Shown here one piece after another: positions 1-64,000 of a DNA stretch of 64,000 nucleotides. This stretch comes from Octopus sinensis. Its lineage: Eukaryota. The stretch is from contig NC_043001.1 of assembly GCF_006345805.1 (NCBI RefSeq), forward strand, positions 67,704,001 through 67,768,000. The letters are read 5' to 3'. Numbering within the stretch: the first letter of the stretch is position 1; every line of letters begins with the position of its first letter. A program made the position numbers and the translations under genes. The notes beneath the pieces are model-generated. The model searched no databases. It was not told the DNA's origin and saw only the letters and a program-made list of their open reading frames with translations.

Positions 1-1101
1 GGGTTTAGAGGAGAGAATTGATAATTGTCCACAAGGGACGAACATAGAGGGGTCGGGGTGTGGAATTCGCCAACGAAGCTCAACAGCCAGAATGGGCTGA
101 AGTATTTGTGAGAGTTTTAAGTCCCCTAGGAAGGAGGAAGTTTTGGTCGTCTCTCAATCTCATTCTGGCCATGGTCCTCTTTAATTCAATGCGAAATTGT
201 TATGGTTGTAACATATCTGATATCCTCACTGCTTGAGAGACACATTAGGAATGATCTCGTTTGAGATTACAACCATCTTTGGCTAGTTTGACCCTGTTGT
301 GTCCACTGCTCTGATTGGTTGGTATTCAGCGCAGTTTGTCTTTCGACTTATTTTGCGCCAGTGTGTAAGCCAACCAATCACAGCCTTTGGATAGGGTCTC
401 GTGACACTTTCTCTGATCCTTCATTTTGAGCCTACCACAGACTATAAATAGGCTAGCATTCACTATTCTAAGTCTTTCAGCTTCAGACCTTCTAAGGTCT
501 AGTCACTGACCACAGAGCTACTCAGCCATGTTCCTGTTCGAGCAACAGACGACCAGTCAGCCGGCCAACCATGCTACTGCTCCAGCCATGAAGATGCTAT
601 TATACACCAGCGACAGACAGGGCTTTCTCCGTCTCTGCCGCCATCATCACCATCGTCATCTACTTCAACATGTACACATCAACATCTACACAGGTTATAA
701 CTCATGCTGTTTGTGAATATTCACCCTGGTAACACAGTCAAAGTCTACCTGAAGAACTATCTGTATCAAGAGACTCGGCTCAGCATTGAAGCCCCAACCG
801 CAGCACGACATGTGCCTCAACTGGCCTCTGCCTTGTGACCTCCAGCATCTTGTTATAGAACTTGCTATTGTGTACCTCATGGACTGGTAAACTAATTCCA
901 TCTTAACTCGATATGCTGAGACGTATCTTATGCTCTGTATTTCTGTTGTATATGCATACACCTTTATCTGTAACTTCTGTCACACACACGAACACACAGA
1001 CACAAATACTTATCGCATGCATCCATATGCTACACTTTGCTAGCACTCACACACTTTCTCTTTGTACACTTTGTAAATAAAGTCTTCTTCCCTCTCAAAC
1101 A
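1..1101 (+). mobile_element. LTR-like sequence (solo or 3' LTR; 5' end outside window)
   Basis: Inverted CCAAT-box pair (CTGATTGGTTGG ~311, CCAACCAATCAC ~371), TATAAATA ~443, AATAAA ~1076, and an end in ...CTCAAACA at 1101 followed by a composition change. No PBS or gag/pol follows. Confidence 0.45.
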
Positions 1102-1464
1102 GTAGAACGGTTGTCGTCCATCATTTATTCTTTTGGCACTGTATTCTATATCATGTATTTGGCTTCATATTTTGTTAGGGATGACCGTGCGGCATTCAAA
1201 AGGAGACATTTGTCACCGACTCCTTACGTACAGTTGTATTTCTTACATGGTCCCCATGCTAATTTAAGTTTTTATCCCCACACTATCCCTCAAATTAATG
1301 CATCTAGAGAAGTAGAAAGAAGCATTAAAAGTTGTAGTTTTTGCATCAAACATCCACCCCACTTGTAAATAAAAAAAAATAGTTGAATAAATCTTTCATT
1401 TAAATAAATTTATCTACATTAACAAAGCAAAAAATATAACAATTTCAGTTTATATTGCCTGATT

Positions 1465-3242
1465 TCAATGGGATCCCTGTGACTGATGCAGGATTACCCA
1501 CTTGTTAATGTTTGGTTTCAAAGCTGTCAGTGAGATATGTTAATCCCCTCTTCTTTCTACGTCAAGGCGATTTCAAGTCTTTGACAGCAGACACATCACC
1601 CAACTGAAACCTGACTCAACTAAATAAGATGTGGGGAAAAGCAAGTAAAAGCAACTTAACGTTTTTTCAGAGTAATGGGTACTTTTTAGAGATTTCTTCA
1701 TACATCCACAGCTTCTGGTATCCTCCATACTTGAACCTTGCTAGAGCTGCTGTGTTATTTTGAAGTTCAATGAAGCTTTCTTGTATGTCAGTATTGACTT
1801 CAGATGGATCAACAGCGAAGGGATTCACAAACCACTGTGGCACCGTCATTTGGAGTAGATCAGAGAAGCAAATTTCTATATCATTATGTAACTGCTTCAA
1901 ACGATTAACGTAATCTGTTGAGTTATCATCAAGCAGCTTGGTGGATATGCTTGCTAAGGAACAAAGCTGTGCAAATTCCCATCTTCCAAGATTCAGCCAG
2001 AATAACTTTAGTTTCCCGTTGAAGGTTTTAATTTTCTCTTTGCCAGAAAACAAAGTGGTGTTATTTCCTTGAAGTTCTATATTAAGGACATTTAACCTTT
2101 CTAGTATGTCAGACAAGTAAAAAAAATATCACTCAATGCATCAACAAGTTTCTCTCTAAGTTCTGTTTCACTCAAAAAAAAGGAAAGATAACTGTGTTCC
2201 AAAGTGCATGGAGGCAATTACTCTTGGATAGCCATCTGACTTCTGTATGCAACACAAGTCGTTCAAATTCCTTGTTGTTATTTTCACATAACTGTTCAAG
2301 AGGCGATCTTACAGTGCATTTTTTTTTTTATCAAATTGACAGTTTTGATAACATTTATAAGTGCATCATTCAAAGTCCTGCCATGTGTTTGGCAACCAGA
2401 TGCTGTTAATGAAGAACACAATGCACCCAAAGCACATTAGGAACAGCTTTTTTAAAGTAAGCACTGAATCCTCAATATCTTCCAATCATAGCAGCAGCCC
2501 CATCTGTTGCACAAGCCACAATGTTCTTCAATGGGATGTTGTTCTCTTCAAAATAGGCCTCAAGTCTTTTGAAGATGGACTCCCCTTTTGTGTCAGTCAT
2601 TAATTTCAAAGCAAAAAGCAATTCTTGACATGTATCATTAACATTAAGAAACCTAACAAATTCCATTAAAAAAGGCAGAATTATCAGGTAGAGTTGATTC
2701 ATCTATTTGAAGTGAGAACTCATTTACCCTAAGTTTTGAAACTAATTGGCTTTCAACATCAGCTGCCATTTCATCAATCCGTCATGATGCTGATGAGTTG
2801 CTCAGAGAAATAACACTAGTAACCTCTTGTGGACTCTGATCCATGACTGTTGAAAGCACTACAGCCACTGCAAGCATAATCAAAGATTCACCAATGGTGT
2901 GAGACTAACCAGCTTTTGCAATTAAATTTCTATCTTATAAGAAGCCAACATTCCTTTGTCTACTTTTGCTGCTTTTTGAGTGAACATTTGATTCACTGTC
3001 ATCCTTCCTTGAAACTTATCATCACATAACCTTTTGAAGAAATCTAGTGGCTTGTCTTTTTTATCTCTGTGGGCAGTCTCCAGATGTTTTTTAGTTTGCA
3101 GGGACATATACTTTCATTTGAGAACAAAATCATGCATAGCAAACACATAGGCTTGGTAGAATTTTGTGGAGATTTAATGAATCCATAAGCAAGATATTCG
3201 ACAGAATATTGTCTACACTTTTTTTTTAGATATACTTGCCAT
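1465..3242 (-). pseudogene. Degenerate hAT (Charlie/Buster, SCAND3/ZBED-like) transposase spanning start to stop, with frameshifts and stops
   Basis: ATG at 3242 gives MASISKKK/CRQYSVEYLAYGF..PMCLLC (BED-like), KHLETAHRDKKDKPLDFFKRL, ACATDGAAAMIGRY (catalytic D), QWFVNPF, and C-terminal PNINKWVILHQSQGSH* (TGA 1467-1465). Confidence 0.85.
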
Positions 3243-4689
3243 GTTTATTTGAAATAATAAACAAATATTTTCAAAACAGTTGAATAAACAAGAGGTTAGT
3301 TTCAAGTCTTTTCATCAGGGATGAATACAGAGTAAGGTAAACCGATATATCCTTTTTAGCCAAGAATAAAATTAGATCTAAAACCAAGTTTATCAAGTTA
3401 ATACATTACGCAGTTAACTAAATCAAAGGCTTTAGTAATCCAGAAAAACAGATTAATATTTATGCTTATAAAAAGATGAAAATAACAGGACAAAAATTTA
3501 TCATTCCCTTTTCAGTTGACAATCCAGAAAGAAAATTAATTTGATGAAAAGAAACTAAATTATAAAAGTGATAGCTAAAGCAAGTGAGTTGGTAAACTCA
3601 TTGAGAAAATAGGGCTGGTTTATAGTTGAATCAAACTCGAATTGTCAAAAAGGATTAGCGAAGTGTATTGTAAATGTATTATCTTTTTTAAAGAAAAATG
3701 GTTTTATAATATATTTTGTTATATTCTGTTAAACATAGTTCAATATTAAATTTTACTCTAATTAAATTAAGTATATAATACTATTCAGTGACCAATTATT
3801 GAATTATTAAATTGATTAATAATTTAATAGTTGTATAAAAGTGAATATAAGAATGACTTCATCTAGTTTTCTAATGAATTGTCTGTTTGCTTTCGGGGTG
3901 CCTTCAGTCTCTCACTTTCCTCTTGATTGCCCATCTTAGTTTGAATGCTTCTCAAAGCCCTTATTAATTATAGTTTTTTTAAAAAAATAAATCCTATACT
4001 CGTATGTGAAGAAACAGTTTTCCTGACCGCTTGGGTCCAGTTTGAATGTTTGATCAATGATTTAACTTGGTGGATCGACCTTTCCACCCTCACTTCTGAC
4101 CCTATTGACCTAGATGGAATATTTATGATAATTAAAGTAACTTATAAAAACTTAGGTAAAATGAAGTAAAAAGAAGTAGATACTTGCACACTAATGATGC
4201 AGAAAAATATAATTATACAGGCAAGTACGGAATCAAGAGCAGAAGTAGGATGAGATAAGCAGAGAGAGAGAAGAAGAAGAAGAAGTGGCATAATTTGACA
4301 AAGCAAAAAAGGAAAATGAGAGTTGTGCGGATGTTAACCAGTTAGCATGGACGTTGTTGATTGGATGGATTTTCCATGTCGTCAATAATGTTGAAGTAGT
4401 GTTTTGATTAATAACTGTGACTTTACCTTCTGAACTGTCCATTATGTATGTATGTTTTGGAGTTTTAAAATTTTAGAGCAATTTGGTACGATGCAATGAT
4501 ATGTAGCTGTTCATCTTACAAACCAGACATATAACACTCAAAATCTAATATTCTAACATGTGTTCTTTAGGTACATATATGAGTGTAATAGAAAATTACT
4601 ACATAAGGATGATACATCATAATTATAAATGCATATACATGTGTTTCTTATATATATATATATATATATTTGTGTGTGTGTGTGTGTGT

Positions 4690-4779
4690 AATGTGCATTT
4701 TTCAAACTTAGATTTGTGGTCCTCAAGATATATTTCATGGTCCCCTAGGGGGACATATGGCTCCCATTGAGAAACCCTG
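4690..4779 (-). mobile_element. Charlie-type hAT terminal inverted repeat, probably the 5' end of the upstream transposase element
   Basis: TTGAGAAACCCTG at 4767-4779 (minus strand CAGGGTTTCTCAA), immediately followed by GTCTAGAT, the NTCTAGAN target consensus of Charlie elements. The partner TIR was not found. Confidence 0.6.
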
Positions 4780-4839
4780 GTCTAGATGATAAACATACCC
4801 CATACTTCCTCCCTCCCAGAATGTAGACAGTGGAAAGAG

Positions 4840-5095
4840 AATAAAGATGATAGTCATATAATGTTGGGAGAGTCGGACTCTAAAGTCTGAGAAAGAGAAA
4901 GTAAAGATAGCTGTTATACAATCTGATAGGGAAGAAAGAAAAATGTTAGAATTGCCGTACAGTCTCAGAGGGAACTGTTAGATGATAGAATTGCTGTACA
5001 ATCTGGAGGGGAGGAAATATAGACGACATAGCAAAGAAGACTGCTATAGACAATGAAGGTGAGAGAGTGTAGGTGATAGAATTGCTCTACAATTT
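4840..5095. repeat. Degenerate tandem repeat (GATAGAATTGCTGTACAATCT-like core)
   Basis: The core recurs with variation near 4906, 4946, 4983 and 5076. Confidence 0.4.
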
Positions 5096-5099
5096 ACTA

Positions 5100-5860
5100 T
5101 TATTTTTTTTTAACATCAGGTAAGAATTTGGTGGGATATTGAGATGGGAATTGCCAAAACTAGAAGTCTTCTAATTTACTGTCCTTAGTTGTTGTAACGA
5201 TGTTATTACAAATTTGTTCAAGCCGGCCGCTAACAAAGCAACAAAACTTTTTGAGTTAAGAGAGCAACCAGTGCTTGTAAATAAGTTGAGTTGGTGTGTT
5301 GGTTGAGCTGTTGATGCACACAACCAAGTGTGTGCATCTATTCACTTAAAGAATCTCAGATGAAAAATCTTTAGAATGTCTTACAAATCTTCACTATACC
5401 ACTAATAGATTGGATTTGGAGAATTCGCTTCAGTTTCTTTTGCTCTTTCTTCAAAAAACCTAATATTTCTAAGTTTTTGTGTAAACTTCTTTGTACATAA
5501 CCCAGTGCCCCTACAATGATAGGAACAAATGAGAATTTAGTCAAGATAAAAGAGCTCTAAATTATGCATTAATTCACCATAAATGTTCTCTTTTTCCTGG
5601 ACTTTTGATCGTACATTCATATCCAGTGGGTAGCTGACCTCCACAAAAGTGCGTAATTTTTGTTCCTTATCCCACAGAACAGTATCCAGTCTGTTATGTT
5701 TGCACCGAATTGCTCTTTTTTATTGGAGTGCTCCACCAGTATTCCTTGTTTTTGAAGGTGTGAATACATGCTGGTTCTAATATGCATTGGATGTATACGT
5801 CAGGATAGTATTGTAAATAGTTTTTGCAACTATATCATGTCTCAGATGCAGGTAGTATCT
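5100..5860 (-). mobile_element. 3' fragment of an R4/Dong-like non-LTR retrotransposon (restriction-like endonuclease region), decayed
   Basis: Across frameshifts the minus strand reads RYYLHLRHDIVAKTIYN, KNKEYWW, HNRLDTVLWDKEQK..VEVSYPLD..KVQEKENIYGEL, VPIIVGALG and LQIQSISGIVKICKTF. An A/TAA-rich tail lies at ~5100-5111. Confidence 0.65.
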
Positions 5861-6181
5861 TTATGTATGTATGTGTAGCAGGAATTCAGAAACAAATCCC
5901 TGTATATGCAGTTGGGCATCATGAGCAAAGCACCATAGTTTCACACGATTGGTGCATTAACCGACTAATCAATGTGAAGCGATGGCACGAACAGGCTTTT
6001 TTGAACATTCTAGAATTTGACATCTGGTCCCCTATAATAAATGTTTGGCGTGCATTTTTATCTGTAGACGACCAGGAAGGCGGCTGAGATAGCACAGATA
6101 GATGACAAGAAACTCCGTCGTCACAAATGTAGCACAGTTGTTTCCAGATATGCTGGGCGAATCGCATGCCATAAACTTAAA
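5861..6181 (-). other. 321-bp CpG-rich insertion flanked by a 9-bp direct repeat (GTAGTATCT), with a (CATA)n tail on the minus strand
   Basis: GTAGTATCT occurs at 5852-5860 and 6182-6190; TATGTATGTATG is at the left end. Confidence 0.4.
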
Positions 6182-6424
6182 GTAGTATCTATCTCCCTGT
6201 ATATAATTATTGCTGTTGTTATCTGTAAGAGACCAACGCAGTTTGTCTTTATGTGTGATAATACAATCATCTGTTTAATGTTCACAAGTATTGTTCAATT
6301 ACTTCTACACAGCTCAAGAAACATTCATTCATGAACCAACCAGTCACCACCACAGACCAAACCACAACCTAGAGGACGTAATGTACATTCGTACTTATGT
6401 ATGTATGTCGACACTACTTGACAA

Positions 6425-6590
6425 CTGGTATTGGTTTGTTTACATCCCCATAACTGAGTGGCTCGGCATAACAGATTGAGAGAATAAGTACGTGGCTTAA
6501 AAGGAGTACGAGGTCAATTTGTTCAAATAAAACCTTTCAGCATGGCCGCAGTCCAATGACTGAAACAAACAAAAGACAACAGATTCTAAT
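6425..6590 (+). mobile_element. 3' half of the abundant microsatellite-containing SINE family
   Basis: GTTTACATCCCC..AGAATAAGTAC..CAGCATGGCCGCAGTCCAATGACTGAAACA, as in the full copies at 16607 and 60487. Confidence 0.65.
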
Positions 6591-7325
6591 AACAGAAGAA
6601 TATCCACTCTTAAAGAATAGGTAAATAGAAAGTCGTGACATTTTTGCATGTCTTTAGAAGTTTAGCTGTTTCGTTCAATTGAAAACAGAAACCAGATGAA
6701 TTAGTTTTAAATGCATGTACAGTAGTATGAAAAAGATTTTTTTCAAGCTTTTTTTTTGCTCAAAGAACCCTCTAGATTCAATACCGTCATCATTTAATGC
6801 CTCCATGGGTCAAACAAAATTCGTTCATTAAGGCAGATTTTTCTAAAGTCGGACGTTATCCCTGTCGCCAGCACTCACTCGTTTCCAATCAAGATAATGT
6901 TTCCCCACGGTCAAGCATGTTTTCACGGATTAGAATTCAACGACACTGCTTGTCAAGGATACATCCCCCCCACACACACACTATACCATTGTATTTGACA
7001 TAAAAATCAGTCAGTTTTGTTTATTGATTTCCTCTGTTTCCTGAAATATTCGACTCACCGTCCATCTTTTACATTTCATGTCTAACCTGTTGAACAATAA
7101 AAGCTACGTTAACGAGCTGCAGTTAACTAACTGAACACATAATATGGTACTTGTCTATTGTCGTGGTCCCGGTTTCTCACACGCGAATTCGCGCGTGCGC
7201 GCGCGCCAGACGTAGGTACTCGATACTCGAGATCCTACGAGGTGACTTGCGCATGCGCAGTGCAGAATTCGCGCATGCGTGTTACCCCCCACCCCCTAAA
7301 AAAAAGGTGTTGGATTTCACTAAAA

Positions 7326-7368
<43 letters not shown>

Positions 7369-7655
7369 ACATTTTCAATTTTACACAAAAAAATTACATA
7401 GTCGCTTTCCTCGCGGATTTACAGATAAATGAATTAATTACTATTTTACAGAATAAAATTAATGAATTAATTATATAAATTAAATAATTCTTGAAAATTA
7501 ATTAATATTAATAATATTTTTTGAACAAAGTAAATAATTTATAAAACTTGGTTAATAATTTTTTTTACACAAACGCGAACGTATATAATTTGTGAAACTT
7601 TTTTTTTTTTTTACAGACGTATATAATTTGGTAAACTTAATGAATTAATTTCTTC

Positions 7656-8078
7656 TCATCATCATCATCGTTTAACGTCCGTTCTCCATGCCAGCATGGG
7701 TTGGACGGTTCGACCGGGGATCTGGGAAGCCAGAAGGCTGCACCAGACTCCAGTCTTATCTGGCAATGTTTCTACAGCTGGATGCCCTTCCTAACGCCAA
7801 CCACTCCGAGAGTGTAGTGGGTGCTTTTTACATGCCACCCGCACAGGTGCCAGGAGAGGCTGGCAACGGCCACGGTCGGATTGGTGCCAGTCGAGGCGGC
7901 TCTGGCATCGGCCACGATTCGGATAGTGCTTTTTACGTACCACCAGTCCAGGGGTCCTGGCATTTGCCGGGTGCCACACTTGCCCCAACATGTCTTCGCA
8001 AGCAAAGGGGGTTGGCGTGGGTGCCTGTCGTGGGATGAGGTTCGATATCAACTTCGCTTGCCTCAACAGGTCTTTGTG
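7656..8078 (-). mobile_element. RTE-type LINE 3' UTR fragment nested in the left foldback arm
   Basis: Same 3' end and (GAT)n tail as the RT-containing LINE copies at 12558 and 50760. Confidence 0.8.
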
Positions 8079-9117
8079 TATAAATGTATAAATTTTTCGC
8101 ACTAAATTCTTTCCGTAGAATTTATCAAAAAACGCGCAAAATTATTCCGTAGAATTTATCAAATTAAAAAACGCAAAATTAATATATTTTTTGAAATTGC
8201 AAATTATTTAGAATATAAAACAAATGAAGTTAAATTTTAAAAATAAATGTCATATACTTATACTCTGTAAGGTGCTGTGTTCACACTTCAATTTACTATT
8301 TTCTAGAAATGCTGCTTTTCTAATTGAAACAATTTTTGTCAATCTCCATTTAAAAGTCCATCATGTCTCTTGAGACATATCAAAATGAACAACTTTGAAT
8401 TACGCGGCGGTGGTGGTGGTGGTGGTGGTGGTGTGAGGTTCTAATTTTTTTTTCTGATCTCTCTTTGCCCCCTCTTTATCTCAGTTGTTCATTCCGCTAA
8501 TATTTAGAAAAATTTTCGCGCCCAATTTTTGTTGTCGCGGGAAAAGATGAACGATTTAAAATAAATATATCTTAATTGTAGTGTGAGAAAGTATATATAT
8601 TCTGATGACAAAATATATTATCTTTCAAAAACATCCCAAATTTATAGACTATATCGTGTAGGTTTAAGAAATATATATATATATATATAAGAGAATGAAA
8701 CATCTTTCATCTGTCTCCCCACCACACCTCCATCTAGGGGGGCAAAGAGAGATCAGAAAAAAATTAGAACCTCACACCACCACCACCGCCGCCGCCGCGT
8801 AATTCAAAGTTGTTCATTTTGATATGGCTCAAGAGGCATTATGGACTTTTAAATGGAGATTGAGAAAAATTGTTTCAATTAGAAAAGCAACATTTCTAGA
8901 AAATAGTAAATTGAAATGTGAACACAGCACCTTACAGAGTATATGACATTTATTTTTAAAATTTAACTTCATTTGTTTTATATTCTAAATAATTTGCAAT
9001 TTCAAAAAATATATTAATTTTGCGTTCTTTAATTTGATAAATTCTACGGAATAATTTTGCGCGTTTTTTGATAAATTCTACGGAAAGAATTTAGTGCGAA
9101 AAATTTATACATTTATA

Positions 9118-9540
9118 CACAAAGACCTGTTGAGGCAAGCGAAGTTGATATCGAACCTCATCCCACGACAGGCACCCACGCCAACCCCCTTTGCTTGCGA
9201 AGACATGTTGGGGCAAGTGTGGCACCCGGCAAATGCCAGGACCCCTGGACTGGTGGTACGTAAAAAGCACTATCCGAATCGTGGCCGATGCCAGAGCCGC
9301 CTCGACTGGCACCAATCCGACCGTGGCCGTTGCCAGCCTCTCCTGGCACCTGTGCGGGTGGCATGTAAAAAGCACCCACTACACTCTCGGAGTGGTTGGC
9401 GTTAGGAAGGGCATCCAGCTGTAGAAACATTGCCAGATAAGACTGGAGTCTGGTGCAGCCTTCTGGCTTCCCAGATCCCCGGTCGAACCGTCCAACCCAT
9501 GCTGGCATGGAGAACGGACGTTAAACGATGATGATGATGA
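9118..9540 (+). mobile_element. Mirror copy of the RTE-type LINE 3' UTR fragment in the right foldback arm
   Basis: Reverse complement of 7656-8078; ends ...GGACGTTAAACGATGATGATGATGA. Confidence 0.8.
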
Positions 9541-9826
9541 GAAGAAATTAATTCATTAAGTTTACCAAATTATATACGTCTGTAAAAAAAAAAAAAGTTT
9601 CACAAATTATATACGTTCGCGTTTGTGTAAAAAAAATTATTAACCAAGTTTTATAAATTATTTACTTTGTTCAAAAAATATTATTAATATTAATTAATTT
9701 TCAAGAATTATTTAATTTATATAATTAATTCATTAATTTTATTCTGTAAAATAGTAATTAATTCATTTATCTGTAAATCCGCGAGGAAAGCGACTATGTA
9801 ATTTTTTTGTGTAAAATTGAAAATGT

Positions 9827-9867
<41 letters not shown>

Positions 9868-10419
9868 TTTTAGTGAAATCCAACACCTTTTTTTTAGGGG
9901 GTGGGGGGTAACGCGCATGCGCGAATTCTGCACTGCGCATGCGCAAGTCACCTCGTAGGATCTCGAGTATCGAGTACCTACGTCTGGCGCGCGCGCACGC
10001 GCGAATTCGCGTGTGAGAAACCGGGACCACGACAATAAAGTACAACATAATATAGTAATATGTTCAAATACCAGCGAGTTCAACTTGGCTTTTCATTCTT
10101 TAATCAACTTAATTTCTCCCTCAAAAATTGCCGGCCGACCACAGTGGTGATCCAGCATGACCGCAGCCGCATGGCAGAAACGAATAAACGAGTAGTACCA
10201 AAATTGGAAAAGGAAAATGTCAAGTGTCAAATTATTGTTTTCGTGCTAGAGGGAGTACAAAATTACCTCCCTTTAAGTAAAGGTATTATCTCCCTTGAAA
10301 GAAAAATAATTCGCTGTTAATCCGATTTTGCTGATTCGGTAAGATTTGCCTACCTGTGGTAACGGCATTCAAGCCATGACTATTTCGTCATTTTAGAAAT
10401 ATCTAGGCTACTTCATTGG

Positions 10420-10686
10420 GATATGTTGCCTTGGTACGCTACTGTAATCCAGTTACCTCGAAGTTTGGTTGATTGTCCGGTTTGAGGATGGGAATCTTGG
10501 TAGTCGGTCTTCTATAGCGACCGGGTGTCCGTGTTAAGTTCTGCATCAATATGGTGCTCATCAGACCCAGCTTGTCTCAGGAGGGTCGATTCAACCCAGG
10601 GCGAAAACACGGCAGGCAAAAGACCCCGTGTCGAGCAGTAGTGTGAATAGCCGTCAACTAGCAACCTCTTCGATATAATTGATTTT
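10420..10686 (+). ncRNA. 7SL: 7SL / SRP RNA-like gene (divergent paralog or pseudogene)
   Basis: Alu-domain CTGTAATCC; ACCGGGTGTCCGTGTTAAGTTCTGCATCAATATGGTG matches the conserved 7SL GGGTGTCCGCACTAAGTTCGGCATCAATATGGTG; AGGAGGG..CCCAGG..GCAGG helix-8 region; CAGTAGTG..GTGAATAGCC. The 3' end ATAATTGA pairs with 5' TTGATTGT and is followed by TTTT at 10683-10686. Confidence refers to homology, not function. Confidence 0.88.
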
Positions 10687-11899
10687 AGAGAGACTAGCTG
10701 CTATTTCTTACAGATTTCACTATTCCATACATGCTCCACTGCAGCCAGTCGCCTGTTCATATTTAGCCTCATGCCATTTTAAATCAAAGATATTTCAACC
10801 ATAACCATCAAGTCTCACATTTAAAGACAGAATGTCTATAAGTTTATATTAAACATTGTGTACTTCTTCTAAACGACCGTAGCCCTGTGTTTTGACGTCT
10901 ATTTCTAGTAGGTTGAATGATCAAGCAGAGATATTCTTGGCTTTTAAGGAAGTCAGTTGTGTCTAATTCCCTACTTATCTTAGCTAGTTCTATTTATATT
11001 AATGACAAGATTACGGAACATATATCCTTGTGACTGAATGACCAAGCACAAAACATTAGGCCACCAAAGGTAGATATCTTGTCCATAAACAATATTCTAC
11101 CTGCCATTACCCTCTCATCCCTTGACAACCATTATCTTCTTACCTTTGCCATCTCGTTTATTGACATCATTCATGTCCCCCCTTACCAAACATTATCTCA
11201 CCTCCTCTATACTGCTAGCCACTACTCTCTTTTTCCCAGTCCACTCTTTACTGACATCCATCAAACTTTTGTTAACACTTCTATCATTATCCATCTCTTT
11301 CTCCTAAAATGTAACTACCATTACTACTTCTCTTCCGTTACCCATACCATGACTTCTCTCCCGTTACCCATACCATGACTTCTCTCCCATGTACCCTCTT
11401 CCACAATCTCACCTCAATCACTGTTTTCACCCATTATACTGTCTTCTCCCCCTCATCCTAATTCACATTCTGCTATCGAGCACTCTTTAGTCCTTTCACA
11501 ATGCTCTCATAGCATAGAGGAATGAGGTTCCCTTTTGTTTTACATGGTACACAGCAACCTCACAAGTGCTGGTGCTAGATAAAATACATCCAGTACACTC
11601 TGTAAAGTAGTTAGAGAATGAGCAGAGATACTTTAGGGTTGAGAGGACTGCTTGGTCTTTGTCATATTGAGGTCATGTGCTGATGACACAACAAAATACA
11701 CCCACTACATACATTCTTTGAAGTGATTGGTGTTAGAAAAAGTATGCAGCCATAGAAGCCAAATCAAAATAAAATTTATGAGTGAAACTTGATTTCTCAA
11801 AGATGCCTATGTGGCAGTAACTCTGACAACCCGTTCAACCTATGCCAGCATAGAAAGCAAATGTAAAATGAGGATGATGATATGTGTATTTATATATGT

Positions 11900-12157
11900 C
11901 TCATCATCATCATTAAACATCCACCTTCCATACTGGCAAGGGTTGGACGGTTTGACAGGAGCCGGCCAGGCAGGATCCTGTACCAGACTTGTGTCTGTTT
12001 TGGCAGAGTTTTTATGGCTGCATGCCCTTCCTAACACTGACCACCCTGCAGAGTGCTTTTTAAGTAGCACAAGTGCAGGCAAGGTCAGTTTTGGCATGGT
12101 TTTTACAGCTGGTTGCCCTTCCAAATACCAACCACTTTTTAGTGTGGATTGGAGCAC

Positions 12158-12160
<3 letters not shown>
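11900..12160 (-). mobile_element. RTE-related 3' tail fragment
   Basis: CATCATCATTAAACATCC..GGGTTGGACGG..GGATGCCCTTCC-like motifs shared with the LINE 3' end. Confidence 0.6.
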
Positions 12161-12189
<29 letters not shown>

Positions 12190-12557
12190 CATTGTATGAT
12201 ACAAGTAAGATATGTTTTTGAATGCAGAGTTGCCATTAGAACAACAGGAATACTGGGTAAATTACCCTTACAACACTGTAAAATTTGTCAACAACCAGCT
12301 ATGGGAACTCATATCCCTCTAAGACTCTGGTGGTGAACTTGCCAGCAGGCAGTTTAACTTAATGGTAAAGCACTCAGCCAGAGTCTTTGAGGAATATGAA
12401 TTCAAATCCCATGCCTAGTTAACAAATGTTTCTGTCTTTCCAGTATTCCTGCTGTTCTAACAGCAACTCTGGATTTGAAAAATATAATTTTTTTGTATAA
12501 TACACATTTTCAATACTCCTAATAAGAAAATAAATGTTTGTTTACATATATATCTAT

Positions 12558-14403
12558 ATCATCATCATTTAATGTCTGTTTTCCATGCTAGCATGGGTTG
12601 GACGGTTCGACCGGGGTCTAGTAAGCAATAGAGGCTGCACCAGGCTCCAGTCTGATATGGCAGTGTTTCTACAGCTGGATGCCGTTCGTAATGCCAACCA
12701 CTCCGTGAGAGTAGTGGGTGTGTTTTACGTGCCACCGGCCCAGGGGCCGGAGGAAGCTGGCAAACGACCATGATCGGTTGGTGCTTTTATGTGTCACCGA
12801 CACAGCCGCCAGTCAGGTGGCGCTGGCATCTGCCACGTTCAGACGGTGCTTTTTACGTGTCACTGGCACAGGTGTCTTAACTACAATCTCCATTTGATTT
12901 TTATTTTGATGTTGGTGTTGATGTACTTGACTCAATAGGTCACCTCGAGAACAGCGGGTCACTCTACGATCCAGGCGAGCCATGAACTCACTTAATTTTT
13001 TGGGTCTTCACAGTCACAGCATATCTCAGGGGTCTCAGTCTTTGTCATTTCCTCGGTCTTTTCGTCATAGCCTCTGTGAGGCTCAACGTACTAAGGTCAT
13101 GCTTAACCACCTCGTCCCATGTCTTCCTGGGTCTACCTCTACCCCGGATTCCTTCAACAGTTTGGGAGTGGCACTTCTTTACACATCTCTCCTCATCCAT
13201 CCATAGTACATGACCAGACCAACACAATTGTCTCTCCTGCACGCTGCATCTGATGCTTCTAATGCCCAACATTTCTCTCAGGGCGCTTACACTCTGTCAT
13301 GCATGGACACTGACATTACACATCCAGCAGATCATGCTAGCTTCATTTCTTTCGAGCCTAAACATGTCTTCCGCAGTCACAGCCCATGTTTCACTACTGT
13401 GAAGCATAGCTGTTCGCACACATGCGTCGTACAATCTACCTTTCACTCTGAGCGAGAGACCCTTTGTCACCAGTAGGGGAAGAAGCTTCCTAAACTTTGC
13501 CCAGGCTATTCTTATTCTTGTGGTAACACTCTCTGAGCATCCATCCCCGCTACTAACTTGGTCACCTAGGTAGTGGAAACTATCAACTACTTCTAGTTTC
13601 TCCCCTAGGAGTGTAATGGAATCTGTTTTCTGAGTATCAGTGGTGTCTATAGCCCCTGTGCATCTGCCGCACATGAAAGCTATCTTCTCGGTTAATTTTC
13701 CTTTGATATTGCTGCACTACTTATGTGTCCATAGCTTACACTGGGTACATCTTATGGAGTTTCTACCTACACCTTTTCTACAGATCGAGCGGGTGTGTGG
13801 TGAGTTTGCCTTCCTACTTAATAGAACTTTGGTCTTTGCTACATTGACTCTAAGGCCTTTTGATTCTAAACCTAGCTTCCACACACAAAATTTCTTCTCT
13901 AGTTCCAGTAGTGATTCTGCTACGAGGGCTAAGTCATCAGCATAGAGGAGCTCCCAGGGACAACCCGTCTTAAATTCCTCTGTTATTGCCTGGAGGACTA
14001 TGATGAATAGAAGGGGACTGAGGGCTGAGCCTTGATGGACACCAACTTCTACCTGGAATTCACTCATTGCCAATCCTAACTTTACTAACAGCCTCTCTGT
14101 AAAGGGCCTGTACAGCCCTTATTAACCATTCGTCAATCTCCAGTTTCCGCATCGCCCACCAGATAAGGGATTGGGGGACTCTGTCAAAGGCTTTCTCCAA
14201 GTCCATAAAAGCTAAGTATAGGGGTTTATCTTTGGCTAGGTATTTCTCCTGCAGTTGACGAACTATGAATATGGCATCAGTGGTGCTTCTACCCGGCACA
14301 AAACCGAACTGCATCTCATCTAAGCAAGACTCTCTCCTTGATGAGATGGGCTATGACTATCTCTGTGACCTTCATTACCTGATCCAGCAGTTTGATACTC
14401 CTA
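12558..14403 (-). mobile_element. 5'-truncated RTE-clade LINE (reverse transcriptase, C-terminus and 3' UTR), frameshifted
   Basis: QFGFVPGRSTTDAIFIVRQLQEKY..DLEKAFDRVP, GVHQGSALSPLLF, CPWELLYADDL, LEVVDSFHYLG, LHSSETW; (GAT)n tail at ~12558-12568. Confidence 0.92.
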
Positions 14404-15240
14404 TACATACACACTCTTCACCTATGTAATCACACATACTTTTCTTAAATTTTTTTTTTCTTTCTTTCCAGACCTTTCCACTTTCTGATTAAGAGCCATG
14501 TTTGAAACTTTATATGCCCTCTTTTTTTTTCATTTTAAACTGAGTATCAACCTAATACATTTAGCATGTATGTCCTTTTCACTTTTGTTGTGTTTGTTTT
14601 TATTTTTGATTTGTCTTTATATAAAAATTTTTAATCAGGTATACACCTAATAGTATGCCATTTCAAGCCTGTTCACAGTTTTCAGCTATCTGATGTCATC
14701 AACAGTATAGATGTATATCCCACTGGATTTACTTCAGAAATTCCTGCATGTCCGTAGAATTTATAAAATGAGAAAGAAAATGAAATTCACTACGATCATT
14801 TTGACCAAGGCACCAGTGCACAATGGGTCAAAATGATAGTAGTGGGTAATAAAGGGATTTGGGAATTCCATTTTCTTTCTCCCATATATAAATATATATA
14901 TATATACATACATATATGTATGTATATATATACAAACACACATGTGTTGTACTCATAGTTGTAAGATTGTGGTTCCGATTCTTGAACTGGGCAATGTGTT
15001 GTATTTTTGGGCAAAACACTTCATTTTATGTTGCTTTAGTTCACTCATTTGGTAAAAATAAGTGATCCAGTGATGGACTGGTGCTGCATGCAGTTGCCAA
15101 ACTCTTGTTTTTAACAACTTGATAATATAAACATTTAGTATTTAATTTAATATTAGAAGGAATATTTTGTTTTCAGACTGAAAACTGCATAACTGTGACA
15201 AATAATCTCGAAAATTTTTAGTAATTTTCAAATCATTATT

Positions 15241-16040
15241 TAGGCAGTGAGCTGGCAGAAGTTTTTCCTTCAAGAAACATTAAAGTGTTGCCAATATTAA
15301 TATTGAGCTGGCAGAATTTTATGCACGTCAGGCAAAATGCTTAGTGACATTTTGCCCATCTTTATGTTTTGAGTTCAAATTCTGTCAAGGCTGACTTTAC
15401 TTATCCATTCAGGGTTGATAAAATAAAAACCAGTTGAGTGCAGGGATTGATGTAATTGACACCTTCTTCAAAGTTGCTGGCTTTGTACCAAAATTTGAAA
15501 CTAATATAAACATTAGCTGGAGGTGGTAAGCTGGCAGAATCATTACTGCACCGGGAAAATTGCTTAGAGATACTTCATCTTTACAGAGTTGATAAAATAA
15601 GGACTAAGTTGAGCACTGGAGTTGATGTAATTGACTTATTCCTTCTCCTGAAATTGCTGACCTTGTGTCAAAATTAAAACCAATATGGCAGCATTCCTTT
15701 TAGTTTTATGTTCTGAGTTCACCTTTGCCTTACATCTTTTCAGGAAGTTGATAAAATAAAGTGCCAAGCTCTGGAGCTCATGTAAACTGACTCTGTTACT
15801 CCAAAATTTGAAAGAATTATAGGCAGCAAAGTGGCAGAATTGTTAGCGCACTGAACGAAATGCTTAGCAGTATTTCAGCTGTCGCTATATTCTGAGTTCA
15901 AATGCCACTGAGGTTGACTTTGCCTTTCATCCTTTTAGGGTTGATAGTATAAAATACTAGTTGAGCACAAGACTGGAAATGTAACAGATTTCTCCCTCAA
16001 AGTTACTGGTCTAGGACCAAAATTAGAAAGGATTATCATT
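15241..16040 (+). repeat. Head-to-tail array of ~4-5 decayed copies of a ~200-bp short interspersed repeat
   Basis: Recurrent GAGCTGGCAGAA..AAATGCTTAG..TGAGTTCAAAT..GTTGATAAAATAA..GTTGAGCAC..AAAATTTGAAA units starting near 15241, 15303, 15520, 15690 and 15820. Confidence 0.75.
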
Positions 16041-16606
16041 AGTGGCTAGGGGGCTGCATTCACAATTATGAGATTGTGGTTTCAGTTCCTAGACTGGGTG
16101 GTGCATTGTGTCCTTGAGCATCTCACGTTGCTTTGCAATCACTTCAACACCTGTTCAAGCAACATTGATTTGATGGAGAGAGTGAGCTAATATACAGCAC
16201 ATACACTTGATCACTATAAACAAATCATTTGTACAATATGTCACTTTCAATGGGAGAGTCCATTATTATTATTATTATTACAGGTGTACTGCTGTTTCAG
16301 ACTACCATAATTTGCAAGTAGTTGAGAACAGGAACACACACACACACTCATTTGGTATAGCAGAGTGGATGACATTGCTAAGAAATCATGTCCCTTTTGT
16401 GAGAACTTATCATCAAAGTTTTCTTTGGGTTTTAGCCAAAATATTCCATGATTAAACTATCATCAAAGATATTCCTTGTTGTCACACCCACACATTTTTT
16501 AGGTCTGTACAGAAAAACATTATATAATGTCTGGTTCAGTGTTTAAAATAGCAGAGTGCAATGAAAGAAATTTTGCTATTATTCCTAGCTGGTTAAGTAA
16601 CCTTTA

Positions 16607-16992
16607 CTCTTTTACTTGTTTCAGTCTTTTGACTGCGGCCATGCTGGAGCACCACCTTTTAGTCGAGCAAATCAACCCCGGGACTTATCCTTTGTAAGCC
16701 CAGTACTTATTCTATCGGTCTCTTTTGCCGAACCGCTAAGTGACGGGGATGTAAACACACCAGCATCGGTTGTCAAGCAATGCTAGGAGTACAAACACAG
16801 ACACACACATATATATATATATACATATATACGACAAGCTTCTTTCAGTTTCCATCTACCAAATCCACTCACAAGGCATTGGTCGGCCCGGGGCTATAGC
16901 AGAAGACACTTGCCCAAGATGCCACGCAGTGGAACTGAACCTGGAACCATGTGGTTGGTTAGCAAGCTACTTACCACACAGCTACTCCTCCT
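16607..16992 (-). mobile_element. Full-length, little-decayed SINE with internal (TA/CA)n microsatellite
   Basis: Head with GGTTCAGTTCCAC and CTTGGGCAAGTGTCTT (CORE-like), central microsatellite, tail CAGCATGGCCGCAGTC..GAAACAAGTAAAAGAG; many CpGs retained. Confidence 0.85.
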
Positions 16993-18675
16993 CCTTGTAG
17001 AGGATTTCTCATTAATTCATAGGATGACATCTGTTCAAACAAAGTAATTGAATAAAAGAGAGCAGCTACCTGGAATAGAATTAAAACTTTAGTGTTGCCA
17101 TATATCACGGAAATAAAAGAAATACAAAAAGAAACAGAAAAATAAAAAAAAACAAGGTTTTGTCTGATTTTTCATTTCCTCTTTTTAATATCTAAAAAAA
17201 AAAAAAAAAAAAAAACACATTTTTTTCATTGAATTCTACAATGATTTGTGTTCTATATTCTTTTTCTTTTTTCTTTTAATACATTTAGTCCAATGACAAA
17301 CTTTTTAAGGAGAATCAAATCCAAAAAGCAAGCCAAAAAGGACATCACTCGGTTTCTTTTAACATTTAAATTAGAAAGTTTTCATTGAATGCAAAAAAAA
17401 AAAAAAAAGTAACATGTTAGTCTACCATTCATTGTATTTACAGCAGTTAAAATGAAGAACAAGTATACAGAATGACATCACAAGTATTAATGGACTCGTA
17501 CATACATCCATACATACACAAGCAATGATGGACACCCATACATACACACACACCAGAGCAATGACACATGGGATGGGGACCAAGTGATAACCCCTATATT
17601 CCTGGTCCCCCACATACGCACACACAATGTATGATCCTTACACAGAGCTTTTTATTGCTTATTTTTTTCCTGTAACAAAATGACAAAAAATTTTTAATAA
17701 AAAAATTTAAAAAAAAGAGAGTAGGCACCTATCACATGTCTACTTAATGTGTGGACAATTCTCTACAGCTTCTCTTGCTATTGGTGGTCTTTTGTGTGTG
17801 TGTGTGTGTGTGTGTAGATAGGGATGGTGAAAAAAAAATAAAATCGTGGTTACTGTTTTTTCTTTCTTTTCAAATGTTTTGTTTAATTTGTTGTATTGTT
17901 GAGAGTTACTGGAAATGGGGAGGAGAATATGTTACAAAATATAAATTCTGTACATATCTAGCTGGGAAAAAAAAATCCCTGAAATGTGGTGGTGGTGGAG
18001 ATGTTACATTGTGCCAAAAAAAACCCAAAAAAACTCCTGAATTTTAGACATCAATAATGGTAAATCTGGGAGTTTTTTTCTTTTTTCTTTTGCTGCATCT
18101 TGTATAATAGATTTCATCCTAGTATAAATGTGATAATAATGATATAACGCAAAGATATTTATAAGTTCTCCCTTGAATATCCTGTTTTATATATAAAGAA
18201 AACCCATTGGTGGCAGTTCAACCAATACATAATATAGAGATACTGGGTTTATTTTCCTTAGAAAAATAAAAGAATGTATGACATCCTTGCCTGAAGAGTT
18301 TATTAAGTGACATAATATAATATGTGTGATATAGGATATCAAAATGAGGTTTTATACATGGGTAACTGCCACCTGCAATTGCATTATATCAATATAACCT
18401 ACAATTTGGCTGTTATTTCTAATAGGGCAAGCAACCATGGTAAAGGCTCTGTTGCTGGAGTGTCAGATGGCAGTTATATCAATGTCAGATTATCTCAATG
18501 AATGCTTAAGAAGTGGGTTCAAGTTCTAGTTATGGTATCAAATAAACACACGTCTTAAAATATGTCAACTAAATTTCTAAGACCATGACAAATCTCATGG
18601 TGAGGGTAGATTGGATAACCTGGATTGGGTTAGCATTGTGACAAATTCAGGATTAAGAAAGCAAGATTGGTTTTG

Positions 18676-18722
<47 letters not shown>

Positions 18723-21700
18723 CATATCTAAATTATATGAAATAATTATTGCTGGCTTAAAAATCAGAATATAATTTTTTTTAACTCATTAAGTACACTG
18801 ATTATCAACATTATTCAGGCAGCAAAATAAATTTAAAATTGAATTTTCATGCATTTTAAAAAATGGTATGACAATTGGAATTGCTTGTAGAGGTCCTTCA
18901 TACTTAAAGGGTTAACATTTGGTAAATTTTTATGATGTTTAAATGTTTACGATCCATTAACTACTTAACATACATCATCATCATCTTATACATTAGGTGA
19001 GCCTGAAATTTTGTAAATATGATAAGAGTCATTGATATAAAGAGTATGGCACAAAAACCCCACATACTTTACATGGTGAAATTGGGAAGTTTTCTTTTTG
19101 CTGTACTCTGTATGTGTATATCTCCAAACATTTTTCCTACATCAACCATGACAAAAGAGTGGAATCTGTAGCAAGCAGGATGTTATGTGCTTTACTCAAG
19201 TGGTTGAAATAGTAAAACACATGACCATGTTGTTGCTAGTGTTCAACCTAAAATGCCTTTGTTTCCATGTTGCTTCAAGAACAGGCATTCCTCACACTAT
19301 GAGGAATGTTTATTTTGTGGTCATGAACATTTGTTTGAATAAATAAATATTTAGTATATTGTGAGAAATATTGATTAATCTGACAATTGATTGAGATCTC
19401 ATGAGCCAGTGGGTAATGAAGAATATCTTAATTGTTAGGAATATAGCTATTTGTTGCCTTCTCTGGATGCATAAGAAGATTTATGATCAGTGTCACAATA
19501 CAAGCTAATTAGAAGCTAAATCTTTCCACACTAAAAAGTCCAAACAGGTCAGACTTAGACTCCCAGTTTCTGTAGGGATTAGTCAATGAAGATATATTTA
19601 CTCCTGGATAAGCTATAAGTAGATTTTCTTAGACAAGAGAGTGAGAGCTAGCTTGCAGTGCTGAGTTCCCACTACAATGTTCTTGTTGGTTACAACAGTT
19701 GACAATAACACATGAAGATCTCACTAGATCTTAGCATTAAAGCAGCTTAGCATTCCTAGATTCCTGCTACCCACAATTGTCAGTTGAACCTCTTCATGGT
19801 ACCTATTTCACCACGAGCTGAACTGATTCATACTAGTAGCCTTTTTGATCATTCTGACACTAAACTATCTTGACCACTTTAAACTTAATAATTCTACAGA
19901 CATTTGCTAGGAGAAAGCACAATAAGAATACAAAGAGGTGTGTGTGTGTGTGTCTATGTATGTCTGTATGAGTTCTTTGACCATACCCAGAGAATATAGT
20001 TGAAAACAACCATGTCTGCTGAAATGTATGGCACTAACATAATTCTCTAAGACTTGCAAGGAAGTGTGAGAAAAAAAAATCAAGATATAAAATGAACTTA
20101 AAACTATTAAACTGAACCATTTCAAAACAAAAGGCAGATTAGAAATAATAATAATGATGCTGATGGTGATGATGATGATAAACAACGTTGTGTCACTGAA
20201 CCATTTCTCAAAAGAAAAAAAATATTGAAAAAACAAAACAAAGAAATATGTTTGACACTTTCTGACATGAAATGACAATATTTATACCAAACTAAATGGA
20301 ACAAAAGAGTTGTCAGAGAATCTATTGAACCCACTCTTTCTCTCTAGAGACTGTTATTTGTTCTTCTGTACACCTCAGAGAAGTCTGAGAATGAAATTTG
20401 AAACCCAGAAGATAATTTTAATACAATTAAAGAAAAGAGAAAGAAAAAAAAAAGTGTTAACTTTACTGTTCTTTAAATAATGACTTCTTTCTTCAAACAA
20501 ATAAACAGAATATCTTGATATTATTCCAGTACATTGCTGGTACCCACCTTGTATGACCAACAGGATTCAAACTCAGAAATGTGAAGCAATAAATAAATTA
20601 TTTTATTATTAATGGTTTCATCAAATTAATAGGAATAGCAACTTTGACTTTTATAGGGCTCTGGGTAGGGATGAGGAACAGAGGCAGAAATGGGAGAGAT
20701 CTGATCTGTAAAGAAACCCAAAAGCAAGGTGTTAGGGTTAAAATCAGGCAATAGATTAAGCCCACCACTCAACAACAGGTACAGTCCTGCAGTGAGCATC
20801 TACAAGGTTTTTTTTTTACATCTAGTTTCACTGATATAGCTTTGGTAGACTTAAGGCCAAGGTAGAAGACACTTGACCAAGGTACCATGCAACAGAAGTG
20901 AATTGGGAACATATGATAACAAAAGGAACTTCTTAAACATATGACCATGGTTGTGCCATTCAACTAGATAATTTAAAGTTATCTACTGCAGCTTTACATT
21001 TTCCAATATATAATCTTCCACCTTTTCCTAGTTTATAATAAAGAACAGTACCCAGTTTTATAAGGGATCAAATAATACGATTGCTTAAATCAAGCACAGT
21101 AAATATACATACATCACACATATACATGTAAATATATACACATGTACACACACACACACGCATATACATGTATGTGTGTATATGTTTATGTGTACTTATC
21201 TTCTGGAGGAATTAATCTTAAAAAGATATGAGAATGAAACGAATTCACATACACAAACCAATGAAAACAGCAAATAAAACACCGTTCATTTGTTTTACAT
21301 CTGGATTAGATGAAATTGTTTTAAAGCCAGATGCCCTTCCTGTCAGTAACCCTTACCTGATTTTCAAGTTTAGTAGTATAAGTATTATAATTTGGCTGTT
21401 CACAGTCATCACTACATGAATGAGAAATTAAGACTGAAATTTTCTTGAATTTCTCAATGAGATTACTGATAACTAATGGATGGGAAGCAGTTATAACTAA
21501 GAATTGGAACTGTGCTTTAGATAAGCCCTAACAAGAGTTTACTACCTCCTCCCTCTCTCTACATGCACACACACATATATATAGTTGTCTGAGCTTACAT
21601 ATGTAAGAAAAAAAAATAGGCACTCACACATTAAATTATAGAGAGCACATATTTATACAGTATTTATAAATTTAGCCTTGTAATACCCTAGTATTCACCT

Positions 21701-22519
21701 GTGTCTGATGATTGTTCATTTTCCCTTTCCATATTTAGGTTCTTTAACATGAAACTATTAAAGTAACAGAGTATTATAAAAGCCTATAACTAGCTAATGT
21801 TACCTTATGGTTGACAGTTACAACAAGCTACATTCTGAGTTCAAATCTGTTGAGGTCAGTTTTTTTTGGGTTCCTTTAAATACCAGTCAAATACTAGATC
21901 TGATCTCATTTACTGTACCTTTAAGATTAATAGAGAAAGGAGTTGGAAGGAAAGGAGGGGAGAATGTTATAAAGATAGAGAGTGTTTACAGCAAGAGTCT
22001 ACAAAAGTGTGAGCTGATTATATTGTTTATTCCCTCCATGTTTAGAACCATATATGTATAAGATGACTGTCTCACAGACAATATGGTCGTGGGTCAGGTC
22101 ATAAACGATAAGAGAAGATACACATAACAGAAGTTGAAATATTAGTCACAGTAAACCACTTAACAAGATGTGAAGAGACTTTTTTAAATCAAGGTAAGTA
22201 GAAATAAATACATCACTAGCTTAAAGACCCAAAGCAGACCACAGATAAGGAAGCTTATTCAGTAGGCCATAATTCCATCCCTCCCTCACCTAGTAATAAT
22301 ATTGATTGAACTATTGATAATAGGAAGAGAACGATAGATATAGAGAGAAAGAAAAATAAATAATGATGTCAGAAAATGACAATATGTTAAACCATTCCTC
22401 TTCAGCCTAATACATATGGCCAGCTTTTATTCCATTAGAAAAAAAGATAAAAAATTTGAAATTTCAAGGGAGCAAAATTTCTTTGAAATCTTATGCAGAT
22501 ATTTCAGAAGAAAGTAGTT

Positions 22520-22730
22520 AGTATAGTTACTAGTGGTAAAGTAGTTAGTATAGTAGTATAATAGCTAATATGGCTACTTGTGGCACGGTAGTTAATATAG
22601 TAATATAATAGTTAATATAGCCACCAGTAGTATAATAGTTGGTATAGCCACTAGTGGCAGTCAATATAGCTACAAATAGTAGTTCATATAGCCACTAGTA
22701 GTATAGTTGCTGGTATAGCCACTAATATGT
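22520..22730. repeat. Degenerate minisatellite (TAGTTAATATAGCCACTAGTAG-like unit)
   Basis: About 7 variant copies are visible. Confidence 0.6.
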
Positions 22731-23138
22731 TAAGAGATGAGGGACTTAATATCACAGAGGGTTTTCAGTGGTATGTTGTTGCATGGAACTCAAGTGCAGT
22801 GCCATTTAATGGTAATATGGAATTGGTTGGTTGGTTGTCTGGTTGTTTGTTAGAAAGTAAACAAAAATGTGATTTATATACAGCAGTGAAGTTCTGATTA
22901 CCTTGAAACAAAGAATAAAAAGATTTTTAAAAAAACTAGAAAAATGGTTTAAAAAATAAATATCTAGATACTCTAAGAAAATAACAAATATTATGCAAAG
23001 AAGTTGATTTAGTTTTGCTATGGAAGAACAACTGGCAAAGAAATTAAATTTGGGAAAATATTTTGAAATTTCCAGAAGTTTCCATACAAAATTATTTTAA
23101 ATAAACTGTTAATAACTAAAAAAAAAAAAGTCTTTTTA

Positions 23139-23172
<34 letters not shown>

Positions 23173-24782
23173 AACAATATTCTGACAAAAATATTGTTTG
23201 GAAAAATGAATTTTTTGTACAATTTAAAAATCTTTTTGGTGTGATTAAAAAATTTTGTTTTTTTAAATAAGCCGTGTTACATAAATTTCACCCCAATTCA
23301 TGGGGGCTCAAAGTCTGACTCCTGATAAAATATTGTTACAGGTGTAAAAATTATTCCAAGTGTAAAAATTTTGGCAATTTCTAAGAATCAGACAGGAGAT
23401 TTTTTTTTAAACAGATCAATGCACACAATTATGCTGAATTTTAATTCTCACAGGGATAAACATTTCATTCTGAAAATTATCATTAAATACAAATACTTCT
23501 TCATGTTCAAGCTTTTACACATTTCAAACAGTAGTTTCTTCACAGGCACATCATACATTTGTCAGTCTTTCATGAAATAATTATTTAATTTAAATAATTG
23601 AAAAAAAAAAAAAAAAACCCATCCAAGTAATGCTTATTGACATAATTTCACTTAAAAAAATTTTTTTAATGAATTTTAGAAATAAAGCAAAAAATATATA
23701 TATTGATTTTCTAACATTCTACAAAATACATTTATTATACAGTTGAATTGCTCAAGACATTTCATTATTCTCCACACCCAAATTACATTAGTATACAAAA
23801 TTCTAATTAGTTGAAATACATGTATTCTGGACTAATGAAATGAATACAGTGACATTGTGACCAATGGAGATTTTTTTTAATTATCACTAAAATTACTAAT
23901 TAGCTAGAATAATATGAGGCATCATTTGATAAATGGAGAGGAGATAAGTTCAAAGACAACTACTACTACTGCTATTATTACTACTACTACTGCTGCTGCT
24001 GCTTCTGCTATAACTAATAGTCAAATTCTAAAACTACTCATCAGCCAGCACCATTGGACCAATGGTGATAGTTTCTAACAGTTGTGGAGCAAAAATTCAC
24101 AAATGTTTATTTTGGAAAGGAATTAAGGAGTTGTTGCTCAACAATGTAGAACACAGCACCAGTGTGTTTGGGGGTTTTTCATTCTTACTTTTTTTTTATA
24201 TTCATTCATTTTTTTTTTTGTCAATAACAAAATTTGCATTTATTTGTGTTACAGAAAGAAACTAACCAAGTACTACAATTCCAAGTTGAAACATTTGAAA
24301 AATATATTCCTGGATTCTAAACTATGCTATCAAGTTTCGTACTAATAGTTCAACAGTCTCTGTTGCTCCTCCCTTTACCTCTCATTCCATTTATCTTTAC
24401 AGAGTAGGTCAAATAATTCCATGAGACACGTTCTTCATTTCTAATCCTCACATAAATAGGAAACTATATATATTTTATATATAAATTATACAATATATAG
24501 TGTAATGAGTGAAACTGTGTCAATGCAGTTCTGAAGACTGTCTTTATGTAATTGTGGAACCAGGGAAAGACAGCTTGGCATAGGTGATTTCTCTCCATAC
24601 ACCTCTATACATCAGCAATCACCAATCAATTAAACAGTGGCCCTGCTATTTACAACAGTCACTAATCAACAACTCTCCAGAGTACTTATTTACAGCAGAA
24701 TATAAAGGGACATACCAGCCATGAAGGTAATTTTGTCCTCAGCTCTACCAATTCTTCCAACCCAACATTCTTCAAATAATGA

Positions 24783-24817
<35 letters not shown>

Positions 24818-26168
24818 ATAATAATAATGATAGCTTTTCTGTTGAACAATATCTAAGACATTTCAGCTAACAGAGGGAGGGAAGCAGAATGTTGCAAGGA
24901 CAATGATTTTCCAAAAAGAGCATTAATTTCATACATTTTCAGTTAGATACAGGAATTAACCTCAGTATTTTAATGCAACTAATTTTTTAATCAACTCTGT
25001 AAAGGTAAAAGGTAACTCTGATGAAATTTGAACTTAGAGACTATGAGGTACTCAACTAATTCCTCTGAAATCAACTGATGTAGTGTTCTGCTGTACTGGA
25101 CAGCACAACCACCAGGATTAATTTCATCAGAACCCTCTCTAGAATCTTTGTAAAGTAACAATTTATCATTTTTATATGAGTAGGGTAGAGTAGTGTGAGA
25201 TGTATGGATAAATAGATAGACATATGGCTGGAAAGATGGATAGATAGATATACAGACAGATAACGAGAGTAAAAGAATAAGAGATTTAATTGTTTCAGAA
25301 ATGCTCAGTATACAAGCTACTTTGATTCTATTGTCAAAGACTAAATTAGAAGAATGGTCAGTTTTACTTCACACTCTCCCTTCTCATTGTCTGCAATGTC
25401 ATCTATGAGATACAGCAAACTTGAGTAACTTAAGCTCAACACTTTAGCTATAGTCCTAGTCTTTAGACCCAGGATGACATAAATTTGGTATGTTTCAAAG
25501 AAAATCTTGTTGATATTCTTGAGTTTTTTTAATTTGTTTCTGTTTTTTAGAAATTCCAGTTGCAATGCCAACCTGATACTGGACTGAATTCCTCAGTAAA
25601 CTTCAATATTTTAGAATCATTTCAACATTGCTAGATAAAATGATTAAAAAAAAGACACCACCTTTTCCTAAATCTGTTTAACTCCAAATACAATGCTACC
25701 CGTGTGTTTTGAAAGGAAATATAAAATGGATTTTATTAATTTTATGGAGGATTATAAATATGTTACTTCGAAGTGTGTGATGACAAAATATTGTTTTTTT
25801 TTTCCTATATAAAATGTGCATAGTAGAGTACCACTTCGAGACAGTACAATCAGTGAGCAAACCATTCTTCAAAGACACACTGAAATTATGAAATTAAACT
25901 ATATATTATTTATGTGTGTGTATAATTATGTATGTATGCATGTGTGTGTGTATACACACACACACACACGTAAATATAAATGTGTGTGGGTTCAATAAAA
26001 TTAGAGTAAAGTAACAAAAATAATGCTGTAAATTTAAATATTGGAAGAAAACTCTAGCCATGTCTAGGAATGGAGAAAAACAAAACAAAAACAAACAAAA
26101 TGAATAGATAACCAACAACAAAACAAAAAAACAACAAAAGGAAAATGGTGTAATGTTCATGAAGATGG

Positions 26169-28490
26169 TTAGGATAATTCCATTTGCTCGTCACAGATTA
26201 AAGTACCATTATTTGTCTGGTTCTCACTAGCAGTGAAGTTTCTGGTTTGACTGAAGTCTCGGTGTTGTTCATTGTTTTCTACAAGAACAGAAGTGTGTTT
26301 AAAATTTAGGTCAGAACCCTGAATGTTTGTATATGGTGGTAAGCAATCCTTTGCTGACAGACACTTGGCAGAGATCTCACTGGTTGTTGTTCCTGTATAG
26401 GGGGAATACATTCTGGCCACATTATGCTCTGGCTTTGAATGTAAAAAGTTGTTGTTATTTACTGTGAGATCACAGGTTGCTGTATTACTATTATTTTCAA
26501 CAGGAGACAATGCGTAAGAAAGATTTGTCATTTGGTGGTCACAACCAGTAAAATTTGGCACCGCCACTCGGCAACCAGCTTGCAATTGAGTCTGTACAGA
26601 ATTTAAGTGAAGTGCATTACACAAGTTAGAGGATTTCTGTGACTGTACATATGCAGATACTTCGCATGAAGAAGGGTAACAGCTTGTATTGACATTTTCT
26701 GCTGTTTCTTTGGGAACCAATAATAAAGGTGATGCAAATTGGGAAGGAATTGATGAGTCTATGAATTGTTGATTCTGATTGGCTTCATAAATGAGGGATG
26801 ATGGAGTTGAAGAAATTGGGGGTAAAATTTCATTAGGACAAACAATCTTTTGTGGCATTACCTGCGGTGAATATGGAGTAGGTTGGTGGGAGAAAGAGTA
26901 GCACGTAATATCAGAAGGCCTTGATTGAAAAGATTGTTGATTGTGGGGTTGAAATGTCGAGACAGGCTGGTTTACAGTGGCCAGCTTCGTAGTTGTAGAT
27001 TTTACCTTTGTTGTGTTGGGAAAGCCTTGTGGTGTCATGTAATACATACTGTACTGCATAGGTGGGTAGACAGTTGGAGCTACTTGCTGGGTGGAAGCTG
27101 GTGTCACATTGGAGCCACTAGAACCAATATTCAGTTGCTGGAATTGGTGCTGAAGAACAGATTGCTTGTGGAAACTTTGCCTCTTTTGCTGAAGACGTAG
27201 ATGCTGCAATATCTTCTTACCACCTGGGTGATATTCTGTAGCTGTGTTAGTGACACCTTGATGATGAAATAATAATTGGGTTGTTGGTTCACTCTGGACT
27301 TGATCAAGATGCTGTTCAACTTGCATGCTCTGTTTCAGGGCCAAGAGCCTGTGAGGTTGCATATCAGTAGTCTCAGCAGGTAAACTCATGCGCTTTATCA
27401 GCTGTCGAGGTTTGGAGGCTGGGGCTTCCTCTAGTGACCACTGTCTCCACTTCATTCTCTCGTGATAGTTGCGATGGGAACGAGCTTTGTTTAATTCAGC
27501 TGTCCCTTTTGAGGGTCCAGTGTTACTGGCCAGCTCTTGAAATTCTTGCCGGAGTTCTGCTATCCCCTGGGCTCTAGTTGTATCACGCAGCTGTTGGCGA
27601 AACGCAATCATACCTTGAGTCATTTGTCCATCGGAAGCTCGTCTTCCTTCTCGGAAGTCAACAGGTGAATGTGTCTCGTTTCGGTCTTGAGAATAATCAG
27701 CACTTACTTGAGTTGATACTAAAGGAGGACTTTGTATAGGTGTAGGGATTGTAGTGGAAATGACTGTTCCTTGGCCAGGTTGCTGACCAGATGGTGCCGT
27801 TGAGTATCCAGCATGAGAGTAAGATGTCTGGCTTAAACCAATATCTGCCTCTAATGTTGAATCAAAGCTGGTAAAAGGTGAAGATTGGTTACTATCAGAA
27901 CTTACTTGGGGCGATATATCAGATGTATCAGAAAACTTTTGCATTTTGGTCCGGGTGTCCGAACCATAACTATCTATTTCTGATATATCTGCCTCAACAC
28001 CCTCATCAATGGAAGAGGTAATCAAATGGCTTGTCATAGTGTGTGAAGGTTTGAGACAGGTTTGAGACAGTACATCAGAGAGGCATGCTGGCTTGGCAAT
28101 AGGTGTGGCTTGGGGTAAAACAGATGGGATTACAGGCAGTGGAGGATTAGCAGTGGATCGATTAGTTGTATCAGAACTTTCTGAATAACCAGAGGTGTGT
28201 TGTGGGACAGTCGTTGATGGCCCAATTGGAGGGACACAGTCTGTAGTTTTTGTGAACAAACTTTGCTTGGTATTGAGTGGTTGCATGCGGTAAGCTGGAT
28301 TTGGGACTACACTTGGTGCTTGGGTGGAAGCAAGACGTGGATTCATGGCTTGTTCAGCAATTTGACTTGGTCGCCGTTTTCGCGCATCCAGTTGATTATA
28401 AACAGGAAAACTGCTACGATGTTGCTTGAGCCGATCAAGTAATAAATAATATATTGCACTGAATGGATCATATGCATTATTTTTCAGAGA
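26169..28490 (-). CDS. SIK2: Salt-inducible kinase, terminal coding exon (end of UBA domain plus entire C-terminal tail, 773 aa + stop)
   Basis: Acceptor TTTTCAG at 28491; SLKNNAYDPFSAIYYLLLDRLK (UBA), RRPSQIAEQ, SSIDEGVE, EGRRASDG, TQGMIAFRQQL and KGTAELN are SIK1/2-type motifs; TAA at 26171-26169. The ORF track starts too late (28346). Confidence 0.93.
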   Translation of the reverse strand, partial: SLKNNAYDPFSAIYYLLLDRLKQHRSSFPVYNQLDARKRRPSQIAEQAMNPRLASTQAPSVVPNPAYRMQPLNTKQSLFTKTTDCVPPIGPSTTVPQHTSGYSESSDTTNRSTANPPLPVIPSVLPQATPIAKPACLSDVLSQTCLKPSHTMTSHLITSSIDEGVEADISEIDSYGSDTRTKMQKFSDTSDISPQVSSDSNQSSPFTSFDSTLEADIGLSQTSYSHAGYSTAPSGQQPGQGTVISTTIPTPIQSPPLVSTQVSADYSQDRNETHSPVDFREGRRASDGQMTQGMIAFRQQLRDTTRAQGIAELRQEFQELASNTGPSKGTAELNKARSHRNYHERMKWRQWSLEEAPASKPRQLIKRMSLPAETTDMQPHRLLALKQSMQVEQHLDQVQSEPTTQLLFHHQGVTNTATEYHPGGKKILQHLRLQQKRQSFHKQSVLQHQFQQLNIGSSGSNVTPASTQQVAPTVYPPMQYSMYYMTPQGFPNTTKVKSTTTKLATVNQPVSTFQPHNQQSFQSRPSDITCYSFSHQPTPYSPQVMPQKIVCPNEILPPISSTPSSLIYEANQNQQFIDSSIPSQFASPLLLVPKETAENVNTSCYPSSCEVSAYVQSQKSSNLCNALHLNSVQTQLQAGCRVAVPNFTGCDHQMTNLSYALSPVENNSNTATCDLTVNNNNFLHSKPEHNVARMYSPYTGTTTSEISAKCLSAKDCLPPYTNIQGSDLNFKHTSVLVENNEQHRDFSQTRNFTASENQTNNGTLICDEQMELS

Positions 28491-28580
28491 CTGAAAATAG
28501 AAATGAAATTAAGAAAATATTTAAGAATATAATACATTAATAAATATATGCATAAGAGTGTATGTATGTGTGAATGAATG

Positions 28581-28612
<32 letters not shown>

Positions 28613-29189
28613 ATATATACACACACATGGGTCATCCCCACCATTCACTACATCCATCCCTCAACACTTGTTCTTCATTCATTATATTCACATCTCCTCT
28701 CAACCATCCCTCATCGATAACTCCTCCATACACTCTTGCAATCTCTACACACCCACACTGCTGGTACTTCTGTCTCCACTTCACTCCCTACTCATCTTGA
28801 GGATCAACTCAGAGACCTCATCATCACTATTCTTATCTCTTCCCAGCTCTACCCTGTCTATTCTAAAATATGAATAGTCATGAAACTCCTGTATAGCGAG
28901 AAACCTGTTCAGCTCTGGACCCTTCCTTCATACTTGAACCCCTCATCTACTAACATATAGTTTCTCCCACCATTATTCCAAGGGGTTTGTAACCTTGCAA
29001 GCTACCTGGCAACCTCACTATTGCTGGTAGCATGAAAAAAAACACCCAATACACACTGTAAAGAGGTTGGATGTCAGAAAAGTTCAGGGATGTCTGGAAC
29101 TAAACAACATTACTTGAGTGTCTTCCTAGGCCTTAAAAGGCTCGATCAATCTTTTTCAACTAACAAAGATGTTGATGATTGAAGACATA

Positions 29190-29399
29190 TATAGCTCAGC
29201 AGTGCTTGTGTTTGACTATTTTTCTCTTCCATTTATCTTTTACTTGTTTCAGTATTTGACTGTAGCCATGCTGGGGCATCACCTTAAAGGGTCGACTCCA
29301 GGACTTATTTTTTTAAAGCCTAGTACTTATTGTATTGATCTCTTTTGCTGAACTGCTAGATTACAGGAACATAAAGACACACACATATATCTATCCTTG

Positions 29400-29432
<33 letters not shown>

Positions 29433-29770
29433 TTAATAAGGGTGAGAGAATTAGATACTAATTTAATAGTATATCTATTCAACACCAAGTGGCCTAGTGC
29501 TCCGAGAAACCTGGATTATTATAATATTTTATAATATATTATAATATTTTTACAAAATAAATATAAGAGAGTGGTCACTATATGGCTCACTCTAGCACCA
29601 GTTAATCCAAAAGGTTTCAACCACAAAAATACATGTTTCCCATGAAAGTCAGTACGATTGTGAGCTAACAATCGTACTGACTTTCATGGGAAACATGTAT
29701 TTTTGTGGTTGAAACCTTTTGGACTAACTGGTGCTAGAGTGAGCCATATAGTGACCACTCTCTTATATTT

Positions 29771-29809
<39 letters not shown>

Positions 29810-29985
29810 TATATATATGAAGGGTTTCTTTCAATTTCCGTCTACCAAATCCGCTCACAATGCTTTGGTTAGCTTGAGGCAATAGTAGAAGACACTTGCC
29901 CAAGGTGTCACAAGGTGGGACTGAACCCAGAGCCATGTGGATGGGAAACAAGCTTCTTACCACACAGTTACACCTGCATATTTAC
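29190..29985 (-). mobile_element. Microsatellite SINE split by a ~350-bp insertion in its (TA)n tract
   Basis: Head at ~29820-29985 and tail at ~29190-29400 match the 16607-16992 family; foreign sequence lies at 29426-29777 between TA runs. Confidence 0.75.
29554..29775. repeat. 222-bp near-perfect palindrome (2 mismatches) centred on AG|CT at 29664/29665
   Basis: Arms pair base-for-base except 29662/29667 and AGTTAATCC versus AGTTAGTCC. Confidence 0.95.
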
Positions 29986-30174
29986 TCTTAGAAATTAGAA
30001 CTGCTTGACAAATTTCATTTTAGGATATAAGATTGGTTAGAATTGGATTTTTTATCTTTTATGGTTCCAATACTCAACCAGAGACTTATTCAAACAGGTT
30101 TAGGATTCATCTTATGCAATATAGGGTAGATAAATACCTCCCAGTCCCTAGAAAGAGATGTAAGTGGAACTTAC

Positions 30175-30395
30175 TTCGATAGTATGTTGCTGATCAATAC
30201 CATTACTGTGCATCTGGCGTAGAATATATTCACTGAACTCTCCAACTTGACCCTTAGCACCAATAACAGGACTAGGGGGCAGACTCTTAGGAGGTCCACC
30301 ATCTTCCTGAATCCAACGGTGGTTTCTGACCTGCTGAATAGTGTACCGTTTGGCTGGATCCAACACCAGCATTTTACGGATCAGTTGTTCACATT
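30175..30395 (-). CDS. SIK2: SIK exon (221 bp): end of kinase domain and start of UBA
   Basis: (E)CEQLIRKMLVLDPAKRYTIQQVRNHRWI..EFSEYILRQMHSNGIDQQHTIE; TTTCAG acceptor, GTAAGT donor; phase 1 to 0. Confidence 0.95.
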
Positions 30396-31274
30396 CTGAA
30401 AGAGAGAGAGAGAAGAGGAGAGAATATTACCAATATTGGTTTAGGCATTCAGGAAAAGATGGTAAGGCAAAGAATGAGCAGGATCAGGGCTAGGAAGATA
30501 GAGGGGAGACAAAAGAAAAATGGGGTTCTTTTAAGGATTGGGTGTGGCAACATTCATATCAGATCAAACTTCGGTGAGGAGTTAATGAGGAAACTTTTAC
30601 ATGGACACCAAACCTGCATGAAATAACCAAATCTTTCTAAACTCATATTTTCTCATCTCAAAATAGAAAGAATATGCTGGGTATTATAACCTTAATTACA
30701 CTTTGAGTTAATAAAAGAAGGGAAGGCCACAAATGGAAGCCTTTGCTTGCTGATCTGCTGGATGAGCAACAACCAATTATGATGACTATAAACAGCTGTC
30801 CCTGTCAACGGTCACACCTAGCATTACACTGGTACTTATTTTATCGATTTCAAAAGAACGAAAGACAAAGTCGACCTCAACAGAATTTGAACTCAGAACA
30901 TAGACAGATGAAATGCTAAGTATTTTGCTTGGCGTGCTAATGATTCTGCCAGCTCACCTCACACTTGACATTAAACCATAAGAACAAAGAGAACACCATA
31001 TAATCACTTTACACAGTGCCTTTACTACAATCAGGTGTAAACAAACTACTCTAAATGTATTATTCTTATTTCATATAAATCTGAAGAGGATTAATCATAT
31101 TATTTTACATTAATCTGAAGAGGAAGCAGCAGCAGTGCCTAAAGATTGACTAGATCCTTTGAGAAGTGAGGATAGAAATAGAGAAAATGTGGACAGGGAG
31201 AGAGTTACAGAGTGAATAACTTGAATTATGTATTATTAGCTAATACATTAAAAAATTAATCAGGTTGACAATCA

Positions 31275-31406
<132 letters not shown>

Positions 31407-31650
31407 CTATAAGAGAAAAGAAAATGAATTAATACATTTCAGTAAATAACTTTTGTTTATACATGCATGTACATATCAAATCTGTGCATGTGTGTATGTA
31501 GTGATATACAGTAGTAAGAATTAATGAAGCAAGAAGTAATTAATGATATATGTTATATAAGAGTTTCCCTATTTCAGAGGAGCAGAGTTCAAAATCAGAA
31601 AATATCCCAGAATGAATACAATAGTGTGGTCAAAATATTCAGAAGAGTCA

Positions 31651-31803
<153 letters not shown>

Positions 31804-31846
31804 TTAAGAATTACACCACATGTCAAAGCTGCAGAGATTAAGTGGA

Positions 31847-31899
<53 letters not shown>

Positions 31900-32092
31900 G
31901 GGGGAGAGAGAGAGACACACACACACACACACAAGTGAGTGGGCAAACATAAAGGCACTCAATTTATTGGGAATTACACGTATCGATCACAGTTTGAATC
32001 AAATTCGTTGGTACCGGAGTTTCAAAATTCAAAATGGCTGACAACTAGCATTGTGCTTGAAACTCAAGAGTACCAACGAATTTGAATCAAAC

Positions 32093-32131
<39 letters not shown>

Positions 32132-33443
32132 GAGAAATAAGAAAACAGAGAGGATATAACATCTGTTTTCTTATTTGTTGTATAAATCAAGGGTAAACCA
32201 CTTGTTACCCCCGCCCATATATAATACCCAATTGCGAGATTGCCATGCAATAACTAGCACTTGGATATGAATAATTGTGTACACTACTACCAGCAGTATA
32301 TTGGTTTCTCAACCTCTAACTCATAAATAAATAAATAAATAGATATATGTATATCAGAAAACATCCCAGAATGAATACAGGTGCGTGCACACATATGGCA
32401 TTGACAAGATTTAAAACCTCAGGGGATGTTTCAGGAGACTTAACTTTTACAAAAATTCAACTAATTGTGCAGGAATAACAAATATTTTTCAAACTCCATG
32501 TCTATTTGGAAATGGTTAAGGTTTATTCTAGAGCTGCTTAGTCAACTTTATGTTCTGAATTCAAACTCTGCTGCATTTTACTTTAATTTTTCCCTAGGAC
32601 TCACAAAATAATACCATTTATGAACTGGAGTTGATGTCATTCACTACTCCATTCACTGCAAAAAAGTGGCATGTGCCTATGTTACAAATTATTATTAGTA
32701 AGTATATGTACATAGTGATTACTAATTGCCAGAACAAAGACCAATTCATTATTCAGCCAAGATATTACACCTGGCTGCCTCAAATGTTTAATGAAAGCTT
32801 TCTTCCACTACCAAGCAAGAAAGAGAAGAAACTTGTTCTACAATCAAAACACAGGTAACCTGTTTAGAAGAGAAGTGACTAAAAAGAAAAAAAAAACAGA
32901 TACAAAGTAGTGGGGGGAAAGGGATTTACTAGTTTCAGTGGAACTACAAAATACACCTAGTTCTTACTGTTAGGTGGCTTGTGACAAGTAGAAGTACACC
33001 CAGCTGTAAAAAGCTATGTCATGGGAGCATAATGTACTGTGTCATGCCAGTCTGATATGCTGTGTCATGTGGGCATGAAAAAGCAGATGTAAAAAGAAAA
33101 AAATCCACCCCACCCACATACTTAAAGTACTCATTAATATTGGAGAGCAATAACAAACCTATTTTTCATTACATTAAAGCAAATTTAATAGTTCTTATTT
33201 TATGAGATCTTGTTGTTTACTTTTAATTATCTATTCCATTTGCTTTTCTGTGCTGACATGTGTGTGTATATGTACACAATGAATATAAAAATTACAAGAA
33301 AATTTTGATGAAATTTTAATTTTTTTCATTGGTTTGGTTTAGAGGAAAGAACTGTGCACCACTATCCCTTCCAGCTGGTGACAAAAATACATTAAAGGAG
33401 AAAAGGAAGAAAGTAAAGAAAAGATTAGAAAATATAAACTTAC

Positions 33444-33489
33444 CTGCAATCTTAATGTTCATATTAGCATCAAGGAGTAAATTTTCAGC
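33444..33489 (-). CDS. SIK2: SIK micro-exon (46 bp), after HRDLK
   Basis: AENLLLDANMNIKIA+G; CTCTAG acceptor, GTAAGT donor; phase fits both neighbours. Confidence 0.95.
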
Positions 33490-33639
33490 CTAGAGAACAG
33501 AATCAAAAATAAGTTTATTAGCAGAGAAGCTATACAAGATTCTGTATAATTTAATGTGGAGTTTATCAATGGCAGCAAGAATTGGTAAAATCTAGGCAAA
33601 TTTCAATATTTTATTGCTTGGTTACACCTCACTGGAAAA

Positions 33640-34130
33640 CCCCCAGGTTATATCCAACTTTGGGAGGGGAGATTGTAGTCAGATTGTCTCCAGTACATAA
33701 CAGCTACTGTATCAACATTGGAAGGATGAAATGTGGAAATGGGATCTGACGTAAATACCAGTCAATATTGGTTTCAAATTTTGATACAAGGCCAGCCATT
33801 TTGGGGGAGGGTTAAGTTGATTACATTATCCTCAGTACTCAATTGGAATTTATTTTATCAACCCTGAAAGGATGAAAGGCAAAGTCAACCTCAGTGGAAT
33901 CTGAACTCAGAACATAAAGATGGACAAAACGCTGCAAAACATTTTGCTCAGCATGCTAATGATTTGGTCAGACACTATGGTTTCAAATTTTGCTAAACTG
34001 GTACTCTTTTTATTGACCCTGAAAGGATGAAAGGCAAGGTTGAACTTGGCAGAATTTGCACTCAGAACGTGAAGACAGATGAAATGCTGCAAAGCATTTT
34101 GCTTATAGTGCTAACAATTCTGCCAGCTGA
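33640..34130 (-). repeat. Tandem cluster of the ~200-bp short repeat family (same as 15241-16040)
   Basis: Repeated GGATGAAAGGCAAAG..GGCAGAATTTG(A/C)ACTCAGAAC..GATGAAATGCT..TTCTGCCAGCT units; another pair lies at ~36310-36720 on the plus strand. Confidence 0.7.
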
Positions 34131-35426
34131 TCACCTTAATTTCACCATTCAGTTATTGCCAACCATTATGTTCCACTCCAAAGATTCTATCACACAGCTG
34201 TTCTAATTATCTTTTTATCTTTTGTTTCAGTCATCTGAGTGAGGCCATGGGGGGGGGGGGGGCACCACCTTGAAGGGTTTTAGTTGAATAAATTAGCTTC
34301 AGGACTTACTTTTTTAACCCTAGTACTTATTCTATTAGTCTCTATTGCTGATTGCTAAGTTATGGGGCATAAACACCAACACTGGTTGTCAAATGGTGAT
34401 GGGGGGGAAAAACACAAAGATACACACACACACACGATGGGCTTCTTTCAGTTTCCATCTACCAAATCCACTCAAAAAGGTTTTGGTCATCTTGAGGCTA
34501 TAGTAAAAGACACTTGCCCAAGGTTCCATGCAGTGAGACTGAACCCAGAACCATGTTGTTGGAATGCAAGCTTCTTACCACACAGCCACAACTGTGCCTA
34601 TGATTGTAAACATTCCTAATATAGGTACAAGGTCTCGCATTTTGACATGTTGCCTCTTGATGATGATGACATCATCACAGATGAATCATACCAATGAACA
34701 AACTATGTGGTCATATGACGTCCTAGAAACAGTAACTAAATGCCCCTCAAACCACACCCTACTGTCTTACATAAAAGATATTCTTAAAATATTCACAGCT
34801 GACATACTTTAATGATTGGTCTACTGTGTCACAGTTGACCCAGGACAAAAAGATAATATATATCTACTACCATAGTCAAGGCATGAATGCTACAACATCA
34901 CTCCCCACCATTTCTTTACTCTATCAAAATAAGGTATGATAGTTAATATAAATAAATACTGACGTATTTATAAATATTAAAAGAGTATGAAGATATGGTG
35001 AGTAGGCAGACACACAGACACATGCGTAAAGAATCAAAACACAAACATGTATACACACACAGACCTATCTCCCAATGCACACTGTTCTAACGATAATTCA
35101 AAGGATATGTGTGGAGGGGAGAAGTCAGAGGAGTGAGCAATGGTAGTTACTGTAGCTGCAGTCTCTATAACAGCTGCACCTTCTGCTGCATCTGTTGGTG
35201 TTGATGTGTTGCATCACAACACAAGACTTTGGTGGGGGGGGGGGTAGGCTTACAGGCACAGGGGTAGATTTCCATAAATATTTTGTATAGTGGAGGTTGG
35301 GAGGAGAGTTTGGTAGTGAGAGGGTGGTGGAGAGAGAGAGAGAGAGGAAAGAGAGGGTGGGAGAGAGAGAAAGAAGTAATAAATGAAGTCATGAGAATTT
35401 ACAGTCCCTCCTTCTAAATGATCTCC

Positions 35427-35482
<56 letters not shown>

Positions 35483-36719
35483 CACACACACACACACATA
35501 CATATATGTGTATATCATACACAGAGACATTATACATATATATTGTATACATAATATATATATATGTGTGTTTATAGAAAAAAAATTCAGCCATTTACAC
35601 ATAAATATAGACACTGACACATCACAGTAGAGCTCCGAGAGAAGCCAAGTTGAATAGAACAACAGTGAAGTGTCTATTAGAAAGCATGTACAAGTGGCAA
35701 TGATAAGTTAAACGGATTATCAAGGAGAGGAAGGGTGGATGTGTTTTTTTAGAGTCATACATACAGACATAGAATAGAAAAGAATAAAAATGAAATCTGA
35801 CTAAAACAACAACAACAACAATAATAATAATAATGGTTTCAAATTTTACCACAAAGGTAGCCATTTTGGGGGAGGGGATCAGTCAATTACATCAACCCCA
35901 GTGTTTCACTGGTACTTAATTTACCGACTATGAAATGATGAAAGGCAAAGTCGACCTTGGCAGAATTTAAAGTATCTGCTGTGAGTGTTCACTATTCCCA
36001 GCAAACCTGTCAAAGGACTAGCCTAGAATTACATCATGGATTCACTGTTGCTGAAATATCCAGCAGACCACACACACAGTTTCTCAGTATTGCGTAACAC
36101 GTAAAGAATATTTTAAAAACAAGAATAACAACCTGCCAAGCAAAAACCACAGACACACACACACACACACACACACAGCATGGTACTTTCTTTTTTATTT
36201 GAAACTCTTGTACAAGAGTTAAACGAAAAAATTTACACCTTATGAACATTTGGCAACAATCTTTCTTCCTGTTCCATCCCAACCCTCCATTTAGTTGTTA
36301 ACTTATTATTATTAAGGTGGCAAGCTGGAAGAATCGTTAGAGTGTTGAATGCTTAGTGGCATTTCTTTCAGATCTTTACATTCAAATACTGTCAAGGTCA
36401 ACTTTGCTTTTCATCCCTCTGGAGTTGATAAAATAAAGTACCAGGCAAGGACCAGGGTTGATGTAATCAACTTGTTCCTCACATCACCTCAAAATTATTG
36501 TCCTTATGCCCAAATTTGAAACCATTATTATTACTATTATAAGTGTGGCAACCTAGCAGAATTGTTAGAGCATCAGACAAGATGTTTTACAGTATTTGCT
36601 CTGAGTCTTTAAATTCTGAGTTCAAATCCCACTGAAGTTAACTATGCCTTTTGTCCTTCACGGTCAATAAAATAAAGTATCAGTTTACCACGGGAGTTGA
36701 TGGAATTCCAATTTACCAG

Positions 36720-37720
36720 TAGTATTGGTAAAATAGTAAGATACCACTGGTCTATGGTATGCCTGAGGAAATAACAGCAGCATTTATAAAGCTCTGTAAC
36801 AACACTAAATCAACAGTAAGATCCCCAGACATCAAACTCAAAGTATCTCAGGGTGACACACTGGTACCTTTTCTCTTAATGATTACTATGAATTATGTCC
36901 TCAGAACATCACTTGACAATCTAAATAGTCTTAGTTTTACACTCGTAAAAAGAAGATTGATCAGACATCCAGCTCAGAAAATAACTGATGTAGACTATAC
37001 CGATGAATTAGCTTTGACACAATATCAAACTCTACCCAATTACTTCATGGTCTAAAATTAGCTGCACATGGTGTTGGACTACTTGTTAATCCTAGTAAAA
37101 CCAAACTCATTGTTCTCATTCAACAAGGAACCATCATCAACATCAGTAAAGATCCCATCAGTCAAGATGATGATTTCATGTACCTCAGTTCTGAGATAGC
37201 CTGAACTAAAAAAAAAGACAAAACCTAGGATAGCCAAAGCATGGCTGGTGTTAAACAAATTGGATGTTGTCTGGGAATTAAACTTGTCAGACAACTTTAA
37301 GAGGAAATTTTTCTTTGCATCAGTAGAGTCAGTCCTTTTAAATGGGGCAACATCCTGGACATGGAGAACTTATACCTGAATGTTTAGAGCAGTCTTAAAC
37401 ATATCTTGGAGGACTCATACTGCAAAAAAACCCCCCAAAACCCCCAGCTGTATGGAAATATCTAGCTTGTTTCTATCATTATACGGGAAAGGTGTTTGCA
37501 CTTTGTAGGATATTGCTGATGAGCTAAACAAGAGCTGGCAAGTGACTGACTGCTATGGATACCAAAGCAGGGCCATACTAGAGCAGGTTGTTCAAACAGT
37601 GTATGCAGATCAACTCACAAGAGACACTGGATGCTTCCATGAAGGAAGACGTCTCCCAACTAATGCAGGACTGGCATGCACAGGCTAAAAATAGCCGAGC
37701 AAGCATGACCAGATAATAAT
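36720..37720 (+). mobile_element. Decayed RTE/RTEX-like LINE fragment (RT domain and C-terminus)
   Basis: VSQGDTLVPFLLMITMNYVLR..RHPAQKITDVDYTDELAL (RT domains 4-5 with decayed YADD), then FMYLSS and VESVLLNGATSW-like motifs. Confidence 0.8.
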
Positions 37721-39559
37721 CAACACTTCTCCCAAAATGTCAGGCCTTCTACAACTGCTTGTTGTTCCCAATAACAAGTAGTGTAACCTTGCTTCTCATC
37801 TATTTCCAGTTATCCAACACAGGGAGCATTTTCAGGTATGTTCTATCATAATGCACCCTGTCCTTCTCATTCTATCTCTTTCATGGCTCAGTAATGTTTA
37901 TTCTATAATTCTCTCCACAACTATCATCAACTCTCACAACTTTATATCTCTTATCATCATACTCAATTTCTCTCATCTAGATACTTATATAAAGAAAGTG
38001 TTTGCATGTTGACTGCTAATAGCAGTAAATAAAATAGGAAATAATTTAGGTTTTTTGTGTGTTTTCTACTAATATGGCCTCCAACATGCTCACTATGGTC
38101 TTTTTTTTTTCTAAAAATGGGTTTAGGTAGGGTGGATAAATTGCCATTCTTGAATTATAAGGGTCCTTTTACAGGTCCCTTTTTGTTACAAGTTAAATTA
38201 TAATTATTGCATGTATGCCATGATGTTATTCTGATAGCAAAAATATATTTCCAGAATTATCTGTAATATGACAGGCAATACTCTAGTTGCCTTACAATTT
38301 GCATACAATGTCAAGACAAGAAATGTACGGTCTATTTTTTTCCTTTTTACTTCAGTAACTTTACTTTTAAACCTTATACTTATTAAGTTGCTCCCTTTTG
38401 ATGAATTGCTAAGTCATGGGGATGTAAACAAACTAGTACTGTTTGTAAAGTGGTAGTGGGGACTAACACACACACAATGGGCTTCAACACAATAACTGTC
38501 AAGTAAATTCACTCACAAAGCATTGGTCAGCCCAGTACTATATAAAAATCACTTGCCCAAGGTGCTATGTAGTGGGACTAAACTCAAAAGCTTGTAGTTG
38601 CAAAGTAGCTTCTTAATCACAGAGCCACGCTCACCTTCCCTCTTCCTTTCTGTTTCCAGGAAACTAATGTAAAACAAATGAAAGAATTGTTTCAACGATT
38701 AAGATATTTTTCATTCTTGGAATATTACCATGTTGTGATTTGAGACTCACAAACTGGATACTTGTAGCTTCCTAGTTAACAAGAATGCTGCAGTTTAATT
38801 AGTTTCCAACCTTTAATCATTGATTCCATTGATGGAGTGCCAACTTTTAGTAGATATGTTCTTCAAGAAAGAATTTATAAGGTTTTCTTTTATCTTTCAA
38901 ATACTGAGAGACTTATAAAACTTATGGTACACTACAGGTACAAGCATGGCAGTGTAGTAAAAAGTTTTCTTCCCAACCACACAGTTTCAGATTCAGTCCC
39001 ACTAAATGAGAGCTGGCGACAGAAAGGATATATGATCTTAGAAAATCTGACTCAATAAATGGACACTATAACAATGATTACACACACAAAGATACACATT
39101 AGATTATTATGTGTTTGAAAAACAGGGAAAAATCAAAGTAATGATGTGTGCATCAATTTTTATCATGTTCAAGTAGATTGAAACATGAATATGGCTTTTC
39201 ACTGTTGGATTTCATCCCAGACAACGTCTCCTTAAAGACAATGTGTAGAGGAACATGTTCACTACAAGTGATGTCAGTGGACAATTAGACACCAGTGTTT
39301 CAATGTGGTCACATCTCCTCAGTAATAGACACTACCTGGCTGTTTGGAGTTAGTTAGGAACAACTGTTCCTATCTATAGAAAGTAATAAACAAAATATGC
39401 TGATGCCAAACTGATTATTAAATAATAAAAGGCATGCAAAACAGCAATCAACAAAACAATGTATACATCATTCTTAACATGTTCTGGCAAACCTAAGCAT
39501 TGAACATTGATGTTTAAACCTGCTGGAATGTGTTAAGAATGGTTGTACTCATCAATACA

Positions 39560-39739
39560 CAGGTATCCCCTGTATTATGGAAGTGTTGCATTCCTGTCTT
39601 AATGTGATGCTTTTGTTATGAACAATGTATTTTCAACAGACTTCTATGGAACATGGAACTCAACAATCCACATTTTAGAATTCCAGCATACAGTTAAATT
39701 TTCAGGAATGTAACATTCCTATAATGTGGAAGAAGCCTG
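39560..39739. mobile_element. Old pogo/Tigger-like MITE
   Basis: Degenerate TIRs CAGGTATCCCC..ATTAT and ATAAT..GAAGCCTG|TA; internal inverted GTTGCATTCCTG and CAGGAATGTAAC. Confidence 0.45.
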
Positions 39740-40315
39740 TACACACACACACCAAAATACAAAGAAAATAGTGCCAGTAAAATGTGCCAAAAGTGGTAAC
39801 TCAATATCTAAAGATACATTGTTAAGGGATATTTAGTATCCCTTAACAAAAAGCAACCCAGCTAAAACTGTGCCCTCTGTGAGCAGATATTTACAAATAG
39901 CCTACTACTGCAGTGATGACCTATCTTTATTTCTGATTGGTCCATTTACCATTATAGCTGAGAATTCAGTTGAGTGTCACACCTCAAATTCCCAGTAAAT
40001 AACCAAAATGTGAGTGTGGGGTGAGTGTGTGCATGTGTGTGTGTGTGTGTGCGCGCGTAGTTCAAATTTACAGTAAACAAAAGACAAAGACTGGTGAAGG
40101 AACAACAAGCAGGTGTATTAGTTTAACACTCAGGAGAATGGAAAAATCGTAGACATTTCAACAGAAAGGGTTGAGAGAAAAAAAAAAAAGGAAAGAGAAG
40201 AAAATGAAGAGAGAAAAAAATGTGTAGGAATTAAAGGTTCAACATGATGAAAACAATATATATATATACACACAACCAGAGAATACAACAAATTTAAAAA
40301 CAGCATAAATATTTT

Positions 40316-40416
40316 TGTGAATATAAGCCATTAAATACGAAAGAGGAAACACAGACCAGAGCAAATGTGAATATAAGCCATTAAATACGAAAGAGGAAAC
40401 ACAGACCAGAGCAAAT
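40316..40416. repeat. Perfect 50-bp tandem duplication
   Basis: TGTGAATATAAGCCATTAAATACGAAAGAGGAAACACAGACCAGAGCAAA occurs twice. Confidence 0.9.
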
Positions 40417-40644
40417 CCCTGAATAGAGTGTGTGGCACAAAATCCTCCCTTATTTTACGTAGTCATCAAGGTGATGCTTATGTAATTGTATAACAGTGTC
40501 CGTATAGCTGATGTTTGATGTGTTTGTTTTTATTTACATTTATGGTTTAAATTGATGTGGGTTTGCTGCAAGGAAGGTTAATTTGGGTGGATTTTTGCCC
40601 ACTCTCTTTTAGAGGAAACATAGACCAAAATAAGCTATGTATCA

Positions 40645-40809
<165 letters not shown>

Positions 40810-42294
40810 TTAATTACAAGTATATTTGATCAACAAACTGTTACACAGAGTGGAATACACACACAAACACCAGCTTCATGAACAGAGACTCAAAGAACAT
40901 CCTTCAATGAAGGACCTGTATACAGACACACACACACGTGTGTGTGTGTGTATATATATATATGGGACAAGAATGCAAAACATCCAGATAGTTAGGTGAT
41001 ACAAAAATGGGACAACACAACATCCAGATAGACGATACAAAGAAAACAAGGATGGGTCATTCAAAGTTTTCTTTCCTCAGTCAAGTACCAGATTATCTTC
41101 GCAATTTTGGCTATATAGATGAGGGTGAGTCAGAAAGTAATGCAATTTTTTCACCCTTGGATACTGCTGATGTCATAAAAAATAATAAACTTTAGAGAGA
41201 ATGTGGAATAATTGGAATTAGATCTTGAAGTACATATAAAGCTACAAATAATAGCATGTACATGTTGTCATGTATACAGGAGCAGCATTCAAATTTCAGG
41301 GGTTTTCAAACCTAATATTTACATATTTGTAGTTTTACATGATCCAATTCTAAAAAAGAAATATCAAGACACTTTATTTCATGTTGCTCCAGTTCACTCA
41401 GCTGTAGAAATAAGTTGTGATGTCACTGGTGCCAAACTGTATTGGCCTTTGCCATTCCCTTGGACAACATCGGTGGCATGGAGAAGGGAGGCTGGTATGC
41501 ATAGGTGACTACTGTTCTTCCATAAACAACTTTGCTCGGACTTGTGCCTTGGAGGGTAACTTTCTAGGTGCGATCTCATGGTCATGCATGACCGAAGGTG
41601 GCCCTATTCTATCTCTATATATTTTATATATTATTATAATACAATAAGCCTTGCAAAAAACTTACAACTCAGGGTTTCCTGGTCAAAATATTCATTTTGT
41701 CATCCGTCAAAATGGTGAAAACAACAAGATGGTGCAAGTTCGTCTTTCCATCGCAGCATGGATTTCTGAGGCATTGTTTTACAACTGCATACCCATCCTA
41801 TTGCTAGATCATACCTAGTTTTCGAGCAAGCAATGTCTTATTCCATGTAATTTTGACAGTACAAAGCAAGAAGAACTGACAAAAACAACACTACCCATAC
41901 ATCACAACTTTTGTAGAAGTGAGCAAAATATAAACAGACACATGCAAATATAAGGACACAGTCCTGTACTATACATTTTACATATAAATACGACAACTTA
42001 AAACTCTGAAATACCATTACAAATTCTTAACACACCATCTCTAATAACGCTCTAATGATGGTCTGATTTATTTATTACATTACTTAAAAACAGTCAGTTT
42101 GAATCCTAGAAACTAGTGGCAGCCCCTGAAGGGCTGGTAAGAAAAGGGTTAAAGCTGCCTTGAAAAAAAACAAAAGGATAATCCTGTATTATTTACCATT
42201 TTATAAGGAACACCTAGCAAGTAAACCTGTTCATTTTACTTTAGATAGTAAAAGGGTTAAAATCATGAAGCTGCAACTTCTAAGTCCTTTGGCC

Positions 42295-42660
42295 TGACCA
42301 GCAACATTGTATGGGTGTGAAATATGGATGACTCACACCAAACAAGCGAGGGTGCTTGAGATGACCTGCTATAGATGAACTGTGAATTAGTTGAGTGGCC
42401 TGTAGAACAGATGACTTGGTGCAGGAAGATAAGGGAGTAGAATAAAAATTCGTGATAGTGATTAGACAGTAAAAATTACAATATTTTGGCCTTGTTATCT
42501 TTGACTGCATCATCAGCGGCTGGATGGATGGAAATTGTCTCACAGGTGACAAAGATGAAGAATGAATGATGACATCAAGGACCAGATGGAGAGGAACCTG
42601 GGAGAACATGATGTGGTGGGTGTGCCCAAGGTCTCTAAGTCCTGCCCCACCTTCACACCC
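42295..42660 (+). mobile_element. Decayed RTE-like LINE C-terminal fragment
   Basis: PATLYGCEIW..LEMTCYR motif. Confidence 0.55.
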
Positions 42661-42816
42661 TATCCATAAAAATAAAACAGGTATACTCATACACTGACTC
42701 ATTCATTCATTCATGCAATTAAATGCTAAGTTAAAATTCTTTGACCGAAATCAAAATTTCAAAATTAAAATCAATTAAAAATGTACTTCTATATTTAAGA
42801 GATGAGGAATTATGTG

Positions 42817-43157
42817 CATTATTTACATTCAACGGATATTTGTCCTCATCTTGTTTGTTGTTAACACAACGTTTCGGCTGATATACCCTCCAGCCGTCTT
42901 CAGGTGTCTTGGGGAAATTTCAAACCTGGGTTCTCATTCCTAAGGTAGCTATCGATGTTATTATTATTGTTATTATTGACCTGAACAACAACAATAATAA
43001 TAATAACAATAACAACATCAAAAAAGACCTTAGGAATGAGAACCCAGGTTTGAAATTCCCCCAAGACACCTGAAGAAGGTTGGAGGGTATATCAGCTGAA
43101 ATTGTTGTGTTAACAACAAACAAGATGAGGACAAATATCCGTTGAATGTAAATAATG
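42817..43157. mobile_element. Inverted pair of Penelope-like terminal repeats (~130-bp arms, (TAA/TTG)n spacer)
   Basis: 42817-42946 is the reverse complement of 43027-43157 with a few mismatches; each arm carries a hammerhead-type motif characteristic of PLE pseudo-LTRs. Confidence 0.75.
42863..42908 (-). ncRNA. Minimal type I hammerhead ribozyme motif (Penelope-type)
   Basis: GACAC-CUGAAGA-C-GGCUG-GAGGGUAUAU-CAGCC-GAAACGUU-GUGUU: stem I GACAC/GUGUU, stem II GGCUG/CAGCC, conserved core CUGANGA and GAAA, palindromic ACGU stem III. Confidence 0.75.
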
Positions 43158-43322
43158 TAAATAAAAATGTGTAGCTGAAATTTTACTTTATAAAATTTCT
43201 TTATTTAAATTCAAAATTTTATTTCAGATCTGACCCACTACAGCACCCCATTTCAGTTTTAGGAGACAAAAAAAGAGTATATAGCACATTAAGAAGTCAG
43301 TTCCTGAAATGTGTAAACTTAC

Positions 43323-43386
43323 CAAATATCTCTCCTTTTGGGGCATATTCTGTCACCAAGTAGAGCATTTTCTTAGTTTCCATCAC
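43323..43386 (-). CDS. SIK2: SIK exon (64 bp), hinge region
   Basis: VMETKKMLYLVTEYAPKGEIF+G; TTTGCAG acceptor, GTAAGT donor. Confidence 0.96.
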
Positions 43387-44579
43387 CTGCAAAGTAAAAA
43401 TAGAAGGGCAGGGCTTAGGAAAGAATCCCAAATAAAGCATAAAAAATATAGGTGCAGGTATGGTTGTGTGGATATTGGGGTTGGGGTTCTCTTTGTGGAA
43501 CTGGTAGCTGGAAACAGTATGGAAGCTGTGAGTGTGTATTTGTGTGTGAATGTTTACATTCTACATCCATACATGAAAAGGATTAAGCAAAACACACACA
43601 CAACCACCCCACCAAAAGTGAAATGGTGAAATTTGTTGACATTACTTGTTGACAAATCGCCCTATAACACTGCACTTTCAAAATGAAAAAAAAAATCCCC
43701 TTACTTGGCAAACAGTTAAGGATTAGTGACAGGAAATGTATCTGGTTGTAAAACAACACCTCAAAATGTATTCATTCAATATATACTAGCATGGAAAGAT
43801 GGACATAAAGTAAATGATAAATGCTAAAATAATTCCCTGATTATAGGAATTTGTGAACAGAAATTGATTGTTAAACTGATAAATGCTTTTATTTGGATAT
43901 TCCGATTAAACTTAATAGAAGTTAGATCGAGTTAGCACATTTGTGACTTACACAGGCATCTAAAACAATTAGCAAAGCATGGAACATGTCACCAAATCAA
44001 ACCCAATGTCAATGACAACTATGGTTGTTTATCAAGTGCAGCACTAATTTTTATGATCTCCACTGGGTTACAAAGTCAAACAGGGTGTGATTTGAAGGAG
44101 ATTTACCTGCTATTTCTAACACTTTAAACAACCACATAGAGAGGCTTCTCACTAGCGTGAGTGAAGTAAAGATTTGTCTTCTGTGTGCTGCTTGACAGGA
44201 TTTAATCAAATGGAGGTTACTTTTGTGTTGTATACAGGGTCAGCAGATGTCTGGAGCAGAAATACCACCCTTAACGTTAAACCTGATACAGGTGATGTAA
44301 CTGAATACATAGTAAATATGTAGCTTAAATGAGTCTGTGGGGGCAGGGGAGAGCGGGGTCAAGAGTGTGAACATTTATGTTGATTAGTGTTGTAGATAGG
44401 AACATGACTAGAGAGACAGAGGGAAAATGAAAGCTGGTAGGGTGGCGAAAGTGAGTTATAATAGCTTAACTAATCATAATTACTAAATTTAATAAGATTT
44501 ATTAATAGTTTCTGGAACTAGGGAATGATTCAAATGAGTTAAAAATAATTACATATTGTCATTTGTGATGGCATGATTT

Positions 44580-45960
44580 ATATGAAACTGTACAGGTGGT
44601 GGGGTATGTATATAAGTCCATTGGAATTTTGAGAAATGCTTGTCATCCAGCACTTAAACAAACCACCAAACTTTCTTTGGCACTGGACAAATATTCCAGG
44701 AGAGATCTTACTTCTGTACAAAAGTGCCTCATCACCACATCACAGAGGGATGGAATTCAGTGTACATACCTCAACTTTGGAAGGATTCTAACATTGTCAT
44801 TGTTAACAAAAACAAAGTTTGCGCTAACATTATGTTCATAGTACTGCTACTCATTATTGGGAAAATCTGGCCAAGGTTCAGAAAACACTATACCAAAGTC
44901 ACAATGTGGTTTCCACAGAGTCTGTGAAACAGTGAGCATGAACTTCATTAGAAGGAAAACTTCAAGAGATGAACATCAGGATCAGTTCATTACCTTCATT
45001 GACGCATGAAAGAGTTTTGGTATTGTAAACGGAATTTTTGTAGGATGTTCTCAGAAAGTTTAGTCACTTGTCCCAAATTTTATTTGGGAATCTACACCAG
45101 TTCCATAGAGATGATAGCTGTATTTGTTGTTGAAAGGTGTATATTAGTGCACTTCAGTATAAAAACTGGAATTAGACAAGGTTATCAGTTGGCTCCTGTA
45201 TTATTTAATATCTTCCACATCAGTGCCACAACACTACTATACAGATGGAAAGGGAAGAAAGAATTCCTGTTAGGTACAATTAATAACTTTAACTAAAATT
45301 TAATGAGAATGACTTCAGCATCAGGTTACCATCAAGACTGGATTTGAACAAAACATTGTACTATGGTATGTGGTTAACTGTATCCTCATAGCTTATACTA
45401 CACTATGAGACAACTGTAGCCTGGTAGCACACACTCCACTACAAGATATTATGAAAAAATGGTTAAACAGACAATTCAGTTTCCAGAAAACTGAGGTCAT
45501 TTGCTTGTAGTCCCCTGCACTACCTTCTCTTTTTATTTTCATCAGAAATCTTGGCAGTATCAGTACCAATGACTATTCACTGGACAGGGATTCTAAACTA
45601 CCTCTGGAAGGCTCAGGAAAAAAAATCTTGACAACCTAGCCTCCACATGAAGGTTTGTCTACCAAGAATACTTATATGAGTATGAAACATGGTCCATACA
45701 TCACCAACATATTGAGACTCCTAGAGGCCTTTAATATCCTGTATCTTTAATACATGATCCTTTCATTCCCCTGGTGAGGTAGGTTTACAAAGAGAAATCT
45801 TCCCTAAATCAACAGCAGCAAAACTGAATCCATATGAAACAGAGCTTTGACTGAGATGAATCAAGTATGTATTACACATTCCTCATGCAGCATCTTCTGT
45901 GCCCATGTATACCACAGCCAAAGCTAAGTTGAAGGACTAAAGATGTGGTTCACAGGCTTC
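44580..45960 (+). mobile_element. Ancient RTE/BovB-like LINE fragment
   Basis: QCGF-like site near 44901, CPKF, FSIKTGIRQGYQLAPVLFNIF, then decayed C-terminal motifs. Confidence 0.65.
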
Positions 45961-45981
45961 TTTGAAGAGCAACAATATTAA

Positions 45982-46420
45982 CCCTTAGAGCCCATAACAC
46001 CAGTATAGAGGTGGCAATGCTAGATGCCCACATGCCATAGCACCAGTAAAATGGTGTGGGGGTCATTGAGTGCAGCATCTGTTTGTGCTTTGATCCACCA
46101 ATCAGAATGTCTGTTACATCTGAAAGAAGGACAATATGCCTGTTTCCTGTTCCAATTGTTTTGGTATGTTCTTGCAGAAATAGGAAATTTTACAATGGAA
46201 CAATCTCTAGTGTTGAAAATGAGCCTGGGCCATCAAAATCAAAATGCAAGAACCAGCAGCTATACATTGCCAGTCAAGTGTTTACATACTGGATAAATTC
46301 AATGAATTAGATACCAAAGATGATGCACATTACCCAGATAGTGACTTGGAATCTGTTTCTGACAATGACAGGCACAGTGTAAAGTGAAGGCAATGACAGT
46401 GAAAATGATTTGAAAAATGA
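45982..46420 (+). mobile_element. Possible piggyBac-like 5' end remnant
   Basis: TTAA|CCCT terminus at 45978-45985, followed by an acidic DDAHYPDSDLESVSDND stretch; no catalytic domain seen. Confidence 0.3.
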
Positions 46421-47018
46421 ATCCAGAGGTGCAAAAACGAGGCATCACAGGGTTCCACATTTTGGTCTGGTTGGTACAGCAAGGTGGAACATTGGCATTA
46501 AAACACTGATAATTACAAATAAAGTGTTTGCATGCTTTGTAGCCAAATGACACTGTTGAAATTGTATCATATATATAAAAGTTATGATAGCCTTGCTTCT
46601 AATCTCTGTCAGAATCAGGCACAGGATGAAATAGCACCAAAGAGGTCAGGGCTTAAAGTGCTAACCCTTCAACTGTGGAAGATATTGCTAGTCACTTGTT
46701 ATATTTGGTGGACTCCCTGTTGGAAGGAAGTTGAATATATGGAGGTGGAGAGATTCATTTAGCAAAACCAGGAGTATCAAGAAAAGAGGAATTTATAGAG
46801 TAATATCTCATCTCTTTGACTAAACACTTATGTGTCCTGTTCGTAAATGAAGTTGTATATCAAGGATTGGGATGTGCAGTCATCAAAGAATCTGTAATTT
46901 AGGTCATCACTGGAGTTGATGCAAGTAAGTATGTATGCAGATGTGCATGTACTTGTGCACAAATAGATGGGAGTGCATATTAATTGAATGTATGTAGGTT
47001 TGTGTATATGTGTGCACA

Positions 47019-47081
<63 letters not shown>

Positions 47082-47514
47082 ATGTATGTATGTATGTAGA
47101 GGAGAAACAAAGAAAGGATTGATGTGAATAAGCAAATAAGGAAACTGTCAAATGAACTTAAAAATGTCTTCAACAGAAATACTGTGGAGGATTAAATTAA
47201 GATTGATTAAAGAATTATATATAATAGATGGATAGTGTTAAATAGAGAGAGGAAGCTAATGAAATATGGACAGATATTTGACTTGCTGGGTAGTGAGTTT
47301 GACTGTAAAACTACATGGTTTTGAGTTTGATAGTACTCCAGGTTACGTGGTTGCACTTTACATAGATGTTGATTTGTCACACTTGAAATCATAAAATCTA
47401 GTGAACCATTAATATGAGAGCCACAAGGAACCTGTCACCAGTGAAGTTATTCTTCACAAAAGAGCATGTCTGCCTGTCAGTCTATCTGTCTATATATCAT
47501 GTAGGGTGTGAAGG

Positions 47515-47830
47515 TGCATGGCATTGTGGTTAGGGTACTTGGCTCACAATTGTAAAGTTGTGAGTTTGATTCCCAGTGGTGTGTTGCATCCTTGAGCAAG
47601 ATGCTTTATTTCCTGTTGCTCAAGTTCACTCAGCTGACAAAAATGAGTTGTACCTGTAATTCAAAGGGCCAACCTATTTACATTCTATGTCGTGCTGAAT
47701 CCCCCTGAGAAGTACACGAAGGGTACACATGTCTATGGAGTGCTCAGCAACTTGCATGTTACTTTCACAAGCACACTGTTTTGTTGACTGGATGAACTGT
47801 AATCCTTGTTTTCGTAATTGATGCAGTGCC
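47515..47830 (+). mobile_element. tRNA/CORE-like SINE, decayed
   Basis: TGTGGTTAGGG..GTGAGTTTGATTCCC (A/B box-like), then CCTTGAGCAAGATGCTTTATTTC; related pieces near 14950 and 16060. Confidence 0.6.
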
Positions 47831-48133
47831 AGTTTTGTTATATTTTTTCATGTAAGGAAAGTGGGTATATTAGAAGAGAGAAATTGTGAAATGTGGAGCA
47901 ATATAAAGAAGAGGAAGCTTGTGAAATATATGTGTAATATATAGAAGTGAGAGAGTAAGAGAGAGAGCATATGACATGTGAGTGTAATATACAGGAGCAT
48001 GTGTTAATAATTGGTGTCATATATAGAGGGAGGTTTGTAAGATGTATATCATTTTCTGTGGTTTCAGGTCAACTTAATGCCATGTGAGTGAATATAGGAA
48101 GACAAAAACTGAAGAGACTGTAAAAGCCAGTCA

Positions 48134-48484
<351 letters not shown>

Positions 48485-48486
48485 TC

Positions 48487-49590
48487 ACTACATAAATCTG
48501 ATCAATGTGTAATGCATGAAAGTACTAGATTATTTCAATATTGTAAAATTGTAAAAACTGCAAATAACACAACATAACAATTTTCAAAAAAAAAAAAAAA
48601 TTTATTGTATTTTTTTTATTGCTTATCACTCCATTTTTCTTGCTGATTCCAAAAATGAAACTATTTTTTGTGTATCATCAACAGTTAAAAAAATGTCGAC
48701 TTTCAATGTTATTATATATTCGATATTGTTATAATGTTCAGCTACTAAACGTATGTCTAATTTTCTTTTTCAGACCAATTACTAAGTTCTACTACTTTCA
48801 GGATGGCTACTAGAGTATGTAAAATTCTCCAGATACATTTTGCTATGTGTGTGGTTATTATATTGGAAAAAAGCAGGTATTGCATAAGAACGTGAAAGGT
48901 GCCAAATTGTGGATACGTACAGGCTCTATTTCATAATGCCCATGGGTGACCAGGACAAACCACTGCCCCACATGTGATATGTGGAAACTGTCGATCTACT
49001 CTAGAAGGATGGTTAAGAGGTACAGGAAGGTCAATGCCTTTTGCCATTCCAAGGGTATGGAGGGAGCCAAAGAACCAATGACTTACTTTTGTATGATCAA
49101 CGTGCCAAAGTACAGAAAAGTGAAAGGAAGACAAGCTCTTCAGTATCCAAACATACCATCATCTAGAGTACCTGTCCCACATGATGACAGTTTACAAGTA
49201 CCACTACAACCAGAAAATATTTCATCTGAAGAGTCAAAAAGTAGCAGCAGCCAAGAAATAGAGGAAACTTTCATACCAAGAATGACTTCAGAGCCTCACT
49301 TTCCAAATCAGAGTGAGCTAGATGATTTAATCAGAGATCTGGGTCTTACTAAGTCAGGAGATGAACTTCTTTCATTAAGGTTGAAAGAATGGAATCTACT
49401 GGGGGAAGACTGCAAGACATCTGGGTACTGGAAACACCATGAAGAATTTGAAATTTACTATGAAAATATTAATGGTCTGCGTTATTGTAAAGATGTGATT
49501 GGTTTATTTACTGCTATTGAACTCAAGCATGATTCTGCAGAATGGCGACTGTTCATAGGCAGCTCAACACGAAGTCTCAAAGCAGTGTTG
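48487..49590 (+). mobile_element. 5' part of a Chapaev3-like (CMC) DNA transposon with frameshifted transposase
   Basis: MATRVCK/SPDTFCYVCG, MGDQDK, YFCMIN, QYPNIPSSRVPVPHD, QSELDDLIRDLGLTK, EWRLFIGSSTRSLKAVL; CAC-start near 48487. The family assignment is from recalled motifs. Confidence 0.7.
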
Positions 49591-49599
49591 CCTCTTGCA

Positions 49600-50760
49600 C
49601 ACTCTATATATATAGGGATAATAAACACTGAAGATGCTTAGGAAACAGATTCCATCACATCTCAGGGGGAGAAACTAAAAGTAGTTGATAGCTTCCACTA
49701 CCTAGGTGACCAAGTCTGTAGTGGGGGTGGATGCTTGGAGAGCATTGCCACTAGAATAAGAATAGTCTGGGCAAAGTTCAGAAAGCTCTTACCTCAACTG
49801 GTGACAAAGGGCCTCTCACTCAGAGTGAAAGATAGACTATGATGCATGTGTGCGTACTGCCATGCTACACGGCAGTGAAACATGGGCCATAACTGTTGAG
49901 GATATACGTAGGCTTGAAAGAAATGAAGCTAGTATGATCCGCTGGATATGTAATGTCAGTGTGCACACACAAGAGTGTGTAATCACCCCGAGAGAAATGT
50001 TGGACATAAGAAGCATTGGATGTGGTACGCAAGTCGTGCTGCATATGGTTGAGGAGAGCTGTGTGAAGAAGTGTCACTCTCTAACAGTGGAAGGAAGCTG
50101 TAGAAGAGAGAGACTCAGGAACACATGGGGTGAGGTGGTGAAGCATGACCTTTGAATGTTGGGCCTCACAGAGGTGATGACAAGAGACCGAGACCTCTGG
50201 AACTAGGCTATGATTGAGAAGACTGGGCAAGTAAAGTGAGATCACAGCTGTAGATTTTACCAGTGTCGCATAACCAGCCCATTTAAAAAGTACCTTTGAA
50301 TTGTTGGGCGACATGCCATGCTTCAGGAGACCTACTGAGTCAAGTAAAATCAAAAGTCAAAATCAAAAATAGCAATAAGCATCATTCATGTGTGGGTCGT
50401 TGCCAGTGCCACCTGACTGACTCCCTGTGCCAGAGGCATGTAAAAAGCACCATCCGAATGTGGTCAATAGCAGTCCCCCCAACCCTGCTTGCCCCAACTG
50501 GCTACTTTGCTAGTGGCATGTAAAAAGCACCATCCAAATGTGGCTGATGCCAGTGCTGCCTGACTGGCTCCCATGCCGGTGGTACGTAAAAAGCGTCCAC
50601 TACACTCTTGGAGTGGTTGGCATTAGGAAGGGCATCCAGCTGTAGAAACCTTGCCAGATCAGATTGGAGCCTGGTGCAGCCTCCTGGCTAGCCAGTCTCC
50701 AATCAAACCATCCAACCCATGCCAGCATGAAAAACAGATGTTAAACAATGGTGATGATGA
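49600..50760 (+). mobile_element. 5'-truncated RTE LINE (same family as 12558-14403)
   Basis: GEKLKVVDSFHYLG, MLHGSETWAITVEDIRRLERNEASMIRW; 3' UTR with GTAAAAAGCACC modules; (GAT)n tail at ~50750-50760. Confidence 0.88.
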
Positions 50761-50776
50761 TATACACACATACATA

Positions 50777-51420
50777 CAGGATGCAATGGGTAAATTGTCA
50801 CCATTATATATTCTTAATTTCATGCATGCACATTGTTTGTTTTTGATTTTATCAACACAGTGTAGTAGGGTCAGTTGGGCACCATCTGTGAGAAAACAAG
50901 CACCATGACACAATTCACTGCTTGGCATTCAAGCTGGAAACAAACATTTCAGAGTGTTTGGGCATGAATCTGAGGACATGTACTGAGAATGATAAAAATC
51001 AAACATCCAGTCAACATTATGGTGTTTGGAGTGATCACTAGTGATGGCGACATTATGCTGCCATTTATCTTACCACATGGCCTCACACTCAATATGGAAG
51101 TCTACATCGTGCCTGGGTCAAGAGGGTGGCTGCTGGAAGACGCTATGTCTGGCAACAGGACTCTGCACCATGGCACACAAGCATGACAACACAGTCATGG
51201 CTATCGAACAGTGTCTGTGACCACATCACCCCAAACATCTGGTCACCTAACTCTCCAGACTGCAACTTACTTGATTATTATGTGTGAGATGCAGTTAAGC
51301 AAGAGCCCAACAAAACTCCTTGTAACATCAAAGAGGAACTGAAGGCAAGGATTATAACAGCATTCACCAACTTAAAGAGACCATCCAGAAAAGTTGCAGG
51401 AGATTCCAAAGTTGTCTGCT
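50777..51420 (+). mobile_element. Internally deleted Tc1/mariner (maT/DD37D-like) element
   Basis: TA|CAGGATGCAATGGGTAAATTGTC terminus; KHPVNIMVFGVITSDG, YVWQQDSAPWH and IWSPNSPDCNLLDYYV motifs across frameshifts. Confidence 0.8.
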
Positions 51421-51487
51421 TATATCCATTTTTTTTTGCAGGGTTTTCTGAAGCTAGAAAAGTTAATCTCAGTTTGTCTGTTTAATG

Positions 51488-51721
51488 CAGTATTTCTCAA
51501 CCTTTTTTTTTAGCTATGGACCATTTTGATTCCTATCTTACTTGGATGGACCCTGTTAACCATTTGATGTTTAGAAAGTCATATATTTTAATAATTAAAT
51601 ATCATTAGGAATTGTATAAAGAAATTGTTAAAATATTTTGTGCACTACTGAAGTATAAGCAATTTAATGAAAATAAATTTCAACAACAAAATCTTATATA
51701 GATCCTGGTTGAGAAGCACTG
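51488..51721. mobile_element. 234-bp Charlie-type hAT MITE
   Basis: TIRs CAGTATTTCTCAACC and GGTTGAGAAGCACTG; 8-bp TSD GTTTAATG versus GTTTAAAG (7/8). Confidence 0.85.
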
Positions 51722-51807
51722 GTTTAAAGGGAGCAACATTATTGTCTATTGGCACTAAGAAATCAAAGATGTTGGTAAGCATGTGTATGTGCATGTATTT
51801 ATGTATG

Positions 51808-51841
<34 letters not shown>

Positions 51842-52036
51842 TTATCACCAATCAATGTCCACTTTTCCATACTTGCATGGAAAAGCTGAATTTGATGAGG
51901 CAGATTTTATATAGAGAGATGTCCTTCCTATAACCAACCTTCACCTGTTTATGAATAAGGTAATGTTTCCTCATGGCCAGGCATCATTTATAACTATATT
52001 GTAATGACACACACACACACAAATATGTATATATAC

Positions 52037-52418
52037 ACTAGCAGTATCGCCTGGCGTTGCTCGGGTTTGTTTCGACCTGCTGGAATTGGAATTTTTGAAA
52101 AGTAAAAATTTTGCATTATGTAGCTTGTTATTCTCTTCAAGTGAACATTTTTCTGGTTGAAATACACCGAAAAGTGGCGACACAGCAGTGAAAAAATCGT
52201 AAAAAATAGGGATTTTCATAGAAAAAAGCACCTTTTTGATGTAAATAATTTTTGGTGTTAACATGGTCCGATTTGAATTTTATCTTCTACGGAAGGAAGA
52301 GCAACCCTTCTATCATACTCTCAATTTTGGTCAACTTGTGCCGCAGGGTCTCGGAGGAGATAGTGTTAGTTGAAGGTTACCAAACCTGGCGCACACAGAC
52401 AACTTCAGCTTTATATAG
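52037..52418 (+). mobile_element. Non-autonomous Helentron/DINE-1-like element
   Basis: Starts ACTAGCAG..GCCTGGCGTTGCTCGGG (subterminal hairpin); has a CAAACC..CACACAGACA microsatellite-like 3' part; ends CAACTTCAGCTTTATATAG; CpGs retained. Confidence 0.6.
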
Positions 52419-55400
52419 AGAGAGATAACACACACATGAATACACATACATACACACACACATGTATGTATGTATGGATGTATGTATATAAGTACATCTG
52501 ACCACTTCTTGCTATATTTTTATCCTTCACTTCCTACGCGCACACACACACACACACCTTCTTAGCTTACAATTTCTTTCTTTCAACAATTGACAAGTGA
52601 AGTACGCTCGCAAATTAATACTACCAAAACTTAGCAACAGAAAGTAAATTAAAAACCAATTTTAATTTATAAAATATAGAATGGAATGTACTTTGAAAAA
52701 TCATAGGTAAATTCCAATTGAAGAAATTGTGTGAGGAGTAAATCATTATGTATTTATTTGTTTCTGTTTCCTGTGTATTTTTTTTGAGTAGTGGTTGACG
52801 GTACACTTGCAAAGAGAAAGTAGGAGAAAGTGTGGTAATAGAAGGAGTGAAGCAGTTGAAATTAGAGAGGCAAATTGTAAAATATTTAGTTTTCTCGAAT
52901 TTTTGCTTAATTGGGGGTCAAATTGAAAAAACTTTATATACCATGACCCAATGGAATCCACTTCGAAAAATCATAGGTAAATTCCAATTGAAGAAATTCT
53001 ATATTGTACAATTGTATTAAAAACAAACTATGTGAGAGGCAGAGAAAATCTACCTTTTATCATAAGACTTTTATCATAAGAGATTATCATAAGAGATCAT
53101 AAGAGAGATATACATAAGCTTTCAGTTTCTGCCTACAAATCCACTTATGAGACTTTGGTTGGCTCAGGGCTGTAGGAGAACATCCACCCAAGATGCCAAG
53201 CAGTGGGACTGAATCCAAAACCTTATGGTTGGGAAACAAACTTTTAAACCACATATCCATGCTTGCATCTAATAACCCAACAACTAAGTAGAGTCCTACT
53301 GTGGCTGAACAGAAAAGTCTGATATAAAAAATATGTTTTGTGAAGGGGGTTTTACCTTAAACACCAACCTATAATGCCCTATAAAAATGTGAGGCTGGGA
53401 CCAAGGATTGGTAACTGAAGATGATACCTCACATTTGTTGTAAAAATTCTTGATTAGTTCCAGAATATATATGTTTTTCTTTTTATTAGCTAGATCTGAA
53501 AAAGAATTGAGTGCCTTTGCAGGCTCTTCAAAACTGGTGTGAAGAATACCATTAACATTTTGCTTAAAAGAGTTCTATGTTGACACCAGCAGTGAAGTCA
53601 GAGAGCATCAGGTGGAAAGGGCATGAGACTGACTCTGAGAAGCAGAGGCTATTTGTAGAAACAGTAGAAAAAGATAAAGGGAAGAGACAACATGCCAATT
53701 AGTGAAGTGGTCTTCCTCTGGATACACTCTATGATGTGTATAAGTAGCAGCAGCAGCAGTCCCAGACTTGGGAGAAGTATTCCCTTGCAGGTGTCACCTG
53801 AACTTTTTAGCAGGTCATTACTTGTTGCAGAGAGTGGAAGATAAGGTATTTAGTGGCACTGAATGGAAGGACCAGTGTTGACTGAGGCCCATATTTTAGA
53901 ACAATAGCTCTAGTCATGTGTTGTTTATGGAAATATCTGCCAATTCTCTCTTTGTGAGGCATCAAATGCTAAAAATAAACTTAATCAGAATATTAATCTG
54001 GACTATGTAACTTTAAAAGACACTAACCAAACAAGGGAACCTGTATGTGGTTGCTCAGTCTGTTAGAAATAGCAGCTAATTCATATCCTGCCATGGAACA
54101 TTAAATACTCAAAATGTGGTCTGTAAGTGTAAATGGTAAGATATTATGGAATATTTAAAAGCGCATAGAGCTACAAGTGAGAGAAGGCAACTGTTTGTAA
54201 AGTAGAGTTTAGTTTATTTTTCTCTCTCTCTCTTTCTGAGATAGTGGTAGTGTGGGGTGGGGTATAATGTCTCACAACCATGAACAGACACACCCATAGA
54301 CTGCTAGACAGCCGCACCAATAAACAAACACATCTTAGATAAACAGACACACCCCTCAATACAGCCATACAAACAGTCATAAGATATAAACATAAACTAG
54401 AAGCAGAGAGAGAGAGAGAGAGAAACATACACATGGTGGTGGTGATGGTGGTGTACTTTTAACTGAAAGTCCTCGCTATCAGCTGAATAGTACTCAAGTA
54501 CTCAAACTTTTATATCTCCTGTCCACTTTTGCACACTGGTAAAAGAGAAAACCTTATGTCAATGACTGACTGACAGATTTTATTTTATTGCAAGAACAGG
54601 GGAAGGCAGAAGGATCAATAGAGCATAAAAAAAAATAGCCTTATGATCTTTAGTTATGTACTTCTATATCCCGAGTTCAAATCACACCCAGGCTGACTTT
54701 GCTTTTCATTCTTCCAGGTACCAATATCTCTCTGTAATAAGCTCCCTAGGGGACAAACACCAAACTGTAGTATATCTCAAGTAAGGTACAAAGGACATGT
54801 GGTTAGTGTGTTGGGATACAAACCTCATGACCACAAAATTTAATCTTACCTTATCACCCTAGCATCATGTCGTTCTGTAGACAAGACAGTGAAGCTGGCC
54901 TTCCCACCTTCTCCTCAGTTGTATCCTTTATTCTATTGATTTCAGATGATGAAAGAAAGGATAGAACATGCGAAAATATCTTGTAGTAATTCAGTAACAT
55001 CTCTTTATGTTCTGAGCTCAATTCTCGTACAGGTCCATTCTGTCTTTCTGACTTTTGACGTCGTTGAAATAGGAATCAGACTAATGAAAATAACTGACTG
55101 TCCTCTACAAGGTGGTGCCCCGCCCAGCATGGCCACAGTACACTAATTGAAACCAGCAGAAAAAAAAAATCCAAGGAGGAAGAAAACCTAAGTCAATCTG
55201 ACGTCCATTTGAACTCCGAAGAGTGAGGTAGGTACCAAAGTAGTTAGATTAAAGTACATAATCCCAGTACTCCATTCTTCTTACCAAGTCTATTCTGTGG
55301 CCAGACAAAAATCATTAATTGAAAGTGAGTCAGTAAGAACTCAACCAATGATTTCTATTCCTTACATCAGCTCCTAGTCCCTTTCTCACACATACATACT

Positions 55401-55974
55401 ATCTCTAGTCTTCTGTTTACTCAGTAAAGGGGGAAAATTCATAAAAAAATTTTTAATGATTTCTAACTTTGATACAAAGCCAGAATTTTTTGAGGGAGAG
55501 TACATACAATCAATTAGACTGATCCCAGTACATAACTGGTACTTCATCAACCCTGGCAGGGTTTGAACTGAGACTGTACAGAGCTGTAACTAAATACTAC
55601 ACGGCAATTATAAACTGGCATAATACTGATTCTTGCCACCGAGCTGTAATATCATTCCCTCTATTAACAAATACTTCTGCCTCCATAACAGAAATGGCAT
55701 CTAGAGATATATATCTTGATGTATTCATATGTATGGAATGGCATAAATAAGACTTTCTATATGATATAGTAGTGGTGGTTATGTTAGCTAATAACATTTC
55801 AATTAAATATAACGACTTTGAATTTAAAAGAGTTTAATTTCTAAAGTTAGACTAATAATGATACTTCACTTAAAGAAGACAAATGTTTGGTCACAAGTGA
55901 ACATGAAATATAATACCTGAATCCAGATTCCCAAATCTCTCCTACAATCTAAGAACGTCCAGTGAATATATAAT

Positions 55975-56330
55975 AATTTTTTTTACTTGTTTCAATCGTT
56001 AGGCTGCAGCCATACTGGAGCACTGTCTTGAGAAATTTTAGTTGAACTAATCAACCCAGTATCTATTTTCTTTTTAAGCTTGGTACTTATTCTATCAGTT
56101 TCTTTTACTGAACTGCTAAGTTACAAGGAAGCAAACACACCAATACTGGCTGTCAAGCAGTGATAGGGGGCAAACACACACACATTGGGTTTCTTTCAGT
56201 TTCCGTCTATCAAATCAACTCACAAGGCTTTGGTTGGCTCGAGGCTATAAGAGAAGAAATTTGCCCAAGGTGCAACACAATGGGAGTGAATCTGGAACTG
56301 TGTGGTCTGGAAGACTTCTTATCACACATG
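55975..56330 (-). mobile_element. Decayed copy of the microsatellite SINE
   Basis: Collinear with 16607-16992; further partial copies near 34205-34590, 38390-38630, 53110-53270, 58170-58350 and 59860-60030. Confidence 0.75.
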
Positions 56331-59300
56331 TATGGGGAACAGCTATTTTTATGCAGGTTTCATTGAATACGTGTCTATATAGAATTTCTTTCTCTATTGC
56401 ATGCAAACACAAACACAGTGTTTATCTTGTTTCCTTGTCTTGACATTGTGTGATAGTTGTAAACAGGTATCATCGTCATTCAAGCAGTGTCTAATATTCT
56501 GAAAAACATGCTTGATCATGGGGAATAGTAATTTATTTGTAAACAGGGTAAGAGTTGGCAACAGGAAGGGCCATCTGGCTGTAGAAAAGCATGATTCAAT
56601 GAGTTCTGTCTGAGCCTTGCAAACATAGAAAAGTGGACATTAAAACAACAACAATGCACACACAGACATATATACACAGTGAAGCGCAATAATATAATTT
56701 TAATTAGAAATACACAATCAGCAGAGTTGGTTATTACACTAATGAAGACTTAAATAAGAGATATCACATATGAAACTACGCCTATCTCTATCATCATCAT
56801 CAGTACCAATATCATCTCCACCACTACTATTATCAACAGTATGATTATCATAACCACCATCATTATCATCATCATCTCCAGTACCATCACCACCTGGAAT
56901 ATCCGCACTATTCCAAATGCTTGTTTCCTGTAAGCTGACATGATTAGAAGAGATAAATACAACCAAATGGTTGGCTGGTTGATAGCAGAATGACTGGTTA
57001 TCATCTCTTTTCACTTAATGCAAAGTATCTTTTAAGTACATCAACCTGGTAGCTCCACACAGAGGATTCAACATTTTATTTAAAGAGTTCTTACATCAGT
57101 CACTTTACTAAACATGTGAGACAAATATATCAAACCTGCACACGCACACACACACAAATGTTACATCATAGATCACATTAATCCATTAAATTAATTCAGA
57201 GTAGAGTTTTGCTAATGAATCAATTCTGCCAGAGACACACATACACATACACACACAGAAATGAATGGATTTGGCAGACAAAAACTGAAAGAGGCTCATA
57301 TAATAATATACTCCTCTAACCCATGCAAGTATAGAAAAAAAACCAAACACATAATGTGTGTATGTGAGTATGATTTTTAAAAAATGTTCACAACATTAAA
57401 CATTTGAACATATAAAATCTAGAAAATTATTGGAAAAAAAAAATTTAAACTCTGAATTAGAACTTGAGGTAGATTTTTGTATTTTGTGCAGCTGTTTTAC
57501 ATCTAAGCTTTTACATAGTATTTTATGCTTTCCCATCACAATTCAATGAAGCTACTTAAACCTACATAGTCACCTGATTGAAATGGAAGCCAAGCCTCCC
57601 TGTGAAATCACATAATTCTTTTCATTTTTGTAAATCTTTTGTTTATAGTTTAGTGAGAGAAGAGGTAGAAGCTATCCTCAGATAGCAAACTTGCTCTGAA
57701 TACTTATAATTGAGTGAATTCTGCTAAAGATTGGCAGGGGACATGAGGTGTGTTAAATTGGGTGACAGATAAAACATACTAGTCCAAAATAAGAAGTCAC
57801 TCAGACAGGCTTCAATACAGTTGATGTCCATCACCTTTCATTCACAAGGTACTTCCCTAAGGTATCATGCAGGAGAATGAATTCAGAAATAGCACAGTAA
57901 ACTTTCCCTGCACACTGTCATCGTCATTTTTAACATCCACTTTTGCATGCTTGCTGGGCTGGACAGATTTTGTTGTGGCAGATATTCTATGGCCAAATAC
58001 CTTTCCTGTAATTAACTCTCACTTGTGTCCAAGTAAAGTAATATTTCCCCATGATGAGACATGTTTTCACAAAATATTGCGTATGAAGGATCCCACTTAC
58101 ATAATGGTAACACTCATTTATGACTATCACACAGTGTCATGACAAACAGTATCGTACACTCATACACATATACATAAATATAAAATGGGTTTCCTTCAGT
58201 TTTAATTTTCCAAATTCACGCACAAGGCTTTGGTTGGCCTGTAGCTATAGTAGAAGTGACTTGCCCAAGGTGCCATGCAGCATGTGTGAGCTCAGAACAA
58301 CGTGGCTGAGAAGCAAACTTCTTACTTCACAGCCACACCAGCATGTCTGTGTATTTTAAATAAGAAAGGACAGATTGAATAATGAAGTTCAAATACACTA
58401 CAAAAGGGGGGAAAAAAAAATTCAAAACTGGAATGGCTTTGATTATAGGGGTCTGCTAGACCAAACAACAATAACTCTGACATCAAGAACTCAGAAACCC
58501 CAACAACAATAATTTGGCATTTAAAAGCCCACAATTATGCAATTGCTTTCAAAAATGTTGTTTATGAATCTTTACTAAAATTCTGGTGAGATTCTATCTA
58601 GTACACCAACCATCAGCCAACTGTAACAGGCTACAAGCAAAATAGGGTAGTCTCCGTCAACTTGTTGATTTAATTAATTAGAGCTGCCTCCCCCAGCAAA
58701 TGCCTGCATATTCACACATATTCAGCTTTGAATGTATTGCTCTAGCATGGAGTTAACTAAAGACCATTTGCATGATGGGATTGGTTTTATTGCAACAAAA
58801 TTATGAACAGTTTGATATCCTCTCCACTGCTAAGCATGGTGTGTAGTGTAAATAGAATAGTTGTTATTCTACAGTAATAGCAGTAGCAGCAGTGTTTAAA
58901 ACCATGTTTATACAGTCAACTGTGTTTGCACCCTAACCACCACAGCTAACTGCTGCTAATACCACAACCATCTTTGTTCCCATGCTGCCACTGGTCTGGC
59001 AGATCACTGAATACACATTATCAGAAACTATTAACCAACTTTTGTATTGTATAAGTTTTTTATGTGTGAAATGGGTGTGTTCTGTACCAGTGGCATAAGG
59101 CAGTAGGGGTAACAAAGACTAAAAACTGTTTCTATCCCCCTCCTAAAAGAAGTAACCTTCAATAAGGTTTGTGAGATTCACATCTCACTTGTATATTCCA
59201 TTACTAGTACATTTTCTACAGCTGGATGTCCTTCCTCACATCAACCATTTTAGAGTGCATTTTATTGTGGCACCATGATAAAATGTTGATGGAAGAAATA

Positions 59301-60486
59301 CTAGAGAGATTATCCAATGTAAGTAACACTAGACAGCACCCTCTACTTTGTATTAGTTCTTATTTAAAGTTTCTATCTTTTCAGAATAGACTGTGCTACC
59401 CATCATGGTCCTTCATCTTACTACATTTTACACTGTTGTCCTTTGTTTTGTCATACCTCCCAGCCTGGTCCCATGCCACCTAGTGACAGTCCTTTGCCTC
59501 ACCACACATTCAACAAGTATCGAACATTACAAGGAAAGTGCTGTAAAAAGAAAAAAATTCCAGCATAAAAGAATTAAAATCAAGATATTACTAGGAAACA
59601 GGATCTATATATCACCTGTGACCATCATGTTTTCTTATTCAATTATAATGATCTAGAAACACATTATCCAATGTATACTTCCTTTTTGTAAGGCTGTAGT
59701 GAGTGATTTAAGAAAAATTTGGTAGTTGTTTCTAGCCGGTTGAGGCCTTCTCATTGATCTGGCAAATATAGTGCGATTTATAGGTAATATTTCACTAAAT
59801 ATTCATTAATGTTAACAAGATTATAAATTATAATTTGTATTTCTACAATAACTGTAATTTCATTCAGTATAAAACATAGTTATGATTGTGGTTAAGAAAC
59901 TTACTTCTGAACTACATGGTTTTGGGTTCAGTTTCACTGCATGGCACCCTAGGCAAGTGTCTTCTACTATAACTTTGGTAGACAGGAACTGAAATAAGCC
60001 TGTTGTGTATTGATGTGTGTGTTTGTGTTTCCTTGAACTGACATTGTGTAAAAGTTGTAAATGAGTGTCATTGTTATCCAAGAAGTATCATCCATTTTCC
60101 AATATTCTGTGAAAACATTTGGGTATGGAAAAAAATTTACCTTACTTGGAAACAGGTGAGGGTTGGTGACAGGAAGGGCATCCAGTTGTAGAAAAGTTGC
60201 CTCAATAAACCTTATTTGACTCATGCAAATATGGAAAAGTAAATGCTATGATGATGATAAGACTGTATAAATACGAGAGAGAAAACTGAAATACTTATTA
60301 TTAAAGTTATCTAATAAATAAAACAACCTTTTAAACCAGGTAACTAATTGTTTTGGTTTATGTATTTTAATTAATTTTGAAAATAATCAAGAATTTGATA
60401 GAGTAAAATAACTTTATTAAGCTGCTGTTTCGATCAGAAAATTATAAGTCATTTCCTTTTAAATTTTAGTTTGTTTTTGATTATAT

Positions 60487-60870
60487 AGGCACAGGCATAG
60501 CCGCATGATAAGAAACTTGATAAGAAGCTTCCCAACCACATGGTTCTGAGTTCAGTCCCACTGCATGGAACCTTGGGCAAGTGTCTTCTACTTTAGCCTT
60601 GGGCTGACCAAAGCCCTGTGAGTGGACTTGGAAGATGGAAACTGAAAGAAGCTGTCATGTGTGTGTATCTTTTTGTCTGTCTCTCACTACCAATTGACAA
60701 CCATGTTGGTGTTTACATCCCTGTAACTCAGTGGTTTGGCAAAAGTGACTAATAGAATAAGTACCGGCCTTAACAAAAATTAAGTACTGGGGCTGATTCA
60801 TTGGACTAAAAATTCTTCAAGGCAGTGCCCTATCCTGGCTGCAGTCTAATGACTGAAACAAGTAAAAAAT
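60487..60870 (+). mobile_element. Full-length microsatellite SINE
   Basis: GGCACAGGCATAGC..GTTCAGTCCCACTG..CTTGGGCAAGTGTCTT..GATGGAAACTGAAAGAAG..GACTGAAACAAGTAAAA. Confidence 0.85.
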
Positions 60871-61899
60871 GTAGGATAACAGATTTTGTATAATGGAACC
60901 CAGAGTAGGGTGTTATCAAAAGCGTTAACCCTTTTCACACCTGCTTATTCATGATTGCCCTAAATGTATGATACAAAATTTGCATTTTAAAATTATCTAA
61001 GTTAAAACTTTCCATCAAAATTTCCTGTTAATCTGTGTTCCAAACACCAGTTTATAACATCATTTTGGCATGGGCTGGACAGGTTACTTGGTGCATGGCC
61101 ATTGTTGTGGTCCATAGTCATGCAACACACTTAACAACAGACAAGCCAAATGTGACATGTATATCCTATCATAGATATATAGTTGGAGTTAGGATTGACT
61201 TTAAATCCTGGATTAATGTTAATAAAAGACAAAGGTGATTAGTAGTTTTATTGCAGAATCATAGAATTAAGGGGGAGCAGATGGTAGACAGAGAAACAAA
61301 GAAAATAGAAAGATAGAAAAGACTGAAAGAGAAAGAGAGGAATTAAGTGAGGGAAGGAAGGAGGGGGGAGAGAGAGAGAAAAGAGGTTGAGTATAAGTTA
61401 GCAAAGATGGTTTATTTTTAGTTGTTTAGTATCTATAATAGGAAATGACTAGTGAGTTGACAGTCTTATGACAATACTTAATGTCTTCTACTTGACACAC
61501 TACAAACCAATTGGGGAGTCTCTATATGGACACTTGATATGCAAGAAATAACAGCTAAGATAGCTCTCAAATCAAAACCTACTGTTTTAAGAGGAATATA
61601 TATAGTCTGAGATAAACTATGTATGAAAAAAATGAGATGGCCATGGCTAGAGTGCCTTTAATTGTCTGGTAGACAAACATAACACTTCAATGCTGACACA
61701 CACACACACCAGAATAAAATATTGTTATTGAGAAATGAGAGACAAAGAGAAGGGACAGGATTCTTTCACTCACATTATTTGATGCTATTGGGAAAGGAAT
61801 GAAGGTAAAAACGACCTCATTTATATACAGAAACTAGCAGGGAACTTTCGTAACATCTTTCTATAGATTGCAGAATACGAGTTACGTAGTTTAGTAGTA

Positions 61900-62120
61900 A
61901 CATGTACCCCAGGGCACCAGTATCTAAGTAGTGTCATTGATTACATGTATATGAAACCAGGGGTACCAGCAGCTACTTACAATGGAATTGATCACATCTA
62001 TATGAGCCCAGGGTACTACTAGCTATGTAGGGTGTCACCGATCACATCTATATGTACCTACGGCACTTAGTAGTTATGTAGGGTGTCATCGATCACATCT
62101 TATGTACCACAGGGTACTAT
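61900..62120. repeat. ~52-bp minisatellite, ~4 diverged copies
   Basis: The unit GATCACATCTATATGTACC..GGTACT..TATGTAGGGTGTCA recurs near 61938, 61990, 62040 and 62091. Confidence 0.75.
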
Positions 62121-62581
62121 GCCGAATAATCTGGTCTTAAATTACATCGTGGTAGAGTCATAAAGACCATTACAAATACATTTTGTTATATTAAAGTGTA
62201 TTTAATTATTAATCATGGTGGTGCCCCAGCATGGTCACAAGAGGCTAATATCCGAAATGGATTAAGTATCATGGTATTTAATAGCATATCTCCATTATAC
62301 ACTTCAACAACAAATATATACAGACTCCTACAAAGTGTAGGATTTAGAGTATTTATTCGTTTGCGAGTTGTACAATATACACAACTATATACACTATTAA
62401 CGAACGCCAACATATACAGACGCCTAGTTTTCGCCCCCCCACACCACATACAAATATATAAACACATTCCACACACATACAACCCACCAACGAATATATT
62501 CACAGATTCCAACACTTTACGCAGATATATACACACTTCATACACACACACTCGCTAACGACTATATATTAAGGACACAGG

Positions 62582-62629
<48 letters not shown>

Positions 62630-63332
62630 TATATATATACATATACGCACACACACTGATATTCTACTCCAACACACACAAACACCGAACTCCCACACAT
62701 GTTCATCTGTGTTACTGTCAAGATCAAAGGTCAGCCTTGAACGAGCTGAATGGTTAAAGACGTTCCAGCCGTAACTCACCAGTCTATATACTTCAGTGTA
62801 CAATATATCTATACTACAGCATTAAATGTGCCCCACCTAATTTCGCGTATATTGGGTGCATTTTAATAACAATAACCTTTTGTTTATATTATCAGAGATG
62901 ATAAGAGGTTTCGAAAGTGCACAAATACACATATATCCAGTGGTCTTTATAGACACATTGGAGATACTGTTCTGCTATTTGCTGTTATGTATTTAATAAT
63001 ACGTACTTGCTTAACTTTAGACAGGTCAAACCTTTTTTTTTACTGGAGAATATTGTTTATTTCTTGTTCAGTTGTGATCGAGTTGATCAATGGCCAGAGG
63101 CTTTCCAGCTGTGACCTTCCCTTCTTATTTAAAGACAGAGCGAAGTGTATGACTAGGACTACATTATACAATTCGTCCTTTTTAAGACAGCAGCATGTTG
63201 TTTGTGAGAAAACTGATTGCTCTTCCAAGCATATCCAGTAACCATGTAGAGGTTCCCTCGATAGCTGGACATGTGCGCGAGTAAAGAACGTTAAAAACAA
63301 CAATGAGTGCCTCGTTCCCATTTATTTAGCTA

Positions 63333-63369
<37 letters not shown>

Positions 63370-63614
63370 ACATACAAAGAAACTACAATAACGCCAAAGA
63401 GGGAAACTCCACAAGGTCGACCAATTTGCAAGAAATATCAGCCAAATCACATACTACCATTTTAAAGATCAGACCCGACAATGTAGTCCTAGATAAAAAA
63501 AAAAAGTGACTCCCTTCAATATATACATGGACCACCCTAACACTGACTCCACCCGAATGAAAGAAAGTGAGAGAGAAAGAGAGGATTGAGTGTGTATAGA
63601 GAAGCCGCAAAAAG

Positions 63615-63644
63615 TGACATCATGCCATAACAACCATGACGTCA
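63615..63644. promoter_or_regulatory. Candidate CRE pair in the CpG-richer 5' region of SIK
   Basis: TGACATCA at 63615-63622 and a perfect palindromic TGACGTCA at 63637-63644. Confidence 0.45.
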
Positions 63645-64000
63645 TCGTTGTGTCCTACGTATACATACACACACACATGCATATATTTATACAAATCAAC
63701 ACACGCACACACGTGTGTGTGTGAAACAACCCTGCTCGAACCCTCGAAAAATGTGTTTAAAGCTGTATCATTTCCGTCGACATAAAGCAAATCTAGCACG
63801 TGAACCTCTTGTCAAAACTTCTCGCTTATGAGCTCCCTACCCCATCATCTCTTGGATCAGGGACTTACTCGTGATGTATGTTAATCTCTCTCTCTCTCTC
63901 TCTTTGATCTACGTACTATATCGACTCTAAAGCGCCCTACGTTTAGTCGTGTCCCCCATAATTTTCCTCCTATACATCGACGACCTACTTGTCTATTCAA

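What the first reader, a model, noticed from the sequence alone, without database searches (positions are those of the whole stretch)
7137..10053. 2.9-kb foldback transposon: 1.3-kb inverted arms, 9-bp TSD, no coding capacity
Seen: arms 7146-8472 and 8738-10044, a 265-bp spacer, internal tandem subrepeats, and a perfect ACATAATAT duplication exactly at both boundaries. The terminal bases are GGTACTT versus TGTACTT on the reverse strand. Established: 9-bp TSDs with very long modular TIRs typify Mutator-superfamily foldback elements such as Drosophila FB. Inference: a possibly uncatalogued cephalopod foldback family. It can extrude a >1-kb cruciform or form long dsRNA and is a potential rearrangement hotspot next to a 7SL-like gene. 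The reconstructed empty site lies inside a small inverted repeat (TGAACACAT..ATGTTCA).
Basis: partly seen in the sequence, partly recalled or inferred. Interest (0 to 1): 0.75.

Follow-up and report, generated by a model that had tools for sequence, protein, structure and literature searches.

The report
Hairpin-shaped non-coding transposon in octopus DNA
A 2.9-kb stretch of Octopus sinensis DNA is almost certainly a non-coding "foldback" jumping gene inserted just upstream of a 7SL RNA gene. It is real and tidy but an ordinary kind of element, and its transposon family is unresolved.

Summary
Arms 7146-8472 and 8738-10044 are inverted copies, 97.6% identical, separated by a unique 265-bp spacer. 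A perfect ACATAATAT direct repeat flanks them, and no ORF exceeds 116 aa. The window is Octopus sinensis chromosome CM016863.1, about 16 kb downstream of SIK1. A genuine metazoan SRP (7SL) RNA gene lies 376 bp to the right.

The best reading is a non-autonomous cut-and-paste DNA transposon with foldback architecture. The Mutator assignment is not established:
- The duplication can be read as 8 or 9 bp.
- Merlin elements (8-9-bp duplications, 5'-GG termini, abundant in Octopus) fit almost as well.
- The arms are not arrays of subrepeats. About a third of each arm is a copy of a common Octopus SINE-like repeat.

Two new observations:
- Arm differences cluster at the arm edges, with none in the central 806 bp. 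This suggests arm-to-arm gene conversion or a polishing effect.
- The element is not CpG-depleted, unlike its surroundings.

I could not test copy number or an empty site. No second copy exists in about 270 kb of Octopus DNA I could fetch, and the orthologous loci I retrieved stop 6 kb short.

Verdict: real, ordinary, a new member of a known kind.

The parts
7137..7145 (.). Left copy of the target-site duplication, ACATAATAT (maximal 9 bp; 8-bp parses are possible)
   Evidence: Read directly. Identity and non-extendability were checked, where random 9-mer identity was about 1.5e-5.
7146..8472 (+). Left arm of the inverted repeat (1327 nt)
   Evidence: the repeat finder I1-I4, I6 and I11. The gapped alignment to the right arm is 97.6% identical.
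7146..7325 (+). Terminal module, GC- and CpG-rich (54% GC, CpG o/e 1.5). It holds the terminal motif GGTACTTGTCTATTGTCGTGGTCCCGG, two subterminal GAATTCGCG-type motifs 80 bp apart (one inside the palindrome CGCGAATTCGCG), and the palindrome TGCGCATGCGCA. These are the presumed transposase-binding ends.
   Evidence: (family D3). The motif occurs only at the two outer ends of the element, even with 4 mismatches allowed across the whole window. The binding role is inference.
7333..7363 (.). (TG)15 microsatellite; its length differs between the arms
   Evidence: TRF and the arm alignment. The weak mir-297 Rfam hits here (33-35 bits against a gathering score of 90) are low-complexity noise.
7364..7655 (+). 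AT-rich segment (18% GC) with three loose copies of a 22-nt unit (ACGTATATAATTTGNNAAACTT)
   Evidence: the repeat finder D1. No other copy was found in the Octopus DNA held.
7656..8072 (-). Copy of a dispersed Octopus SINE-like repeat, with its (ATG)n tail at the 7656 side. It is present at the same place in both arms and is 100% identical between them.
   Evidence: 54 BLAST hits in the window and L001-L003, with the boundary at 7656 shared by all copies and the far-end motif CTTGCCTCAACAGGTCTT shared with other copies. Its spurious ORF matches 'hypothetical proteins' of O. vulgaris and O. bimaculoides. No TSD of its own was found.
8073..8405 (+). AT-rich segment containing a 34-nt unit repeated twice
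   Evidence: the repeat finder D4. TRF reports the mirror copy in the right arm at 9015-9085: period 34, 2.0 copies, score 101.
8409..8433 (.). (GGT)8 microsatellite near the inner end of the arm; the right arm has a shorter GGT/GGC version
   Evidence: TRF and the arm alignment.
8473..8737 (.). Unique 265-nt AT-rich spacer (the middle domain or loop), with an (AT)9 run. It is non-coding and not palindromic.
   Evidence: Its self-complement score is within the shuffled range apart from (AT)n.
8738..10044 (-). Right arm of the inverted repeat (1307 nt), the mirror image of the left arm including the SINE-like copy (about 9124-9540)
10045..10053 (.). Right copy of the target-site duplication, ACATAATAT
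10421..10684 (+). Neighbouring gene, not part of the element: metazoan SRP (7SL) RNA, 376 bp from the element's right end. It lies in a roughly 5-kb stretch (6.0-11.0 kb) that is less CpG-depleted than the rest of the window.
   Evidence: Rfam RF00017, 79.4 bits (gathering 70), E 2.9e-18, full-length. The TTTT run at its 3' end is and the CpG profile.

Best explanation
This is one insertion of a non-autonomous class II (cut-and-paste, TIR-type) DNA transposon with foldback architecture.

What it is:
- 91% of its 2,899 bp consists of two inverted 1.3-kb arms around a 265-bp non-coding middle.
- It encodes nothing. It must have been moved in trans by a transposase that recognises the terminal ~25-180 bp. 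That region holds the motif G/TGTACTT..TATTGTCGTGGTCCCGG and the subterminal CpG-rich palindromes.
- The transposase joins the ends to a target cut with an 8-9-nt stagger. Repair of that stagger produced the ACATAATAT duplication.
- My estimate for the mobilising enzyme is Mutator-like about 55%, Merlin about 20-25%, and another or unknown superfamily for the rest.

How the arms arose:
- The arms are not classical arrays of subrepeats. They look like an inverted duplication of a 1.3-kb half-element that already carried, or later shared by conversion, a copy of a common Octopus SINE-like repeat.
- Since then the arms appear to have been kept alike in their centre by arm-to-arm gene conversion, with divergence accumulating at their outer and inner edges.

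Where it landed:
- It inserted 376 bp upstream of a 7SL RNA gene, inside a locally CpG-preserved (probably unmethylated) island.
- It has not undergone the CpG decay seen in the surrounding genome. This fits a young insertion, protection from methylation, or both.

Shown: the inverted arms, the flanking direct repeat, the absence of coding capacity, the nested repeat, the uneven arm divergence, the CpG pattern, and the species and locus.
Inferred: mobility in trans, the transposase superfamily, the binding sites, gene conversion, and age.
For: - The 1.3-kb inverted arms at 97.6% identity and the 265-nt unique spacer.
- The perfect, non-extendable 9-bp direct repeat exactly at both arm ends, with chance about 1.5e-5 per position pair.
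- The terminal motif is present only at the two outer ends.
- No ORF exceeds 116 aa.
- The arms differ by 12 substitutions and several indels, including microsatellite lengths. They are two real, slightly diverged copies and not one sequence read twice.
- There are zero substitutions in 7363-8168 (806 bp), against 1.4% in the outer 217 bp and 3.7% in the inner 214 bp. P(max gap) is 2e-4 by simulation.
- CpG o/e is 1.57 in the non-SINE parts against 0.27 in the background, Poisson P 2e-19. The value is above all 232 background windows.
- Octopus genomes carry recently active Mutator (21 families), Merlin (2), unclassified TIR (49) and MITE (65) families (PMC13282606).
- MULE TSDs are 8-11 bp with long TIRs (PMC6446971).
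- Foldback-like elements with 8-10-bp TSDs and no ORFs are known: Tm1 and Tetris.
- Another hairpin-type element in the same window (about 29.43-29.80 kb) is an O. sinensis-specific insertion with empty sites in O. vulgaris and O. bimaculoides. So such elements have moved recently in this lineage.
Against: - Only one copy is in hand. No other copy of the terminal module, AT-rich segments or spacer was found in the window plus about 270 kb of O. sinensis, O. vulgaris and O. bimaculoides DNA. None was found in JGI metagenomes or among proteins predicted from public assemblies. These searches have very little power for a 2.7-Gb genome.
- No empty site could be examined. The orthologous loci retrieved end at window position ~16,100.
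- No autonomous partner is known.
- One terminal base differs between the ends (G/T), and there is a 3-nt indel 7 nt in.
- The arms lack the tandem-array organisation of classical FB elements.
- The structure rests on a single long-read assembly, and I could not check its reads.
Confidence: 0.75

Rival explanations
1. The same kind of element, but mobilised by a Merlin (IS1595-like DDE) transposase and not a Mutator-like one. It would be a long-armed non-autonomous Merlin derivative.
For: - Merlin elements are flanked by 8- or 9-bp TSDs.
- All described Merlin families start with 5'-GG, and their TIRs reach 462 bp (PMC8101967). The left end here is GGTACTT.
- O. bimaculoides has the most Merlin sequences (191) among the protostomes surveyed.
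- Two Merlin families are recently active in O. vulgaris.
Against: - The right end starts TG, not GG.
- The arms are three times longer than any reported Merlin TIR.
- Recently active Mutator families and insertions outnumber Merlin about 10 to 1 in O. vulgaris.
- Most published foldback elements that could be classified fall in Mutator.
Confidence: 0.2
2. Assembly artefact. The second arm would be a foldback chimera from long-read sequencing (a missed adapter or a palindromic read) that was carried into the O. sinensis assembly.
For: The structure is known from one assembly only. The central 659 nt of the arms are 100% identical, as over-polishing or a read-through of both strands could produce. 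From my own knowledge, the assembly is PacBio-based, and I could not inspect reads.
Against: - A chimera would not restore the true right flank with a perfect direct copy of the 9 bases that precede the left arm.
- It would not contain a unique, non-palindromic 265-nt spacer.
- It would not differ between arms by 12 substitutions, a 3-nt terminal indel, a 6-nt indel and different microsatellite lengths.
Confidence: 0.04
3. Not a mobile element. It would be a one-off inverted duplication or templated insertion made by replication template switching or hairpin-mediated break repair at this spot.
For: It is single-copy in all the sequence I could search. The arms consist of ordinary-looking DNA, including a common SINE-like repeat, and not dedicated TIR subrepeats. 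Long palindromes can arise by such mechanisms (established knowledge).
Against: - An in-situ inverted duplication does not create a direct 9-bp repeat at the two outer boundaries.
- The CpG-rich composition of the non-SINE parts differs sharply from local DNA, as expected for an incoming sequence.
- The ends carry a defined terminal inverted motif abutting the duplication.
Confidence: 0.05
4. Two copies of a conventional 1.3-1.6-kb element inserted head-to-head or one into the other, and not a single foldback unit.
For: Head-to-head pairs of elements can mimic a foldback structure (established knowledge).
Against: - Each copy would need its own pair of termini and its own TSD. The terminal motif occurs only at the two outer ends, even with 4 mismatches allowed.
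- The inner ends of the arms (…TTTGCCCCC) show no terminal motif.
- The only flanking duplication brackets the whole 2.9-kb unit.
Confidence: 0.02

Closest known systems
Drosophila melanogaster Foldback (FB) elements
   Same: Very long inverted arms make up nearly the whole element, with a short non-coding middle. Most copies have no transposase and rely on mobilisation in trans. FB has a 9-bp TSD (my own knowledge; the grouping of some FB elements with Mutator is stated in PMC3169594).
   Different: FB arms are built from long arrays of short tandem repeats (own knowledge). Here subrepeats occur only 2-3 times, and a third of each arm is a SINE-like repeat. There is no sequence similarity, and no FB4-like coding copy is known.
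Tm1 Mutator/Foldback family of root-knot nematodes (PMC3169594)
   Same: Composite inverted arms of unequal length within one element, mostly 9-bp (8-10) TSDs, non-coding MITE-like members, and arm-to-arm identity below 100% (mean 93% in Tm1, 97.6% here).
   Different: Tm1 is a demonstrated family of dozens of copies with a Phantom-type MULE transposase copy and arms made of 14-bp repeat arrays. Here there is one copy, no known transposase and no such arrays.
Tetris foldback element of Drosophila virilis (PMC4079207)
   Same: Non-autonomous, few structurally complete copies, 8-10-bp TSDs, a non-coding middle domain, and a superfamily inferred only from TSD length. That is the same evidential situation as here.
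   Different: Tetris arms contain about 220-bp tandem repeats that seeded satellite DNA. Nothing comparable is seen here.
Galileo (P-superfamily foldback-like element, Drosophila)
   Same: Long, internally repetitive inverted arms. It shows that foldback architecture evolves independently in different superfamilies.
   Different: Galileo makes 7-bp TSDs (own knowledge) and encodes a P/THAP transposase. The duplication here is 8-9 bp.
Merlin superfamily non-autonomous elements
   Same: 8-9-bp TSD, a 5'-GG terminus (left end), and abundance in Octopus.
   Different: Reported Merlin TIRs are 24-462 bp, whereas the arms here are 1.3 kb. The right end starts TG.
Large genomic palindromes maintained by arm-to-arm gene conversion (e.g. 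sex-chromosome palindromes)
   Same: The arms are near-identical in the centre, with divergence concentrated at the edges of homology. This is a comparison of behaviour only.
   Different: Those palindromes are tens of kb to Mb, carry genes, and are not TSD-flanked insertions (own knowledge).

Membership tests
Class II TIR (cut-and-paste) transposon insertion | Terminal inverted repeats at both ends | tested here: met
   GGTACTTGTCTATTGTCGTGGTCCCGG versus TGTACTT---TATTGTCGTGGTCCCGG, continuing for 1.3 kb.
Class II TIR (cut-and-paste) transposon insertion | Short direct target-site duplication immediately outside the ends | tested here: met
   ACATAATAT at 7137-7145 and 10045-10053. It is perfect and non-extendable, with chance about 1.5e-5.
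Class II TIR (cut-and-paste) transposon insertion | Several copies at different loci with different TSDs (a family) | tested here: inconclusive
   No second copy was found in the window plus L001-L003, in two metagenome scans, or in a peptide search of TIR reading frames. No whole Octopus genome was searchable, so the power is negligible.
Class II TIR (cut-and-paste) transposon insertion | Empty site (single ACATAATAT) in related genomes or individuals | not testable with these tools
   The orthologous loci in O. vulgaris (L002) and O. bimaculoides (L001) end at window ~16,177 and ~16,009, which is 6 kb short. Further look-ups failed.
Foldback (FB-like) elements, a structural class | Inverted arms form most of the element, with a short middle domain | tested here: met
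   The arms are 1327 + 1307 nt of 2899 (91%) and the spacer is 265 nt. The predicted single-strand fold pairs 1300 of 1327 left-arm bases with the right arm.
Foldback (FB-like) elements, a structural class | No (or rarely any) coding capacity | tested here: met
   The longest ORF is 116 aa and lies in the nested SINE-like repeat.
Foldback (FB-like) elements, a structural class | Arms composed largely of tandem subrepeat arrays of variable copy number (FB, Tm1, Tetris, Galileo) | tested here: not met
   There are only 2-3 copies of 22-nt and 34-nt units plus microsatellites. The bulk is unique sequence plus a 417-bp SINE-like copy. This feature is typical of the class and not strictly required.
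Mutator superfamily (MULE) | TSD of 8-11 bp, typically 9 | tested here: met
   The maximal direct repeat is 9 bp, and 8-bp parses are also possible. The criterion is from PMC6446971.
Mutator superfamily (MULE) | Long TIRs (commonly hundreds of bp) | tested here: met
   The arms are 1.3 kb and the terminal module is 180 bp. The surveyed MULE TIR range is 14-613 bp, so the arms exceed it.
Mutator superfamily (MULE) | An autonomous relative with the same termini encoding a MULE/MURA-type DDE transposase | not testable with these tools
   No eukaryotic genome or TE library could be searched. No transposase-like ORF is associated with these termini in the window.
Merlin superfamily | TSD of 8 or 9 bp | tested here: met
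   The criterion is from PMC8101967.
Merlin superfamily | TIRs start with 5'-GG | tested here: inconclusive
   The left end is GG and the right end is TG.
Merlin superfamily | An autonomous relative encoding a DDE_Tnp_IS1595 transposase | not testable with these tools
   The reason is the same as for Mutator.
hAT superfamily | 8-bp TSD together with short TIRs beginning YARNG | tested here: not met
   An 8-bp parse is possible, but the termini (GGTAC, TGGTA or TGTAC) do not fit YARNG. The consensus is from my own knowledge.
P superfamily foldback-like elements (Galileo) | 7-bp (P: 8-bp) TSD and THAP-binding sites in the arms | tested here: not met
   The direct repeat is 9 bp (8 at minimum) and not 7. 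THAP sites were not assessed.

The most novel reading that the evidence does not exclude
The element could be a founding or rare member of an undescribed Octopus-specific foldback family. On this reading, the arms arose by inverted duplication of a half-element that had acquired a host SINE, and they are homogenised by intra-element gene conversion. The family would have been mobile since the O. sinensis / O. vulgaris split and would prefer unmethylated, open chromatin such as the 7SL promoter region. Its 1.3-kb hairpin would then be a candidate source of long dsRNA, either as an endo-siRNA precursor or an ADAR substrate, in an animal group noted for RNA editing. No paper in the searchable library describes foldback transposons in cephalopods.
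Probability: 0.12. Interest if true: 0.5.

Novelty: new member of a known kind. Interest (0 to 1): 0.25.

Why it matters
If confirmed as a family, it would add a foldback-type element to the cephalopod repeat catalogue. Curated annotation there still leaves dozens of recently active TIR families unclassified. It would also give a clean case for studying how long inverted arms are built from ordinary DNA, including a SINE, and kept alike by gene conversion. A 1.3-kb perfect-centre palindrome 376 bp upstream of a 7SL gene is a plausible fragile or dsRNA-forming site, but nothing here shows such an effect. In practice it matters mainly for annotation. The element should be masked as a DNA transposon, and the spurious ORFs in its arms should not be called as genes.

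Tried and rejected
1. Other copies of the termini. None of these searches found a copy, but none covers an Octopus genome, so the negatives are weak.
   - BLAST of each element part against the window and L001-L003 found only the SINE-like segment to be multi-copy.
   - Two scans of JGI metagenome contigs with terminal patterns gave 0 hits.
   - A search of 5.8 billion predicted proteins with the two open reading frames of the terminal module gave 0 hits.

2. Reaching the orthologous site for an empty-site test.
   - Exact look-ups of junction and flank ORFs found nothing.
   - The SIK1 route gave O. bimaculoides, O. vulgaris and O. sinensis loci, but all stop about 6 kb short because the flank is capped at 10 kb.
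   - An exhaustive HMMER search with the right-flank ORF gave one irrelevant hit.
   - An exact look-up of ten nearby ORFs found none on record.

3. Two nested or head-to-head copies. Rejected, because the terminal motif is only at the outer ends.

4. The spacer as a decayed continuation of the palindrome. Rejected.

5. A TSD for the nested SINE-like repeat. None is convincing, so the order of events (SINE first, or conversion later) is unresolved.

6. A tRNA, 5S or 7SL-like head in the nested repeat. No tRNA was found, and no Rfam hit beyond low-complexity mir-297 noise.

7. Relatedness to the two smaller hairpin elements in the window (29.5 kb and 42.8 kb). Their termini are unrelated.

8. 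The empty-site mini-palindrome. It is a 6-bp stem and I judged it to be chance.

9. Literature. No paper combines foldback, transposon and cephalopod. The mollusc papers mention foldback only in passing. The O. sinensis assembly paper is not in the library.
Full report
OBSERVATION

The reported structure is in the sequence at the reported coordinates.
- The repeat finder recovers the inverted arms as a chain of collinear blocks: 7156-7391/9802-10037, 7324-7611/9584-9871, 7600-8258/8938-9596 (659 nt, 100%), 8259-8427/8775-8943 and 8447-8472/8738-8763.
- A gapped global alignment of 7146-8472 against the reverse complement of 8738-10044 gives 1295 matches, 12 substitutions and 20 gap columns, which is 97.6% identity.
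- Between the arms lie 265 nt of AT-rich unique sequence. Apart from an (AT)n run, it has no self-complementarity beyond shuffled controls.
- ACATAATAT occurs at 7137-7145 and at 10045-10053, directly abutting the arms. The neighbouring bases differ on both sides, so 9 bp is the maximal direct repeat.
- Two random 9-mers of this window match with frequency about 1.5e-5, so the duplication is not chance.
- No ORF in the element exceeds 116 aa.
- As a single strand, the element is predicted to fold into one long hairpin, with 1300 of 1327 left-arm bases paired to the right arm.

WHERE IT IS

The only long ORF in the window (26169-28346, minus strand) is the last exon of the kinase SIK1. It is 100% identical to the O. 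vulgaris / O. sinensis protein.
- The window is 100% identical over 47.8 kb to Octopus sinensis chromosome CM016863.1.
- It is 98.8% identical to O. vulgaris OX597818.1.
- It is 88-94% identical to O. bimaculoides CM046605.1.
- Window position x corresponds to CM016863.1 position 67,704,000 + x.

The element lies in intergenic DNA about 16 kb downstream of the SIK1 stop codon. To its right, 376 bp away, is a full-length match to the Rfam metazoan SRP (7SL) RNA model at 10421-10684. It scores 79.4 bits against a gathering score of 70 and ends in a T-run.

ANATOMY OF AN ARM

From the outside in, each arm consists of:
1. A 180-bp GC- and CpG-rich terminal module (7146-7325). It holds the terminal motif, two GAATTCGCG-type motifs 80 bp apart (one within the palindrome CGCGAATTCGCG), and the palindrome TGCGCATGCGCA.
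2. A (TG)15 run.
3. A 290-bp segment of 18% GC with three loose copies of a 22-nt unit.
4. A 417-bp copy (7656-8072) of a dispersed repeat.
5. A 330-bp AT-rich segment with a 34-nt unit repeated twice.
6. A (GGT)8 run and about 40 nt more.

The dispersed repeat has at least 54 BLAST matches in the Octopus DNA I held. All copies share the boundary at its (CAT)n/(ATG)n end, and several share the far-end motif CTTGCCTCAACAGGTCTT. Its accidental ORF matches 'hypothetical proteins' annotated in O. vulgaris and O. bimaculoides. It behaves as a SINE-type element with a simple-repeat tail. No tRNA-, 5S- or 7SL-like head was detected.

The arms are therefore not arrays of subrepeats as in Drosophila FB, Tm1 or Tetris. 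They are mostly unique sequence with a common SINE-like repeat embedded at the same place in both. I could find no target-site duplication for that embedded copy. Either it was already in the half-element when the arms were duplicated, or it was copied from one arm to the other.

First, the arm differences are unevenly spread.
- There are 3 substitutions in the outer 217 bp, none in the next 806 bp (7363-8168, which includes the SINE-like copy), 1 in the following 90 bp, and 8 in the inner 214 bp.
- A gap that long among 12 random substitutions has probability about 2e-4.
- This is the pattern expected if the arms exchange sequence by gene conversion, which is least effective at the edges of homology.
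- It could also be produced by consensus polishing in a long-read assembly. I cannot tell the two apart without reads.

Second, CpG content stands out.
- The window is strongly CpG-depleted (background o/e 0.27, median 0.21 in 1.5-kb windows, maximum 0.81).
- The element has o/e 1.19 overall and 1.57 outside the SINE-like copy. That is 43 CpGs where 7.3 are expected at the background ratio (P about 2e-19). It also shows no TG/CA excess.
- The 1-kb bins on either side (0.72 and 0.88), which include the 7SL gene, are also less depleted than the rest.
- So the element lies in, and stands out from, a roughly 5-kb CpG-preserved island.
- The simplest readings are that the insertion is young, that the region is unmethylated in the germline, or both.
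- A preference for open, unmethylated chromatin near gene starts is well known for plant Mutator elements (my own knowledge). That gives weak support at best.

WHAT IT IS

Inverted ends abutted by a perfect short direct repeat, a composition foreign to the local DNA, and no coding capacity add up to one insertion of a non-autonomous cut-and-paste DNA transposon with foldback architecture. I put this at about 0.75.

The alternatives fare badly.
- An assembly chimera would not regenerate the right flank with a direct copy of the 9 bases preceding the left arm. It would not contain a unique spacer, and its arms would not differ by 12 substitutions, a terminal 3-nt indel, a 6-nt indel and microsatellite lengths.
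- An in-situ inverted duplication does not make a direct repeat at the outer boundaries.
- Two head-to-head copies would each need their own termini, yet the terminal motif occurs only at the two outer ends, even with four mismatches allowed.

WHICH SUPERFAMILY

- The duplication is 9 bp at most. If the adjacent T is counted as part of the element, the ends read TGGTACTT / TGTACTT with an 8-bp duplication. A chance extra match of one base on either side is common.
- MULEs make 8-11-bp duplications and have long TIRs (PMC6446971). Most foldback elements that could be classified fall in Mutator (PMC3169594, PMC4079207).
- The same papers stress that foldback architecture has evolved repeatedly. 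Galileo, for example, is a P element.
- Merlin elements also make 8- or 9-bp duplications, always start 5'-GG (as the left end does here), have TIRs up to 462 bp, and are more numerous in O. bimaculoides than in any other protostome surveyed (PMC8101967).
- In the curated O. vulgaris annotation, recently active families include 21 Mutator, 2 Merlin, 21 hAT, 49 unclassified TIR and 65 MITE families (PMC13282606).
- hAT is disfavoured because the termini do not fit its consensus. Galileo-type P elements are excluded by the duplication length.
- My estimate is Mutator-like about 55%, Merlin about 20-25%, and other for the rest.

WHAT COULD NOT BE TESTED

Both need whole Octopus genomes, which these tools do not search.

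For copy number I tried several indirect routes.
- BLAST against about 270 kb of fetched Octopus DNA.
- Two metagenome scans.
- A protein-space search with the open frames of the terminal module.

For the empty site I tried these routes.
- Exact ORF look-ups.
- An exhaustive HMMER search with the right-flank ORF.
- The SIK1 gene as an anchor. The retrieved orthologous loci end at window position ~16,100, which is 6 kb short of the element.

All negatives are therefore weak. One positive side result came out of this work. A different hairpin-bearing element at about 29.43-29.80 kb is present in O. sinensis but absent, with clean empty sites, from both O. vulgaris and O. bimaculoides. So small non-coding elements of this general shape have moved very recently in this lineage.

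VERDICT

This is an ordinary kind of object in a genome that is two-thirds repeats and has hundreds of recently active DNA-transposon insertions. The Mutator label, the 'family' status and the functional suggestions (cruciform, dsRNA, rearrangement hotspot) remain untested. I file it as a new member of a known kind (foldback-type non-autonomous TIR element) of modest interest. The edge-biased arm divergence and the undecayed CpG content are the points most worth a follow-up.

Noticed in passing
window 29427-29800: A roughly 350-bp insertion into a (TA)n tract carries a near-perfect hairpin (arms 29534-29664 / 29665-29795, 131 nt, 93%, no spacer). It is present in O. sinensis but absent from the orthologous sites of O. 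vulgaris (L002 ~90125-90150) and O. bimaculoides (L001 ~72860-72900). This is a very recent, species-specific insertion of unknown type. Its TSD is hidden by the microsatellite, and its termini are unrelated to the 2.9-kb element.
   Followed up: partly
window 42810-43164: A MITE-like hairpin element of about 355 bp (arms about 168 nt, 18-nt loop, termini CATTATTTACATTCAACGG...) is present in all three Octopus species. No clear TSD is visible, and it is unrelated to the 2.9-kb element.
   Followed up: partly
window 6001-11000: A roughly 5-kb stretch around the 7SL RNA gene is much less CpG-depleted (o/e 0.7-1.3) than the rest of the window (median 0.21). This suggests a germline-unmethylated island at a Pol III gene.
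   Followed up: partly
window 7248-7259 and 9934-9945: Each terminal module contains the perfect palindrome TGCGCATGCGCA. From memory, this resembles the NRF1 transcription-factor consensus. Together with CGCGAATTCGCG, it makes the element's ends look promoter-like.
   Followed up: no
window 1667-3107 (-): Three consecutive ORF fragments resemble the C-terminal part of a hAT/ZBED-type transposase and are broken by frameshifts. This is a decayed hAT-like element 4 kb left of the foldback. The identification is by eye only.
   Followed up: no
window 13045-14314 (-) and 49633-50192: Fragments of a LINE reverse transcriptase (FGFVPGRSTTDAIF and YADDLALVAES motifs). The 13052-13638 stretch has a 78%-identical inverted copy at 49633-50192.
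   Followed up: no
window 26169-28346 (-): This is the last coding exon of SIK1, 100% identical to the O. vulgaris / O. sinensis protein. It fixes the window as O. sinensis CM016863.1:67,704,001-67,768,000. No other gene is called within 10 kb downstream of SIK1 in any of the three Octopus assemblies.
   Followed up: yes
window 48946-49641 (+): A 231-aa ORF looks like part of a transposon- or virus-derived protein (…LIRDLGLTKSGDELL…WRLFIGSSTRSLKAV…). It was not identified.
   Followed up: no
window 7328-7391 and 9804-9867: Weak Rfam mir-297 matches (33-35 bits against a gathering score of 90) fall on the (TG)n/(CA)n runs. They are low-complexity noise and not microRNA genes.
   Followed up: yes

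What the first reader, a model, noticed from the sequence alone, without database searches (positions are those of the whole stretch)
10370..10690. Compact 7SL/SRP RNA-like gene with a remodelled S domain
Seen: the span runs from the Alu domain to a TTTT terminator (267 nt). Pairing is retained: Alu loop-loop GGUA/UACC, terminal UUGAUUGU/AUAAUUGA, GAGG/CCUC, GUUCUGCAU/GUGUCGAGC (one mismatch) and helix-8 base GGGUC/GACCC. However, helix 6 is reduced to GGUGCUCAUCAGACC with no GNAG tetraloop. The helix-8 tip reads CAGG-GCG-AAAA-CAC-GGCA instead of CAGG-NNN-GAAA-NNN-AGCA, and ~11 nt of the helix-5 3' strand (GGAUCGCGCC in human) are missing. There is no poly(A) tail or TSD; an AT-rich box at ~-20 and a CGTCA at ~-33 lie upstream. 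Established: SRP19 binds the helix 6/8 loops, SRP54 binds helix 8, and SRP9/14 bind the Alu domain. Inference: either a decaying DNA-level duplicate, which I consider somewhat more likely, or an expressed Pol III RNA that keeps the Alu elongation-arrest module but cannot recruit SRP19/54, akin to BC200/Alu-type translational regulators.
Basis: partly seen in the sequence, partly recalled or inferred. Interest (0 to 1): 0.72.

Follow-up and report, generated by a model that had tools for sequence, protein, structure and literature searches.

The report
Decayed 7SL (SRP RNA) pseudogene in octopus
This is a real but badly eroded copy of the signal recognition particle RNA gene in an octopus chromosome, almost certainly a dead pseudogene and not a new kind of regulatory RNA, so it is ordinary.

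Summary
Window 10421-10686 (+) is a full-length derivative of metazoan 7SL/SRP RNA (Rfam RF00017, 79.4 bits against a cut-off of 70, E 2.9e-18), and it is the only one in the window. The window is Octopus sinensis DNA, and the element lies about 15.5 kb downstream of SIK1. I recovered ten bona fide 7SL loci from other animals. One comes from a contig of an assembly that also carries a cuttlefish-like SIK gene. Intact genes score 228-274 bits.

Compared with them, the octopus copy has:
- a 12-nt deletion that removes the helix-6 tip and its GGAG loop;
- an uncompensated 12-nt deletion of the helix-5 3' strand (GGGAUCGCGCCC);
- a shortened 3' end;
- AAAA in place of GNRA, and GGCA in place of AGCA, in helix 8.

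It has lost 32 of 156 positions that are invariant in seven intact genes. Of the 18 substitutions among these, 14 are GC->AT, and they are spread evenly over all domains, the Alu domain included. Only 65 of 120 consensus pairs remain standard, against 95-100 in intact genes.

The "Alu module kept, regulatory RNA" reading is not. Three things were not shown: the intact Octopus 7SL gene, the orthologous locus in relatives, and expression. Interest is low.

The parts
10421..10686 (+). Whole 7SL/SRP RNA-derived sequence (266 nt): a decayed, full-length copy.
   Evidence: RF00017 match at 10421-10684, 79.4 bits, E 2.9e-18. About 70% identical to intact 7SL genes.
10421..10467 (+). Alu-domain 5' part (helices 2-4). 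UGUAAU (10443-10448), G13, G14 and C37 are kept, but the stems are damaged.
   Evidence: 9 of 14 consensus pairs are standard, against 10-14 in intact genes. 5 of 25 invariant columns are substituted, the highest rate of any region.
10547..10574 (+). Helix-6 remnant. A 12-nt deletion removes the distal stem and the GGAG (GNAR) tetraloop, which is the SRP19 site.
   Evidence: Alignment gap after about 10555 against all intact genes. 9 of 18 helix-6 pairs lack a partner. All 92 SRP-derived ORFs that could be parsed keep the full spacing here.
10582..10627 (+). Helix 8 (SRP54 site). The tetraloop is AAAA (10604-10607) instead of GNRA. The closing stem GCG/CAC has a C.A mismatch. The symmetric-loop 3' side is GGCA (10611-10614) instead of AGCA.
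   Evidence: About 70 parsed SRP-derived ORFs encode the loop's first G, with two exceptions: the otherwise intact L001 (AAAA) and one FMPW ORF.
10640..10645 (+). Site of the uncompensated 12-nt deletion (between 10642 and 10643) of the helix-5 3' strand GGGAUCGCGCCC. The 5' partner CCGGGUGUCC (10520-10529) is still present.
   Evidence: Pairs 104-113/236-247 all lack their 3' partner. None of 106 parsed SRP-derived ORFs lacks this segment.
10675..10686 (+). Shortened 3' end (about 8-10 nt of the terminal helix-5 strand are missing), followed by TTTT (10683-10686), a minimal Pol III stop.
   Evidence: pairs 48-55/288-295 lack a partner.
10386..10403 (+). Upstream CGTCA (-35 to -31) and an AT-rich stretch (-30 to -18). 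These may be promoter remnants or chance.
   Evidence: Read directly. The upstream regions of intact genes share no clear common motif with it.

Best explanation
Window 10421-10686 is a non-functional, decaying copy (pseudogene) of the cephalopod 7SL/SRP RNA gene in Octopus sinensis. It arose from a full-length, cephalopod-type 7SL sequence. Most likely this happened by DNA-level duplication or as a dispersed member of a gene cluster undergoing birth and death, although old retroposition is not excluded. It then drifted neutrally towards the AT-rich composition of the genome.

Three small deletions and about 13-16% substitution at otherwise invariant positions have destroyed the SRP19 site (helix-6 GNAR loop), damaged the SRP54 site (helix-8 GNRA loop and AGCA), broken the part of helix 5 that pairs the 5e/5f region (SRP68/72 site), and weakened the Alu-domain stems. 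It therefore cannot assemble an SRP.

Shown here: the homology, the deletions, the loss of invariant positions and pairs, the mutation spectrum, and the existence of intact cephalopod-type genes alongside similarly decayed copies. Inferred: loss of protein binding (from the established roles of these motifs), lack of function, and the existence of an intact gene elsewhere in the Octopus genome.
For: 1. Homology over the whole model, but at only 79.4 bits. Intact 7SL loci recovered here score 228-274 bits.
2. At 156 columns invariant in seven intact genes, the copy keeps 124, lacks 14 and has substitutions at 18. Of those 18, 14 are GC->AT and 3 are AT->GC.
3. Substitution rates at invariant columns are even across regions, 0.12-0.20, with the Alu domain highest.
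4. 65 of 120 consensus pairs are standard, against 95-100 in intact genes. 26 pairs lack one partner because the deletions are one-sided.
5. The helix-6 and helix-5 deletions occur in none of 92 and 106 parsed SRP-derived ORFs from many organisms, including Dreissena polymorpha.
6. The GNRA first G is encoded in about 70 parsed loci, with two exceptions (L001, AAAA; one FMPW ORF).
7. The minimum-energy fold does not give the SRP rod: -74.6 kcal/mol, z = +0.08. Intact genes fold into it at -113 to -131 kcal/mol.
8. Contig L013 comes from an assembly that also holds a SIK gene 87% identical to the cuttlefish one. It carries an intact 7SL gene (246.8 bits) plus copies at 190.4 and 120.6 bits. The 120.6-bit copy has lost 29 of the same 156 invariant positions, which matches the state of the window copy.
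9. The window copy shares 8 exclusive states with that gene, against 0-4 with any other (for example CGAUUC and AAAAGACCCC). This indicates a cephalopod-type parent.
Against: The intact Octopus 7SL gene itself was not retrieved, so the parent sequence is inferred. Expression could not be tested. A TTTT stop and an upstream CGTCA plus AT-rich box exist, so residual Pol III transcription is possible.

Three pairs changed on both sides yet still pair (6-21 G-C to U-A, 77-269 C-G to U-A, 179-216 A-U to U-A). That is about the number expected by chance at this divergence, and at least the 3' A of pair 179-216 is inherited from the cephalopod-type parent.

Folding z-scores separate intact from dead copies poorly (L013a -1.13, L013c -1.29), so that line of evidence is weak.

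The taxon of L013 rests on co-occurrence in one metagenome-style assembly.
Confidence: 0.86

Rival explanations
1. It is an expressed Pol III transcript: a diverged 7SL paralogue that has shed SRP19/54 binding but keeps an Alu-like module, and acts as a regulatory RNA in the manner of BC200 or Alu RNAs.
For: TTTT terminator, and an upstream CGTCA and AT-rich box at -35 to -18. UGUAAU, G13/G14 and C37 of the Alu domain are kept. No retroposition hallmarks, so an upstream promoter could have been copied with it.
Against: The Alu domain has the highest loss of invariant positions (5 of 25). Helix 3 has 3 of 8 mispairs, and the 3' strand that closes the Alu-domain part of helix 5 is deleted. The fold is no more stable than shuffled sequence and has no SRP-like architecture. 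The substitution spectrum is the neutral GC->AT one. No second copy or family was found in about 270 kb of octopod DNA.
Confidence: 0.06
2. It is the normal, functional 7SL RNA of octopods, and the lineage simply has a compact, remodelled S domain.
For: It passes the Rfam gathering score. No other Octopus copy could be retrieved with the tools at hand.
Against: SRP54 binding to the helix-8 GNRA/AGCA motif is universal (established knowledge), and here the motif is mutated. The helix-5 deletion is one-sided. A probable decapodiform cephalopod gene and all other animals sampled keep every one of these features. Only about 190 kb of non-redundant O. sinensis/O. vulgaris DNA (about 270 kb of octopod DNA in all) was searchable, so failing to see another copy means little.
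Confidence: 0.02
3. It is a pseudogene, but of a different origin: an old processed (retroposed) 7SL copy and not a DNA-level duplicate.
For: It is a solitary copy far from any 7SL cluster, in a region full of SINE and LINE fragments. It is truncated at the 3' end. Retroposed 7SL pseudogenes are common in mammals (established knowledge).
Against: No A-rich tail, and no flanking direct repeat longer than a chance 7-mer. Full-length 5' end. A possible promoter remnant lies upstream. At this age these marks may simply have eroded, so the test is weak.
Confidence: 0.25

Closest known systems
Metazoan SRP (7SL) RNA genes, Rfam RF00017
   Same: Homologous over the full model (Alu domain, helix 5, helices 6 and 8) and ends in a T run. 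Keeps UGUAAU, much of the helix 5/8 core sequence, and the GGCAAAAG and GUGAAUAG motifs.
   Different: Scores 79 bits against 228-274. Lacks the helix-6 GNAR loop, has AAAA for GNRA and GGCA for AGCA, and has a one-sided 12-nt loss in helix 5 and a shortened 3' end. 48% G+C against 54-62%.
7SL pseudogenes of other animals; here the decayed copies L013b and L013c beside an intact gene on a probable decapodiform contig
   Same: Full-length 7SL derivatives with a comparable loss of invariant positions: L013c loses 29 of 156 and scores 120.6 bits, while the window copy loses 32 of 156 and scores 79.4 bits.
   Different: The window copy is solitary, about 15.5 kb from SIK1, and not in a 7SL cluster. 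Its deletions are its own.
7SL-derived SINEs and their RNAs (Alu, B1, BC200; SINE1). SINE1 is known only from primates, rodents and hagfish (PMC10886601).
   Same: Derived from 7SL.
   Different: The S domain is still present. There is no A-rich or LINE-derived tail, no target-site duplication, and no other copies in the octopod DNA held. The Alu stems are eroded.

Membership tests
Functional metazoan SRP RNA (RF00017) | Covariance-model score at or above the curated gathering score | tested here: met
   79.4 bits against 70, but 150-195 bits below intact genes.
Functional metazoan SRP RNA (RF00017) | Alu domain: UGUAAU turn, loop-loop G13/G14 with C37/N34, and paired helices 2-4 | tested here: inconclusive
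   The motifs are kept. 9 of 14 pairs are standard, against 10-14 in intact genes. 5 of 25 invariant columns are changed.
Functional metazoan SRP RNA (RF00017) | Helix 6 with a GNAR tetraloop (SRP19 site) | tested here: not met
   A 12-nt deletion removes the loop and distal stem.
Functional metazoan SRP RNA (RF00017) | Helix 8 with a GNRA tetraloop and the AGG/AGCA symmetric loop (SRP54 site) | tested here: not met
   AAAA loop, a C.A mismatch in the closing stem, and GGCA for AGCA.
Functional metazoan SRP RNA (RF00017) | Continuous helix 5 joining the Alu and S domains, including the 5e/5f region (SRP68/72 site) | tested here: not met
   Of 71 helix-5 pairs, 39 are standard, 15 are mispaired and 17 lack a partner. 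Intact genes have 57-60 standard pairs.
Functional metazoan SRP RNA (RF00017) | Transcribed by Pol III and assembled into SRP | not testable with these tools
   No expression data. TTTT is present. No ORF from this locus is in the protein collection, which is uninformative.
7SL pseudogene (decayed gene copy) | Clear homology to 7SL, with loss of positions that are invariant in functional genes | tested here: met
   32 of 156 invariant positions are lost: 14 deleted and 18 substituted.
7SL pseudogene (decayed gene copy) | Changes distributed as neutral decay: no domain spared, a mutation-biased spectrum, and pairs broken without compensation | tested here: met
   Rates of 0.12-0.20 in all five regions. 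14 of 18 substitutions are GC->AT. The deletions are one-sided.
7SL pseudogene (decayed gene copy) | An intact gene exists elsewhere in the same genome | not testable with these tools
   Only about 190 kb of non-redundant O. sinensis/O. vulgaris DNA (about 270 kb of octopod DNA in all) could be fetched. An intact gene was seen only on a probable decapodiform contig.
Processed 7SL retropseudogene / 7SL-derived SINE (SINE1) | A-rich or LINE-derived 3' tail and target-site duplications | tested here: not met
   No A-rich tail. The longest flanking direct repeat is 7 nt, with about 0.3 expected by chance.
Processed 7SL retropseudogene / 7SL-derived SINE (SINE1) | Many dispersed copies, with the S domain deleted | tested here: not met
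   No other copy in the window or in L007-L009 and L012. The S domain is present.

The most novel reading that the evidence does not exclude
The eroded copy is still transcribed by Pol III from its own upstream remnant. It would yield a ~266-nt, SRP-incompetent 7SL-like RNA with some regulatory role, or it would be the seed of a 7SL-derived SINE lineage in cephalopods. Such SINEs are so far known only in primates, rodents and hagfish.
Probability: 0.04. Interest if true: 0.55.

Novelty: new member of a known kind. Interest (0 to 1): 0.1.

Why it matters
It matters little in itself. It is one more dead copy of a housekeeping RNA gene, and automatic annotation may label it as a real SRP RNA because it just passes the Rfam cut-off, so it is worth flagging as a pseudogene. 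Together with the three-copy cluster on the probable decapodiform contig, it suggests that cephalopod 7SL genes evolve by duplication and decay. It would only become interesting if it proved to be transcribed.

Tried and rejected
1. Looking for the intact Octopus 7SL gene. No collection of eukaryote DNA can be searched by nucleotide sequence. I therefore translated the antisense open frame across the S domain (10515-10685) and used it, and then a profile of the hits, in the protein search. This gave 145 spurious ORFs lying on 7SL genes of many organisms, and through them ten 7SL loci (L001-L006, L010, L013 with three copies, L014). None is from Octopus: BLAST of their flanks against the octopod DNA held finds no shared repeats.

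2. Orthologous locus. Loci fetched through SIK1 of O. sinensis, O. vulgaris, O. bimaculoides and Argonauta hians end at window position about 16.0-16.2 kb, about 5.5 kb short of the element. No SRP match was found in the 10 kb downstream of Argonauta SIK1, which is not informative.

3. An exact look-up of ten ORFs around the element found none in the protein collection, so there was no other route to neighbouring contigs.

4. Literature searches for 7SL in octopus and for SRP RNA pseudogenes in invertebrates gave nothing specific.

5. Folding z-scores. The window copy has z = +0.08, but intact and dead controls overlap (-2.15, -1.13, -1.29), so I give this little weight.

6. The AAAA loop as a lineage feature. 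It is also seen in L001, an otherwise intact gene of unknown origin. It is absent from the probable cephalopod gene and is one of only two exceptions to the loop's first G among about 70 parsed loci. I rejected it as a lineage feature.

7. The compensatory-looking double changes (three pairs) are about what chance gives at this divergence, and one is partly inherited.

Full report
**What is there.** A scan of the whole window against Rfam gives a single match above the curated threshold. It is Metazoa_SRP (RF00017) at 10421-10684 on the + strand, covering model positions 1-299, at 79.4 bits (gathering score 70) and E 2.9e-18. A permissive scan (E<=1) adds no further SRP match. All the other weak hits are microRNA models lying on (TG)n/(TA)n microsatellites.

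**Where it is.** The 725-aa open frame at 26169-28346 (-) is the last exon of SIK1 and is 99% identical to the Octopus bimaculoides protein. The window from 16169 to 64000 is 100% identical to the SIK1 locus of assembly GCA_006345805.1, 98.6-98.9% identical to GCA_951406725.2, and 93.5% identical to O. bimaculoides over 11 kb of mostly non-coding DNA. From the accessions and protein names, the window is Octopus sinensis. The 7SL-like element lies about 15.5 kb downstream of SIK1 on the opposite strand. Its surroundings hold tRNA-SINE copies, a LINE reverse-transcriptase fragment (RVT_1) and a large palindrome.

**Getting intact genes to compare.** No eukaryote DNA collection could be searched by nucleotide sequence. 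I therefore translated the antisense open frame that runs through the S domain (10515-10685) and searched the protein collection with it, and then with a profile of the hits. Gene callers had predicted spurious ORFs on 7SL genes in many assemblies, and 145 proteins matched. Fetching some of their contigs gave ten 7SL loci. Intact ones score 254-274 bits, 246.8 bits, and 228 bits for one cut at the contig end. These are 150-195 bits above the octopus copy.

One locus, L013, comes from ENA assembly ERZ21867824. That same assembly holds a SIK gene 87% identical to that of the cuttlefish Acanthosepion pharaonis, so L013 is probably decapodiform cephalopod DNA. This is an inference from co-occurrence in one assembly. 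L013 carries three 7SL loci within 12.4 kb, scoring 246.8, 190.4 and 120.6 bits: an intact gene and two decaying copies.

**How the octopus copy differs.**
- It is 61-70% identical to all of the recovered loci, while intact genes from different organisms are 72-91% identical to one another.
- A 12-nt deletion removes the distal stem and the GGAG tetraloop of helix 6.
- A 12-nt deletion removes GGGAUCGCGCCC from the 3' strand of helix 5, while its 5' partner CCGGGUGUCC (10520-10529) remains. The loss is one-sided and not a compensated shortening.
- About 8-10 nt are missing from the 3' terminal strand.
- The helix-8 tetraloop is AAAA instead of GNRA, its closing stem has a C.A mismatch, and the conserved AGCA is GGCA.

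In the wider sample of SRP-derived ORFs, the spacing that encodes the helix-6 tip is full length in all 92 that could be parsed. The helix-5 segment is present in all 106 parsed, including an annotated Dreissena polymorpha protein. The first G of the helix-8 loop is encoded in about 70 parsed ORFs, with two exceptions: L001 (AAAA) and one ORF reading FMPW.

**Is the pattern decay or remodelling?** At the 156 alignment columns invariant in seven intact genes (the probable cephalopod one included), the window copy keeps 124, lacks 14 and has substitutions at 18. Of the 18, 14 are GC->AT and 3 are AT->GC. This fits drift towards the 36-40% G+C of the surrounding DNA. In the earlier six-gene comparison, the rate of substitution at invariant columns was 0.20 in the Alu 5' domain, 0.19 in the helix-5 5' strand, 0.12 in helix 6, 0.16 in helix 8 and 0.12 in the helix-5 3' strand.

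Mapped on the Rfam consensus structure, 65 of 120 pairs are standard pairs, 29 are mispaired and 26 lack a partner. Intact genes have 95-100 standard pairs. Three pairs changed on both sides and still pair (6-21, 77-269, 179-216). That is roughly what chance predicts at this divergence, and the A of GACCC is already present in the probable cephalopod gene.

The predicted fold (-74.6 kcal/mol, z = +0.08) does not reproduce the SRP rod. Intact genes fold into it at -113 to -131 kcal/mol. Z-scores alone separate intact and dead copies poorly, since the dead L013c has z = -1.29, so I treat this as weak support.

The obviously dead copy L013c has lost 29 of the same 156 invariant positions and scores 120.6 bits. 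The window copy, with 32 lost and 79.4 bits, is in the same or a worse state.

**Parentage.** The window copy shares 8 character states exclusively with the probable cephalopod gene L013a, for example CGAUUC in the 5' strand of helix 8, AAAAGACCCC, and ACC before the helix-4 closing strand. It shares only 0-4 with any other intact gene. It therefore descends from a cephalopod-type 7SL gene. That intact gene has the helix-6 GGAG loop, the helix-8 GAAA loop with AGCA, and the full helix 5. The unusual features of the window copy are thus not the cephalopod norm.

**Mode of origin.** There is no A-rich tail, and the longest direct repeat between the flanks is a 7-mer, with about 0.3 expected by chance. 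The copy is full length at its 5' end and has a CGTCA and an AT-rich box upstream. However, the marks of retroposition would be blurred at this age, the upstream motifs are weak, and the upstream regions of intact genes share no obvious motif with it. I leave this open: about 0.25 for retroposition.

The substitution level at invariant sites is 12-16%. The total divergence between O. sinensis and O. bimaculoides is 6.5%. This suggests the copy died well before those species split, so it should be present in other Octopus species. I could not test that.

**Mechanism.** Helix-6 and helix-8 loops bind SRP19, helix 8 binds SRP54, the 5e/5f region binds SRP68/72, and the Alu domain binds SRP9/14. 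These roles are established knowledge and were not tested here. By them, an RNA made from this locus could not assemble the S domain, and its Alu domain lacks the closing helix-5 strand. The most likely state is a silent or at best weakly transcribed relic with no function. I put this at 0.86. The reading as a regulatory, Alu-module RNA is not supported by any pattern of conservation (0.06). The reading as the normal octopod 7SL is contradicted (0.02).

**What was not achieved.** I did not retrieve the intact Octopus 7SL gene or the orthologous locus in relatives, because all fetched flanks stop about 5.5 kb short. I have no expression data. The decisive computations are a genome-wide cmsearch in the three Octopus assemblies, a comparison of the orthologous sites, and RNA-seq read counts across the deletion junctions.

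**Verdict.** It is an ordinary 7SL pseudogene, a new member of a known kind, and of low interest.

Noticed in passing
window 7156-8471 and 8737-10037: Near-perfect palindrome with arms of about 1.3 kb (a 659-nt core is 100% complementary, the rest 93-99%) around a spacer of about 265 nt. Each arm carries a tRNA-SINE copy and a (TG)n run. The right arm ends about 380 nt upstream of the 7SL-like element. It could be a real inverted duplication or a long-read assembly foldback.
   Followed up: no
window 7661-7887, 9309-9537, 11901-12044, 12558-12784: Four copies (72-92% alike) of a short interspersed repeat that begins ATCATCATC...CCATGC.AGCATGGGTTGGACGGTTCGACC. Similar copies occur in the O. bimaculoides SIK1 locus. 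It is probably one of the octopus tRNA-derived SINE families.
   Followed up: partly
window 13045-14314 (-): Fragmented LINE-type reverse transcriptase (two ORFs hit Pfam RVT_1). It is about 80% identical to another copy inside the O. vulgaris SIK1 locus.
   Followed up: partly
window 26169-64000 (-): The SIK1 (salt-inducible kinase) gene. Its last coding exon is at 26169-28346, and the rest of the gene extends beyond the window end. The sequence is 100% identical to GCA_006345805.1, which identifies the window as Octopus sinensis.
   Followed up: yes
window, many sites (e.g. 21106-21199, 25911-25988, 28558-28642, 35437-35571): All sub-threshold microRNA matches (mir-297, mir-466, mir-3149, mir-1277) fall on (TG)n/(TA)n microsatellites and are artefacts of low complexity.
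   Followed up: partly
L013 4076-4364, 10145-10442, 16161-16463: A contig from ENA assembly ERZ21867824, which also carries a cuttlefish-like SIK gene, holds three 7SL loci within 12.4 kb. They score 120.6, 246.8 and 190.4 bits: an intact gene with two decaying neighbours. This suggests birth-and-death evolution of 7SL genes in cephalopods.
   Followed up: partly
L010 (GCA_030422855.1), whole locus: 7SL genes are arranged in tandem with an 862-nt period in an unidentified animal assembly. L004 and L005 also show repeated flanking ORFs, which suggests arrays.
   Followed up: no
L001 1537-1834 (-): An otherwise intact 265-bit 7SL gene of unknown origin has AAAA instead of GNRA in helix 8. It is one of only two exceptions to the loop's first G among about 70 parsed SRP-derived ORFs. 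It could be a very young pseudogene or a tolerated variant.
   Followed up: partly
window 1667-2702 (-) and 48946-49641 (+): Open frames of 149, 76 and 231 aa with no Pfam match. They look like transposase-type remnants, but this was not established.
   Followed up: partly
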